From: Heptranchias perlo
Lineage: Eukaryota
Direction: 5' to 3'
Assembly: GCF_035084215.1 (NCBI RefSeq)
Contig: NC_090346.1
Coordinates: 41,540,001 to 41,604,000 of the forward strand
Length of the DNA stretch: 64,000 nt
In this document: piece after piece, positions 1-64,000 of the stretch
Layout of the letters: each line of letters starts with the position of its first letter
How positions within the stretch are numbered: position 1 is the stretch's first letter
Made by a program: the position numbers and the translations under genes
The notes under the pieces: generated by a model
The model's database searches: none
Told to the model about the DNA's origin: nothing
What the model saw: the letters and a program-made list of their open reading frames with translations, nothing else

Positions 1-1530
1 TCTTTACATGATCAAAACCTTTCATAACTTCAAACAACTTTATCAGTCTGGAAAACATCTGTTAATCAATGCTCTCTTTTTTTTCTGTCCTTTAACCAAC
101 TTCCTATCCATGCTGCCACATTTCCTTCACTATCCTGTGCCTTGATTTTTAAAAAAAGTCAAGGAGTCTTCCCTACAGCACCTAATAAAACACCTTTTGA
201 AAATGCATATACACCATGTCCACTGAATCTCCTTTATCAAATTACATTATTTCTTCAAAGAGCTCAGATTTGTCACCCATTATTTCCTTTTACAAATCTA
301 TGCTGGTTGGCCTGAATTAGCCCACGTCCTTCTGTGTTAGTTATTAATCTTATTCCATATAATGGCTTCAAGAAGCTTACCACTACCTATGTTAGGCTGA
401 CTAGTCTATAGTTACTGAATTGATCCTTTTCTTACTTTTTGGACAGATATTATATTGGCATCCCTCAAATTCTCCAGCACTACATGTTTGAAAGATTGTG
501 GTCAGATCTTTTGCTATTTGCTCTCTGACTTCCCTTAGCATACTAAAATGTAGGTCATCAGGGCCTGGTGCCTTTTCCACTTTTGAGTTCCATTTTTTTT
601 CCAGTCCTATAGTTATTCTATTCAGTTGCTTCATCTCCTCCTCGTGTACCCTTTTATTCCCACTACCACACTCTGTGAAGACTGAGGCAAAAGTACTCAT
701 TCAGTACCTTTTGCTATTATTTCATCTTCCGTAAGAATTCCTTTATCATCTCCAGTCGGCTCTACCTTTTCTTTAACTTTTCATGTGTTTAGATGATCGT
801 TTACCCTTTTGTTACTACCAGTTTTTAATTCATAGCCTTTTGGCCTTTTTTTTGCTTCTCTATTTTCTGTACTTTGCTTCATTTTCTTTTGTTATTAGTC
901 CTAAATCTATCTCATGTCTCTTTTTAATCTGTATTTCTCTAGTCATCAAGTAACTCAATCATCAAGGCACTCTCTTCAGTTTGGGAATGTGTCTAGTTTG
1001 TACAATGAACATCATTGTTAAGGTTTCCCATTGTTTTATCTGATCAGCCAATTGATTCTATTTTCTCAAGTCATGTACTTTTATCTTTGACCATTCCTGC
1101 TCCTTTCCAATTTTTATAAATCAAACCTAATTATCTATGATCACTGTTACTTAGATGTTCCCCTACTCTTGCATTATATACTTGCCCCATTTCAATTCCT
1201 AGAACTAGATACAGCACTGCCTTGTTAGATTAAAAGCATACTGGTCCAGAAAGTAGTCTTCGAAACATTGCAGAAACCTCTTCCCTACTTAACCACTTAC
1301 ATTAATCTTACCCCAGTTTATCATCGGATAGTTAGTCACCCAATATTTTAGCCCTGTTGTTCCTGCATTTTTCTCTAATTTGCCTACGTAACTCTTGTAT
1401 CCCTTTTCCACTGTTCCAAATAGAGCAACAGTCCTCTTATTCCTTAACTCTAACCAAATAGATTCAACTTTTGTACCATCCCCTTTTTCATTTCTATGTT
1501 CTATCAACTCCAACCTATAACTGTTCATAA
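1..1530 (-). mobile_element. Old, degenerate CR1 LINE fragments (EME2 intron)
   Basis: Reverse-strand remnants KAPGPDDLH..LREVREQIA and VESIWLELRNK typical of CR1 ORF2; many stops and indels. Confidence 0.65.
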
Positions 1531-1622
1531 AGCTGCGGAGAATGTTTACAAGCTGATATAGGAAAGATGATGCTTCTTAAAAAGATTCATTCCACTTGTG
1601 CCTTAACATTATGCATTTAAAG

Positions 1623-1793
1623 GCTTATAGACAGTGTACCACAGAGTGGGAGAAGCAGAATCTTCTATCAGAGGTTAAAGTGAATGCTGGAGGAAAACGT
1701 GTGGATCGACGGATTGGACCAGACATATCACGCAGGTTGTATATTTTCATGACTTCAGAAAATTCTGACATAGTTTTGGACAAAAGTGGTTAA
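1623..1793 (+). CDS. EME2: EME2 (MUS81 partner, ERCC4 family) terminal coding exon; upstream exons lie outside the window or were not recognised
   Basis: After acceptor ...catttaaAG (1621-1622) the frame reads AYRQCTTEWEKQNLLSEVKVNAGGKRVDRRIGPDISRRLYIFMTSENSDIVLDKSG*, matching the EME1/EME2 C-terminal motif RR(I/V)GP(D/E)(L/I)SRR. Position convergent with SPSB3 matches EME2 synteny. Confidence 0.8.
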   Translation, partial: AYRQCTTEWEKQNLLSEVKVNAGGKRVDRRIGPDISRRLYIFMTSENSDIVLDKSG

Positions 1794-2934
1794 ATACATT
1801 AGATGAAAGAACTCACTTCATTTTACCATCTGCCTTTATGAACAGCACAATTTTTTTTTTAAATAACAGATCGGTTGGCCACTTTGGAATATAAAATTTG
1901 TAATATAGCTATGCTACTCAGTTTAAAGTTAGGCATACTATTGGTGGCACATGAAACTTTTGTACCATATGTGTGAACTCTAAACCAGTAGTACTGGTTT
2001 AATTTTATTAAACCAGTACTACTTTTTAACTACCATTTCTTATAATGGATTAAGAAATATTTTCATGCGAGCAGGATGTCAACACAAGCAAGTTTTTAAC
2101 ATCTCCTTTCTGCATATTCAGTATATTAAAAACACAGCATGACTGCACTAATCTGCTCATCACCATGGCTATACACAACACAGCATCATAACACAAACAG
2201 CATATATAACATTTTCTGTAATTAAATTTTGCTCAAAGCACAATATTTTTCTAAATATATATTTCATAGAATTAAAACATGGAAAGAAAGAACTTGCATT
2301 TATATTAGGGCTGTCAATTAATTCAAGTTAACTTCTGCGTTAAAAAAATTAATCGGCATTAAAATTACCATGATAATTGTGTAAGTTACCACACAGAGCC
2401 TGTGATTGAGTCCAGAGCAGGGAAAATGTGAGGCGGAGTGGTGCAACGCAGAGCAGGCAGTAAAGCAGCACAGGTTTGATCTGACCAGGGCAGTGTTGCA
2501 AGCGAAGAAAGGTAACAGTGGGGGGTAATTTTAACTGAACCCGCCGAGCGGGTTAGGTAAAGCGAATTATTAGAAGTCTTGGGGCTGAAACGATCTCAAC
2601 CTATTCTCAAACGTTGTGGTGATGGAGAAGGTGCTCAGAATGTGGGTCACCAGGGGGTAATTTTAACCTAACCCACCTTAAAATTACCCCCTGGTCACCC
2701 ATCGCTGGGCTCAGCGTCTATGCCACAGGAGCCATTATCTACAAAGTAGCCACCAGGAAACCGAGGCCTTGCTCGCTCAGATGAACCCGTGGGAATGGGA
2801 ACTAGGTTGAAGATGAGGTAGAGCCATGGGCTTCATTCCCTTCCATTTTTCTTCTCTTTCCCCCCCTCCCTCCTTTAATTAATCTGCTCTGTTAAAAACC
2901 TTTTCGTTTCAAAATTCCTTGTTAATAAAACTAA

Positions 2935-3740
2935 TAGAGTAGTGATAATAAGGGACTTCAATTATCTCAATATAGACTGAGGGAAAGAAAGTGTAAAGGG
3001 AAAGGAGGGGGAGAAATTCCTGAAATATGTACAGGAGAACATTTTTGATCAGTATGTTTCCAACCATGAGGAAGGAAGCAGGGCTGGATCTAGTTCTGGG
3101 GAATGAAGTGGGGCAAGTGGAGCATGTTTCAGTGGGAGAGCATTTAGAAAATAATGATCACATTATTATGTTCAGAGTAGTCATTATAAAGGACAAGGAA
3201 CAATCAGAGGGGAAGATACTTAACTGAAGAGGGCTAATTTCAGTGAGCTGAAAAGGGGTCTGGCCCAGGTATGACTTTGATATGGACCATTTCAGTGCTG
3301 TGACGGACGGAAACCTGATTGGAGAGGTTCAAACATGGAGTTGCAGGAAAGATGGGCACGGATTTGGGAGGCGACAACACATTCTAGCACTTGAGAATAA
3401 AAGGAGGTTGGAAACGGGATGGTAGTTTCTACGGTCAGAGGGATCAAGGGTGGAGATTTGATGACAGCAGATTTGGAAGGAAGGGGGAAAGTACTCGAGG
3501 AGAGGGAACCATTTATAATTATCAGCTAGCATGCAGGGCCAGGAAGGGAAGTTGGGTGGTCAGCAGTTTAGTGGGAATAGGGTCGAGAGAGCAGGAAGTG
3601 GGTCTCATGGACAAGATGAGCTCAGAGAGAACATGAGGGGAGATAGGAGAGAAACTAGAGGAAGGAGAGTGTTCAGGGCTAGGTGGGAGGCAGCTGAATG
3701 GATGGTCCCAATTTTAGTCTTGAGTCATCCTTGCTCGAGA
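2935..3740. mobile_element. CR1 endonuclease fragment (+, ~2935-3270) followed by a probable L2-like fragment (-)
   Basis: GDFNY, LDLVLGNE, GEHL..NDH motifs; the purine-rich segment that follows resembles an antisense L2 ORF. Confidence 0.55.
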
Positions 3741-6700
3741 AGGCAGGCAAGAGGGGGGAAATTACATATTGATAATATTGAACAAGTAAATATTTCTTGA
3801 TAGGCAGTTAAATTACTCATTCATTAAAAAAGCTATTCTACCTCACCCCCAACTGCTCATCAATATTAGCTATATGCAGCATATATAAAAAACACTTTTT
3901 TTGGGCGTAACAAGTTATTTTGCAGCTTGATTTGTGCTCCCTTTATTTTTAATATCCATCTGGGTGATATCATAACTAGCACTGATTGAACACTCTACCC
4001 TCCACTTGCTGGAAACCGACTCCACTAAGAAGCTTCAGTTGATTTAACCGTTTCTTCTTTCTATTAGTTCTGATACAGACTCAGATTTGAGAGTGTTTTT
4101 ATTATTTGGAATTCTCCAGCAATTCCATACATCTGTTTGATCACTTCTACTCCCTCCCCTGGAGGTAATCCATTGTTCATTAAAGGAAAGCCAAATATAA
4201 CCAAATTCTTCACTGCTGCAGATGCAGACTTAAAACTTACAATTTACACCAGGATTCAATACAATCTTCCATATAACATCCTACTGTTTTGGGCAAAAAG
4301 CTCCCAAGCTTTTGCCACTGGGAATGCAGATTAATTAATCTTGTAATTTGGGAGCCTCCCCTGAATTGGCTAAGATTCTGTTCAGATATGTGGAGAACTA
4401 CAAATACAAACTCACATCCTGCTGTTCCATAAAAGTAGTATGTCAAAGCACCTCTCCATTAGCTTGCGGTTACCAACAGATAAAATCCCAAGAATTATTT
4501 CTTGCAAAATATGACACCTCAGCTTTACAACTAATAGTGCTAAATAGGAAGGAAACTATTGGGTGGCATTGTCCTCAATGAGTTTGTTGTAAGTGATCAA
4601 ACCCAATATGAATTTGCTGTGTTGTCATCCTGCACATTGCCATAAAGGGGGGGGGGTGGGAAGAAAAACTAACAAGCTTCTATGCATTTCATTCGGCTCG
4701 GTGACATCCTCATCAGATAGCAAAAGGCCGCCAAAGATTTACTACTACTTGTAGAAAAGATTGCAGCGAACACTAACTCCTTTATGTATTAGCACCATAA
4801 AGCAAATTGGCACTTGAACCCTTGAGACAGTAATAGGCAGTGATACAAATCAAGGGCAGTTCTTTTCTCCTCCTCCTCCCCCCTACGTCAGAAAGATTGA
4901 GCACTTAAATCCTTCATGAAAACTACTTTCAACTAAACATTTTTGTGGGAAATCTTGAAGTATAACAAATTGGACAAATCCAATTTAAGAACATATATGT
5001 GCAGTTTTAGTTAGAATTCTAATCTTGAAGACTAACTGGTCAGACTGAATGAATGAGTACTTAAGTTGATATAAGGTAAAGTGTTTTAAGTTTGCACATT
5101 AAGTTTTAAGAGTTAGAAGATTGTAAAGTTAGTATGTAAGAGGCAAGCACAAGAGAGATATGGAAACAGTTGAAGTGGCTGGCCAGCCACAATAAGCTAC
5201 ATCAAATTAATCCCAGTTTAAACATTGGTTGGGAACTATATAGTTTTTTTACTCAAAATAATTTAGTCAATTGCTGGGCTTTGCCTTTAATTCTTAGCAA
5301 AAACACTATGTTGCATTTAAAAAAAAATATGGTACAACCATTATGAAAAGCAGCTTAATTAGCACGTGCATGAATTCAAATACCACAACCTTATAATCCC
5401 TCTTGGCCAGTAATGTCTCTTGACATGCAGCAGTAACAGAAAAATAACTTGGAGAAATGTAACCACTCTGATAAGGCCACCACCCAGCAATAAAATCACA
5501 GTTAAACTGGTAAATGTAAGCTTGTCACAAGCTTGCTCCAAACTTTTAAGCTACCGTGTGCAGCTGCAGGATTATCACCCATACAAAGTCGACTATTTTA
5601 TGGAGTTACTGGAGTAGGGGCAACAAGAAATTCATAACATGGACGAAATGATACTCTTGTAAAATATGAAAGAAGAGGCTGGACAGTTTAAATTAGCTGC
5701 TGTGTCCTCTATTGCTGCTAGATTTACAAACTAAGCAGTTCAAATTAACCGAAAATACAGGTAAAACAAAAAACTGAAATATATGAGAAGACAAGGAAGC
5801 AAAAGGTTAAAAAGCAATTGAACTGAATCAAACAGAAGCAGGACGTGATTAGATAAATCTGAAGGTAGAAAAAAAATAGTAAAATACCAGAAGGCAAAAA
5901 TGACTTTTTTCCTCAACCTGGCAAAGAGAGCTGAAGGGTAAAGAGGAGGGAAAATGGAACAGACTGTTTTCAAAGCTAAAGCAGAGTCTGAAAATAAAAT
6001 AAAGGAGCTGCAAGCAAACAAGTTAGTTAATAAGAAACATTGGAGAAAACACTGATTAAAATAAATTTTAAAAAGTGTGCAAAATATATAGTGTAAAGCA
6101 ATCGACAAATGTGAGAAGTGAAGGATAAAATATCAGTCAAACCTGTGTGAGGAGAAAGTTTGAAGCCAAATCGCCAAGTAGCTGAAAAAAAAGGTGTTTA
6201 AATTTGCTGAGCGTCTAGCAGAGTAGAATGAAATATGGAAACTTCAACTCAGAGGGAGAAGTGACAAATTACTGCTACCACGAGAGCCAGTTAATGTTAA
6301 CCTCTTTCATTCCAAGAAGCCAGACTGTCATGCCACCGTATCAGCCAAGAGCAGTTCAAACATATAGGAATGACCCAGTCAGTTGAGAACAGTCTGAGGC
6401 TTGCCCAGAACACAGGTGAACATGAGGTAACAGTTGGTATAGGTTATGCTATTAAAATTGACCCAATTACTCGGGAATGCCAAAGGCTACAACTTGACTG
6501 AGATATAAGTTTCCACACAGACAATACTACAGTGAAAAATTGACAAGAAAGGTGAATGTAAAACAAATCATATGAAGATACTAATATAAAAGCTGTGAAT
6601 AATGCAGAATGATCTTACAAAAATTGATGCGTTTTATTCAGGAAAGTTATGATGAAACCAGCCAGAAGAACTGCATATTAAATGCAGTTCTAGCTATGAT

Positions 6701-9700
6701 TTACAAAACTTGCAACTCCAAGGAAGAAATTATTGATGACAAAAACACAAGTGAGAAAGCCTTTAATAAAAAAAAGCTTGAGTGGAGAACCCAGTTCCAT
6801 GTGATTTCATTTAAAACATGGAACTAGAGAAAAATTAGACTGAAAAGGGAAAGAGTCAGCAATTCAATGAAGCACAATAAATGCCACTGGTGGAGACTGC
6901 CTGTGACAGGAAAACCGTTGTATACACAGTTACCTACTATAGCAACAGATCAGTCCTAGTGAAAATCAAAGTACAGATATGCTTCCTGTATAAAATATGT
7001 TAGAAGTGGAGATTCCACCTTTAAAGGTTATTCCAAGAAGGCAGATAGCAGTGTGAACCATTTAATTAAGAGATCAGTGGCCATTTATTTATTAGGTTCC
7101 ACAGAATGTAGTGTGTGAAAGATTCAAAGAAAATTCTGTGGGAACTACTGATTCCATAGCAGTGTATTTTTTTTTTAAAAAGGTCAGTTTACTTATTAGG
7201 AGGGTTAAATATTCAGGTACAGATTTCCTGACTTTCTCCAGCCTGCAAATCCTTTGGAATTACTTTTTGTCCTTGATACAACAATTAACTCTGATCTAAA
7301 CTGGAAATTAAATGTACATAAATTGTCTAAAAAGATAAATAATCTTAATTGTTTACCATACCAATAGAGGAAATGGTACTTATAAAACATATATTCATAA
7401 AATTTGCTAAAATCATTGTTGTAGGTCATGTGATTAGTGTTATTAATACATCTTAATTCATTGACATGATACTGTATTCACAATGTCGTATGATCCTATT
7501 ACCATATGTACCAGTTATTTGATTTAACAATTAATAGCCTTTAGCACTGTATTTGTCTGCATAACAATTATGTATGTGTTATGACTAACTACAATCTAAT
7601 TTAGAATAGTCATGCTGTAATGTACCCTGGCTATGACTATTATTTTGCAACACAGAAACAATAGGTATCTGTCCACCGCAAAAAGGGATTTGTAGGAAAG
7701 TTATAGCAAATCTTATACTCAAAGTATTTCAGATGATGTTAGTACCAGGAGAAGTTAGTAGATGAAGTTTGAGATAGTGATAATGAAGTAATACAAAATC
7801 GAAGGGGAAAATAATTTTCCTTCCAGTCTCATGGTCAAACAATCTACAGCACTTAAATTGAGACAATAAACAGTAACTTGCAACTTTCTACCTTTTAATT
7901 GAAGATGGGGAGAATGTTGTGGACATAAGCTTGAATTTAAGGACATGCTTGTGTACTTTTAATTGGTATTCTAACTCTGATGAAGGAAGACTTCAGATTG
8001 AATTGAGACTCAGTTGTGAAAGTATTTAAAGTTACACATTAGGCTGCAAGCTAGAGTAAAAATTTAGGCTAAGCACAAGTAAAAGATGCTAAAGCAAATG
8101 AGGAGGAATTGAGTGACACACACTTGAATAAGATACTGCAAGCAAACCAGAGAAGGGATGGAAACTTACTACAAACATACTCGAGGAGCCTGAATCACAA
8201 TAATCTGCTACGGTGTCACAATCAGAATGTCTTTATATGGTTTTCTACACCAATATAAAATCTTTCTGGAAGCATATGATAGTTACCTTGCTGTATTGAC
8301 TACGAAGCTTGTACAGTTTCACTGTAATCCTGAAAAATGAGATGTTGTTGTTGATGAATAAGTTGACAATTGTATTAGCTTTGTATTAATGGATGTGGTC
8401 AAATAAAATGGTCATCAATAGTATGTAAAGTGTTGCATCAATTCTTTAAGTCTTATAAGGAAGTCAAGAATAATAGTAACAAGTTTGCAGTGCCACATGA
8501 TACTACTGCTGGCTCATCATTACATAGAGAGGTCTTCAGAGTTACTATAGGAATCATAGGTTTAACTCTAGAAATAAAACTAAATACTACAGAATTTCTC
8601 CACTTGCAAATTATTAACTTGTGAAATTTATTAATTCAATTAAAAATGAATTAGTGCTCAGACTTAGACAGAAATGCTGTTGGGTAACCACCTGCCATTT
8701 TATTTTTTCTGAATGGGGATATCTATGCAAGAGTTGTGGTAAAGTATTGTTTTAAAATTTCTTAAAAGTTCACATGGATCATTATAACAAAATGTTCTTA
8801 TTAAATCATTGAAGATGGAGAGGGATTGTAAAATTGAGTGCAGAAGAGGGAATTTCACTCAGCAACAAATGTTCAGAAAAAAATGTTTTTTTAAAAAAAA
8901 GTCATAAGCCTCTTCTCCTGTGTGGTATAAGAGTTAAATTTTGCCACTTAAAAAAAAAAAATCAAATTCCTACCAGTACACAATAAAAAATAGCTGCTTC
9001 TAGTCTCTAATGGTTATCTACAAGGAGGTTTAGGAATCAAATACCCCAGCTGTTTAAGGGGGTGGATAGTGATACAAGTCTGACCTCTTCCAGGAATCAT
9101 AAAAAAATGGTAGTCCTAGCAAACATAAATCAAAATAACTTACTCTAATAAAACTGTGGTGCAATGATAATTACAACAGACATTAAACCACAAATCAGCA
9201 AACTACTAAGTTTCCCAGCTGCCTTTTATACATCTGAATACATTTTATTCATTCAAAATTTTCTGTGTTGCCATTTTATAGAGTTGCAAGACACCCTCCG
9301 ATAGAACCTTTCTGAATTTATTCAGCGATGTAATTTTTTTAAAATTAAAAGCATCTAGTTCAAAGTATTTTCATTCAATGGAATTTATCAAAAATGTGGA
9401 TAATTGATATATTTTGGAAGTTATAAAGACTATTCAGTGTTCAAGAGTTAAACAGGACAAGGATATCTTTTTTGTTCAGCTATTGGGTTTCCATATAAAA
9501 GAGTTCAGATTAGGCACAACTACTTACATGAATTCACAAAATATTTTGGGCACCGACCTAAAAAGCATCAAAAACATACACATTGATCTCCAAAAAAAGC
9601 AATCACAGTGAAAAATTAAAAAGATGAGGAAAGCTCTCCTTAATTTCTATAAAGGTCATCCAATAGGAGAAAGTGCTGTAACTGGTCTTCAGTACAAATA

Positions 9701-12271
9701 ATCTGCCCCTGTCAAATATGCATAACAACTTGCTGTTATATTAGATCATTACTGCATGATGGTATGGATCATCATCTTAGATAACCTGTCTTCTATAGAA
9801 GATGATCATGAGGCCACTGATTGGAATGATTCCAGTTACATGTACCCATGAGACTTTAATCTCAGCCATATGGAGGGCTTTTTTAATAAAATCAAATCAT
9901 AAATCATTTACACTTATAATGAAGTGGCATACTTAAAACTTAGATAAGTATAGTCTGTCAAAATTGGTTGATGTTGGTAATAAGGATTATACTGGGACCT
10001 TTTATTTATTATATGGATGATTCAATTTCAGTCTGAAAAATTCCCCAATTAAAGCATAGAATGATGCTTTGATCCAACAAAAAAATGGAAATCCACACAT
10101 ACAAGTGCAATTGAAAGCTTTCAAATATTTCTAGCAGTGACCATTATACACACTATTTTGCAGCTGCCTTCCTGCCTCCAATCAAACCTCTGTTGGTATA
10201 AAATGGCAACTCTCATATCTACAATGCAATACTTATGGTTATTTTGGCATTTCATTTCATACAGCTATCTCAACCACTCTTGCTTAATTTCTTCCAGCTA
10301 ACTTTTTTCTCTTGGCTTTGACTTTACTGAGTTTGTTCCAAGATTAGCCAATTTCTTGTTTGGTTATCTTTTTCCTCCCTATAACATTGGACTGAATACA
10401 TCTTTCTAAGGGGCACTCAGTTGAGTACTTACCAGCCGCTTTTGGATTTTTTTTTCCTCCTGTATTTACTATCCTTGTAGCGTGCAATATTTACCAATGA
10501 TCAAATACCATATATTTGTTATATTGTCTTGCTGTCCATTTTGAAAACCTTCAAATAAGAATTGGAAAAACATGACTCCAAGGGAACAGAAGGTACAGCA
10601 CGGCTACATTACAACAGCGTTCGAAAATTGGACCAAGTAAAAGAAAAGTTTAAACTTTACAACACTGATTTGGAACCAGAATGGAAATAACCAGAAATGC
10701 AAATTACACTCAAAAATTCCACAGTTTAAAGTGTTGAAGAATGTTACACATCAATTCTGGAAGTACACACGTACATGCAAGTGCAACTCAAAAGCTTTCA
10801 AAAATTACTAGCGGTTTCTATTATACACTCTTTTTACAGCTGCCTTCCCACCTCCACACAAACCATCTTCTGCCAGGAAGGCAGAATGGGCTGCCATCAA
10901 TTAGGAGGCAACGTTACTAGTTTGCACTCCTGGCACAGAACTTCACACACAAAGTGAATACAGGATTGGCATTCTGCCCAATTTTTAAATTCTAATGGGC
11001 AAAAAAAATCAGGCAATCTGCAAAACAGGTGTCCTAACTTCCATGCTAGATATGGCAACATTATCCCTGTATCACAGCACAATGACAAATGACCCACTGA
11101 AGCCAACTATGCACTGAAGCTGGGATTTGAACCAAAGCAAAATACATTAGAATGAGACTAGCCAGCCCAGTAGGGAGCTGCAAGTCATCAATAACAACCT
11201 GCATCTTTATAGTGAGTTTAACATACAAAAAAAATCCCAAAGCACTTCACAGAGGCTAGAGGGGAAGGGTGGGAGGCCATAGGAACAAGTAACTTTATAT
11301 CCTGTTTTTTAAAATGTCTCTTCAAAAGAACTTTTATTGCCTAATGTAAATTATAGTTGCCAAATAGTTGCTGTGTAACTTACAACATTCAATTTTTAAA
11401 AAACTTGTGAAACTAGTTATGGGAGGGGGAGTTAAGTTAGGATATACTAACTCAAAGATTTTGAACTATTCAATCGGAACAGAATGGGATGCAGATTGTA
11501 AAACACAAAATGCTAATAATTACATAAAATGGTTAAGCCTCACTCTTGCAGTTATAAAACTGTTCCCAAATTGTTGACACGTGTACCATAAATCTGTGAA
11601 ACTGGGGAAATCTAAGGCTAGACTTTTACTATTACATCAGCAGTACAATCTGGGATCCTCCTGGTGTTCTTTGATGGAGCTCATCAAGTTCGATGTAGCT
11701 GCCATTATTTGCAGTGTACTGGACAATGATTCACTGGCCTGAGCAAAGACAAATACTCCAAACTACCAGGGTAGCTTATGACCATTATCAAAAATTTCAC
11801 AAACAGCTGATGGCCATGTCAGACATAGATTTGGCAGAATGAAATAGCTAGAAGCACCGCAACTCTGTCATATTTCCTGTATTAGGAAAGGGACTTTAAG
11901 TGTTGTCAACGTTAAACCTCAAATGAAACCCATCAATATATTTCTTCATTCAGATCTTGTAATTGATTGCAGCTTAGAGAGGAATATTGTTCTTCATTAT
12001 AGCCACTGGCAGCCAGCTCCAGCTCACACTGTACATTTGGGCACCACACAGCAATTAAGGTTAAACCCCAATTTGAGTTGGAGATTTATTTTCTTTTTTC
12101 CCTAAAAAGTCATGCAACATTAAAATTGACATTGGTATTGATTTTAATTATTAATTACACTTTTACCAAAAACAAGTTTACAAAAGGTCCCCCCCCCCCC
12201 CCCCCCAACTAACCCATCTCTTCTCTACTCTCCTGAAGGAAATCCCAACTGGGATATGGCTCCACAGGGAA

Positions 12272-14340
12272 TACGTGCCTTCCTGTACTACAGCACAGCC
12301 ATTCGGTCCAACAGGTCCATGCTGGTGTTTGTGCTCCACACGAGCTCCTCCCTCCCTACTACGTATAACCCTATCAGCATATCCTTTCTCCCTTGTTTAT
12401 CTAGCTTCCCCATAAATGCACCTACGCTAGTCGCCTCAATGACACCTCGTGGTAGTGAGTTCCGCATTCTAACCACTTTCTGGGTAAAGAAGTTTCTCCC
12501 AAATTTCCTATTGGATTTATTAGTGACCATCTTATATTTATGGCCTTCTCCGCAAGTGGAAACATCTTCTCTATGTCTACCCTATCAAACCATTTCGTAT
12601 TCTTAAAGACCTCTATTAGGTTACCCCTCAGTCTTCTCTTTTCTAGAGAAAAGAGCCTCAGTCTGCTCAATCTTTCCTGATATGTGTAACCTCTCAGTTC
12701 TGGTACCGTCCTAATAAATCTTTTTCGCACCTTCTCCAGTGCCTCTATATCCTTTTCATAATAGAGACCAGAACTGTGCACAGTACTCCAAGTGTGGTCT
12801 AACCAAAGTTCTATACAAGTTTAACATAACTTCTCTGCTTTTCAATTCTATCCCTCCAGAAACAAACCCCAGTGCTTAGTTTGCTTTTGTTATGGCCTTA
12901 TTAACCTGCGTCGCTACTTTTAGCGATGTGTATCTGTACCCACAGATCCCTCTGCTCCTCTACCCCATTTAGACTCTTATTATCCAAGCAGTATGTGGCC
13001 TCCTTATTCTTCCAACCAAAATACCTCACAGTTAACTATATTGAAATTCATTTGTCAATTACACACCCATTTTGCAAGTTTATTAATGTCCTCCACTAAT
13101 TTGTCGTAATCCTCCTCGGTATTAACGATACCCCCAATTTGGTAGGGTATGCAAATTTTGAAATTGCACTTTAGATTCCAGAGTTCAAATCGTTTATGTC
13201 CCAGCACCAATCCTTGTGAAACACTACTTCCCACCTATTGCCAGTCTGAGTAACTACCTTTAATCCTATTCTGTTTTGTAGCCAGTTTGCTACTTGTCCC
13301 TGGCTCCACATGCTCTGACCTTAGTTGTGTCACCTTATCGAAGGCCTTTTGAAAATCCAAATATATTACATCTATTTCATTACCCTTGCCTACCTCTTCT
13401 GTTACTTCTTCAAAGAATTCAATAAGGTTGGTCACGCATGACCTTCCATTTTGAAATCCGTACTGACTTCTTTATTATATTTTCAGTTTCTAGATGTGTT
13501 TCTATTACATCTTTGAGTAAGGATTCCATTATCTTTCCTACCACTGACATTAAGCTAATTGGTCAATAGTTCCCTGGACTGGTTCTAGCTCCCTTTTTAA
13601 ATATAGGAATCACATTAGCTGTCTGCCAGTCCTCTGGCACAATTCCCTTTTCTAATGAATTTTTATATATATATGTGTAATAGTGCCTCTACTATCTCTT
13701 CCCTAACTTATTTTAATATGCCCGGATACAATCCATCCGGACCAGGGTTTTATCCTCTCCAAGTTAGATTCATTTATCAATTATCTCCCCCCCTTTCTAT
13801 CTTAAATGTCTTTACATCTTTTTTGATCTCTTCTTCAAATGTCATGCTCACCATGTTAGTCTCCCTGGTAAATACTGTGGCAAAGTAATTATTTAATATT
13901 TCTGCCATTTCGCTGTCATTACTTGTGAGTTTATCATATGTATCCCTATCCTGATTTTTCTTCTTGTTATTTATGTGTTTGTAGAATACTTCACTATTTC
14001 TTTTTATAGTCCTTGATAATTTAATTTTGTAGTTTCTCTTTGCCTTCCTAATTGTTTTTTTTAAACTTCTTTCCTAACCTTTTAGTATTCCGCTTTGTCA
14101 TCGGCTTCTTTGTTGTCTTTGTACTTAGTGTATTCCTTTCTCTTCAGTTTCAATTTTGCCCTTATTTCTTTATTCATCCATGGTATATCATTACTGGCTA
14201 GTTTGTTGGTGCTTTTTAGTGGGATATATTTCTCCTGGACTCTATTGATCACCATTTTAAATGCTTCCCATTGCTGTTCTTTTTCTTTGTTGATCAGTAA
14301 ATTTTTTCAGTTTATTTTCCCTAGTTCCATTAGGATTCCC
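12272..14340 (-). mobile_element. CR1 LINE 3' portion (RT to tail)
   Basis: TNLIEFFEEVT..DVIYLDFQKAFDKV, LEKVRKRF..RLRGNLIEVFK, RNFFTQKVVRMRNSLP. Confidence 0.85.
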
Positions 14341-15060
14341 TGAAAATCAGCTCAACCAAATAACCACAAATGTAAGCGTAAGCCCTGGCCGTCATTGCCA
14401 GCAAGCTATTTGACAGAAAAAGATATCACATCCACAACCGATCTTGTCCTCGCCCGATATTCACATGTACACTTCAAGCAGCAGTCGCTAGATAGCTATT
14501 AGGAACAGGAACCTTCGTTAATTTTCCCCTCCCTGAACCCAAGGACACAGTGGCGAACTTTAGCACCCTACCTTTTCCCCAGCTGAGAGCTAACTCAGCA
14601 TAGACAAGGAATCAAACAAAGGTCTCTTATGGCTCAGAAACTCAACCATCGAGGCAGTAGATCTTGCTGATGTTTTCTCAAAACAAAAAGATAAACATGC
14701 TGTAAATATTTTAGACAAGCTGAATATTTAATATTTTTAGGTGAAAGCACTAAAATGACCTACAAAAAGCCAAAATGTAGATTGAAAAAAATTCTTGAAG
14801 TACACAGGTACTTTATTCAGAAGAGTGTCTTCGGCCGTCAAATAGCACTTCTGCCGATCCCAGTTCACAGGTAATACAATCCCCAATAGTTTGGTGCAAG
14901 GAGCTAGAAGCATTAAAAATGAAGTTGAGAGCTTTGATCATATCTTGCATTTGGCTCATCATGTAGCAGCACTGGTCCATGTCCATACGAAGTATAATTT
15001 TAACTGCTGCAGTTGCAATAGTCAAGATTTTAAAAAAGAAAAATCGAATCAGTTTGAGTG

Positions 15061-15410
15061 TTAAGTCCGCCGACACCTTTTCCGTTGGCAAGCTTCAGCG
15101 TCTACTGAGGAAGAGCTATCGGAATCACTGCCTGATGAGCTGCATGCAGCCTCTTTGCCACTGCCTTCATGATTCATAGAAAGGACCCAACCCAACCGAT
15201 TGCGTAGCATGCGTTTCAGACCCGGAGGTAGGGGAAGAACTTCCAATTTGTCATTGTGATCAGGCATTAGTTGTCGGAGCCGGAGGCAGCAGAGGTACTG
15301 AAGAGAGGTCGGAGAGAAACAAGATCGAATCACTTTCATACTGCTCCTCGCTGCAGTTGAACAAACCATTGGGAAGAACTTCTTGTTTTGCAGCTTAGTA
15401 GCTGCCACTC
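15061..15410 (-). CDS. SPSB3: SPSB3 last coding exon (end of SPRY, SOCS box, C-terminal CQRKRCRRT)
   Basis: Acceptor ataaAG; SOCS box [12 protein letters not shown]...LPLPPGLK; C-terminus CQRKRCRRT* as in SPSB3. The six exons sum to 1074 nt = 357 aa + stop. Confidence 0.94.
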
Positions 15411-16555
15411 CTTTATAAGGAAAAACACTTGGTTAATGCCAGTTGGGCACACACCATTATCTTCATTCATCTTTTCACAATACAGCAAATATTTTGGACT
15501 ATTGAAAACTTGTGTCAAATTTAAACTGCCACTCAAATATCACTAAAATATAATTTGGTTTTGCCAGATCTGCTAGCTGCCAGGAAGAAAAAAAACCCCA
15601 AATTTTAAAAAACTCAGGAGCAAAAAGAGCTGATTTCACCATTTTCTCCTAATGCATCGAGTTATTGGCCAATATCCCATAAAATATGGACTTTGAAAAT
15701 ATACAAATTATGTCTTGTCCCAAGATTTTCAATAGAATACAGAAAAATCAGAAACTAAGTTGGAAAAATTATATTTCACTTCATCGAGGCTTTTATATTA
15801 CGATAACTGCAAGTGAGGGCAAAAACTTACCGATAAGACCCTAAAATTGCCATTAGTATTTGCATAATACATAGCTAGAGAAAACTCAATTTTAATGGAA
15901 AATAAAGAACTAAACAGCACTCAGTGCATAAGTCTCAAAGTGAGTCTGCAGGTGCAAGTGGCTTATATTGTGACATAAGTAATTTATTTTGCGTGAAGTA
16001 TCAGTTTTCAACATGTAATATTCATGAAACTTTTTTAAAAACCTGTTCTGTTGGTTGTTTTCCGGTGTATGGTGATATAGTGAGATTATAGTTGCAAGAG
16101 AGTGTTTAAGTTTTTGCTGCTGGATGCCAATTCATTAGAAAAGAACCGATGGTCACTTAGAATGCATCACCACTTAGACTTCCCACCTTTTATTTAAAGC
16201 CCACGAACACCACAGTGCAAATTAAGCTGATTGTGGAACCCGACCCTTTTACGTTCACAGGATACAACTGCAGTACGTTTACAGCTTTGAGTTGAAAGAA
16301 GTAATTTAAACCCCTCAAATGTTTTGATGTCTTGTAACATAATCCAGACTGTTAGGTGATATTTATTAAAATATAGTGTATTTCTAAAAACATGTTTTTG
16401 TATAGCTCACAGTTTGCAACAACAGTAGGTCAACATCCAATCTACTGGAGATTAACAGGTAATAGTGAAAATTAACTTGAGTCAATTATATTAAACATTT
16501 CAGTTCAGGATCAATAGGTAATATAAAATTCCAACTACTTAAAACTAGATCATAC

Positions 16556-16681
16556 CTATGCATTTCCTATTTTTGAACAACGTCAGGGTACCATGCCAGG
16601 TATCCAAGTGAACACCTATGATGGAGCCCTGTCCGAATCTTGTTGAGAAGTGAATCTTGGCACCTTTGTGATGCAGTACAC
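16556..16681 (-). CDS. SPSB3: SPSB3 coding exon 5 (VLHHKG...[28 protein letters not shown])
   Basis: Not in the ORF track; read directly from the reverse strand. Acceptor ttgtAG, donor G|GTATGA; 126 nt. Confidence 0.92.
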
Positions 16682-17529
16682 CTACAATAAACAAATTGAA
16701 TATTTTTTTTAAACCTCAGCTATAAACACATGAAGACTACAACTTTATTCAAAATGATCTATTGCACATGTATAAATAAGATTCAAATAAAAGTAGCTTT
16801 TAGAAATCATTTAAATTTTATAAACTCTGATAGAAATTAGAGAGAGGTTTAAAAACTTAGGGATGGTCTCAAAATTCTTGCCCGTATCCAAAGAGTATTG
16901 AGTTTCAAGATCTCCTTCAGTATGAGGCTTGCACGTGAAAATCGGATCCTTTTCACAAAACTACTTTAAAAATTGCATCCAATTACAGAAAACAGAGTGC
17001 AAACAAAACATTTTGCACTGAAAATCAATCCTGTTTGCACAGAATTCCAACTTGTTCACAGAAATTATGTATGCATACAATGTCCAAGAACAATTTCATT
17101 TACTGTCCTTTCTTCTCCCAATTTGCCCCCAGTTTTGTGGCTACATTTTTTATTTCTCCATTCCCAGTCAACTTCTTGCTCACTTTTCCTAGTGAGCAGA
17201 GTCTCACAAGGCTTGTATATATTATCCAAAGCATTGGTGAAACAGCTTTACAATCTTATTGAGCAGTTTCATCAGTGCTAAGTAAAAGGGAAAAAAAGCA
17301 CTCCCCTCCACAGCTGAACTCCTTCCTTGGCTGGAAGTGGAATGGAGACAGCAGGACAGGTTCAAGAGAGTGTGCTGTTGCATCCGCAAGTACAGTTATG
17401 CTTTGATCCTCTAAAATAGCATACAAACCACCTTCAATTTAGATGGAGGGCTGGTATTGTTGATTTGAAAACTGACCAAAAACAAGGAAAAGTACCCTAG
17501 TATTTCCAAACATTTCACAAGAGTAGTAC

Positions 17530-17632
17530 CTGTATAGGAGAGACCCCAGCTATTTTCATCCTTTCCCAGTAAGCTGCAAAAGGTATGACGAAATTTGTCC
17601 AGTTTGACATCAGTTGTTCCTATTCCTACCAT
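17530..17632 (-). CDS. SPSB3: SPSB3 coding exon 4 (MVGIGTTDV...SWGLSYT)
   Basis: Acceptor tatttAG, donor G|GTACTA; 103 nt; SPRY motif [16 protein letters not shown]. Confidence 0.92.
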
Positions 17633-18805
17633 CTAAATAGTGTACAAAAATAAAAGACAGGACAAGTCAAATACATCAAGTTACAGAAGGTAGATAATAC
17701 TCTAATCGCTATGGTTAGATGCCATGAGTATATTCAAAAAGAATGTGTTTGCAAATATTGCTGCTCATAGTGCCCACATTAATTCTTCCTCCTGCATGTT
17801 ACCTCAACAGAAATCATTAAGTACATTAACATTTGTCTTAGTGTAACAATGGATAGATTTAATGCACTGTACAGGAAGCTACTAGATCATGACAATGTCA
17901 CATTAACATCAATGAATATACGGTTGGATCATCTTCAATTGAATAGTAATGCACATTTTATTTAAGCTCGAAGATCCAAGTCCAGCCATTCACTATCAAA
18001 AGTAATGAACCTGATGGTCAGCTTTCTGCAATGTGAAAGTTAACACTGTCAGTCAGTTCAAAACTTGACCAACAGTTACAGCTTAGAATGATTTTTAATA
18101 TTAATTTGAATGGATCTTTTACCATTTGTTTTATTTTACCAAATCTGTATCACTGGGTAGCCAAAGAACTTTGAACTGAATTCAAAGAATTCATTCTCCA
18201 CTTCAACTCTGACAAGTCTCCAACTGAAAGGCTAACTTATAACCCATCTTGTCTCTTTTCAGATGTCAATAGATCTGCTATGCAATAGTCCCCACAACTT
18301 AAATCAGCCAATTTCCATTATATCAATTACAAAATTGCCACTTCGAATGTTAAGTGCTCTGTGTATTTTGGGCAGAAACTGGTGTTCAGTGAGTAGATCG
18401 CACCTCATTAAAAAGGTGCAACTCCCATGTATACTTAATCACCTCTAATTGGTGTTGGGTTACAGCTTGCACTATTCAGCACTGACTGCATTAACAAATG
18501 TAAGGAATCTTACAAGAAGTAAATAGGATCTCATTATGGTCTAATTACCTTTGTGCACTTAATTCCTCTAAATTGGGGGGGATTAGGGGGAATATACTGA
18601 CATGGATTGAGAATTGGTTGACAGACAGGAAACAGAGAGTTGGAATAAACGGGTCTTTTTCCAGGTGGCAGGCAGTGACTAGTGGGGTACCGCAGGGATC
18701 AGTGCTTGGGCCCCAGCTATTCACAATATATATCAATGATTTGGATGAGGGAACTAAATCTAACATTTCCAAGTTTACAGACAACACAAAGTTGGGGTGG
18801 AATGT

Positions 18806-19103
18806 GTCATAGAGTCATACAGCACGGATAGAGGCCCTTCGGCCCATCGTGTCCGCGCCGGCCATCAAGCCCAGTCTAATCTAATCCCATATTCCAGCAT
18901 TTGGTCCGTAGCCTTGTATGCTATGGCATTTCAAGTGCTCATCCAAATGCTTCTTGAATGTTGTGAGGGTTCCTGCCTCCACAACCCTCTCAGGCAGTGA
19001 GTTCCAGACTCCAACCACCCTCTGGGTGAAAAAGTTCTCTCTCAAATCCCCTCTAAACCTCCTGCCTTTTACCTTGAATCTATGCCCCCTTGTTATAGAA
19101 CCC
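18806..19103 (-). mobile_element. Young CR1 3' end nested in an older CR1
   Basis: TRGHRFKV..NFFTQRVVGVWNSLPE; nearly identical to the copy at ~45809-46168. Confidence 0.85.
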
Positions 19104-19590
19104 TGAGCTGTGAGGAGGATGCAAAGAGGCTCCAATGTGATTTAGACAAGTTGGGTGAGTGGGCAAGAACATGGCAGATGCAGTAACGTGGATAAATGTG
19201 AGGTTATCCACTTTGGTTGTAAAAATAGAAAGGCAGATTATCTGAATGGTGATAGATTGGGAAAAGGGGAGGTGCAATGAGACCTGGGTGTCCTTGTACA
19301 CCAGTCGCTGAAAGCGAGCATTCAGGTGCAGCAAGCAGTTAGGAAGGCAAATTGTATGTTGGCCTTCATTGCAAGAGGATTTGAGTACAGGAGCAGGGAT
19401 GTCTTACTGCAGTTGTACAGGGCCTTGGTGAGACCATATCTGGAGTATTGTGTGCAGTTTTGGTCTCCTTATCTGAGGAAGGATGTCCTTGCCATGGAAG
19501 GAGTGCAACGAAGGTTTACCAGACTGATTCCTGGGATGGCAGGACTGACGTATGAGGAGAGATTAGGTTGACTAGGCCTATATTCACGAG

Positions 19591-19748
19591 TTATAGTCCA
19601 ACAAATTTATTTTAAATTCCACAAGCTTTCGGAGGAGGAAGCCTCCGAAAGCTTGTGGAATTTAAAATAAATTTGTTGGACTATAACTTGGTGTTGTAAA
19701 ATTGTTTACAATTGTCAACCCCAGTCCATCACCGGCATCTCCACATCA
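19591..19748. mobile_element. Penelope-like palindromic insertion (45-bp arms) inside a CR1, 12-bp TSD
   Basis: Arms 19591-19635 / 19642-19686; TSD tatattcacgag at 19579-19590 and 19749-19760. Confidence 0.8.
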
Positions 19749-21006
19749 TATATTCACGAGAGTTTAGAAGAATGAGAGGTGATCTCATCAAAACATATAA
19801 AATTCTAACAGGACTAGACAGACTAGATGCAGGGAGGATGTTCCCGATGGCTGGGGAGTCCAGAACCAGGGGTCACAGTCTCAGGATACGGGGTATGCCA
19901 TTTAGAACAGAGATGAGGAGAAATTTCTTCACTGAGGGTGGTGAACCTGTGGAATTCTCTACCACAGAAGGCAGTGGAGGCCAAGTCATTATATGTATTC
20001 AAGAAGGAGATAGATATATTTCTTAATGCTAAAGGGATATGGGGAAAATGCAGGAACAGGGTACTGAGTTAGACGATCAGCCGTGATCATTTTGAATGGC
20101 AGAGCAGGCCCGAAGGGCCGAACGGCCTACTCTTGCTCCTATTTTCTATGTTTCTATAAGTGGTGTGGGGTTACAGCTTCAATAGTGATTTGCTAGTCTT
20201 GATCAATAATAATAGTGCTACCCCTTTAAACCATCCAACGTGCCCGCTAAAAGCGGTGGGGACTTATATCCATTTTTATTTCATTTTTCACTTGATGACT
20301 TCCCCATATAAGCCAAAAAAAGGAAGAACTGGCACATTCCCAAAGGAAACAAGATATTTATAAAACCAGCCAGTGGGTAAACCCAGATTGTTTTTCCAGA
20401 CTGCAATTAACAGAGGTTTTAAAGATCATCCCCTTCTGGCCTTTTAGATAGGGAATGGTGCAGGACAGGAGGCAGTAATTAATGAATGAACATGGGAGAT
20501 AGTGTTCCCGTAGGAACTGTGTGAATAAAGGATTGATAAACAGCGATACGCAATGCTTCGGGGAAATGCTTAAAAGGGATGACAATTAGAATTTTAAAAA
20601 ATCTTAAGATCTAGCACTACAGCAAAATTAACTTAACATTAGTGAACAAAATGAAGATAAGCATATACGAGACAGTGTGAAAATGAACATGGGTGTAAAA
20701 CTGGTTACCAAGTCCCAGATTCCAGCTTTAATCAAATCCAAAAAATGGCTTTTAGTGCTGCATTAACATAGAACCTTACAGCACAGAAGGAGGCCATGCA
20801 GCCCGGCAGGCCTGTATCAGCTCTTTGAAAGAGCTGTCCAATTTAGTCCTACACCCTTGTGGTGTCTCTTTCATTACTGTGCACAATTACCTTCAGTAAA
20901 AGATCACTTTTCCTGAAATGACCCACGTGCAATTAAAAGCTTAATTACATCATATTAACTGCTAACACCTTGCCCATATTTTTCTACCAAGTTTAACTGT
21001 ACCTAC

Positions 21007-21194
21007 CATATCTGTACCATATACAGGGGAGGTCATTTTTATTTCCCAGAAGTGTTGTCCCTCGCTCATTTCCTTGTCCCCACGAATGGCTGCTGTTCCA
21101 CAACTGTAATCCATGTGGAAATTCACTTCTCGGCTCTCACAGCTCAGCAGCGTAGCAGAGGACTTGGTAGAATCATCCCACACCCATTCAAAAT
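21007..21194 (-). CDS. SPSB3: SPSB3 coding exon 3 (SPRY start: FEWVWDD...[16 protein letters not shown])
   Basis: Acceptor ctgcAG, donor ATG|GTAGGT; 188 nt; frame continuous with flanking exons. Confidence 0.93.
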
Positions 21195-22234
21195 CTGCAG
21201 GGAGGTGTTTTTTTTAAAAAAAACTTTTGAAATTACCACTAAGTCATGTTTTACTCATTTTAATATTTCACGATTACAGGAACATCGCAGGTGTTGACAT
21301 GATTGTGACGAACCAAAGCTATGCCCGTGCAAATTTAAAAGCGCACAAAAATTTATTTTAAAAAAAAATTTGGGGTGGAGGGGGAAGGAAAAAGTACATT
21401 TTTAATTCCTCTTAAATTACCACCCATTATCAGAATATTTTCCAGTATTCAACTGTTAATCATAAATTTGGAAAACCTGCAGTGGTTACATCATAACTAT
21501 TAGTCCTTTAGCATGTGAAAGTTCTTCAGTGTGAATGCCATCAAGTCAAATACATAGAGCACACTAACCTTACCTGTACATTCCATGGCAACTGCAGTCA
21601 ACAAAGCAAAAAAATACAACTGGCAATAAATATCGGTTCACCTACTCTATAATATGGATCAAACAAGTACATGGGAGTGATTTGATGGCTGTAGACTTAT
21701 TATATGGTTCAGATTTTTGCCATAATTGTCAGAACTCAGGAATGAAATCACCATCTTGAAATCACTCAAACCCATTATCCTCCATTTAGTCCACTTAACG
21801 GCAAATCCAGCAGTTATAGTTTAAATTAAGTACTGGTAGCAATGACACCAGGTATTCCTTAAATGGAAATGTGTAAGCCATACTGAAAAGCAGCTATTTG
21901 AAACCTCATTCTGATTAAGTTGACTGATGTAGCTCGATTTGTGTCAGTAGGGACCCCACCTTAGTAAAGTTGATACAGCCTCCTCTTACGTCAGGAATAA
22001 GTACGGCAAATTTTCTAATTTCCCACAGTTCTGTTGTTGACTGATTTCTTAAAAGTTCTGATCTGTAGAATGTTCAATCCTGGTGCTTTATCACTGAAGT
22101 TCTTCCAGAATCACAGCATCGGGATTAAACATTTCACGTGATCAGTTTACATTTCCTACAGACTTATTAACTGCTATAACCTTACAGTGCTACCAAATCC
22201 CTTAAAAATAAAGACAATTTTTACTCATTCTTAC

Positions 22235-22409
22235 ATTCATCTTCTTCTCCACAATGACAGTCCTTCATGCGATGGAAACTGCGCATACTACCACAGTATC
22301 GGGTATCACTTTGGCTTACACAGTCACAGTATGACTCTCCTGTCACAGGTAATGCAGTTGGGATTGATGGTGGCAAATGGAATTCTGGCTCAGAATCAGA
22401 GTCGCTGTG
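22235..22409 (-). CDS. SPSB3: SPSB3 coding exon 2 ([10 protein letters not shown]...DCHCGEEDE)
   Basis: Acceptor ttcaAG, donor T|GTAAGA; 175 nt; peptide matches SPSB3 HSDSDS..LPPSIP.A.PVTGES.CDC. Confidence 0.92.
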
Positions 22410-23988
22410 CTTGAAGAGATGAAAAAAAAATCCACATGAAAAAAACATTGTATGTTACAGCACGGTCGTATCAACACTAATTCTTGCACAAATTAATTAG
22501 TTACAGTACTGTGAGCAGCTTTTCCAGCAAGAACTATTGTCTATTTTGCACCTGCAATTTTTAACCAAAGATAGAGTTGTAAAGGTTTTCAGATTTTTTT
22601 AAAAAAAATCTCCATAACAATTAGATGTGAATTGAAAACTGACCCATATTTGATTGGGTAAGAAAAGTTCACTCGTGAAAACAATGAATGCTTGCGGTTT
22701 CCAAGTAAGAAACAGAACAGAGATCTTCAGTGAAAATCAACTTTTGCCCAGGGAGATGCTTTTTGAAAGCTGCTACACACAAGGCTTCTCAGCTTTGCTC
22801 TTCAATAATAAAACTAACTACATCATTTCAAGTACTACTACAAAGAAGCAACAACTTTCACCTTGTCACAGGAAAGTTTGGTCAGCTCTCGTGCATCAGC
22901 TGCAAAGAAATCTGTAGCCTAGACTTACCCAATGTACAGACTAACGGATAGCTATATAGAAAAAAAATTGTTTGGCCTAAAAGTGATTACATTTTTTTAA
23001 AAAGCAGCATGGATTGTATGAAACTATTTGCTAACTTCACTGGTTAACATCATTGTCACAGTGGATAATTACCTTAACTCTGAATTATGCCCAACGTATT
23101 ACAGAAAACAAGAGACAATCTCTGGGACTTAACATCAAGGACAAAGAAGTTACATTCTTCATATGATTTAGCAAACTATTTTAGTGGTGGGTTTTGCAGA
23201 ACTTCCATTTTATTAAATATTCAAACTGTATGTAATTTTGCAGAAAAAAAACTAGATTAATCCAGAGACCAAAATGATAATATAAAATTGTTTATCATTC
23301 CTTTTCTGGTTAATTTTTAAAACAGGAAATTCAAATATTTGCCATACTAGATCCTACTGAATAAACCAACAGACTAAAAAGTTACAGTTAACAGTCAAAG
23401 TTCAAGCCATATACTGTCCTATAATTAGAGATCAGGTCAAAATGCACATTAAATGACAATCATTCTATAATTTTAATCAAATTTGCATTTATAGCGAGCT
23501 GATGTCATAGAAATTGCTTATCAGATTTATTAGGTAAGATTTTAAAAAATTTTCACAGAACAATTTCAAACTACAATAAAGTTACTCAACTGTTGAAAGC
23601 AGCACAACTAGTTTTCCTGCGTATGCAATGCCATCTTAAAAAAAATAACAATTTTGAATCCGGAATTAAGCCTTCTAAATCCTAGCACCATGTTGCCCAT
23701 TGGTGACTCTAAGGTGTGCTTGACCTGCTATGTAATCTAAGTCTATATCTAAAAGAAGAGCAAGAACACAGTGAATTGTATATGAGGCAACTCCACTGAT
23801 CATTAGGTCAGAGACTAGAAGATTCAAGATTGATTACTGTCTGTACTGGGTTAGCACTACAACTGGCTTCAGTTAAAAGGGATGTCACAAACTTAGGAAG
23901 GAGGTTAGAAAAGAAGATCTTATTCATTTGTAGACTACTCAGTCTGTAAATAGAATATTTCATTGCTAACCTGTGTTATATTACATAC

Positions 23989-24120
23989 CTGCCCATCCGA
24001 GTCATAACCAGGGCCAGGACCTACTGACCCATCAGGCAATACTACAGCCACAGCATCAGCATCTCGAATACCACTGTACACATACCGCCAGGCACGATTA
24101 TTTCTGGTACGACGAGACAT
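23989..24120 (-). CDS. SPSB3: SPSB3 first coding exon (MSRRTRNNRAWRYV...GYDSDGQ)
   Basis: ATG at 24120 in gcaccATG context; donor CAG|GTATGT at 23988; peptide matches the vertebrate SPSB3 N-terminus (MARRPRNSRAW...GYDSDGQ); 132 nt, phase 0. Confidence 0.9.
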
Positions 24121-26319
24121 GGTGCTCCTAAAATCTGCAACGTAGTAAGATTTGTACAATAAATTAGCTATGGCATTCGACAGCTCTAATTTTTATAAAC
24201 ATTACTTTTTAAAAAAAAATTACTGTTAGTCAAGTCTCATTAAAAGCCAAAGTAAACAACCTCCCAATTAAGCTATTTTGATGGGATGCTCTCAGAGACT
24301 GCTGTATGTACAGCACCTCCACTTTTTAAAAAAGTTTTAAAATTACAAGATACGAAGAGGTATTCAAATTAAGTATTTGTTTAAAGCTACCCTACACTTA
24401 CTAAGAGCAACGTTAGAAATTCATCGAATGTCCTTTTAAGCTTTTCACCAGATCCATGTGCCCATATATATTTTAGCATAGGGCATCTGCCAAACAATGC
24501 ACTTTTTTGTTTTGTGAAAAGCTCACCCAGTTTTATTCCCACAAGGATACAGTTAAGATTTTTCTGACATCCATGTTCTATGCCTTGAGGGGGGTGGGGG
24601 GAAAAAAAAGGTACACCATTATCCTCCTGGCTCACAAGGAGTGCTGAGAAAGGCACCTACCTTGTGGAGCCGGCAACACCCACCCCCTTTTCACTGTCGG
24701 GTTTTCCGACCCCTGGGAAAATTGCAAGGCATCTGTAAAATTTAAATCAGGCTCCCAGTTGTACTGTGGGAGCCCGATTAAATATGTTAATGTAGTGCCC
24801 CGCCTCTTCATGGCGAGACAATTGGATGCCACGAAACCAGCTGCAGTAAAAACACTAACGGACACCTACGCAGCATGTTGTTGTCGTGTTCGCCATTTTT
24901 AACCCCTCTCCCCACCAGTCGTGTGGGGCTTAACATAGAGACCCATAAGTTTGACAAACCCACCAGTTTAGGCTAGTGCGGCATCAATTTGTTTGAAGGT
25001 TATCTTCCTTTGCTCTGCTTAATATTTACAATCTTCAGGCAATGGTGAAGTGAAAGGTATCCCTTTTTGCAGCAAACAAATAGATTCTAATCACAGAAAT
25101 TACATAATTATCTCCTGTCCATAATAGACATTTTGTAAAGGCCAATGGTGCATTTTTAATAGCTGAGAGTGCAAAACTGCATTCTCATTTTGATGTTGAA
25201 ACCGGTTTCTGAGGAGCTTTTTCTTGTCCTGCTAAATGAATAGACATGGAGTTATGGTTATTGATATGACAACTAGATCATCTTTTATAGCTTGCTAATG
25301 CTTGACAAGTGAGGGCTGTTTTGTTTGCTGGGGATATTACTGAATATATTGCTGATTGTGATATGCATTGTTGATTTATGATGAATCTTTCATGGACTTA
25401 AAAGTTCAATACATTGGTGGTGCTTTATTCACTGGGTGCAATATCATTGTGTATTATGGAAGTGGAATGAAAGGACGAAAGGATGAATGAATGAATGAAT
25501 GACTGCTGTGATTTAATCCGAGTCACTAATCAGATGTGCAATGCTAAATGTGAGGGCAAGCTGATGCACAGCTGACCAAAGAGATCATATAATCACTACA
25601 GCTTTGTTCCAAAAAATACAAGTATATTGAATAGGAAAGTAAATGCTTTTGGATCCATCTTAAAAGGTGGTTATTTATTCTATAGGTTTCTTTCCTCAAA
25701 GACTCTGTCGCCTGCCTGACAATGGATCAAATTACACATTCCAGACAAAGGGTTGGGTGAGTATTGTCCTCCCATATCCTGCTGGTGGCAATACCAGAAT
25801 GTGTTACTGCCACCATAGTGGTGGCAATAGACATGACCAAGTTTTAGTGGGTCCCAGGTATGGTTCCATCAAATCCTATTACCATAAACAGCAATTCTAC
25901 TGGTAGTGCAAGCAAGACTAAATGCCATGGTCACAAAGGCATCTGTGATTGTAAACCCTATGTTTAATGTGCAAACACAGAAAAGTTAAGGGCGACAATA
26001 ACAAATCCTCACCAAATAAAGTATTAAGATTAGCAAAAATAAATCAGATCTTCGTGATGACCAAAGAAAATCTAAAACGTGGTGTGGAATGTTCTGCGCA
26101 TCCCCAAAGATGAAGAAAGCCAAAAGCAAAGCTCCATGCAACAAGCACAAAAAACTTTAATTGCATAGATGCCCAACAGAAGACAACTCCAGAAGAGCCA
26201 GATCACAGAAAGTTGTACTATATAGCACCAAGAATTTATAACCAACTCTTTAAAAAAAAGTCCATATTACCAGTCTCTAAACAACCACCTACCAAACATA
26301 TCCTGGTATTAAAGTTGAC

Positions 26320-28790
26320 AGTTATATCGGCGACCTGGATATTTAAAGTCAATATAAAGTCTAAACTGCATAAATGCTGCTAAGGACTGGAAGGTGGCTA
26401 ATGCAACACCCCTCTTGAAAAAAATGAGACAGGGATAAGCCAGGAAATTATAAGCCAGTTAGTCTTACTTTAGCTGTTGGTAAACTACAAGAGTCTATAA
26501 TATGGGATGAAATTATTAAGTACTTAAGTTAATCAGGGCCAGTCAGTACAAATCTCTAAAGGGCAGGTTGGGCTTAACCAATCACATAGTATTTGAAGAA
26601 ATATCAAAGGATAAAGGAATACAGTGGATATAGTTTTTCAAAATGCATTTGATATGGTAACACAAGAGACTTATGCCAAAGAGAATAACACATGGAATTA
26701 AGGGGGATGTGGTAACAGATAGAGAGATGGTTGGAGGGCAGAAAATATAGGGTAGGGGTAAAGGGATGTTTAAGAACACAAGAAATAGGAGCAGGAGGAA
26801 ACTGAACGGCCCCTCAAGCCTGCTCCGATATTTAATACTATCATGGCTGATCATCTATCTCAACTCCACTTTCCCGCCCAATCCCCATAATCCCTTGATT
26901 CCCTTTGAGTCCAAAAATCTATCAATCTCAGCCTTGAATACACTCAATGACTCAGCATTCACAGGGGTAGTGGATTCCAAAGAGTCACAACCCTCAGTGA
27001 AGAAATTTCTCATCTCATCTCAGTCTTAAATGGCCGACCCCTAGTTCTAGACTCTCCAGCCAGGGGAAACCACCTCTCCGCATCTACCCTGTCAAGCCCC
27101 TGCAGAATCTTGTATGTTTTAATGAGATCACCTCTCATTCTTCTAAACTCCAGGGAGTATAGGCACATTCTACTCAATCTCTCCTCATAGGACAACCCTC
27201 TCATCCCAGGAATCAATCTAGTGAACCTTCGTTGCACTGCCTCTAAGGGGACTGTATCCATCCTTAGATAAAGGAGACCAAAACTGTACATAGTACTCCA
27301 GGTGTGGTCTCACTAAGACCCTATACAACTGTAGCAAGACTTCCTTGCTCTTGTACTCCAACCCCCTTGCAACAAATGCCAACATACCATTTGCCTTCCT
27401 AATTGCTTGCTGTACCTGCATGGTAGCTTTGTGTTTTGTGTTCGAGGACACCCAGATCTCTCTGAACACCAACATTTAATAGTTTCTCACCATTTAAAAA
27501 ATAGTTTTTCTTTTCTTCCTACCAAAGTGAATAACTTCACATTTCCTCACATTATACTCTATCTGCCACCTTCCTGCCCACTCATTTAATCTCACTATAT
27601 CCCTTTGCAGACTCCTCACAGCTTATTTTCCCACCTAGCTTTGTATCATCAGCAAACTTGGATACATTATACTCAGTCCCTTCATCTAAGTCATTAATAT
27701 AGATCGTAAATAGCTGAGGCCCAAGCACTGATCATTGCAACACCCCACTGGTTACAGCCTGCCAATCTGAAAATGACCCGTTTATTCCTACTCTCTGTTT
27801 TCTGTCCGTTAACCAATCTTCTACCCATGCTAATATATTACCCCCAACCCCATGAGCCCTTATCTTCTGTAACAACCTTTTGTGTGGCACGCATGCCTTT
27901 TGAAAATCCATATAGACTAGACTCACTGGTTCCCCTTTATTTACCCTGCTAGTTACATCCTCAAAAAAGGTTTCTTGGACTGGTAGTGGTGTTGTGGCCA
28001 CTCATTTGCTATATACGCGAGTGAATTTGCCATAGTAGTCAAGGGAACAATGAGTGAAAGTTGCCAATGTCACCAAATGGGAGTGGGGGTGGCATGGCAA
28101 ATTGTGATCAGGACTGTAAAATACTGCAGGAGGATACAGAAAAGCTAGCACGATGGATAGAGCGGCTCAATGTAAAGAAACGTCAAGAATCTAGAAAAGC
28201 AGGGAGGCAATAGTGAACTTACACAAAATCTTAGTTGATCCGCAGTTGTAGTATTGTGCAAAGCTTAGGGTTCAAAGGATATGAAAGCAATGGAAAAGGT
28301 ACAGCATAGATTCACTAGCGTATTAACAAGCATGAGATGTTAGTTATGGAGCAACACTTGAGAAGCTTACAGAAGATAAGGGCTCATGGGGTTGGGGGTA
28401 ATATATTAGCATGGGTAGAGGATTGGTTAACGGACAGAAAACACAGTAGGAATAAACGGCTTTTTTCACTGCAGCTTATAAGGTTGAGGGCATGAAGAAT
28501 ATATTAGGGTAAATAGCAATTGGTTGACATTGTTTCCATCAGTTAGATAGCAACAAGACCAAAAAAATAAAATCTCAAAAAAGAATTTAAAAAAGGTCAG
28601 AAAACTTATTTGGACAGTGGTTAGAGTGTGAAATTATCTGCTATAATTATTGCAGCAAAATCCAAAAAGTATTTTCAAAGGGAATTAGATGGGTGCTTGA
28701 TGAAGAGTAAGAAGCAGAATGAGATTAGACTAGATGGCGTGTAAGGAAAAACACTATAGCAGACTTGATGGACCATCTGTGTCTCTTCAA
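26320..28790. mobile_element. Old CR1 (+) interrupted by a younger CR1 (-, ~26772-27970)
   Basis: DWKVANATPL/PGNYKPVSLT remnants on +; RPHLEYYVQFWSP and MDFQKA on -. Confidence 0.75.
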
Positions 28791-31645
28791 TAGATAGTTG
28801 TGACTGGATTAGAAGTCATAATTGACGTGCAAGGTGAATTTTAGAAGATCGAGGAAAATGTGGCTAAAGCAAAATAATTTAAGCTCAGGGGAGAAAAACA
28901 TTTAAAATATAAAAACTGAAATAAAAGAAACTCAGAACAAGGAAACCAACGAGAAGAGAAATGTTAATTGAACGCAACACTTCCAAGTTGGTTAAAAAGG
29001 TAGGGAAAAAAGGCTAATGTGTGAGGGACTAAAGGAAGTGCCAGTCAGCAGTCATGGTGCACAATCTTCCTAAACTTACTATGTAAATAGGTCTTAAAGA
29101 AGGGGCACTTTAATATAAGAATCTACAAATCCCATTTTATTCCCTTTGTTACCATGTTACTATATTAACAGCAGTCAAGTTACTCAGGCAGTAATCAAGT
29201 CTTAAAGCCTTGGAGCCTCATCTGTTCTACTGGGCTGCTTTTTTCAGTCTGCTGAATTTTCAGCTTCAAACCACAGCAAACTGAACAAAACCTCCAAGTT
29301 TTATTCAAATTTTTAGTCACACCAGAATCAAATTTGCATTCGTTTATTTTTTGTGGATTCTCTGCTACTTAGCACTCTGGAAATTTACTGGTTGTTAAGA
29401 TATGTAGAATACTGTAGCCCTAGGCCTGATATCTCTGATGGATATCTGGATAAAACACGTGTGCCGCAGCAACAGACCATTAGCCAGCAATCTGTGGAGT
29501 TAGGTTTGCCTGACTATATACTGGAAAATCTAATCATCAGGTTTACTGTCAATGCTATGTGCCTGATCTATACTAAACCAATCTGATGACTTGGCTAACA
29601 AGAGGGGAGGGGCCAACAAAGAGGGACTGGGCTTCCTACATAAAGAAAATATCAGGTTAGAAAGAATGTATTCTGGGGCAAAATAAAGTCATGCACAGAA
29701 TACTCCTGGCACCTCTTGCTGTTAAAATCCCAGTACACAAATGTTATTTTTATTTGAAATTTGACTACCACAAACGTATTTGTACCACGTTAGCAATAGA
29801 TAACTGCCTAGATTAACACACAGGCATCATATTTGCACATTTACACAAGAATTGGAAAATAAAAATGTGGTATTCATTAAGTTGAGGAATATCAATGCAT
29901 AGAATGGAAAATTATTTCACATTTTGCACCCAATATCAGTATGAAATAACGCCAGATCAAACAACATGAAAGTACCGCTAAACTGCCCTAGAATGTAGCT
30001 CAAATTCAACGTCAAAGATCATCTCTTATTAAGTCAGCGTTTCGACCGGCAATTTAGAGTAAACACTGAACTGTGGTCATATGTACAATTTAAACCCTTA
30101 ACTTTAAATGCTTACCTTCTATGAAACCCTACAGCAATCTCCTAACCCTGGAGTAAACCTTCATTTCACGAGGAACTTTATTCTACCAGTCTGGACTGAG
30201 CTTGGATCCAGATTTAGAAGTATTATACAGTGTTACTCAGTCCCTGTTAGACAAATATAGTCCTAGATAATTTTCCCAAAGAATAGAGTATATTGTCTGA
30301 AGGTGCCTAGGTAACAGATTAAACTTGAAAACAGACAGCCATAAAGACTGGCATTTCAGCAACTCAGGAATGACATGCACCCCCAATTACAGAAGCAGGC
30401 CCAATGGAAAGAAGAAGTCTTGAACTGTGAGAGGCAAAGGTAAGCATCGTCATGGTACACTTAATTTTAAACTTTGCTATAAAATGGAGAAAAACTGGAC
30501 AAAACATAAAAGGGTCAATGCATATTGAAATTTTGTAATCTTGGCCCACCAAGATTACAAAATCTCACTTCACACATGTAAGCATCCAGGAGCCCAACTG
30601 CAAGGTCAAAAGTATTGAATGAAGATATCCCTGACACATTCCTGAAAACACATTGGAATAAAGGGAAAGAACTATTTGGTGACAACTATTGACTGAGGAG
30701 GGGGGAGAAAAGCCATGTAGCCAGAATCAGGACTTCATGAATTGTGTCAAGAAGATGCTGGACATTAGTCATTCCAGTGCCTTCCACAAATGAACATCTG
30801 CTGATCGGGATGAATCATTTTATCAATTATTGTTCAGAATGGTTGCCAATTTATTGGCGAAGAACTTACTGTCACAATTCAATAATATCAGTCTGTTAGT
30901 GGTACAGTTCAGAAGATTCTTACTTTTTTCAGAGAGATAGAAGCATCTCTCCAAGCAAGGCCTTGATAATACTAAGCAGAAAGAAAACTAATTTAGGGAG
31001 AAAATTTTTTCTAAAAGTCAGCTTGGAAGCCATTTGGGTTTAGTATTTACCAGACTGCGACAGTTCAAGAGTTCAAAAATCCTTAGCGAAGGTGATGGAA
31101 GAGTTCAGACAGGAGAAGGGCATGCCTGTCAGCCAAGTATTCTGGTAACAGCAGGCAAAAAGCACCACTTGACAGAGTGCAAAATAAAAACAGCAAAACA
31201 CAGAATTAGTATCTGTAGGTGAAGCAAGCTCAGAACAATTCCTTGAGTTCACTGCCAAGACAAGGCAAAATCTCCACTGCTTGCTGACAACATCTATAGT
31301 AGTCATATCAATATGGACTGTTTCCATTTTAAAAAACTTCTTTAATAGTGTACACAGCATGGAGTTTGGTGGGGGGGGGGGGTCAATAACAGCATTACAT
31401 TGTGATTTTGACACAGAAATACCACCAGAGGTTTAATCAAACTGGTTAAAAGTATAAAAATCAACTTGCAAGAGGTTTCCTATTCCATTCCACCAGAACA
31501 GAAATATTCCTAAACTACCAAGGAAATGTCTTGATATTTAACTAGTAGGCATTTATTACATGAAAACTTCCACTATTGATTCCCAAGATCAATCAGTTTA
31601 TTGCATCTGAATACAAGTCCAAAAAAAAAAGAGAAATATGACAAT

Positions 31646-31778
31646 CAAAAGCAAAATACCGCAGGTGCGGGAAATCTGAAATAAAAACAGAAAATGCTGG
31701 AGAAGCTCAGCAAGTCAGGCAGCATCTGTGGAAAAAAAGTGTTAACATTGCAGGTTGAAGACCATTTGTCAGAACTGG
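31646..31778 (-). mobile_element. Degenerate Penelope-like terminal repeat
   Basis: aaacagaaaatgctgga..ctcagcaagtcaggcagcatctgtgg pattern with a decayed hammerhead-like core on the reverse strand; family assignment from recall. Confidence 0.45.
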
Positions 31779-33099
31779 TTCTACAAGTATACCTACTGAT
31801 TGGTATTTTCAGAAGTTTGAATTTTGTTTCGTCCCACACCAAGTGAATCACGACACACCATAGAAAATACTTCCACAAAATGCTCTTTGGCATTAGCAGT
31901 TAGAAAGAAATTTCAAAAATAAAACCACCCGTGACTCTACTACTAAAGTAAAGATAGGGACCCAGTGACACATCACAACACCATTCATTACCATAGGTCA
32001 AGTCTCTGTTCATGGGCACTTTATCTGGACACATTAGTTTTATTCTGCTGTGCCACAATTTCTTGTTCAAGGGGCAACCAATAAAAGATCTCAACTCTTT
32101 AACTTTTTAAAGTGATTGCATCTGGAATAAAACCAGATGCAACATAATAAATTCGACAGAAACTGCACTCTTATTCTGCTAAAAAAAAAACCCTGCATTT
32201 TATTGGGAGCTACATTTGAACTACTCCGATAACTTCACAGACTTATTACCAGAGTACAGGTGAATGAAGATGGCACAGCAGCTCACCTAAACTGACAGCT
32301 CATCTGATCAGGCAGCAACATGACCTCGTCACCTAGAAATGGCGGGGGGTCACGCACTCAACGTATGAACGGACGTGTAAAGCTGTTCAGGTGTGAATTG
32401 TGCATTTATTTTAAATATACTTGAACAAAGCCGTAGGGGAAAAAAAAAGGTGCGCACCGCGACAATAGAAGGCGTTTGCTGCGGCACGACTTAAAATTGA
32501 TTTGAAAAAGATGTCGCACATTGTTGAACAGTTAACCAATATGTATTTGCCCACTCTTGATTTTGAGCTACAACAAAAAAAAAACAGTCCCAATAAAAAG
32601 GATTCTCCTTTGTGTTTTGCATTGTGTTGATGCACAACAGCTGTTTCCCTCCCTCTCCAAATTACATGGCTATTTTAAGTTTATAGTTGCTGATATAATT
32701 CGTTGTAATTGGGTTTATCAGCCAGCTGAGGATTTTCAACACAGGAATGTTCTGGAAAACGTTTAGCTTTCCTGAGAGAGAGAAAAAAAAAGACACACAC
32801 ACACACACACAGACCGCTGCACAAACCAGGGGGGAGGCGAGCCTGTGAACCCAGCCCCCGGGATCCGCAGGCCTCAAACACACGCACACACACACACAAA
32901 AAAAAACACCACAGAAAGCGCCTCCATCTGCAACCCCTCGGCAACAGCTTTATAAAAACGTTCATTTGTATTCAACAGTCACCCACCTTGGTTAACACCC
33001 TTTCTCTGCGGGTAATGTTGCGCAGCTTCCAACCTAATCACTACCGGACTCAACCTAAACAAGGTTTTTTTAAAATTATCTTCTTCTTCTTCTCAACCA

Positions 33100-33500
33100 A
33101 ACGTGAATCCCCGCCCCCCTGTCACCCCGCCCCCAGCCCGTCTCCAATACGTCTCTCAGAGACCAAACGTCATGACAATCTCTTCAATGAGTGGACAATG
33201 CGCACGTCAATCGTTGACCCTTTTCAAGTTGATGCGATCTGCGCGGGCGCGGGCGCGGGACAGCTGCGTTCGCGCGCTTTTTAAGGTGGGAATTGTTTGA
33301 AAAAAAAAGTGCACGCGGGAACGTGGACGCGGACGCGACGCCACGTCACGTGATGCGCTGGACGTTGACTGGAAGTGAACAACATGGAGGCCGTGGAAGG
33401 TAATAAAGCTTCACGGGTCTGGGTGATAAGCGCCCTGTGGTGAAAGTGAGGTGCGCTTGGGGTGAGACCGGATACCACTGCCGCGGAAAGGATAGACGCA
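33100..33500. promoter_or_regulatory. CpG-island bidirectional promoter shared by SPSB3 (-) and NUBP2 (+)
   Basis: The main CpG-dense non-repeat stretch of the window; GC-box-like ccccgccccc, E-box GTCACGTGA (33345-33353), ETS-like GGAAGTG (33371-33377) just before the NUBP2 ATG; head-to-head gene arrangement. Possible SPSB3 5'UTR donor CAAG|GTGGGT on the minus strand at 32986. Confidence 0.75.
33384..33399 (+). CDS. NUBP2: NUBP2 coding exon 1 (MEAVE + 1 nt)
   Basis: aacATGG Kozak context, donor AAG|GTAATA; 16 nt, phase 1, fits the next exon; resembles the NUBP2 start MEAAAE. Confidence 0.8.
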
Positions 33501-34680
33501 CCTGACTGAATCCGATCCAGTTATATTTTGGGGTTTTATAAGTAGATGCGGAGGGCTGGTGTCGGTGAGGGGGTAATGTAAAGTCCCAATACACTGGCCA
33601 GCGGGCTCCTCTCAGTTAACGAAATGGTGGTTTTTAAATATGTCATTTTAAATGAACGAATCTTGGTGCCCTAAGTAATGAACCGCCCCCCCCCCCCCGA
33701 ACGTAAAAATTGGACGTAAATCAGCGTAAATAAACAGCCCAAGGGAAAAGTCAAACTCACCATGGCCTGGAATTTCCTGCCTATTTGGGCCCAGCGACAC
33801 GCGCAAATCACATACGCGGCCTAAGGTTGAGGAATTTTGGGCGTGAGTTTCGCCGTAACTATTATACGTCTTTAACGTCTCTCCCATTCCAACTCTGATC
33901 GCTCTTACACTGCTCCAACCAAGCTCAACGCAACCTTCAGGAACAGTGTCTCATCTCTCCCCTGGGCATTCTGAAGCCTTCTGATATGAACATTAACTTT
34001 AGTAACTTTTGATCTTAACTATGCCCTCATTTTCTTTTTAGGAAGTGGTGCTTTGGTGTTTAGTGGTACTGTCAGTACCTGGAGGAGGTGGGTTGACACT
34101 TTGGTTGTAAAGCCTCCATCGGAACTTGGCCTTGTTGGGGGGTTCTGCACTCAGCCTGTTGGCTTTTTTTCCTGTTTAGGACTGATAGCTCTATTGTGTA
34201 GGGGCCAACATGTCTTAGTTTTGTTTCAGACTTCCAGTATTTTTTTTTTTCAATTCTGTTCCCCATTTTTGTGGCTTTTTCCTTGTGGATTTTCCCATGC
34301 TTTTCACTTGCTGCTATTTGTAGGTTCTTTTGTCCTTAAAGCCTTTTGCATTGCCTCAGTGAGATCTTTTAAGTCAACTAATGTGTTCCTGCTTTTCTAT
34401 TAAGTTTGTAGGTCATTCAACCTATTATTTTCTTCTTGGGGATTGGAATATTTGTAATCTCTTTTCCTTCCCACCCTTTCCTTTTTTTTCTCCTACAAAG
34501 GGGCTTCTAGTTTTAGGTTCTGAGGCAGGGTATACACCTGAATGTTAGCTTGTCTTTTCTCTTCACAGATACTGACAGAATTCTCTACCACAGAAGGCAG
34601 TGGAGGCTAAGTCACTGAATATATTTAAGAAGGAGCTAGATAGATTTCTAGACAAAAAAGGCATCAAGGGGGTATGGGGA

Positions 34681-36003
34681 ACATAAGAACATAAGAAATA
34701 GGAGCAGGAGTAGGCCAATCGGCCCCTCGAGCCTGCTCTGCCATTCAATAAAATCATGGCTGATCTGATCCTAACCTCAAATCTAAATTCATGTCTAATT
34801 TCCTGCCCGCTCCCTGTAACCCCTAATTCCCTTTACTTCTAGGAAACTGTCTATTTCTGTTTTAAATTTATTTAATGATGTAGCTTCCTGGGGCAGCAAA
34901 TTCCACAGACCTACTACCCTCTGAGTGAAGAAGTTTCTCCTCATCTCAGTTTTGAAAGAGCAGCCCCTTATTCTAAGATTATGCCCCCTAGTTCTAGTTT
35001 CACCCATCCTTGCGAACATCCTTACCGCATCCACCCGATCAAGCCCCTTCACAATCTTATGTGTTTCAATAAGATCGCCTCTCATTCTTCTGAACTCCAA
35101 TGAGTAGAGTCCCAATCTACTCAACCTCTCCTCATATGTCCACCCCCTCATCCCCGGGATTAACCGAGTGAACCTTCTTTGTACTGCCTCGAGAGCAAGT
35201 ATGTCTTTTCTTAAGTATGGAGACCAAAACCGTATGTAGTATTCCAGGTGCGGTCTCACCAATACCTTATATAACTGCAGCAATACCTCTCTGTTTTTAT
35301 ATTCTATCCCCCGAGCAATAAAAGCCAACATTCCGTTGGCCTTCTTGATCACCTGCAAACTAACGTTTTGATTTTCTTGCACGAGGACCCCCAGATCCCT
35401 TTGTACTGCAGTACTTTCCAGTTTCTCGCCATTAAGATAATAACTTGCTCTCTGATTTTTCCTGCCAAAGTGCATAACCTCACATTTTCCAATATTGTAT
35501 TGCATCTGCCAAATCTCCGCCCACTCACCCAGCCTGTCTATATCCCCTTGTAGGTTTTTTATGTCGTCCTCACTCTCTACTTTCCCTCCCATCTTTGTAT
35601 CATCTGCAAACTTTGATATGTTACACCCGGTCCCCTCCTCCAAATCATTAATATAGATTGTAAAGAGTTGGGGACCCAGCACCGACCCCTGCGGAACACC
35701 ACTGGCTACAGGTTGCCAGTCCGAGAATGTACCGTTTACCCCAACTCTCTGCTTCCTGTTAGATAACCAATCCTCCACCCATGCCAGAATATTACCCCCA
35801 ATTCAGTGATTCTTTATCTTGAGCAATAATCTTTTATGTGGCACCTTGTCGAATGCCTTCTGGAAGTCCAAATACACTACGTCCACTGGTTCCCCTTTAT
35901 CCACCCTATACGTTATATCCTCAAAGAACTCAAGCAAATTTGTCAGACATGACTTCCCCTACGTAAAGCCATGCTGACTTTGTCCTATTAAATTATGTTT
36001 ATC
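34681..36003 (-). mobile_element. Young CR1 LINE 3' portion (327-aa open RT segment) nested in a CR1 (+) tail at 34578-36124, in NUBP2 intron 1
   Basis: ORF 34795..35778 with [23 protein letters not shown]; outer element bounded by direct repeat tgacaga (34573-34579, 36124-36130). Confidence 0.88.
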
Positions 36004-37274
36004 AGTGCGGGAGAGTGCGGGAATGTGGTATTGAGATAGAGGATCAGCCGTGATCATATTGAATGGTGGAGCAGGCTCGAAGGGCCGAATGGCCTACTCC
36101 TGCTCCTATTTTTGATGTTTCTATGACAGACCTGATGTATATTCCCAGCATTTTCTGTTTCTATTTCTGGAAGTCCTGGGTGTTTGATAACACTCCTGTG
36201 ACGTGCCTTGAGACATTTTACTGTGTTAAAGGTACAATATGACTTCAAGTTGTTATTCCACTACTGATTCATGCTGATCCTTGCTGGGGCAAGTAGTTGT
36301 GGTGCTTCAGTTATTCATGGTGCCCCTGAGTTAAGGAGGGATAAATTGGCTATTATTCCTGCTTCTCATTGCTACCTAGTCACTCCTGCTGAAAGAACAC
36401 TGGTGTGGATGTTGGATGAGAACGGGATAGAGCTTCACTGCGATATTCCCTTCAGTTAAACAGCTTGCCGATGCTGACTGTGTCCATGTGTGAAAAATGA
36501 TAATTTAGCTGAGATACCAAAGGGAGTACAGCACCAGCATCTGCGGAGTGTACCCAGTCAAGAATCAGCACTATCAGAAGAGGAGAGGGATTTTTTTAAA
36601 GTGGGTGCAAAAGGATAATTTAATTGTAAATGAATATCTTTTTTTATAATTTAGAGGAGCACTGTCTTTGTAAAACAAAAAAAGCAGTAGATTTAATTCC
36701 TGTTTGGGGAGGGAGAAAACCAAATATCATTTTGATCCTGATACTATCATTTGGAAGCAATACATTGGAAGTAATTATTGCAGTTTTAAGTAATTGTATT
36801 GCTTGTAAACAAAACACCTGAAGATAATTCTGCTTTAATGTGGAGCATTTTTCTGCATCTTGCTGTGAATTCTGAGGCTCAGATTATAAATCCTATTCCC
36901 TATTTCTTCATAATATCCTTTATATCTTGTTCATTACAGTTAGTGATAATCTTCTGCTATGAGATGTAGAATGCTGCGACTGTTTTGCATTTGAAAATTC
37001 TCAGCTAAACACTAATCGAGCTGCTGTTAAATGTACACAATTTTAGTAGCTTACTCTGTGCCAGAAGTATAAGATCAAGCAAGCTGGCAGTCCTGATTGT
37101 TTAGTGTGTATGTGCATTGTATAGTACTGAGCTGTGTAGTCCAGGAAGGTTCCAGGTTGAATCACTGATCTGTACAAGGGGGCACAGTGTGCTGCAGTGC
37201 ATTTCGGCAAAAGTGGGCTGAAGTCAGTCAAGATACCAGCTTCAGATTGCTATCCAACAACCATGGGTAGAAGT

Positions 37275-38220
37275 TCATAGTATCATAGGTACAGCAATAC
37301 AATTACTTAAAACTGCAATAATTACAAGGAGGAAGCCATTTGGCCCATTGTGCCAGTAGCAGCTCTGAAAGAGCTATTCAATTAGTCCCATTCCCCTGCT
37401 CTTTCCCCGTAGCCCTGAACATTTTTCTCCCTTCGAGTATTTATCTAATTCCCTATTGAATCTGTTTCCACCACCCTTTCAGGCAGTGCAGTCCAGATCA
37501 TTACAACTCGCTGCATTAAAAAAAATGTTTGCTCATGTTGCTTCTGGCTCTTTTGCCGATCACCTTAAATCTGTGTCCTCTGGTTACTGACTCTTCTGCC
37601 ATGGGAAACAGTTTCTCCTTATTTACTCTATTAAAACCGTTCCTGATTTTGAACACCTCTATCAAATCTACCCTTAATCATCTCTGTTCTAAGGAGAACA
37701 ACACCAGCTTCTCCCATCTCTCCACATAACTGAAGTCCCTAATCCCTGGTACCATTCTAGTCAATCTCTTCTGCACCCTCTCTAAGGCCTTGACATCCTT
37801 CCTAAATTGTGGTACCCAGAATTGAACACAATACTCCAGCTGAGGCCTAACCAGTGTTATATAAAGGTTTAGCATGAATGTGAATATTAATTTTGGTTGT
37901 GATACTCCCCAAAGTCAAAGAGCACTCCGTGTCCTGTGGCTTGTTAGAATTTTAGCTATGAGGAAAGATTGGATAGGCTGGGTTGTTCTCTTCGGAACAG
38001 AGGAGGTAGGGATCTGGAACTCACTACCTGAAAGGATGGTGGAGGCAGAAACCCTCAACTCATTTAAAAAGTACCTGGATGTGCACCTGAAGTGCTGTGA
38101 CCCACAAGGCTATGGACCAAGTGCTGGAAAGTGGGATTAGTCTGGGTGGCTCATTTTTGGCTGGCGCGAACATGATGGGCCAAATGGCCTCTCTCTGTGC
38201 CTTAAATTTTCTATGATTCT
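37275..38220. mobile_element. Two CR1 3' fragments back to back (- 37275-37880; + ~37920-38220)
   Basis: RPQLEYCVQFW..LERVQKRLTRM on -; IWNSLPERMVEAETL and a ctatgattct tail on +. Confidence 0.75.
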
Positions 38221-38755
38221 CTGACTTTCTACTTGAACAAGGTACCACAAGTTTTCCAATACCCTAGTAAGAGTTACCATCTTCAGGGGAGGAAGGGAGA
38301 AAATTGAGGTGGCAAAATAAAAATCTGAACAAGATGTAAAGAGTACTGTATAGGAACTTGTTGAGTGGTGTTACTTACTTCCATACCTTCAGTATCCTTT
38401 TTTTCAATAGCTGTGTAGGTCTATATTTAAAAACAAACTTGGAGGAAGAAAGACATGAGGATCTACTTAAAATATTTGTATGAAATCCTTAGGACATATG
38501 GAGTAAGGTGACATAAATCAGTGCAAATTCTCTGCCATGAGAGTGGGATCTCTTGCCTGGATATGAGTCTGAACAGCTCTAGCAACAGAAACCCAGTAGT
38601 ACAGCAGTTGTGAAATATATAAGGACCTCAGTATTTTGAAACCATTGGACTTGGCCCATACTTATTCTTCCCCTAAGTTCGGCTGCGTCTTGATCTGTTT
38701 AATTTGCTAAAATGTACTTGATTTTAATAATGTACTTTATCTCTTATTTACAAAG

Positions 38756-38868
38756 ATAACCTAGCCTCTGTTGATCACATCCTTCTGGTTCTTTCTGGCA
38801 AAGGAGGAGTTGGGAAAAGCACCATAACAACAGAGTTAGCACTTGCACTGAGGAATGCAGGGAAAAAG
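38756..38868 (+). CDS. NUBP2: NUBP2 exon 2 (P-loop [10 protein letters not shown])
   Basis: Reads [38 protein letters not shown], the deviant Walker A of the Mrp/NBP35 family; acceptor acaaAG, donor AAG|GTAAGA. Confidence 0.93.
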
Positions 38869-40362
38869 GTAAGATAAAACAAATGTAGATAAGATGTCGA
38901 ATATTCTACTAATGCTCAACAAAAATGATCATATGTCGTTATATATGAAGGGTATTAGTTTTTTTAAAAGGTCCCTTTTCTGTCACATGATAATCTCAAT
39001 GCTGAGTCCATTAAGGGCAAAACATGACGGCAGAAAAGAAACGGCCGTGCAAAACCTGGTGATGGTAACAAAAGAAACAAATCCAAATTAAAGAAGTTTA
39101 AGCCTTTTCTGCTCATCGTGCCTATGCAACTGCCAGCTCTGCGCCAGAGGTATTAACTCTAGTCTAATCTTCCAGCTCTTTCTAAAATATAACTTATAAA
39201 GTCACTGGCACTATTTTTGAAGCTGTTTTCTTCTGAACTTTGTTCCACATCATACAGTATTCCCCAACCATTAGGGCACACAACTGCTTCCTAAACCTGT
39301 TCCTGAGCAATCAACTAGGGCGTATGCAAGATTGTTCAGCACCTCGAGACCAGTCTAATTGAAACAAAGAACTCACTGTTGAAAATTACAATGTTTAAGG
39401 CAATCCTTTGTTCCAGCAGTCTACAGTGCAACTACGTAGTTTGCCACCATGAAATACTTCCAGGTCACTGTTGCCAGAGCATTTCTGATTTGCTGGCAGA
39501 AGCAATCTAAAATTTTTGTTTTTGTCAAATTTGCTTTAAATCTCATCAGAGGGAAAAGAAAGTGGGACATAACTAAGAAAAAATTAAATGTTTAAAATAC
39601 TTATTTTTAAAAAAACTTATTTAAAAAAAAATGTAAATTCAAAAAGAAAAGAATACAAATGTTAGAATCCTTTTGTGTTCTTTCCAAATGCTTATCCAAT
39701 TCACTTTTAAATTTAGTTTCTGTCTCAATAGCTACTTATGGTAAAACATTCCATATTCCAATAATGCTCTGAAAAAAATTCTAGCTTCCCTCTTTTTTCT
39801 GTAAATCTTGAGCCTGATTTGAATGAGTAATAATTTTTCACTATGTACTCTCTGAAATCCTTGAATAATTTTGAAAACCTCTAATTGATCTTTTCCCCTC
39901 ATTTAGCCTTCTCTATTCCAGTGATAAAACCCCTAGTTTCCTCATACCCCTAGTAACCTCTACTCTTGGTATCATTCTAGTTAATCCCTGCTGTACCCAA
40001 TGCAGGGTTCTAATATTCTTCATATAATGGAGTACCCAGAACTGCACACAAGACCTGGGAGTGGGCAAAGTATCCTTTGACTTGCAAACAACATTTCAAG
40101 ATTAGTTAACAAAATCAAATAACTTTGAATTCCTTGCTGTTCCATGTTTAATGCAGCTTGCATTTTAACACACTATAGCAGAGTGACTGAGATTTTTTTG
40201 AGACCCATTGATTCTGTAATACATAAAGAAGTTTTAATTTTGTGAAAAAGTTGAAGGTATGTAATCAAAATATTCACTGCATTTAATAATAAATGACAAG
40301 CTCCATTCTAAGGTTGACTCTTTTTCCAACAATGACCAATTCCTCTAGGTTTTAGTATCTGT

Positions 40363-40935
40363 GGACTCTATAGAACCTTGGTTAGACCACACTTGGAGTA
40401 CTGTGCACAGTTCTGGTCTCCATATTATAAAAAAGTATATAGAGGCATTGGAGAAGGTGCGAAAAAGATTCACAAGAATGATACCAGAACTGAGAAGATA
40501 TACTTATCAGGAAAGGCTGAACAGGCTGTTTTCTCTAGAAAAGCAAAGGCTGAGGGGTGACTTGATAAAGGTCTTTAAGATAATGAAAGGGTTTGATAGG
40601 ATAGATGTAGAGAAAATGTATCCACTTGTGGGGAAGTCCAAAACTAGAGGTCCTAAATATAAGATAGGCACTAATAAATCCAATAGGGAATTCAGGGGAA
40701 ACTTCTTTACCCAAAGAGTGGTAAGAATGTGGAACGTGCTACCACAAGGAGCAGTTGAGGCAAATAGCATAGCTGTATTTAAGGGGAAGCTAGATAAGCA
40801 TATGTGGGAGAAAGGAATAGAAGAGTGTGCTGATAGGGTTAGATGAAGAGGAGTGGGAGGAGACTCTTGTGCAGCATAAACGCTGGCATAGACCAGTTGG
40901 GCCAAATGGCCTGTTTTTGTGCTTTAGACGCAATG
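40363..40935 (+). mobile_element. CR1 LINE 3' end
   Basis: [36 protein letters not shown]. Confidence 0.85.
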
Positions 40936-40993
40936 TAAATTAAAGTCCTTTCAGTTGCTCGTTTAATTTATTGCTGAATTGCTTTTATTTTAG

Positions 40994-41192
40994 GTTGGAA
41001 TTCTGGACATTGATCTCTGTGGTCCCAGCATCCCTCGGATGCTGAATGTTCTGAATAGTGCTGTACACCAATGCGATGCTGGTTGGGTACCAGTTTATGT
41101 AGACAAAGATAAAACAATGTGCTTGATGTCAATAGGCTTTCTCTTGGAGACTCCAGATGAAGCTGTGATTTGGAGAGGGCCAAAGAAAACAG
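40994..41192 (+). CDS. NUBP2: NUBP2 exon 3 ([17 protein letters not shown]...[10 protein letters not shown])
   Basis: Acceptor ttttAG, donor CAG|GTGAGG; 199 nt; Mrp/NBP35 signature WRGPKK. Confidence 0.94.
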
Positions 41193-41836
41193 GTGAGGTC
41201 ATATTACTTTAACACACACAACAGAAGTATCTTGTGCTGTGGTTCATCAATAATTAATTAAATGTAATTTTTCACTGTCTGGAACATTCCTTCAGCATGT
41301 TGGTGACTTTTTCATATAGTGCACAGGTTACAGCTGACAATTTTGACGAGAAATTGATTTTTGATCTTGCTGTGTAGAGATAAATAGAAAATGTTTAATT
41401 GTAATAAAATTCAAGCAGGGGATCTGAATTGGTGGTACAGGTGCTTCCCTGAAGCTCAAAGCTTTACTTGAGACTGATATTTCTATACCAGCATAGTTGG
41501 TCATAAAAATGTGTGTTGGGACTGGTGCACGTCTGTTGCACTTCAAACATTGCACTTAAGAATATCCAGTCTTTTTAAGAAAAAAGAGTACGGCAGTCAT
41601 TTCATAATGTTTTATTTTTCTGCCAGAAGTTTACAAATACTTGCTAATCTGCAAACTTTGTTCAACGGTAATTGATCCTGTGCAGACAGAAGTTAGATTT
41701 TATCTTTAAAGGCATAGGCCAAGTTTAACACAACTGCACCTCAGCAGCAAAATAATACATTCTGTGTTACATGGTGTAATGCTCCTGTTACAAAATGCCA
41801 CATTCTCCAACTTAGTATGAGCAAAGATATGATCCA

Positions 41837-41966
41837 GGCCCTGAAATTCCACAGGTTCTATCAGTCTCCTGGTGTAACTCAAGTGGGAAACCGGTGTAAC
41901 ACCCAGGGAAATGGTGTAAATGGCATGAATTGCAGCAGGAGACCAGTAGAATAGAATTTCAGGGCC
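41837..41966. mobile_element. MITE-like element, 13-bp TIR ggccctgaaattc
   Basis: Perfect inverted termini 41837-41849 / 41954-41966. Confidence 0.5.
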
Positions 41967-42676
41967 CTTATGTCTGTGTGCACTTCCTGCTAATTTCTTC
42001 CACTGGCAGGAGGGGTGTAATTCCAGATTGACAAGTTTATATAGGCTGTTTCCATTATAAATGTGGGCATGGCAGTTTATAATGGAAATATAAAAATAAT
42101 AGAATGAAAGTACAAAAAAATATAAGTATCACTTTAAAATGGGGACTGAATTATGTCTGTGTCAATTGACCCGTGTCAATTGACCCTCGTCAATTACCAC
42201 AGCCTCTAACCCCACTTCACCTGGAGACCACACTTGGTCTTGAATATCTGTGTGCAATGCCATGGGGGATTGATTAGCATATAGAAAAATACATTTGAGA
42301 CTTGAACTTAGAATTTCCTTTCTTCAATTAGTAGGAAATGTGGTCCCTGATGGCTTGGGGTATTTATTTAAATAGTCCTTTTTAAAGTACAGATTTCAGG
42401 TCAGTCTTATAAAAGGCCCAGAAAGGGGTGGTGCATTTTCTTTGGGTTGTATAAAGTAGACCTCCTCTAACTGAGAGAGGTGCAGTTGAGTGATGTGTAA
42501 CCCTGGGACTTAAACTTGCAACCAGATGTTTGATCCAATAGACTACTAAAACTAGTTTATGAACATAGAACTCAAGCTAGAACTGTGAGACTTTTAATTG
42601 ACCTCTGAATTTATAAACAAACTAAATTTTCTTGTGTTTGTTTTAGACTTCTAAAAACTTTTTCTCCCCCACTTAG

Positions 42677-42831
42677 CTCTTATCAAGCAGTTCATTTCTG
42701 ATGTGGCCTGGGGAGAACTCGACTATCTCATTGTAGACACTCCGCCTGGGACCTCTGATGAACACATCTCTGTCGTGGAGTGCCTTCGCCGGCATAAACC
42801 TGATGGAGCTCTTTTGGTTACAACACCTCAG
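42677..42831 (+). CDS. NUBP2: NUBP2 exon 4 ([29 protein letters not shown]...VTTPQ)
   Basis: Acceptor acttAG, donor CAG|GTGCAT; 155 nt; [10 protein letters not shown] motif. Confidence 0.94.
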
Positions 42832-44690
42832 GTGCATTTAATGAGGAATTAAGCTGCTGTGTTGTTTTTTAAAGTTTGTCTGTGTACCAGGCCAATAAAT
42901 GTTGATAGTTGAATATTCTGTAGATTAATTGTTTTAATAATTAGGTATTTGGATGCTTTAAATCACGACACACTGTATTCTGTCCTAGCTAAATGTGCAT
43001 TTTATATTCCAAGCAGCCCTGTCCATATTGTGGAAAATTTACAAAGCGTGTTTGAACTAGGATCCCCGATGACAGACTTTGTTGATATTTGTCATGAGTA
43101 ATGGCATGTAGATCCTGTTCTTTCAGTTATGGACACAGAGTTCTGGTTTCAGCTGGAGCTGTTGTAGGAGAGACTGAACAGAGCCAAATTTCTATTCATA
43201 AGGCTGGCAGGGAAATTCTGATATGAAGCCATGGTGTGCTCACCCAAAATCTGCTCGGCCTGTGCTGATAGCGCCTCAGATGCACCAAAAACCTTGTGGG
43301 TGTTTTGGCCCAATATCTCTTTGACAAAGTACAGTGATCTTTACATATAGTACTATATTATACCAAGCCCGTGGCTGATTGAAGGTGATAAATACTTGCT
43401 AATGAAGCAGTTCCCCAATTTAAAGTTACATTTTTTGGTTCAGAAATACCCCTTTTCCTGGGGTTTTTCATGAAGCCTTGCATTGCTCCATTTCATACAA
43501 AGCACACACTGGAGTAACATAAAGCAAGAGGAGTTTCTCTTACCTTTTTGAGTGATTATGATATTAACAAAGTTAGATTTAAGTTAGATACTACTATAAA
43601 TGGCTGTTTCTGTTTAGTGTGATGCTACAGGGGTGCCCATGGGTGGGTGGCAAATAGTCTTAGCTGTAGTGTTTGTTAGGATTGCCCTCTAGTGTCAGCA
43701 ATGGACATTGCGAAGATTCTACTGTTCTTTTGATCCTGTTTAAATTTCAAGTGGTAGCATTGGTGTTAACTTTAATTTTGTAAACCAGGTCCGTTCTTGT
43801 TTAGCATTATAATTCCACCAACTGGGATAATATTTGAGAATCTCTTTGCTGCTTTTCCTCAGTCTAACTGCCGTTTTTACTCTTCTGTCTGTGCGAATGC
43901 AGTAAGTGATATTCTAGCTGGTACTGATGGTTTTGTACCTCCCTGTTCTCCTTTTATCGAACCTGGTGCTGCACCATGATTCAATCAATGCTGTTGTCTT
44001 TCTGTGTCTCAGAAAATATTCTATACTTGGCGTTGAGATCAGGTTCAGGCATCCCAAGTCATCTTTATTTCTGTTCGTAACGTCTATAAAACGGTATTGG
44101 AGCTGCTAAATGCAACTTTATTTTTGAAAATGCTGTTTCCTTACCCTCTAGCATCTGTTCCTTGTCATCTGACAGACAATTCCTCTCTCATTTCTCACCT
44201 CCCAGTGCCTCTTTGTTGCAAACTTTATTGTTTCTCCCTATTTCACTGATACTGGTCTAGTCAGTGCTCCTCTGAAATTTCCTCCCTCTCTAAGCTGTAT
44301 ATGTGCCATCTTACAGACTCTTCTTCCCACATCCTCTGTTGAAATCAAGCTACAACGTCATACTGTAATTCATTCCTTCACTGAACCTCAAAACTATTGA
44401 ACTCCTATCCTCCCACAATCTTATGGCTTTTAAAAACTCAAGCTTGGCATTGCCTAATCACTATTTCCTGTTTTGTTTTATCTCTTTTCTACTTGGGGAT
44501 AAAAAAATTCCATCTCTCCTGAAAGCTTCTGGATTATGATTCTGTGAGCAGTGATCAATCTACGCTACCTTGCCCAAGAGGTCATTAGTCACACTAGACC
44601 ATGAATGTTGACCAATAAAGGATTTAAAAAAAAAAACAACTGAGTGCTTTGGATGAATACGGTTTCTAAACTTTTTGGTTTTATTTATAG

Positions 44691-44801
44691 GCAGTGTCAA
44701 TAGGAGATGTAAGAAGAGAATTGACGTTCTGCAAGAAAACTGGGTTACCAGTGGTGGGAATAATTGAAAACATGAGTGGCTTTGTTTGCCCTAACTGTTC
44801 G
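44691..44801 (+). CDS. NUBP2: NUBP2 exon 5 ([18 protein letters not shown]...[12 protein letters not shown])
   Basis: Acceptor ttatAG, donor TCG|GTGAGT; 111 nt; Fe-S binding CPxC motif. Confidence 0.94.
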
Positions 44802-45381
44802 GTGAGTATAAAATTGAAAGCTTTTTGAACTATGCTAACTGAGGGTTTGTTAGAGCACTTTGATTAAGTGAAAAAACTTTTACAGGTTTAAAAACCTGGG
44901 CTAGTTGCTGATATTGTCCATATTAATAGACATTGTAATGTAACATTTTATTACAACTGTCAAACATTTGAAAGGCTTGATGGGTTTAAATGAATGGAGA
45001 CTTTCATCCCATTAATCTTGGCTAGGAGTGAAAATATGCTTCTACCTGCACAATTTCCTTAACTCTTAAATGTTAATGAAAAATCTTTGATCATCTAATC
45101 TATTGAAATGTTAGACTGCAGTTTGTGTGTTGTTTTTAAACCATGATATCACTAGTGAGCTAAACAAAATGTGCATCTGTGGCTGACTTCCACTTGAATC
45201 ATGAGAAGTTAAATAGTAATTGATGTGATGTTACAAAGAGTGTATCCCTGCTTGAGTAATGGTAATACCTGTTCTAATTAAACACAATTTAATACAAGTC
45301 TCAAGGCTGTAATGACTTGGAAAGGAATATAATGGTGCTGTTTCAGATTCTTGACTTCAATAAATGATTATTGTTTTTCAG

Positions 45382-45451
45382 GAATGCACTAATGTATTTT
45401 CCAGAGGAGGGGGAGAAGCACTTGCCCAGCAGTCTGGGGTTCCATTTTTAG
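45382..45451 (+). CDS. NUBP2: NUBP2 exon 6 (ECTNVFSRGGGEALAQQSGVPFL)
   Basis: Acceptor tttcAG, donor TAG|GTGAGC; 70 nt. Confidence 0.93.
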
Positions 45452-45808
45452 GTGAGCATCCTAAAGTGGCCTTTAGAGTCATTCATCACTTTTGTGAGTG
45501 CTTGAATTTAATTCATCTCAGCCAACCATCTTGACCACATTTATGTAATAAAAGGATTTCTTTTCAAAATATAATCTGTTAAAATACCTTTTTGTAATCA
45601 ATGTATGGCATGTCTTGTGTTCATTTTGAGGAACATCATTGAGAAAAAGAAATTTATAATTTTGCTAATATTTCAGTCTGTGAGTGTGTAGTGTCATACC
45701 TGTTCTAAAAATTGTAACTCACTCTATAAAAGCTTTGTACAAGGCATGTTGTAGGACATGCGGCGTGGTGATGGTTGCTTTTTAGTGAATGACTCAAATT
45801 TCACGTGC

Positions 45809-46168
45809 ATATGAGGGGCACAGATAGGATGGATACTAAGGAGCTTTTTCCCTTCGTTGAGGGTTCTATAACAAGGGGACATAGATTCAAGGTAAAAGGC
45901 GGGAGGTTTAGAGGGGATTTGAGAAAGAACTTTTTCACCCAGAGGGTGGTTGGAGTCTGGAACTCACTGTCTGAAAGGGTTGTGGAGGCAGGAACCCTCA
46001 CAACATTCAAGAAGCATTTGGATGAGCACTTGAAATGCCATAGCATACAAGGCTACGGACCAAATGCTGGAATATGGGATTAGAGTAGGCAGGGCTGATG
46101 GCCGGCGCGGACACGATGGGCCGAAGGGCCTCTATCCGTGCTGTATAACTCTATGACTCTATGACTCT
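45809..46168 (+). mobile_element. Young CR1 3' end with (ctatgact)n tail
   Basis: ORF 45805..46083; octamer tail ctctatgactctatgactct. Confidence 0.85.
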
Positions 46169-47794
46169 AAAGCAAGGTCACAGATACGGAAACCCATTTA
46201 ACCCATCTAGATAAAAATTTCCAACCCCCCCCCCCAATAAATTACAGCATTCAACTATCTCTTAAATGACTCCAAGGTTTTCCAATTCCAAACATTACTA
46301 TACTGCTGGAAGTCCATTCGGAGTGTTAATCACTTTTTTTTGGTGTACCAAACATTTCGATATTAGTCCTGTATTTGTTTTTCTCCAGTTTGAAACTGTG
46401 TCCAATTGTTCTACATTGAGGACATGCCTTTAGTAGTGCTTCAGATTTGTCTTTTCTATGCCTTTAATACCTTGTATACTTTTATAAGGTCCACTCTCAA
46501 TGCTGTCCTTTCAAAGCTGTAGAGCATGAGTTCCCCAATGTTTCTTTGTCATTCAGTCCTCTGAAATTAGGGATCAGTTGCATGGCTTTTCCATTTACTA
46601 CCCTGAATGTTTCCCCTGAGTCTCGGTGACCAAAACCAGACAACATACTCTGAGTCTGACTAGAGTACTGCATAGTTTCAGCATGATTGCCTCCAACCTA
46701 CTCCATTGATTTAGCAGTATAATGCAGCTATTTTACAGTTGGGTCAGATCTGGAGAAAGTGGGAAAGACTGGGACAGAGACGAGTGAAAGCTCCTCAGCT
46801 TTCTATTTTGCTGCTTCTGCTGACTGAACATGTTAATTGCTATTAACATTCCTTGATCTCTTTCAACATCACCCGTAGCTGGTCAAACAACATTCATAGG
46901 GTTCATATGTTGGCCATTTTTAATTTGTGCACAGTCTTGTACTTGATTAGTTCAATTTCATCTGTCAATGTTTCACCCATGTGCAGATTTTATCTAGTTC
47001 CTTCTGTAGGTCTGCATCATTGGAGTGACCTCCCTCCCCTCCCCCATGTAATGTCTGCTGATCTGACCAATTTGAATTAAATTTTTGGATCCAAGTTTTA
47101 GATTCCCTTTCTCTCCAGGTCTTTGGGTTGACTTTATGCTTCGCTTCCATAAATGGGCTTTAGGTCGCAATGTTTTCCATACTTCCACGCATGCATGACT
47201 GAGAGCTCAGTGCATGCACTGTGTTTTCCCAATTTTTTTTTGTCAGACCTCACCTTTCAGCGCCCCTCAGTGCTGCATTTTCTGCCTTAACTGTGGCAGG
47301 CATACAGAAGATAGATGGGTCAGACTTGGAGAGAGCGAGAAAGACTTTGAGACAGACAGACGGATACAGAGATGAGGGAACATTCCTCAACCGTGCAGAC
47401 GGACAGAGGCAAAGCATTTAACAGAAACAGACAAAGACGTATAAATAACATTATAATGTGGGAAATGAGCAGATTGTTGTATGAAGAGAAAGTGACAATT
47501 TTTAACCTGTTAGCAACTCCATGAGAGATCACTAGATTTCCCAGGCCTTTTTTAAAAATCCTTAGTAGTATCAATGAAGTGAACCTCTTTAAAGGCCCTG
47601 TACTTTGTGTGCCACTTTAAATGGTTTTCATTTTGACATTTCTGCCTTATGGTGGTGATACTCAGATGAAAAGAAAAGCTGGGGTCTGCAGTGCTGGTCC
47701 ATTTTGTAATGTTCATGTTTGATATTTATATGAATTTTTTTGAAACAAATCAAATTGTTGAATGTGTCACTGCAAGATTCTGCAACTTTACTTT

Positions 47795-47978
47795 GGCCTT
47801 GAAATTATGCTGCGGATGATGGGTATAAATTGCTAACATGTTTGTCTGAAATTCTTTCTCTGCTACTTTAATAGAGACTTTAATCCATTTATTTTAAACC
47901 AGTGAAAATGTTAAAATGCAGACAATTTCAGACAAACACAAGTTCGAATCAATTATTTCGCATTGTAATTTCAAGGCC
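47795..47978. mobile_element. MITE-like element, 13-bp TIR ggccttgaaatta plus an internal inverted repeat
   Basis: Termini 47795-47807 / 47966-47978; internal tgtttgtctgaaatt / aatttcagacaaaca. Confidence 0.55.
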
Positions 47979-48148
47979 GTAGGATTTTTTTTCCCCTTTT
48001 TTCATTTGCAGCAGCAATAGTGCTGATCACTATTAATAGTGGCTTGCTTTAGTTAAGGCTTTATTGAGCCATAGACTGAACTGACTTGTAGGTGGCAGTT
48101 TTCCTCTTTGCTCTTGAAGAATCACTGTTTATATTTTCTCCTACCTAG

Positions 48149-48303
48149 GGCGTGTTCCTCTAGATCCTCAGCTGGCGCATAGTCTGGAAGAAGGTAGAGA
48201 CTTCATCCAAGCCTTTCCAAAGAGCGCAACCTTTGATGCCATTAATAACATAGTGAAGAAGATATTAAACAGTGACAGTGAATCTTCTGCACTTCGCACA
48301 TGA
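48149..48303 (+). CDS. NUBP2: NUBP2 last coding exon (RVPLDPQLAHSLEEGRDFIQAFPKS...ALRT*)
   Basis: Acceptor acctAG, TGA at 48301-48303; the seven exons sum to 819 nt = 272 aa + stop. Confidence 0.92.
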
Positions 48304-48483
48304 GATCATTTCTTGTGTATTTGTATTGGACTGCTGGGATGGGGGATTGCGGAATGGAATCATAAAGGACTCCCACTCCAGAAATGTAGGAATACGATAA
48401 TCACTGTTTCTTCCAGAAATGGAAATACTTGTTATAAATACTGGACCAATAATGCCTTTTTGTTGTACCTACTGAAATGTGCA

Positions 48484-48495
48484 ATTAAAAATAAA
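48484..48495 (+). terminator. Probable NUBP2 polyadenylation signal (ATTAAA + AATAAA)
   Basis: Adjacent hexamers ~190 nt after the stop codon, followed by T/GT-rich sequence. Confidence 0.5.
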
Positions 48496-49876
48496 ACTTT
48501 TATACCCAGTTATTTTGTGAATGTGCTTGAACATCCCCAACTCGCTGCGTTTTATAGCTAAGAATATTTGCAGTGCCATACATTCTGTTTCAGGTGAACC
48601 AATCACAGCACTGTTGCTCTAAGAGCAGCTAATTTAGGAGGTTATCTGCCTGAGCAAAACTGGCCTTACTAGTTTTAATTCCTTGAGGTGGAACACCCTG
48701 CAGAACAGTGCTCCATCTGGCAGCCTAACTGAGTTGATCCAATATGGTGAGTTTAAATGACTGTACACTTTGGGAATTGAAAACATAGCATGCTAGTTAG
48801 GAATCAGCCCAGATTTTAAAAGATCAGAGGAGGCTAGAGATATAAAATTACATTTAATACTGCAATAATTACTTCCACAAACTGAAACCTTTCTTGAGTA
48901 CTAGAGCATCTGCAGAAATAGTACATTGTCTGGTTGATAGCGCTGTGAATATCTCTGCTTGTTAAGAACGCCACTTGCAGCTGGGATATTCACTTTTGGT
49001 GAATATTGTCATGATACTATAAATTTTAGTATCCGTCACTATAATTAGAAAAGAAGTTAAAATGATTGCTTCTGAATTGTGAAGTCTTAAAAGTAGTAGT
49101 TTATTCACAAGAAACCTAACAGAATAGTGTGCATAAATTATACAATAAACCAACAGCATCATGTGTTAATGAGTGATTAAAATGTGTAGTACCACTAATG
49201 CTATACAGCAGAAAGCTAGAACTTGTTAATTTGACTATATCTCAGATAAGACTTGTTGACTAAATAAGATTGCTCAATAATACAAAAGCAGTCAGCCTTA
49301 TGAGAGAGTGATAGGAAAATTGTCTCATGGGTTAGCCCAGTAACACAAATGTTAGTGCTGAACGACTAATTAGGAGTCTGAAGTTTGAGTTCCAGTTATG
49401 ATTCATTTGCATTTGGGGTTTCATTTGGAGGCAAGTTTTGCTGTACTTGCTGTGTCATCTGCAAGTGAGGAAAAGCAGACACTTATGCAGACCTCTGACA
49501 GGGAAGGGCTTAACCAAGGAGTAGAATTTATAGACCATGCAGCAAGGCTTGTTCCACCCTTGTGACTAAGTGGATGAAGGGGAAATCGAAAATGATGAAA
49601 ATAAAGGACTAAGTATCACCAGAGAAATTCTGGGACAACTGGAATTATACAATAGCACTAATGTAAACATTTTTAACAACTGCTGAATGCTGTTAAATTT
49701 CCAACTTTGATTTTTGCTGTGCAGGATGTAAATTTCCGTTGAAGCTGGACTGTGCAGCTAAACTGCCTGAATGACTCTGTTACCAGTGTTCTGAAGGGTA
49801 TCTGTTTTGGATGGCTTAGGTTCTCCCATGACTTTTTAAAAGTCTAAGTGCAGAGTACTTAGTACACATTAGGAAC

Positions 49877-50186
49877 CATACATAGAAACATAGAAAATAG
49901 GAGCAAGAGTCGGCCATTCGGGCCTGCTCTGCCATTCAAAATGATCATAGCTGATTGTATAACTCAGTACCCTGTTCCCACTTTTTCCCCATATCCCTTT
50001 AGCATTAAGAAATATATCTATCTCCTTCTTGAATACATATAATGACTTGGCCTCCATTGCATTCTGTGGTAGAGAATTCCACAGGTTCACCACCCTCTGA
50101 GTGAAGAAATTTCTCCCCATCTTGGTTTTAAATGGCACGCCCCGTATCCTGAGACTGTGATCTCTGGTTCTAGACTCCCCAGCCAT
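49877..50186 (-). mobile_element. CR1 3' end
   Basis: MAGESRTRDHSLRI..NFFTQRVVNLWNSLP; catagaaacatagaaa tail. Confidence 0.8.
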
Positions 50187-51797
50187 TGTAACATTATTGC
50201 ATTGTGCCATGGGTTGGCAGGACACATGTTTGCATCTATGATTCTCTTCCCCTGAGTTACATTAGATATATTATGGAGGAAGGGTTTTTCTCGTCATTAA
50301 GGTAAGGAATGTAGGTCCTGGGTAAGAATTTCTAGATTAGGTACAGCAGAGCCAGGTGAAACACAAAGCTTCCCTCTAAACTGCCACAGCAATATGCCTT
50401 TACCCTAACGTCACTAGTTCCAATTGAACTTCCATTTTCTTCAGTAATTCTTAATGGGTGAGACTTTTAATTTGTGAATTGTAGACAATATCAAGCTGTG
50501 GGATCAACCCAAACTTTGTTTGCAGTGGAACCTTTAACGGCTGACAGAGGAGGTTTTTACCTGATTAGTCTGGGCCAAATTCAAACAACTGAAAAGGACT
50601 GTATGCTAATTAATAGCACTACCTAGTTCCTATGCTACATTCTGCTTTTTTTAGCTGTGACATTATGGAGAATCAAAGAATAGAAACTAAGGGTATTTCT
50701 CCACATGGAGGGGAATCAAAAGGAGAGTCATTGCTGTGCTACTCTCCTAGACCTCCTTATTCAGATTGGGATTTAGGGAGACAACAGGGGAAAAATGAGG
50801 AAAAAATAAGTGCGATGGAAGAGGGATTTAGACTGTCACAAAAAATTATAGAAATAATTATGGAGCTTGCATTTGTTTTGAAACAAACTTTGCTGTACGT
50901 TTTGAATTAAAAGGCGAACATCAAAACATTCAGACCATGACCAGAGTGTTGTTTATTACCTAGTGTATATAAGATGTGTTCAAATTTTAAACAGAATTGT
51001 TGAATATGATTTATGTTCCTCAGGGCAGTGTCCTAGGCCCAACCATCTTCAGCTGCTTCATCAATGACCTTCCCTCCATCATAAGGTCAGAAATGGGGAT
51101 GTTCGCTGATGACTGCACAGTGTTCAGTTCCATTCGCAACCCCTCAAATAATGAAGCAGTCCGAGCCCGCATGCAGCAAGACCTGGACAACATCCAGGCT
51201 TGGGCTCATAAGTGGCAAGTAACATTCGTGCCAGATAAGTGCCATGCAATGACCATCTCCAACAAGGGAGAGTCTAACCACCTCCCCTTGACATTCAACG
51301 GCATTACCATCGCCGAATCCCCCACCATCAACATCATGGGGGTCACCATTGACCAGAAACTTAACTGGACCAGCCATATAAATACTATGGCTACTAGAGC
51401 AGGTCAGAGGCTGGGTATTCTGCAGCGAGTGACTCACCTCCTGACTCCCCAAAGCCTTTCCACCATCTACAAGGCACAAGTCAGGAGTGTGATGGAATAC
51501 TCTCCACTTGCCTGGATGAGTGCAGCTCCAACAACACTCCAGGAGCTCGACACCATCCAAGATAAAGCATCCCGCTTGATTGGCACCCCATCCACCACCC
51601 TAAACATTCACTCCCTTCACCACCGGCGCACTGTGGCTGCAGTGTGCACCATCCACAGGATGCACTGCAGCAACTCGCCAAGGCTTCTTCGACAGCACCT
51701 CCCAAACCCGCGACTTCTACCACCTAGAAGGACAAGAGCAGCAGGTACATGGGAACAACACCACCTGCACGTTCCCCTCCAAGTTACACACCATCCT

Positions 51798-52012
51798 AAA
51801 CAATTTTACAACACCAAGTTATAGTCCAGCAATTTTATTTTAAATTCACAAGCTTTCGGAGACTTCCTCCTTCCTCAGGTAAATGTTCGCCGAAGGAAGG
51901 AGGAAGTCTCCGAAAGCTTGTGAATTTAAAATAAAATTGCTGGACTATAACTTGGTGTTGTAAAATTGTTTACAATTGTCAACCCCAGTCCATCACCGGC
52001 ATCTCCACATCA
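51798..52012. mobile_element. Penelope-like element terminus with inverted 5' duplication (79-bp arms) and ~11-12 bp TSD
   Basis: Arms 51797-51875 / 51894-51972; flanking direct repeat (a)cacaccatcct at 51786-51797 and 52012-52023; same 3' end (...ccagtccatcaccggcatctccacatca) as the element at 19591. Confidence 0.8.
51844..51884 (-). ncRNA. Minimal type I hammerhead ribozyme motif of a Penelope-like element
   Basis: Reverse strand reads AUUUAC-CUGAGGA-A-GGAG-GAAGU-CUCC-GAAA-GC-UU-GUGAAU: stem I AUUUAC/GUGAAU, core CUGANGA and GAAA, stem II GGAG/CUCC, palindromic mini stem III (AGCU). Confidence 0.72.
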
Positions 52013-52866
52013 CACACCATCCTGACTTGGAAATATATCGCCGTTCCTTCATTGTCGCTGGGTCAAAATCCTGGAACTCCCTTCCTAACAGCACAGTGGG
52101 AGAACCGTCACCACACGGACTGCAGCGGTTCAAGAAGGCGGCTCACCACCACCTTCTCAAGGGCAATTAGGGATGGGCAATAAATGCTGGCCTCGCCAGT
52201 GACGCCCACATCCCGTAGGTAGCATAGTGGTTATGTTACTGGGCTAGTAATCCAGAGACCTGGACTAAAATCCAGAGTCATGAGTTCAAATCCCGCCACG
52301 GCAGCTGGCGAATTTAAATTCAATTAATTAATTAAATTCAATTAATTAAATAAAAATCTGGAATTAAAATACTAGTATCAGTGATGATGGCCATGAAACT
52401 ACCGGATTGTCGTAAAAACCCATCTGGTTCACTAATGTCCCTTAGGGAAGGAAACCTGCCGTCCTTACCCGGTCTGGCCTATATGTGACTCCAGACCCAC
52501 AGCAATGTGGTTGATTCTTAATTGCCCTCTGAAATGGCCTAGCAAGCCACTCAGTTGTAAAATCTCGCTACGAAAAGTCATAATAAGAATAAAACCGGAC
52601 GGACCACCCGGCATCGGACCACTAGGCACCGGACACGACAACGGCAAAATACCAAGCCCAGTCAACCCTGCAAGGTCCTCCTTACTAACATCTGGGGACT
52701 TGTGCCAAAATTGGGAGAGCTGTCCCACAGACTAGTCAAGCAACAGCCTGACATAGCAATACCTGCAGAATCATATCTTTCAGCCAACGTCCCAGACTCT
52801 TCCATCACCATCCCTGGGTAAGTCCTGTCCCACCGGCAGGACAGACCCACCAGAGGTGGCGGTACA

Positions 52867-55497
52867 GTGATATACAGTCAGGAGGGAGTGGCCCTGGGAG
52901 TCCTCAACATTGACTCTGGACCCCATGAAATCTCATGGCATCAGGTCAAACATGGGCAAGGAAACCTCCTGCTGATTACCACCTACCGTCCTCCCTCAGC
53001 TGATGAATCAGTCCTCCTCCATGTTGAGCACCACTTGGAGGAAGCACTGAGGGTCGCAAGGGCACAAAATGTACTCTGGGTGGGGGACTTCAATGTCCAT
53101 CACCAAGAGTGGCTCGGTAGCACCACTACTGACCGAGCTGGCCGAGTCCTGAAGGACATAGCTGCCAGACTGGGCCTGCGGCAGGTGGTGAGCGAACCAA
53201 CACGAGGGAAAAACTTACTTGACCTCGTCCTCACCAATCTCCCTGTCGCAAATGCATCTGTCCATGACAGTATTGGTAGGAGTGACCACCGCACAATCCT
53301 CGTGGAGATGAAGTCCCGTCTTCGCACTGAGGACACCATCCAACGTGTTGTGTGGCACCACCACCGTGCTAAATGGGATAGATTCAGAACGGATCTAGCA
53401 GCTCAAAATTGGGCATCCATGAGGCGCTGTGGGCCATCAGCAGCAGCAGAATTGTATTCCACCACAATCTGTAACCTCATGGCCCGGCATATTCCTCACT
53501 CTACCATTACCAACAAGCCAGGGGATCAACCCTGGTTCAATGAGGAGTGTAGAAGAGCATGCCAGGAGCAGCACCAGGCGTACCTAAAAATGAGGTACCA
53601 ACCTGGTGAAGCTACAACTCAGGACTACATGCATGCTAAACAGCGGAAGCAACATGCTATAGACAGAGCTAAGCGATTCCACAACCAACGGATCAGATCA
53701 AAGCTCTGCAGTCCTGCCACATCCAGTCGTGAATGGTGGTGGACAATTAAACAACTAACGGGAGGAGGAGGCTCTGCAAACATCCCCATTCTCAATGATG
53801 GCGGAGTCCAGCACGTGAGTGCAAAAGACAAGGCTGAAGCGTTTGCAACCATCTTCAGCCAGAAGTGCCGAGTGGATGATCCATCTCAGCCTCCTCCCGA
53901 TATCCCCACCATCATGGAAGCCAGTCTTCGGCCAATTCGATTCACTCCACGTGATATCAAGAAACGGCTGAGTGCACTGGATACAGCAAAGGCTATGGGC
54001 CCCGACAACATCCCAGCTGTAGTGCTGAAGTCTTGTGCTCCAGAACTAGCTGCACCTCTAGCCAAGCTGTTCCAGTACAGCTACAACACTGGCATCTACC
54101 CGACAATGTGGAAAATTGCCCAGGTGTGTCCTATCCACAAAAAGCAGGACAAATCCAATCCGGCCAATTACCGCCCCATCAGTCTACTCTCAATCATCAG
54201 CAAAGTGATGGAAGGTGTCGTCGACAGTGCTATCAAGCGGCACTTACTCACCAATAACCTGCTCACCGATGCTCAGTTTGGGTTCCGCCAGGACCACTCG
54301 GCTCCAGACCTCATTACAGCCTTGGTCCAAACATGGACAAAAGAGCTGAATTCCAGAGGTGAGGTGAGAGTGACTGCCCTTGACATCAAGGCAGCATTTG
54401 ACCGAGTGTGGCACCAAGGAGCCCTAGTAAAATTGAAGTCCATGGGAATCAGGGGGAAAACTCTCCAGTGGCTGGAGTCATACCTAGCACAAAGGAAGAT
54501 GGTAGTGGTTGTTGGAGGCCAATCATCTCAGCCCCAGGGCATTGCTGCAGGAGTTCCTCAGGGCAGTGTCCTAGGCCCAACCATCTTCAGCTGCTTCATC
54601 AATGACCTTCCCTCCATCATAAGGTCAGAAATGGGGATGTTCGCTGATGACTGCACAGTGTTCAGTTCCATTCGCAACCCCTCAGATAATGAAGCAGTCC
54701 GAGCCCGCATGCAGCAAGACCTGGACAACATCCAGGCTTGGGCTCATAAGTGGCAAGTAATATTCGCACCAGATAAGTGCCAGGCAATGACCATCTCCAA
54801 TAAGAGAAAGTCTAACCACCTCCCCTTGACATTCAACGGCATTACCATCGCCGAATCCCCCACCATCAACATCCTGGGGGTCACCATTGACCAGAAACTG
54901 AACTGGACCAGCCATATAAATACTGTGGCTACGAGAGCAGGTCAGAGGCTGGGTGTTCTGCGGCGAGTGACTCACCTCCTGACTCCCCAAAGCCTTTCCA
55001 CCATCTACAAGGCACAAGTCAGGAGTGTGATGGAATACTCTCCACTTGCCTGGATGAGTGCAGCTCCAACAACACTCAAGAAGCTCGACACCATCCAAGA
55101 TAAAGCAGCCCGCTTGATTGGCACCCCATCCATCACCCTAAACATTCACTCCCTTCACCATCGGCGCACTGTGGCTGCAGTGTGTACCATCCACAGGATG
55201 CACTGCAGCAACTCGCCAAGGCTTCTTCGACAGCACCTCCCAAACCCGCAACCTCTACCACCTAGAAGGACAAGAGCAGCAGGCGCATGGGAACAACACC
55301 ACCTGCACGTTCCCCTCCAAGTCACACACCATCCCGACTTGGAAATATATCGCCGTTCCTTCATCGTCGCTGGGTCAAAATCCTGGAACTCCCTTCCTAA
55401 CAGCACTGTGGGAGAACCGTCACCACACGGACTGCAGCGGTTCAAGAAGGCGGCTCACCACCACCTTCTCGAAGGCCAACAAATACCCCAGGTTTGA
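52867..55497 (+). CDS. LINE endonuclease/reverse transcriptase ORF (portion downstream of the nonsense codon; last residues come from the IGFALS insert)
   Basis: 876-aa ORF in the track with APE and RT motifs; the true reading frame extends upstream to 52561. Confidence 0.8.
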   Translation: MIYSQEGVALGVLNIDSGPHEISWHQVKHGQGNLLLITTYRPPSADESVLLHVEHHLEEALRVARAQNVLWVGDFNVHHQEWLGSTTTDRAGRVLKDIAARLGLRQVVSEPTRGKNLLDLVLTNLPVANASVHDSIGRSDHRTILVEMKSRLRTEDTIQRVVWHHHRAKWDRFRTDLAAQNWASMRRCGPSAAAELYSTTICNLMARHIPHSTITNKPGDQPWFNEECRRACQEQHQAYLKMRYQPGEATTQDYMHAKQRKQHAIDRAKRFHNQRIRSKLCSPATSSREWWWTIKQLTGGGGSANIPILNDGGVQHVSAKDKAEAFATIFSQKCRVDDPSQPPPDIPTIMEASLRPIRFTPRDIKKRLSALDTAKAMGPDNIPAVVLKSCAPELAAPLAKLFQYSYNTGIYPTMWKIAQVCPIHKKQDKSNPANYRPISLLSIISKVMEGVVDSAIKRHLLTNNLLTDAQFGFRQDHSAPDLITALVQTWTKELNSRGEVRVTALDIKAAFDRVWHQGALVKLKSMGIRGKTLQWLESYLAQRKMVVVVGGQSSQPQGIAAGVPQGSVLGPTIFSCFINDLPSIIRSEMGMFADDCTVFSSIRNPSDNEAVRARMQQDLDNIQAWAHKWQVIFAPDKCQAMTISNKRKSNHLPLTFNGITIAESPTINILGVTIDQKLNWTSHINTVATRAGQRLGVLRRVTHLLTPQSLSTIYKAQVRSVMEYSPLAWMSAAPTTLKKLDTIQDKAARLIGTPSITLNIHSLHHRRTVAAVCTIHRMHCSNSPRLLRQHLPNPQPLPPRRTRAAGAWEQHHLHVPLQVTHHPDLEIYRRSFIVAGSKSWNSLPNSTVGEPSPHGLQRFKKAAHHHLLEGQQIPQV

Positions 55498-55912
55498 TCT
55501 CCTGAATCTGATTATTGTTCAGAGTGAGGACTTCCAATTGTACTAAGCCATCAAATATGTTTTCAGAAAGGCTTTTGATTTTGTTGTACCCAAGTTGGAG
55601 TTCCTCCAGAAACTGAAGTTCTCTGAATGTCCTGTGCCTTAACCCTGTGATGGAATTGTTGAGCAACCGAAGCACATGTAGATTTAGGAGTCCAGAGAAT
55701 GTTTCTTCATGTAATACAGTAAGGCGATTATGGGACAAGTCTAACCATCTGAGAGATTTCATTCCTATAAAAGCTCTAGGTACGATGGTGCTGATCTGGT
55801 TATAACTCATATAAAGCTTCTGGAGCTTTTGCAGCTTCACAAAGATGTTCCCTTTTATGCCTCTCAACAGGTTTCCTGACAAATCAAGTTGCTTCAGCTC
55901 TGTCAAACTGAT
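55470..55912 (-). pseudogene. 443-bp duplicated fragment of the IGFALS LRR-coding exon embedded in a LINE 3' end
   Basis: Matches 57604-58046 (offset 2134) with a single visible mismatch (55766 T vs 57900 C; Ile vs Met). It explains ORF 55442..55918. Confidence 0.92.
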
Positions 55913-56151
55913 GGGCAATAAATGCTGGCCTCGCCAGCGACGCCCACATCCCGTGAACGAATTTTTTAAAAACTACAAATAAGTAGTCTAGAGATTCTAG
56001 ATCTTAGTTTTTCTGACAAGATAGGTTCATGGTCTGAATGCTTTACTGTTTGCCTTTTAATTCAGAACATACAGCAAAGTTTGTTTCAAAACAAATGCAA
56101 GCTCCATAATTAGGGCATAAAAGATAATTCTGTTATCTAAAATAGTAATGG

Positions 56152-56358
56152 GGGCCAAAATTCCTGATCCATTAATTTTCATGTAAGTGTAGACTTGAAT
56201 AAAAATATTGAGTCAATTTTCTGAAATAAATTAATCCATAATTTCCCCTAGGTATTACTGGGAAGTAAATCTAATTTGGGGTAAATTTAATAGAAGCCAA
56301 ATATCACTTTTTACTCATACTTATTTTGTAAAATTAGCAAAGGCAGGAATTTTGTCCC
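56152..56358. mobile_element. MITE-like element, 15-bp imperfect TIR
   Basis: gggccaaaattcctg ... caggaattttgtccc (1 mismatch). Confidence 0.4.
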
Positions 56359-56858
56359 TTGTATTCCTACTAAAGCTACTCCCTCCTCCTCCACCACCAG
56401 TTCCCACTGTGTTTCTGCTTTCCTAACAAGTAAAATAATAATGAATTAGCTCTGGTGTTGGCAGTAGCAATTTCTGATTTCTGTGAATACTTTGTTTCAA
56501 AGTATAGAGCGTTTACTAAGTTTTCGCAACCCAATGCTCAGGTTAGTGCAGTTATTGTTGTTTTAACACGATCAGTCAAGCTTTGCTTGCAGAAACAATT
56601 ATGATAAGCTTATTTGTATATGTTCACTAAGCCAGAAAGAAACATCCTATCATTAGCAAATTACACTGGGAACATTGGGTTCCAAACCAAATGGGCATAT
56701 CTAGCCTTGATTCCATAACCAAAAGGCTTAATATTTCATTTGGCATAGTCATAATTAGTTACAAATGCAAATTGCATCTGGAAAAGGTAAAATACCATGG
56801 CATTGCTCCTTGAACAATATGCATATGATGATTGCAGGAACCCATGTTGCACTTGATG

Positions 56859-58672
56859 TCAGCAATTACCAAAGTAGTCCTCACTGATGTCTCTCAGATC
56901 TGTACTAGCAATGGTTTGTGGGCTTGCACATGTGATGTTGTTGTATATGTACATGATTGTATGAGATTCATCTCCTTCTACTGCTGATTCGAAATAACGA
57001 GGAGCAACATTGGGATTCTCCAGACAGTAATCCCTGAGTGACTTCAACAAGCAGTCGCAGTGCCACTTGTTACCCTCCAACAATAGTTGCTCTAATTGTG
57101 ATGACTGCTCCAAAAATTGACCTGGGAAATACCTTATAGAGTTGCCCCTAAGGTTCAGATATTTCAACTTGGTCAATGGTGTAAAAGTATGATTATAGAA
57201 AAACTCAATAAAGTTGTCTGATAAATCAAGCCAAGAGAGACGTTGAAGAGGCTGATAGGTGGTATCAGAAATGTATGCAAGTTCATTGCACTTGAGTAGA
57301 AGATATTCCAGATTTGGTATACCTGTGAAGGCCTGAGGAGATAGCTGTATCAGTTTGTTATACCTCAAATCCAGTTCCAAAAGCTCTTGTAAGTTACTGA
57401 GGCTCTGATTGTCAATAACTGAAATGTGATTGTTTTGCATGAAGAGTCTTCGAAGGCTGATCAATCCAGAAAATGTGTTTGGTTGAATTCTACTGACTGC
57501 GTTGTTTTCTAAATGCAGGCTATGAAGATTAGGAAGACCTTTGAATGCACATTCTGGTAAATTCTTTAAAGAGTTACTGGATAGATTCAGTACAGCTACC
57601 TCACGAAGGCCAACAAATACCCCAGGTTTGATCTCCTGAATCTGATTATTGTTCAGAGTGAGGACTTCCAATTGTACTAAGCCATCAAATATGTTTTCAG
57701 AAAGGCTTTTGATTTTGTTGTACCCAAGTTGGAGTTCCTCCAGAAACTGAAGTTCTCTGAATGTCCTGTGCCTTAACCCTGTGATGGAATTGTTGAGCAA
57801 CCGAAGCACATGTAGATTTAGGAGTCCAGAGAATGTTTCTTCATGTAATACAGTAAGGCGATTATGGGACAAGTCTAACCATCTGAGAGATTTCATTCCC
57901 ATAAAAGCTCTAGGTACGATGGTGCTGATCTGGTTATAACTCATATAAAGCTTCTGGAGCTTTTGCAGCTTCACAAAGATGTTCCCTTTTATGCCTCTCA
58001 ACAGGTTTCCTGACAAATCAAGTTGCTTCAGCTCTGTCAAACTGATAAAAAGTTGGGACTGCAGGTAAATTAACCTATTTCCTGCCAAAATAAGCTCCTT
58101 TAAGTTTGGTAAATCATGAAACCCCGCAGCAGGCAAAACTGCCAGATTATTCCATCCCAGATTTAGGTACCAGAGATGGGAGAGGCCAGAAAACAACCCA
58201 TCTTCAATTTTACCAAAGTTGTTATTGTTCAGACTAAGCGAGCCAAGAGCTGGAGTGTGGAGGAATGCATTTGGTACCAGGTATTTCAATTTGTTCCTTT
58301 CCAAATGCAGGTGAACCAGTAGTTTCAAACCCCAGAAGGCATGTTGCTCAACACTAACTATGTAGCCATTCTCCAGGTTCAAGAAGTCCAGATTAGACAG
58401 GTTCCTGAAAGCATGGGATGGAAGAACTGTGAAGTTGTTACAGTCAAACCAAACCGCTTTAGCATTAACTGGTATATCTTTAGGAATGCTGGTAAGATTA
58501 CGAGAGCTGCAGTAGACATTCAGTTCCTCACTGTAGTCATCAAAAATACAGGTGCACACTTGGGGGCATTTGAAATTTTCATCATCTGACTGTTCCTCTG
58601 GTGGTAATTGTGATACTGTTCCCAACAGCGGGATGAACCTCAGACAAACAATAACCGATACGACGCAAAATT
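56859..58672 (-). CDS. IGFALS: IGFALS (IGF-binding protein acid-labile subunit) main coding exon; short first exon not located
   Basis: Phase-1 acceptor (poly-T)AG at 58674-58673, hydrophobic signal segment FCVVSVIVCLRFIPLLG, LRRNT CPQVCTC..ELNVYCSSRNLT, a long LRR array, LRRCT GNKWHCDC...NNITCASP...DLRDISEDYFGNC*; syntenic, convergent with NUBP2. Confidence 0.93.
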
Positions 58673-59479
58673 CTAAAAAAAAAATAAAAATAACACAACA
58701 TGCAATCAGAGAATATCAATCATTCAGAATTTGGGTAATGCTTATATTATAATCATATCACTTTGAAAAGGATCATTAAAATAAATTAACCATCTCCATG
58801 TTAAGTCGGGGGCTGCTTATTAGGGACAGGAGCATTATTACCATGTAACATCCAATGTATTATTCTGCTGCTAAGGTGCAGCTGAATGTAACTTCACCTG
58901 TCCCTTTACGACCATAAGATCTGACTATGCATCCTGAGGGCAATTAGAGTCCAGTTGCTCTCAGGCACATACTAAGATAAGTTAGAGGGGATTGTTTCAC
59001 TGGAGATTCTTTGCTAATACTTTTTTTAAACATTGCTTTGCATCTGTCATGTCAGAAATGTGAAGTATATTAAATATAATTGAGCAATGTCATCACGTAG
59101 TTGTAATATCAAATCTCTGCATTATTTTTTCTATAGCAAAGGAAAATAACTTTAATTGGGAAATATAACAGAATAAATTTTATTCCTATAATACCACTGT
59201 TAAAAAGGACTACCACCGTACTCTTAGCATTTTTATTTAGGGCTTTGTTCAATTATGGGTTTTTTCAGTCCCCATTAACAGATACAGGAATTCTGTGATA
59301 TATGAAAACAAGTCTTCCCAGATTTTCTCATTACATGCAATCTAAGATAAACGATAACTGTCCTCCTATTTTGTATTACATAGAGCCATAGTGACCAACT
59401 TTACCAGCTTGGGTCATCCTTCAAATTAAAAAAAATAGCAAGATATATAGAAAAATGTATTCATCCTTCAAATTAGACA

Positions 59480-59897
59480 TTACACCGAGGTCCTACTGAG
59501 ACAGTTTGGGTGAACGTTAAGGATCTCGTGACACTATTTGACGAGGACAGAGTTTTCCTCATGCCTTGGGCAAAAGTGTCAACCAACACCACCAGAAGAA
59601 AACCAGATTAACAGGCCATTCATCTCATTGCTGCTTGTGAGACAGTGATGGTGCAGAATGGCTGTTGTGTTTACCTATACCAGGGGTGGCATTAGAGTCA
59701 TGCGACACTTGCAATTGCATGGGGCCCTAAGCCAGTCAGGTGCCCTGGGCAGTTCCAGTGATATGTTTAAGAACCTCGACTTTATCGACATCGGGGCCCC
59801 AAACCGAACCTTTGCATGGGGCCCCCGCAAGGCAAAACTGCGTGAAACACTTTGAAACTTTTCAAACACGTTATATGGCGGTGTATAAATGCAAGTT
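59480..59897 (+). mobile_element. Degenerate DeuSINE-like SINE with an internal hAT/MITE-like insert (~59681-59840)
   Basis: Segments gggtgaacgttaaggatctcgtgacactatt, tcaaccaacaccacc, cattgctgcttgtg and tail tataaatgcaagt resemble the Deu-domain SINE body as I recall it; the insert starts caggggtggc and has repeated ggggccc motifs. Confidence 0.4.
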
Positions 59898-60897
59898 TAC
59901 TTCTTATTTTCTCTTTTTTCTATAGCAGATTTTAAAAAGAAGGGCTTATTCTGACATTTGTCTGAAAAAATATTTTCCATCATAGAAAGAAATTGGTGGA
60001 ACTCCTACAAAATGATTCATTCAAATTGGTTTCCAAATTCCAACAAAAAAAATTCCATATCTTTGAAGAGATTCTTAACCACTATTAGTATATTGATCTT
60101 TTTCCAGCAGTTTCTTTCTCATTTCAAATATATGAAATCTTCACGAACCAGTGACAGTGGGATCTTTATCTTAGGCAAACACTACAAAATTGTGGGGAGG
60201 AGAAAAAAATCACACGCAACAAATCATGCACAATGTAGAAATCCATCGTATGTTCTGGTGTAGAAAACAAGTATTAGCTATTAATAAATCCCCTCCTCAT
60301 CCCACCCCCCTCCAAAAAAACCCCATCTTACCCACAGATTTGCTCATTTTGTTACGAAGCTTTTTCTGCAAAAAGTAATTTCCCAGTCTTCTTGTGTCCA
60401 GGTCAGATGATGCAGGTAAAGGAGACAACCAACTGTGTACAGAATTATGGCCTTATTTTAGAAAAACTTCAGCGTCAATGGGATAGCTTCTTTCCACCTG
60501 TTAACCAGAACAACAGTCCAAACATCCCATTCTTTTTCTTCTTATTACAGAAATCTTTTGACTCCCCCGCTGATCAGTGGACTGTGTTGATGACCAAATG
60601 GCAGTAAGCCAAAATGGGGTCAGCAGAAAAATAAACATCTGGCACACGGTAAGGAAAGAATCAATAGTGTTTACTTAGTGCATCCACATGTGGCAATATT
60701 TAGCTACTTTGCAGCCACAAAGCACGCTGCCAACGCAATGTTCCCTCTGGACACCAGGTACATTCAGTAAAAAACCTGACAAGATCACACTGTCTGGACA
60801 GGGGAAAATTCTTATTTAAAGCATTATGCAATCTTGTCAGTTTTGTCTCCATTTAACACCAAAGTGAATGATACCATTAAAATGTGTGGTAACAGTA

Positions 60898-61872
60898 GTT
60901 TATGATATTAACTGTTGTGATCTTATCCGGTATTTGCTCGACACATAAAGTTGTGATTATAACAACAATTTGCATTTTTGTAGCAATTCTCACGTCAAGA
61001 GTGCTATACCAGGAGGTGAGGATTTGAGTATGGGAGCAAGGATGTCTTATTACAGTTATACAGGGCCTTGGTGAGACCACACCTAGAGTATTGTGTGCAG
61101 TTTTGGTCTCCTTACCTAAGAAAGGATATACTTGCCATAGAGGGAGTGCAGCGAATGTTCACCAGACTGATCCCGGGGATGGCAGGACTGTCATATGAGG
61201 AGAGATTGGGTCAACTCAGTCTGTATTCACTCGAGTTTAAAAGAATAAGAGGGGATCTCATTGAAACATATAAAATTCTGACAGGGCTAGGCAGACTGGA
61301 TGCAGGGAGGATGTTTCCCCTGCCTGGGGGTCCAGAACGAGAGGTCACAGTCTCAGGATACGGGGTAGGATATTTAGGACTGAGATGAGGAGAAATTTCT
61401 TCACTCAGAGGGTGGTGAACCTATGGAATTCTCTACCACAGAAGGCTGTGGAGGCCAAGTCACTGAATATACTTAAGAAGGAGCTAGATGGATTTTTAGA
61501 CACAAAAGGCATCAAGGGGTATGGAGAGAGAGTGGGAACATGGTTTGAAATAAAGGATCAGCCTTGATCATATTGAATGGTGAGGCTGGCTCGAAGGGCC
61601 GAATGGCCTACTCCTGCTCCTATTTTCTATGTTTCTATTCCAAACAGGTTGATCTGGGATGGACTACAGTGGGCTGAGTTGAGTAAGGGATTTTTTCAGT
61701 CCATTCCCCCATTACCCTGAACTACTCTTGTCTCCTGCTGGGCATTCTCCTCACATCCTGGTATAGCACTCTTGACGTGAGAAATGCTACAAAAATGCAA
61801 ATTGTTGTTATAATCACAACTTTATGTGTAGAGCAAATACCGGATAAGATCACACCAGTTAATATCATAAAC
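60898..61872. repeat. 125-bp inverted repeat pair (60898-61022 / 61748-61872)
   Basis: Reverse-complement alignment with 4 mismatches and no gaps. Confidence 0.9.
61021..61637 (+). mobile_element. CR1 3' end (part of an inverted segment)
   Basis: [31 protein letters not shown], ttctatgtttctat tail. Confidence 0.88.
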
Positions 61873-63190
61873 GCTAGTTTTGGATTGGACTACTTCACTT
61901 TCTAGCTTAATGAAGAATTCTATCATGTTATGGTCACTCTTCCCTAAAGGACCCTGCACAACAAGATTATTAATTAACCCCTTCTCATTGCACAATACCC
62001 AATCTAGAATAGCCTGTTCCCTGGTTGGCTCCTCAATGTACTGGTCTAAAAAAACCATCTCGTACACACTCCAGGAATTCATCCTCCACAGTATTATTGC
62101 TAATTTGGTTTGGCCAGTCTATATATAGATTAAAGTCACCCATGATTACTATAGTATCCCTGTTACATGCATCTCTAATTTCCTGTTTGATCCCATCCCC
62201 TTCATTACCACTACTGTTTGGAGGCTTATAGACAACTCCCACCAGCGTTTTCTGCCCCTTGGTGCTTCTTAACTCCACCCAGACTGATTCTACATCTTGA
62301 TTTTCTGAGCCTATATCCTTTCACACTATTGCTCTGATTTCATCCTTCACTAACAACGCCACCCCACCTCTTTTTCCTTTTTGCGTGTCCTTCTTAAATA
62401 TCGCATACCCTTGGATATTCAGTTCCTAGCCTTGGTCACCCTGCAGCCATGTCTCCGTAATTGCAATTATATCGTATCCGTTTACATCTATTTGCGCTGT
62501 TAATTCGTCTACCTTATTATGAATGCTTCGTGCGTACAGATACAGTGCCTTTAGATCTATCTTTTTATCATTTTTAGACATCTTAACATCTTTTGTACTA
62601 TGGCCCTATTTGTCTCATTACCATTTTTTCTTAACCGGACCCTCTTTGTTAGTGCACTCTTTTGTTTGTACGCTCTGTCCCTTCCTGACAGAATCAGGTT
62701 CTCCTTACCCCAATCACTTTCCTGCACTGTTTCTTTGTCTTTTCTCTTTCGCATTCTAGATTTCCCTCCACCGGGACACCCCCCCCCCCCCTTATTTAAT
62801 TTAAAGCCCGATCTACCTCCCTAGTTATTCGATTCGCTAGAACTCTGGTCCCAGCATGGTTCAGGTGTAGTCCACCCAACGGAACAACTCTATCTTTCCC
62901 CAGTACTGTTGCCAGTGCCCCACGAATTGAAATCCACTTCTCCCACACCAATCTTTGAGCCACGCATTCATCTCTCTGATCTTATTTACCCTGTGCCAAT
63001 TTGCTCGTGGCTCAGGTAATAATCCAGAGATTATTATCTTTGTGGTTCTGCTTTTTAATTTAGTCCCTAGCTGCTCAAACTCTCTCAGCAGAACCTTTTT
63101 CTTAGTCCTACCTATGTCGTTGGTACCTACGTGGACCACGACAACTGGACCCTCCCCCTCCCACTCCAAGTTCTTCTCCAGCCCAGAGAA
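61873..63190 (-). mobile_element. CR1 5' portion: ORF1 SGNH/GDSL esterase remnant and ORF2 endonuclease
   Basis: VVVHVGTNDIG (CR1 ORF1 esterase), GVVYKPPN, MGDFN, ILDWVLCNE, GKSDHNM. Confidence 0.85.
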
Positions 63191-63659
63191 GATGTTACAG
63201 ATGATACATATCTGAAATGAACTATAATGCTCTAACCTTTATTGCCATTTCAGCATTTCAGTTTATTATCATTATATTTAACGGTTGGTTATTTTTGCAA
63301 TATCTAGCAGGAATTGGGCTCCAATTGACCTCCAGATGTCAATTGGTGCCTCTAAGGGAAAGGCTACATTACTCACAGCTGCACCTTAGAAGCATAATAA
63401 TAGATTCTGTGTTGTATGATAATACTCCTATCCTTAGAAAACATTGTATCCTCTGACTTACTGTGAGCATTGCCCCAGCAGTTCTGTTAGTCTTCATCAA
63501 GTTACCTTTGTATGAATTAGAACTTTAACCACTTTTTTTTATTATATGCAAATGACTTGCCAAGATTTACATTATGAATAATATTTTTCTTGAAATGATA
63601 ACGAGTGGATATATTTTTTAGCAAATTAGACTCCCCTAGATTTGAGTAATTACCTTGCA

Positions 63660-64000
63660 TAATGTCAGGTTCCACATGTACGCTGACGACACCCAGCTCT
63701 GCTTCACCACCACCTCTCTCGACCCCTCCACCGTCTCTCATTTGTCACACTGCTTGCCCGATGAGCAAAAATTTCCTCCAACTAAATATTGGGAAGACTG
63801 AAGTCATTGTCTTTGGCCCCTGCCACAAACTCCATTCCCTAGCCATCGATTCCATCCCTCTCCCTGGCCACTGTCTGAAGCTGAACCAGACCGTTCGTAA
63901 TCTTGGTATCCTCTTTGACCCTGAGATGAGCTACCGACCACATATCCACTCCATCACCAAGACCGCCTACTTCCACCTCCGTAACGTCGCCCGTCTCCAC
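63660..64000 (+). mobile_element. L2-like LINE RT fragment, truncated by the window end
   Basis: FHMYADDTQL, LNIGKTEVIVFG and VRNLG motifs. Confidence 0.75.

Follow-up and report, generated by a model that had tools for sequence, protein, structure and literature searches.

The window analysed here is a stretch of 64,000 nucleotides from Heptranchias perlo (NCBI RefSeq assembly GCF_035084215.1, contig NC_090346.1, positions 41,540,001 to 41,604,000 of the forward strand), and all positions refer to it. On the reverse strand, an intact open frame of 618 amino acids (56859..58715, -) encodes a leucine-rich-repeat protein. Its best protein matches are IGFALS of fishes and mammals, with 50-54% identity (E 1e-178 to 1e-200), and the frame represents the main coding exon of IGFALS. 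The exons at about 38.8-48.3 kb on the forward strand (38797..48300, +), with a stop near 48.3 kb, we take to be putatively NUBP2-like on the basis of short motifs and of the translation. Since the NUBP2-like exons lie on the plus strand and IGFALS on the minus strand, the two genes converge on a pair of LINEs. An 86-bp inverted repeat (50855-50940 and 56027-56112, 93%), unique in the 3.25-Gb genome, brackets both LINEs. Each of its arms contains ATTAAA, and the arms were about 128 nt apart before the LINEs arrived. Possibly, this repeat corresponds to mirrored poly(A) sites of the convergent genes or to a fragile hairpin.

The first element of the pair, LINE A (51015..52216, +), is an older, 5'-truncated sister of the second, LINE B, with 1.7% private-like changes compared to 0.64% in LINE B. 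A palindromic repeat of 206 bp is located within LINE A (51797-52002); a related piece is found at 19633-19748, and matches occur at several other loci. LINE B joins at the tail of LINE A. At this junction (52216/52217) the head of LINE B meets the tail of LINE A at a GT overlap, and roughly the last 18 bases of LINE A are gone. Nested or adjacent copies of the family are also present at loci L004, L018, L046, L077 and L091.

LINE B (52217..55972, +), which carries the insert, is a near full-length non-LTR element with endonuclease and reverse transcriptase (RT), as judged from its Pfam domains (RVT_1, E 4.8e-39; Exo_endo_phos_2, E 7.2e-14) and from 35 full-length sisters that are 1.1-2.5% distant. 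A protein-atlas comparison returned generic endonuclease-RT clusters only. The 5' head of the element (52211..52305, +) is tRNA-like according to ARAGORN and is common to the sisters, most of which, among the full-length ones, start to align at position 52218. The open frame of LINE B (52822..55497, +, 891 amino acids) lies behind a private in-frame stop codon at 52819-52821, with A52821 occurring in 0 of 38 sisters, and its C-terminus is now located inside the insert. Open frames of the family comprise about 970 amino acids, with the first Met near residue 245. A regular target-site duplication is absent among the 24 full-length sisters inspected. In 22 reconstructed family sites there was no sign of an L1-like TT/AAAA target preference; 16 of these sites have an A at the priming position, and one has five or more A.

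The 3,253-nt body of LINE B contains no T4 run, and T4 runs are likewise absent in 33 of the 35 full-length sisters (L063-L101). The absence of T4 is statistically weak, with P values of 0.01 for base shuffling and of 0.07-0.12 for codon or Markov controls. Together, the tRNA-like head, the absence of T4 and the late first Met hint at an autonomous LINE that may be transcribed by Pol III and start its translation at a non-AUG codon. According to a published account (PMC10886601), Pol II is used by non-LTR elements, and our literature search found no paper matching a tRNA-headed autonomous LINE of the Pol III type. A LINE family that combines a tRNA-like head with one long ORF is possibly more interesting than the exon capture described in the following.

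Close to the 3' end of LINE B, an insert of 443 bp (55470..55912, +) is a direct copy of a stretch in the IGFALS coding exon (57604..58046, +), as seen from the alignment and the open-frame list. Read on the LINE strand, it is antisense to IGFALS. The near-identity of the two stretches, which had been noticed in a first, sequence-only reading of this DNA, was confirmed by self-alignment of the window: 442 of 443 positions match, the single mismatch is T55766/C57900, and the match ends at both edges. The distance between donor and insert is 2134 bp. That reading had also proposed a search for further LINE copies with the IGFALS piece. A scan of the whole 3.25-Gb genome gave two matches to the 443-bp stretch, namely insert and source at this locus; the captured piece has not spread in further copies, as would be expected of a mobile gene-capturing subfamily. 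The donor frame is still open, so an intact donor lies beside a near-exact nearby copy, as in locally templated insertions. The insert corresponds to residues 224-371 of IGFALS and, because it falls within one exon, intron loss is not readable from it.

At the mismatch, the codon specifies Met in the gene and Ile in the copy (IGFALS frame). Contigs from two other organisms (runs X10 and X5, with 15/448 and 9/313 differences, respectively) carry C at this position; these relatives are too distant to bear on the presence of LINE B. Hence, the T is derived and arose in the copy as a single change from C to T (55766, +). Directly to the right of the source edge an A5 run is located (58047..58051, +), a possible nick and priming site; the 1857-nt exon frame contains six runs of this type. 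Recombination between the 443-bp direct repeats is predicted to delete 2,134 bp and to truncate IGFALS after residue 371. In the recombined product, eight residues derived from the LINE would be appended to IGFALS residues 1-371 (frame 55442-55972, -).

For the junctions, the choice of the reference is relevant. At the insertion site the LINE B subfamily, represented by 38 tails that share LINE B's T at 55133 together with A at 55285, reads CTCGAGGG (G in 34 of the 38 tails), and LINE A reads CTCAAGGG at the equivalent site. The LINE stretch which an insert-free LINE B would carry intact is GGGCAATTAGG. The left junction had been described as mere near-homology, with LINE A as the reference; the LINE B subfamily sequence instead yields an exact CGA overlap (55470..55472, +), common to subfamily and source, within a near-homology of 9 of 12 positions. 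The GAT microhomology of 3 nt proposed for the right junction (55910..55912, +) was seen in the alignment and in a junction contig of run X1. Since both CGA and GAT are exact, the case for microhomology is stronger than first stated; the chance of at least 3 nt of microhomology at one junction is about 0.05 in an equal-base model. The insert replaces 11 nt of the LINE including the stop codon. Thus, the loss of the stop codon holds, and the previously given length of about 13 nt is corrected by comparison with the LINE B subfamily.

To the right of the insert the LINE tail resumes, as had been claimed. This tail with its A-rich end (55913..55972, +) equals the commonest tail of the LINE B subfamily and does not contain any base of the exon's right flank. 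An assignment of the tail to LINE A, as part of a long target-site duplication, was rejected, because the tail matches the LINE B subfamily and the sisters are devoid of regular duplications. The insert is a direct local copy with two microhomologies, a small deletion and one derived change, and microhomology together with a small deletion is characteristic of locally templated insertions.

Comparable captures were sought in the family. In 98 sequences with 206 kb of aligned family DNA, a set picked by similarity and thus biased against interrupted copies, four internal insertions were found; three are other repeats, and the sole one consisting of unique local DNA is the IGFALS insert. The 3.25-Gb genome contains 8,883 exact normal tails and 25 tails that start at GAT behind other bases. 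By script, 13 of these 25 are point-mutated, 10 are tail-only and 2 have body sequence further up. The latter two are the locus described here and L107, which is interrupted by repeat-like DNA. At two control positions, the script labelled 9 of 15 tails and 20 of 30 tails (taken from 75) as tail-only, although a few such labels proved by eye to be short bodies or internal deletions (L125, L164, L171). Body-less tails are about equally common at these control positions, and GAT as a breakpoint hotspot was therefore rejected: in the family of LINE B, reverse transcription often stops within the tail, and GAT is not special. A tail hairpin as the cause was also discarded, since the fold was not significant (z = -1.26). 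No other capture of local unique DNA within 1.5 kb was found among the 25, 15 and 30 (of 75) tail matches. A left-junction pattern revealed no local capture in 30 of 83 matches examined; this pattern is leaky and misses the LINE B locus itself. On contig C23, 12 tail matches preceded by one and the same unusual dinucleotide are clustered at 1.7-29.9 Mb, perhaps as an amplified chimeric repeat.

The relative ages of insert and carrier were also compared. LINE B differs from the family majority in 26 of 3,252 columns, of which 12 are unique to LINE B and 21 are unique or rare, and its terminal branch in the tree amounts to 0.64%. If the capture was concurrent, 1.6-2.4 changes are expected in the insert, compared to one change seen (P 0.52 and 0.31). 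Divergence is 0.23% for the insert and 0.37-0.64% for LINE B. This dating is compatible with a capture at the time of insertion and, equally well or slightly better, with a later repair. One change in 443 positions fits neutrality.

Two origins had been suggested from the sequence, a double switch of the RT during insertion and a later microhomology-mediated insertion. Both fit the data, and dating fails to separate them. Tentatively, and with a confidence slightly below an even chance, we favor an insertion templated locally, with the template switched twice during reverse transcription of the LINE into the site. The growing strand would have left the LINE template, copied the exon and come back. 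In this sequence of events, the first-strand cDNA would copy about 63 nt of the tail and then slip off the LINE RNA. The freed cDNA would pair by GAT with a plus-strand template of the neighboring exon, either the genomic top strand opened at a nick or a NUBP2 read-through RNA. After copying of 443 nt of the exon, it would pair again with the LINE RNA at CGA and finish the remaining 3.2 kb. IGFALS sense RNA, missed in the sequence-only reading, could also serve as template if the top strand was extended.

We favor the double switch because it is located in the first stretch copied by the RT, where the family often drops off, and because the source edge adjoins the A5 run, which would suit a nick. 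The A5 run next to the source was noticed only afterwards and, with five or more A in just one of the 22 reconstructed family sites, is a weak clue to priming. The ages of LINE B and insert are compatible with the double switch. Against it, the template would be longer and farther away than published L1 templates, and the strand would have to return to the same RNA. Furthermore, the observed junction pattern is also left by host break repair.

Host repair, to which we assign less than an even chance, is only slightly less likely than the double switch. LINE B would have inserted normally. A break arising later near its stop codon would then have been repaired either by synthesis primed by microhomology (SDSA, MMBIR or theta-type), with the exon at a distance of 2.1 kb as template, or by the RT, with IGFALS RNA as the source of a patch on the top strand. 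A microdeletion and microhomology, with neither a duplication nor a poly(A) of its own, are features of class 2 templated sequence insertions. The insert is also less diverged than LINE B, but this age gap is not significant, and host repair leaves to chance both the position within 75 nt of LINE B's 3' end and the A5 run at the source edge.

A variant of the double switch, in which the LINE endonuclease nicked twice at a distance of 2.1 kb, appears unlikely. The cDNA would have hopped into the nick at GAT/AAAAA, extended by strand displacement over 443 nt and returned to the RNA. If true, the locus would be a fossil of a there-and-back exon capture by a non-L1 vertebrate LINE, and, if this route was shown, LINEs would have a way of acquiring coding DNA within their own sequence instead of downstream of it.

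Even less probable is a separate short RT event primed at the A5 run of the exon. Its tail-only product, joined to the exon by GAT, would have been copied into LINE B by means of the 60 nt of tail that both have in common; closure would have followed at CGA, and the gene would have remained intact. The right junction resembles about 9-10 other tail-only insertions starting at GAT genome-wide, and A5 is located exactly where such an insertion would prime. However, this route requires two steps and a lost intermediate, and the final tail matches the LINE B subfamily without a base of the right flank of the exon.

An assembly or haplotype artefact, by which the exon was misplaced into the repeat, is very improbable in view of short-read contigs from one sample, possibly the one that was assembled. 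In run X1, a contig of 54 nt with a depth of 11, compared to 12-16 for unique neighbors, crosses the right junction (55883-55936) with 0 mismatches; it comprises 30 nt on the insert side and 24 nt on the tail side and is thus below the 31-nt bridging rule. Contigs of X1 and X2 break exactly at 58046, as expected from a fork between two copies. Of the two junctions for which spanning reads had been called for, the right one is therefore represented, at near single-copy depth, and the left one has no contig among those listed, although contigs can attest the presence of a junction but not its absence. In addition, the X4 contig continues unbroken through both source ends, which would suit an artefact, as does the fact that all supporting runs stem from one sample. 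A halved depth, named previously as a sign of misassembly, cannot be read either way: the mean contig depth of 15.1-15.3 is compatible with one or two copies, and the implied single-copy depths of 12.6 and 13.4 fall inside the 12.3-16 of the neighbors, so the test is uninformative. As to whether the T/C difference distinguishes copies or alleles, both bases are present in contigs of the sample (at 57900, T in X1 and C in X2 and X4), and the derived base belongs to the copy. With high probability, the duplication is a genuine feature.

That the insert was kept because LINE-driven antisense RNA regulates IGFALS is hardly credible. In its favor are the antisense orientation of the insert on the LINE strand and the tRNA-like head as a candidate promoter. 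However, the copy is single and young, its one change fits neutrality, and a Pol III transcript would end early at T4 runs (55560, 55573 and 55579). The LINE body is free of T4 and the first T4 lies 90 nt into the insert; consequently, the predicted Pol III transcript stops early and lacks the tail, in line with the earlier suggestion that TTTT runs of the insert would stop Pol III before the tail. Were Pol III to be driven by the tRNA-like head, the antisense portion would be limited to about 90 nt. With the private stop codon at 52819-52821 in addition, the proposed LINE-driven antisense control of IGFALS is unsupported. Read-through of the NUBP2-like gene would be in antisense to IGFALS whether the insert is present or not. 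Two candidate poly(A) signals of IGFALS, at 56291 and 56061, lie ahead of the insert; in an IGFALS transcript extending further, the copy would be present in sense orientation. Contigs of the presumed RNA run X22 cover neither the insert nor the IGFALS exon and are uninformative either way. Nothing points to a role in IGF regulation, and the product of the insertion is likely inert, being a single copy with a private ORF stop and one neutral change.

Among known systems, 3' transduction shares with the present case that host DNA travels with a LINE. In 3' transduction, host DNA from the flank of the source element is located downstream of the LINE tail. Here, it sits upstream of the tail of LINE B, without the downstream position and own poly(A) of a transduced flank, and ordinary 3' transduction was rejected, as in the sequence-only reading.

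The closest relatives are L1 templated insertions, of which 22 were reported in about 3,600 somatic solo L1s (Zumalave et al., 10.1101/2024.08.27.596794); three further L1 insertions with DNA templated near the site have been described (Mendez-Dorantes et al., PMC11702581). As in the present case, nearby non-LINE genomic DNA is copied into the element and thereby duplicated, and release of the cDNA followed by pairing with nearby DNA was proposed as explanation (10.1101/2024.08.27.596794). In contrast, the IGFALS insert is a germline event in a non-L1 family without regular target-site duplication, and has LINE sequence on both sides. Its template of 443 bp at a distance of 2.1 kb is outside the L1 values of less than 250 bp for the length and at most 15 bp for the distance from the site (10.1101/2024.08.27.596794), which are a typical range rather than a strict definition.

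Class 2 patches are defined by microdeletion and microhomology (Onozawa and Aplan, PMC5110952). The IGFALS insert agrees with them in its repair-like junctions, in the intact donor and in the absence of a target-site duplication and of poly(A) on the patch. It differs in that the donors described for class 2 are distant, whereas the IGFALS donor lies at 2.1 kb, with a LINE 3' end as recipient. In inserts of zebrafish ZfL2, likewise a non-L1 LINE of fish, the cDNA end gains flank-derived sequence by annealing (Yamaguchi et al., PMC4245944); these 5' extras, situated at the final 5' junction, comprise a few nucleotides, as opposed to hundreds inside the element. LINE-1/RNA chimeras, which result from a switch of template or from twin priming (Law et al., PMC13174262), also fuse a gene-derived piece, sometimes antisense, to a LINE in one insertion. 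Their partners originate elsewhere and are placed 5' to the LINE part, in contrast to the internal, local piece in LINE B.

Neither this locus nor an internal there-and-back capture in a family other than L1 was described in the papers found by our literature search, outside of which most subscription papers and supplements lay. The insert is likely a one-off copying accident of a known kind, which happened during insertion or during DNA repair. It is somewhat long and distant for its class, and represents a clean germline example of such an accident in a family other than L1, with a donor farther away than is usual.
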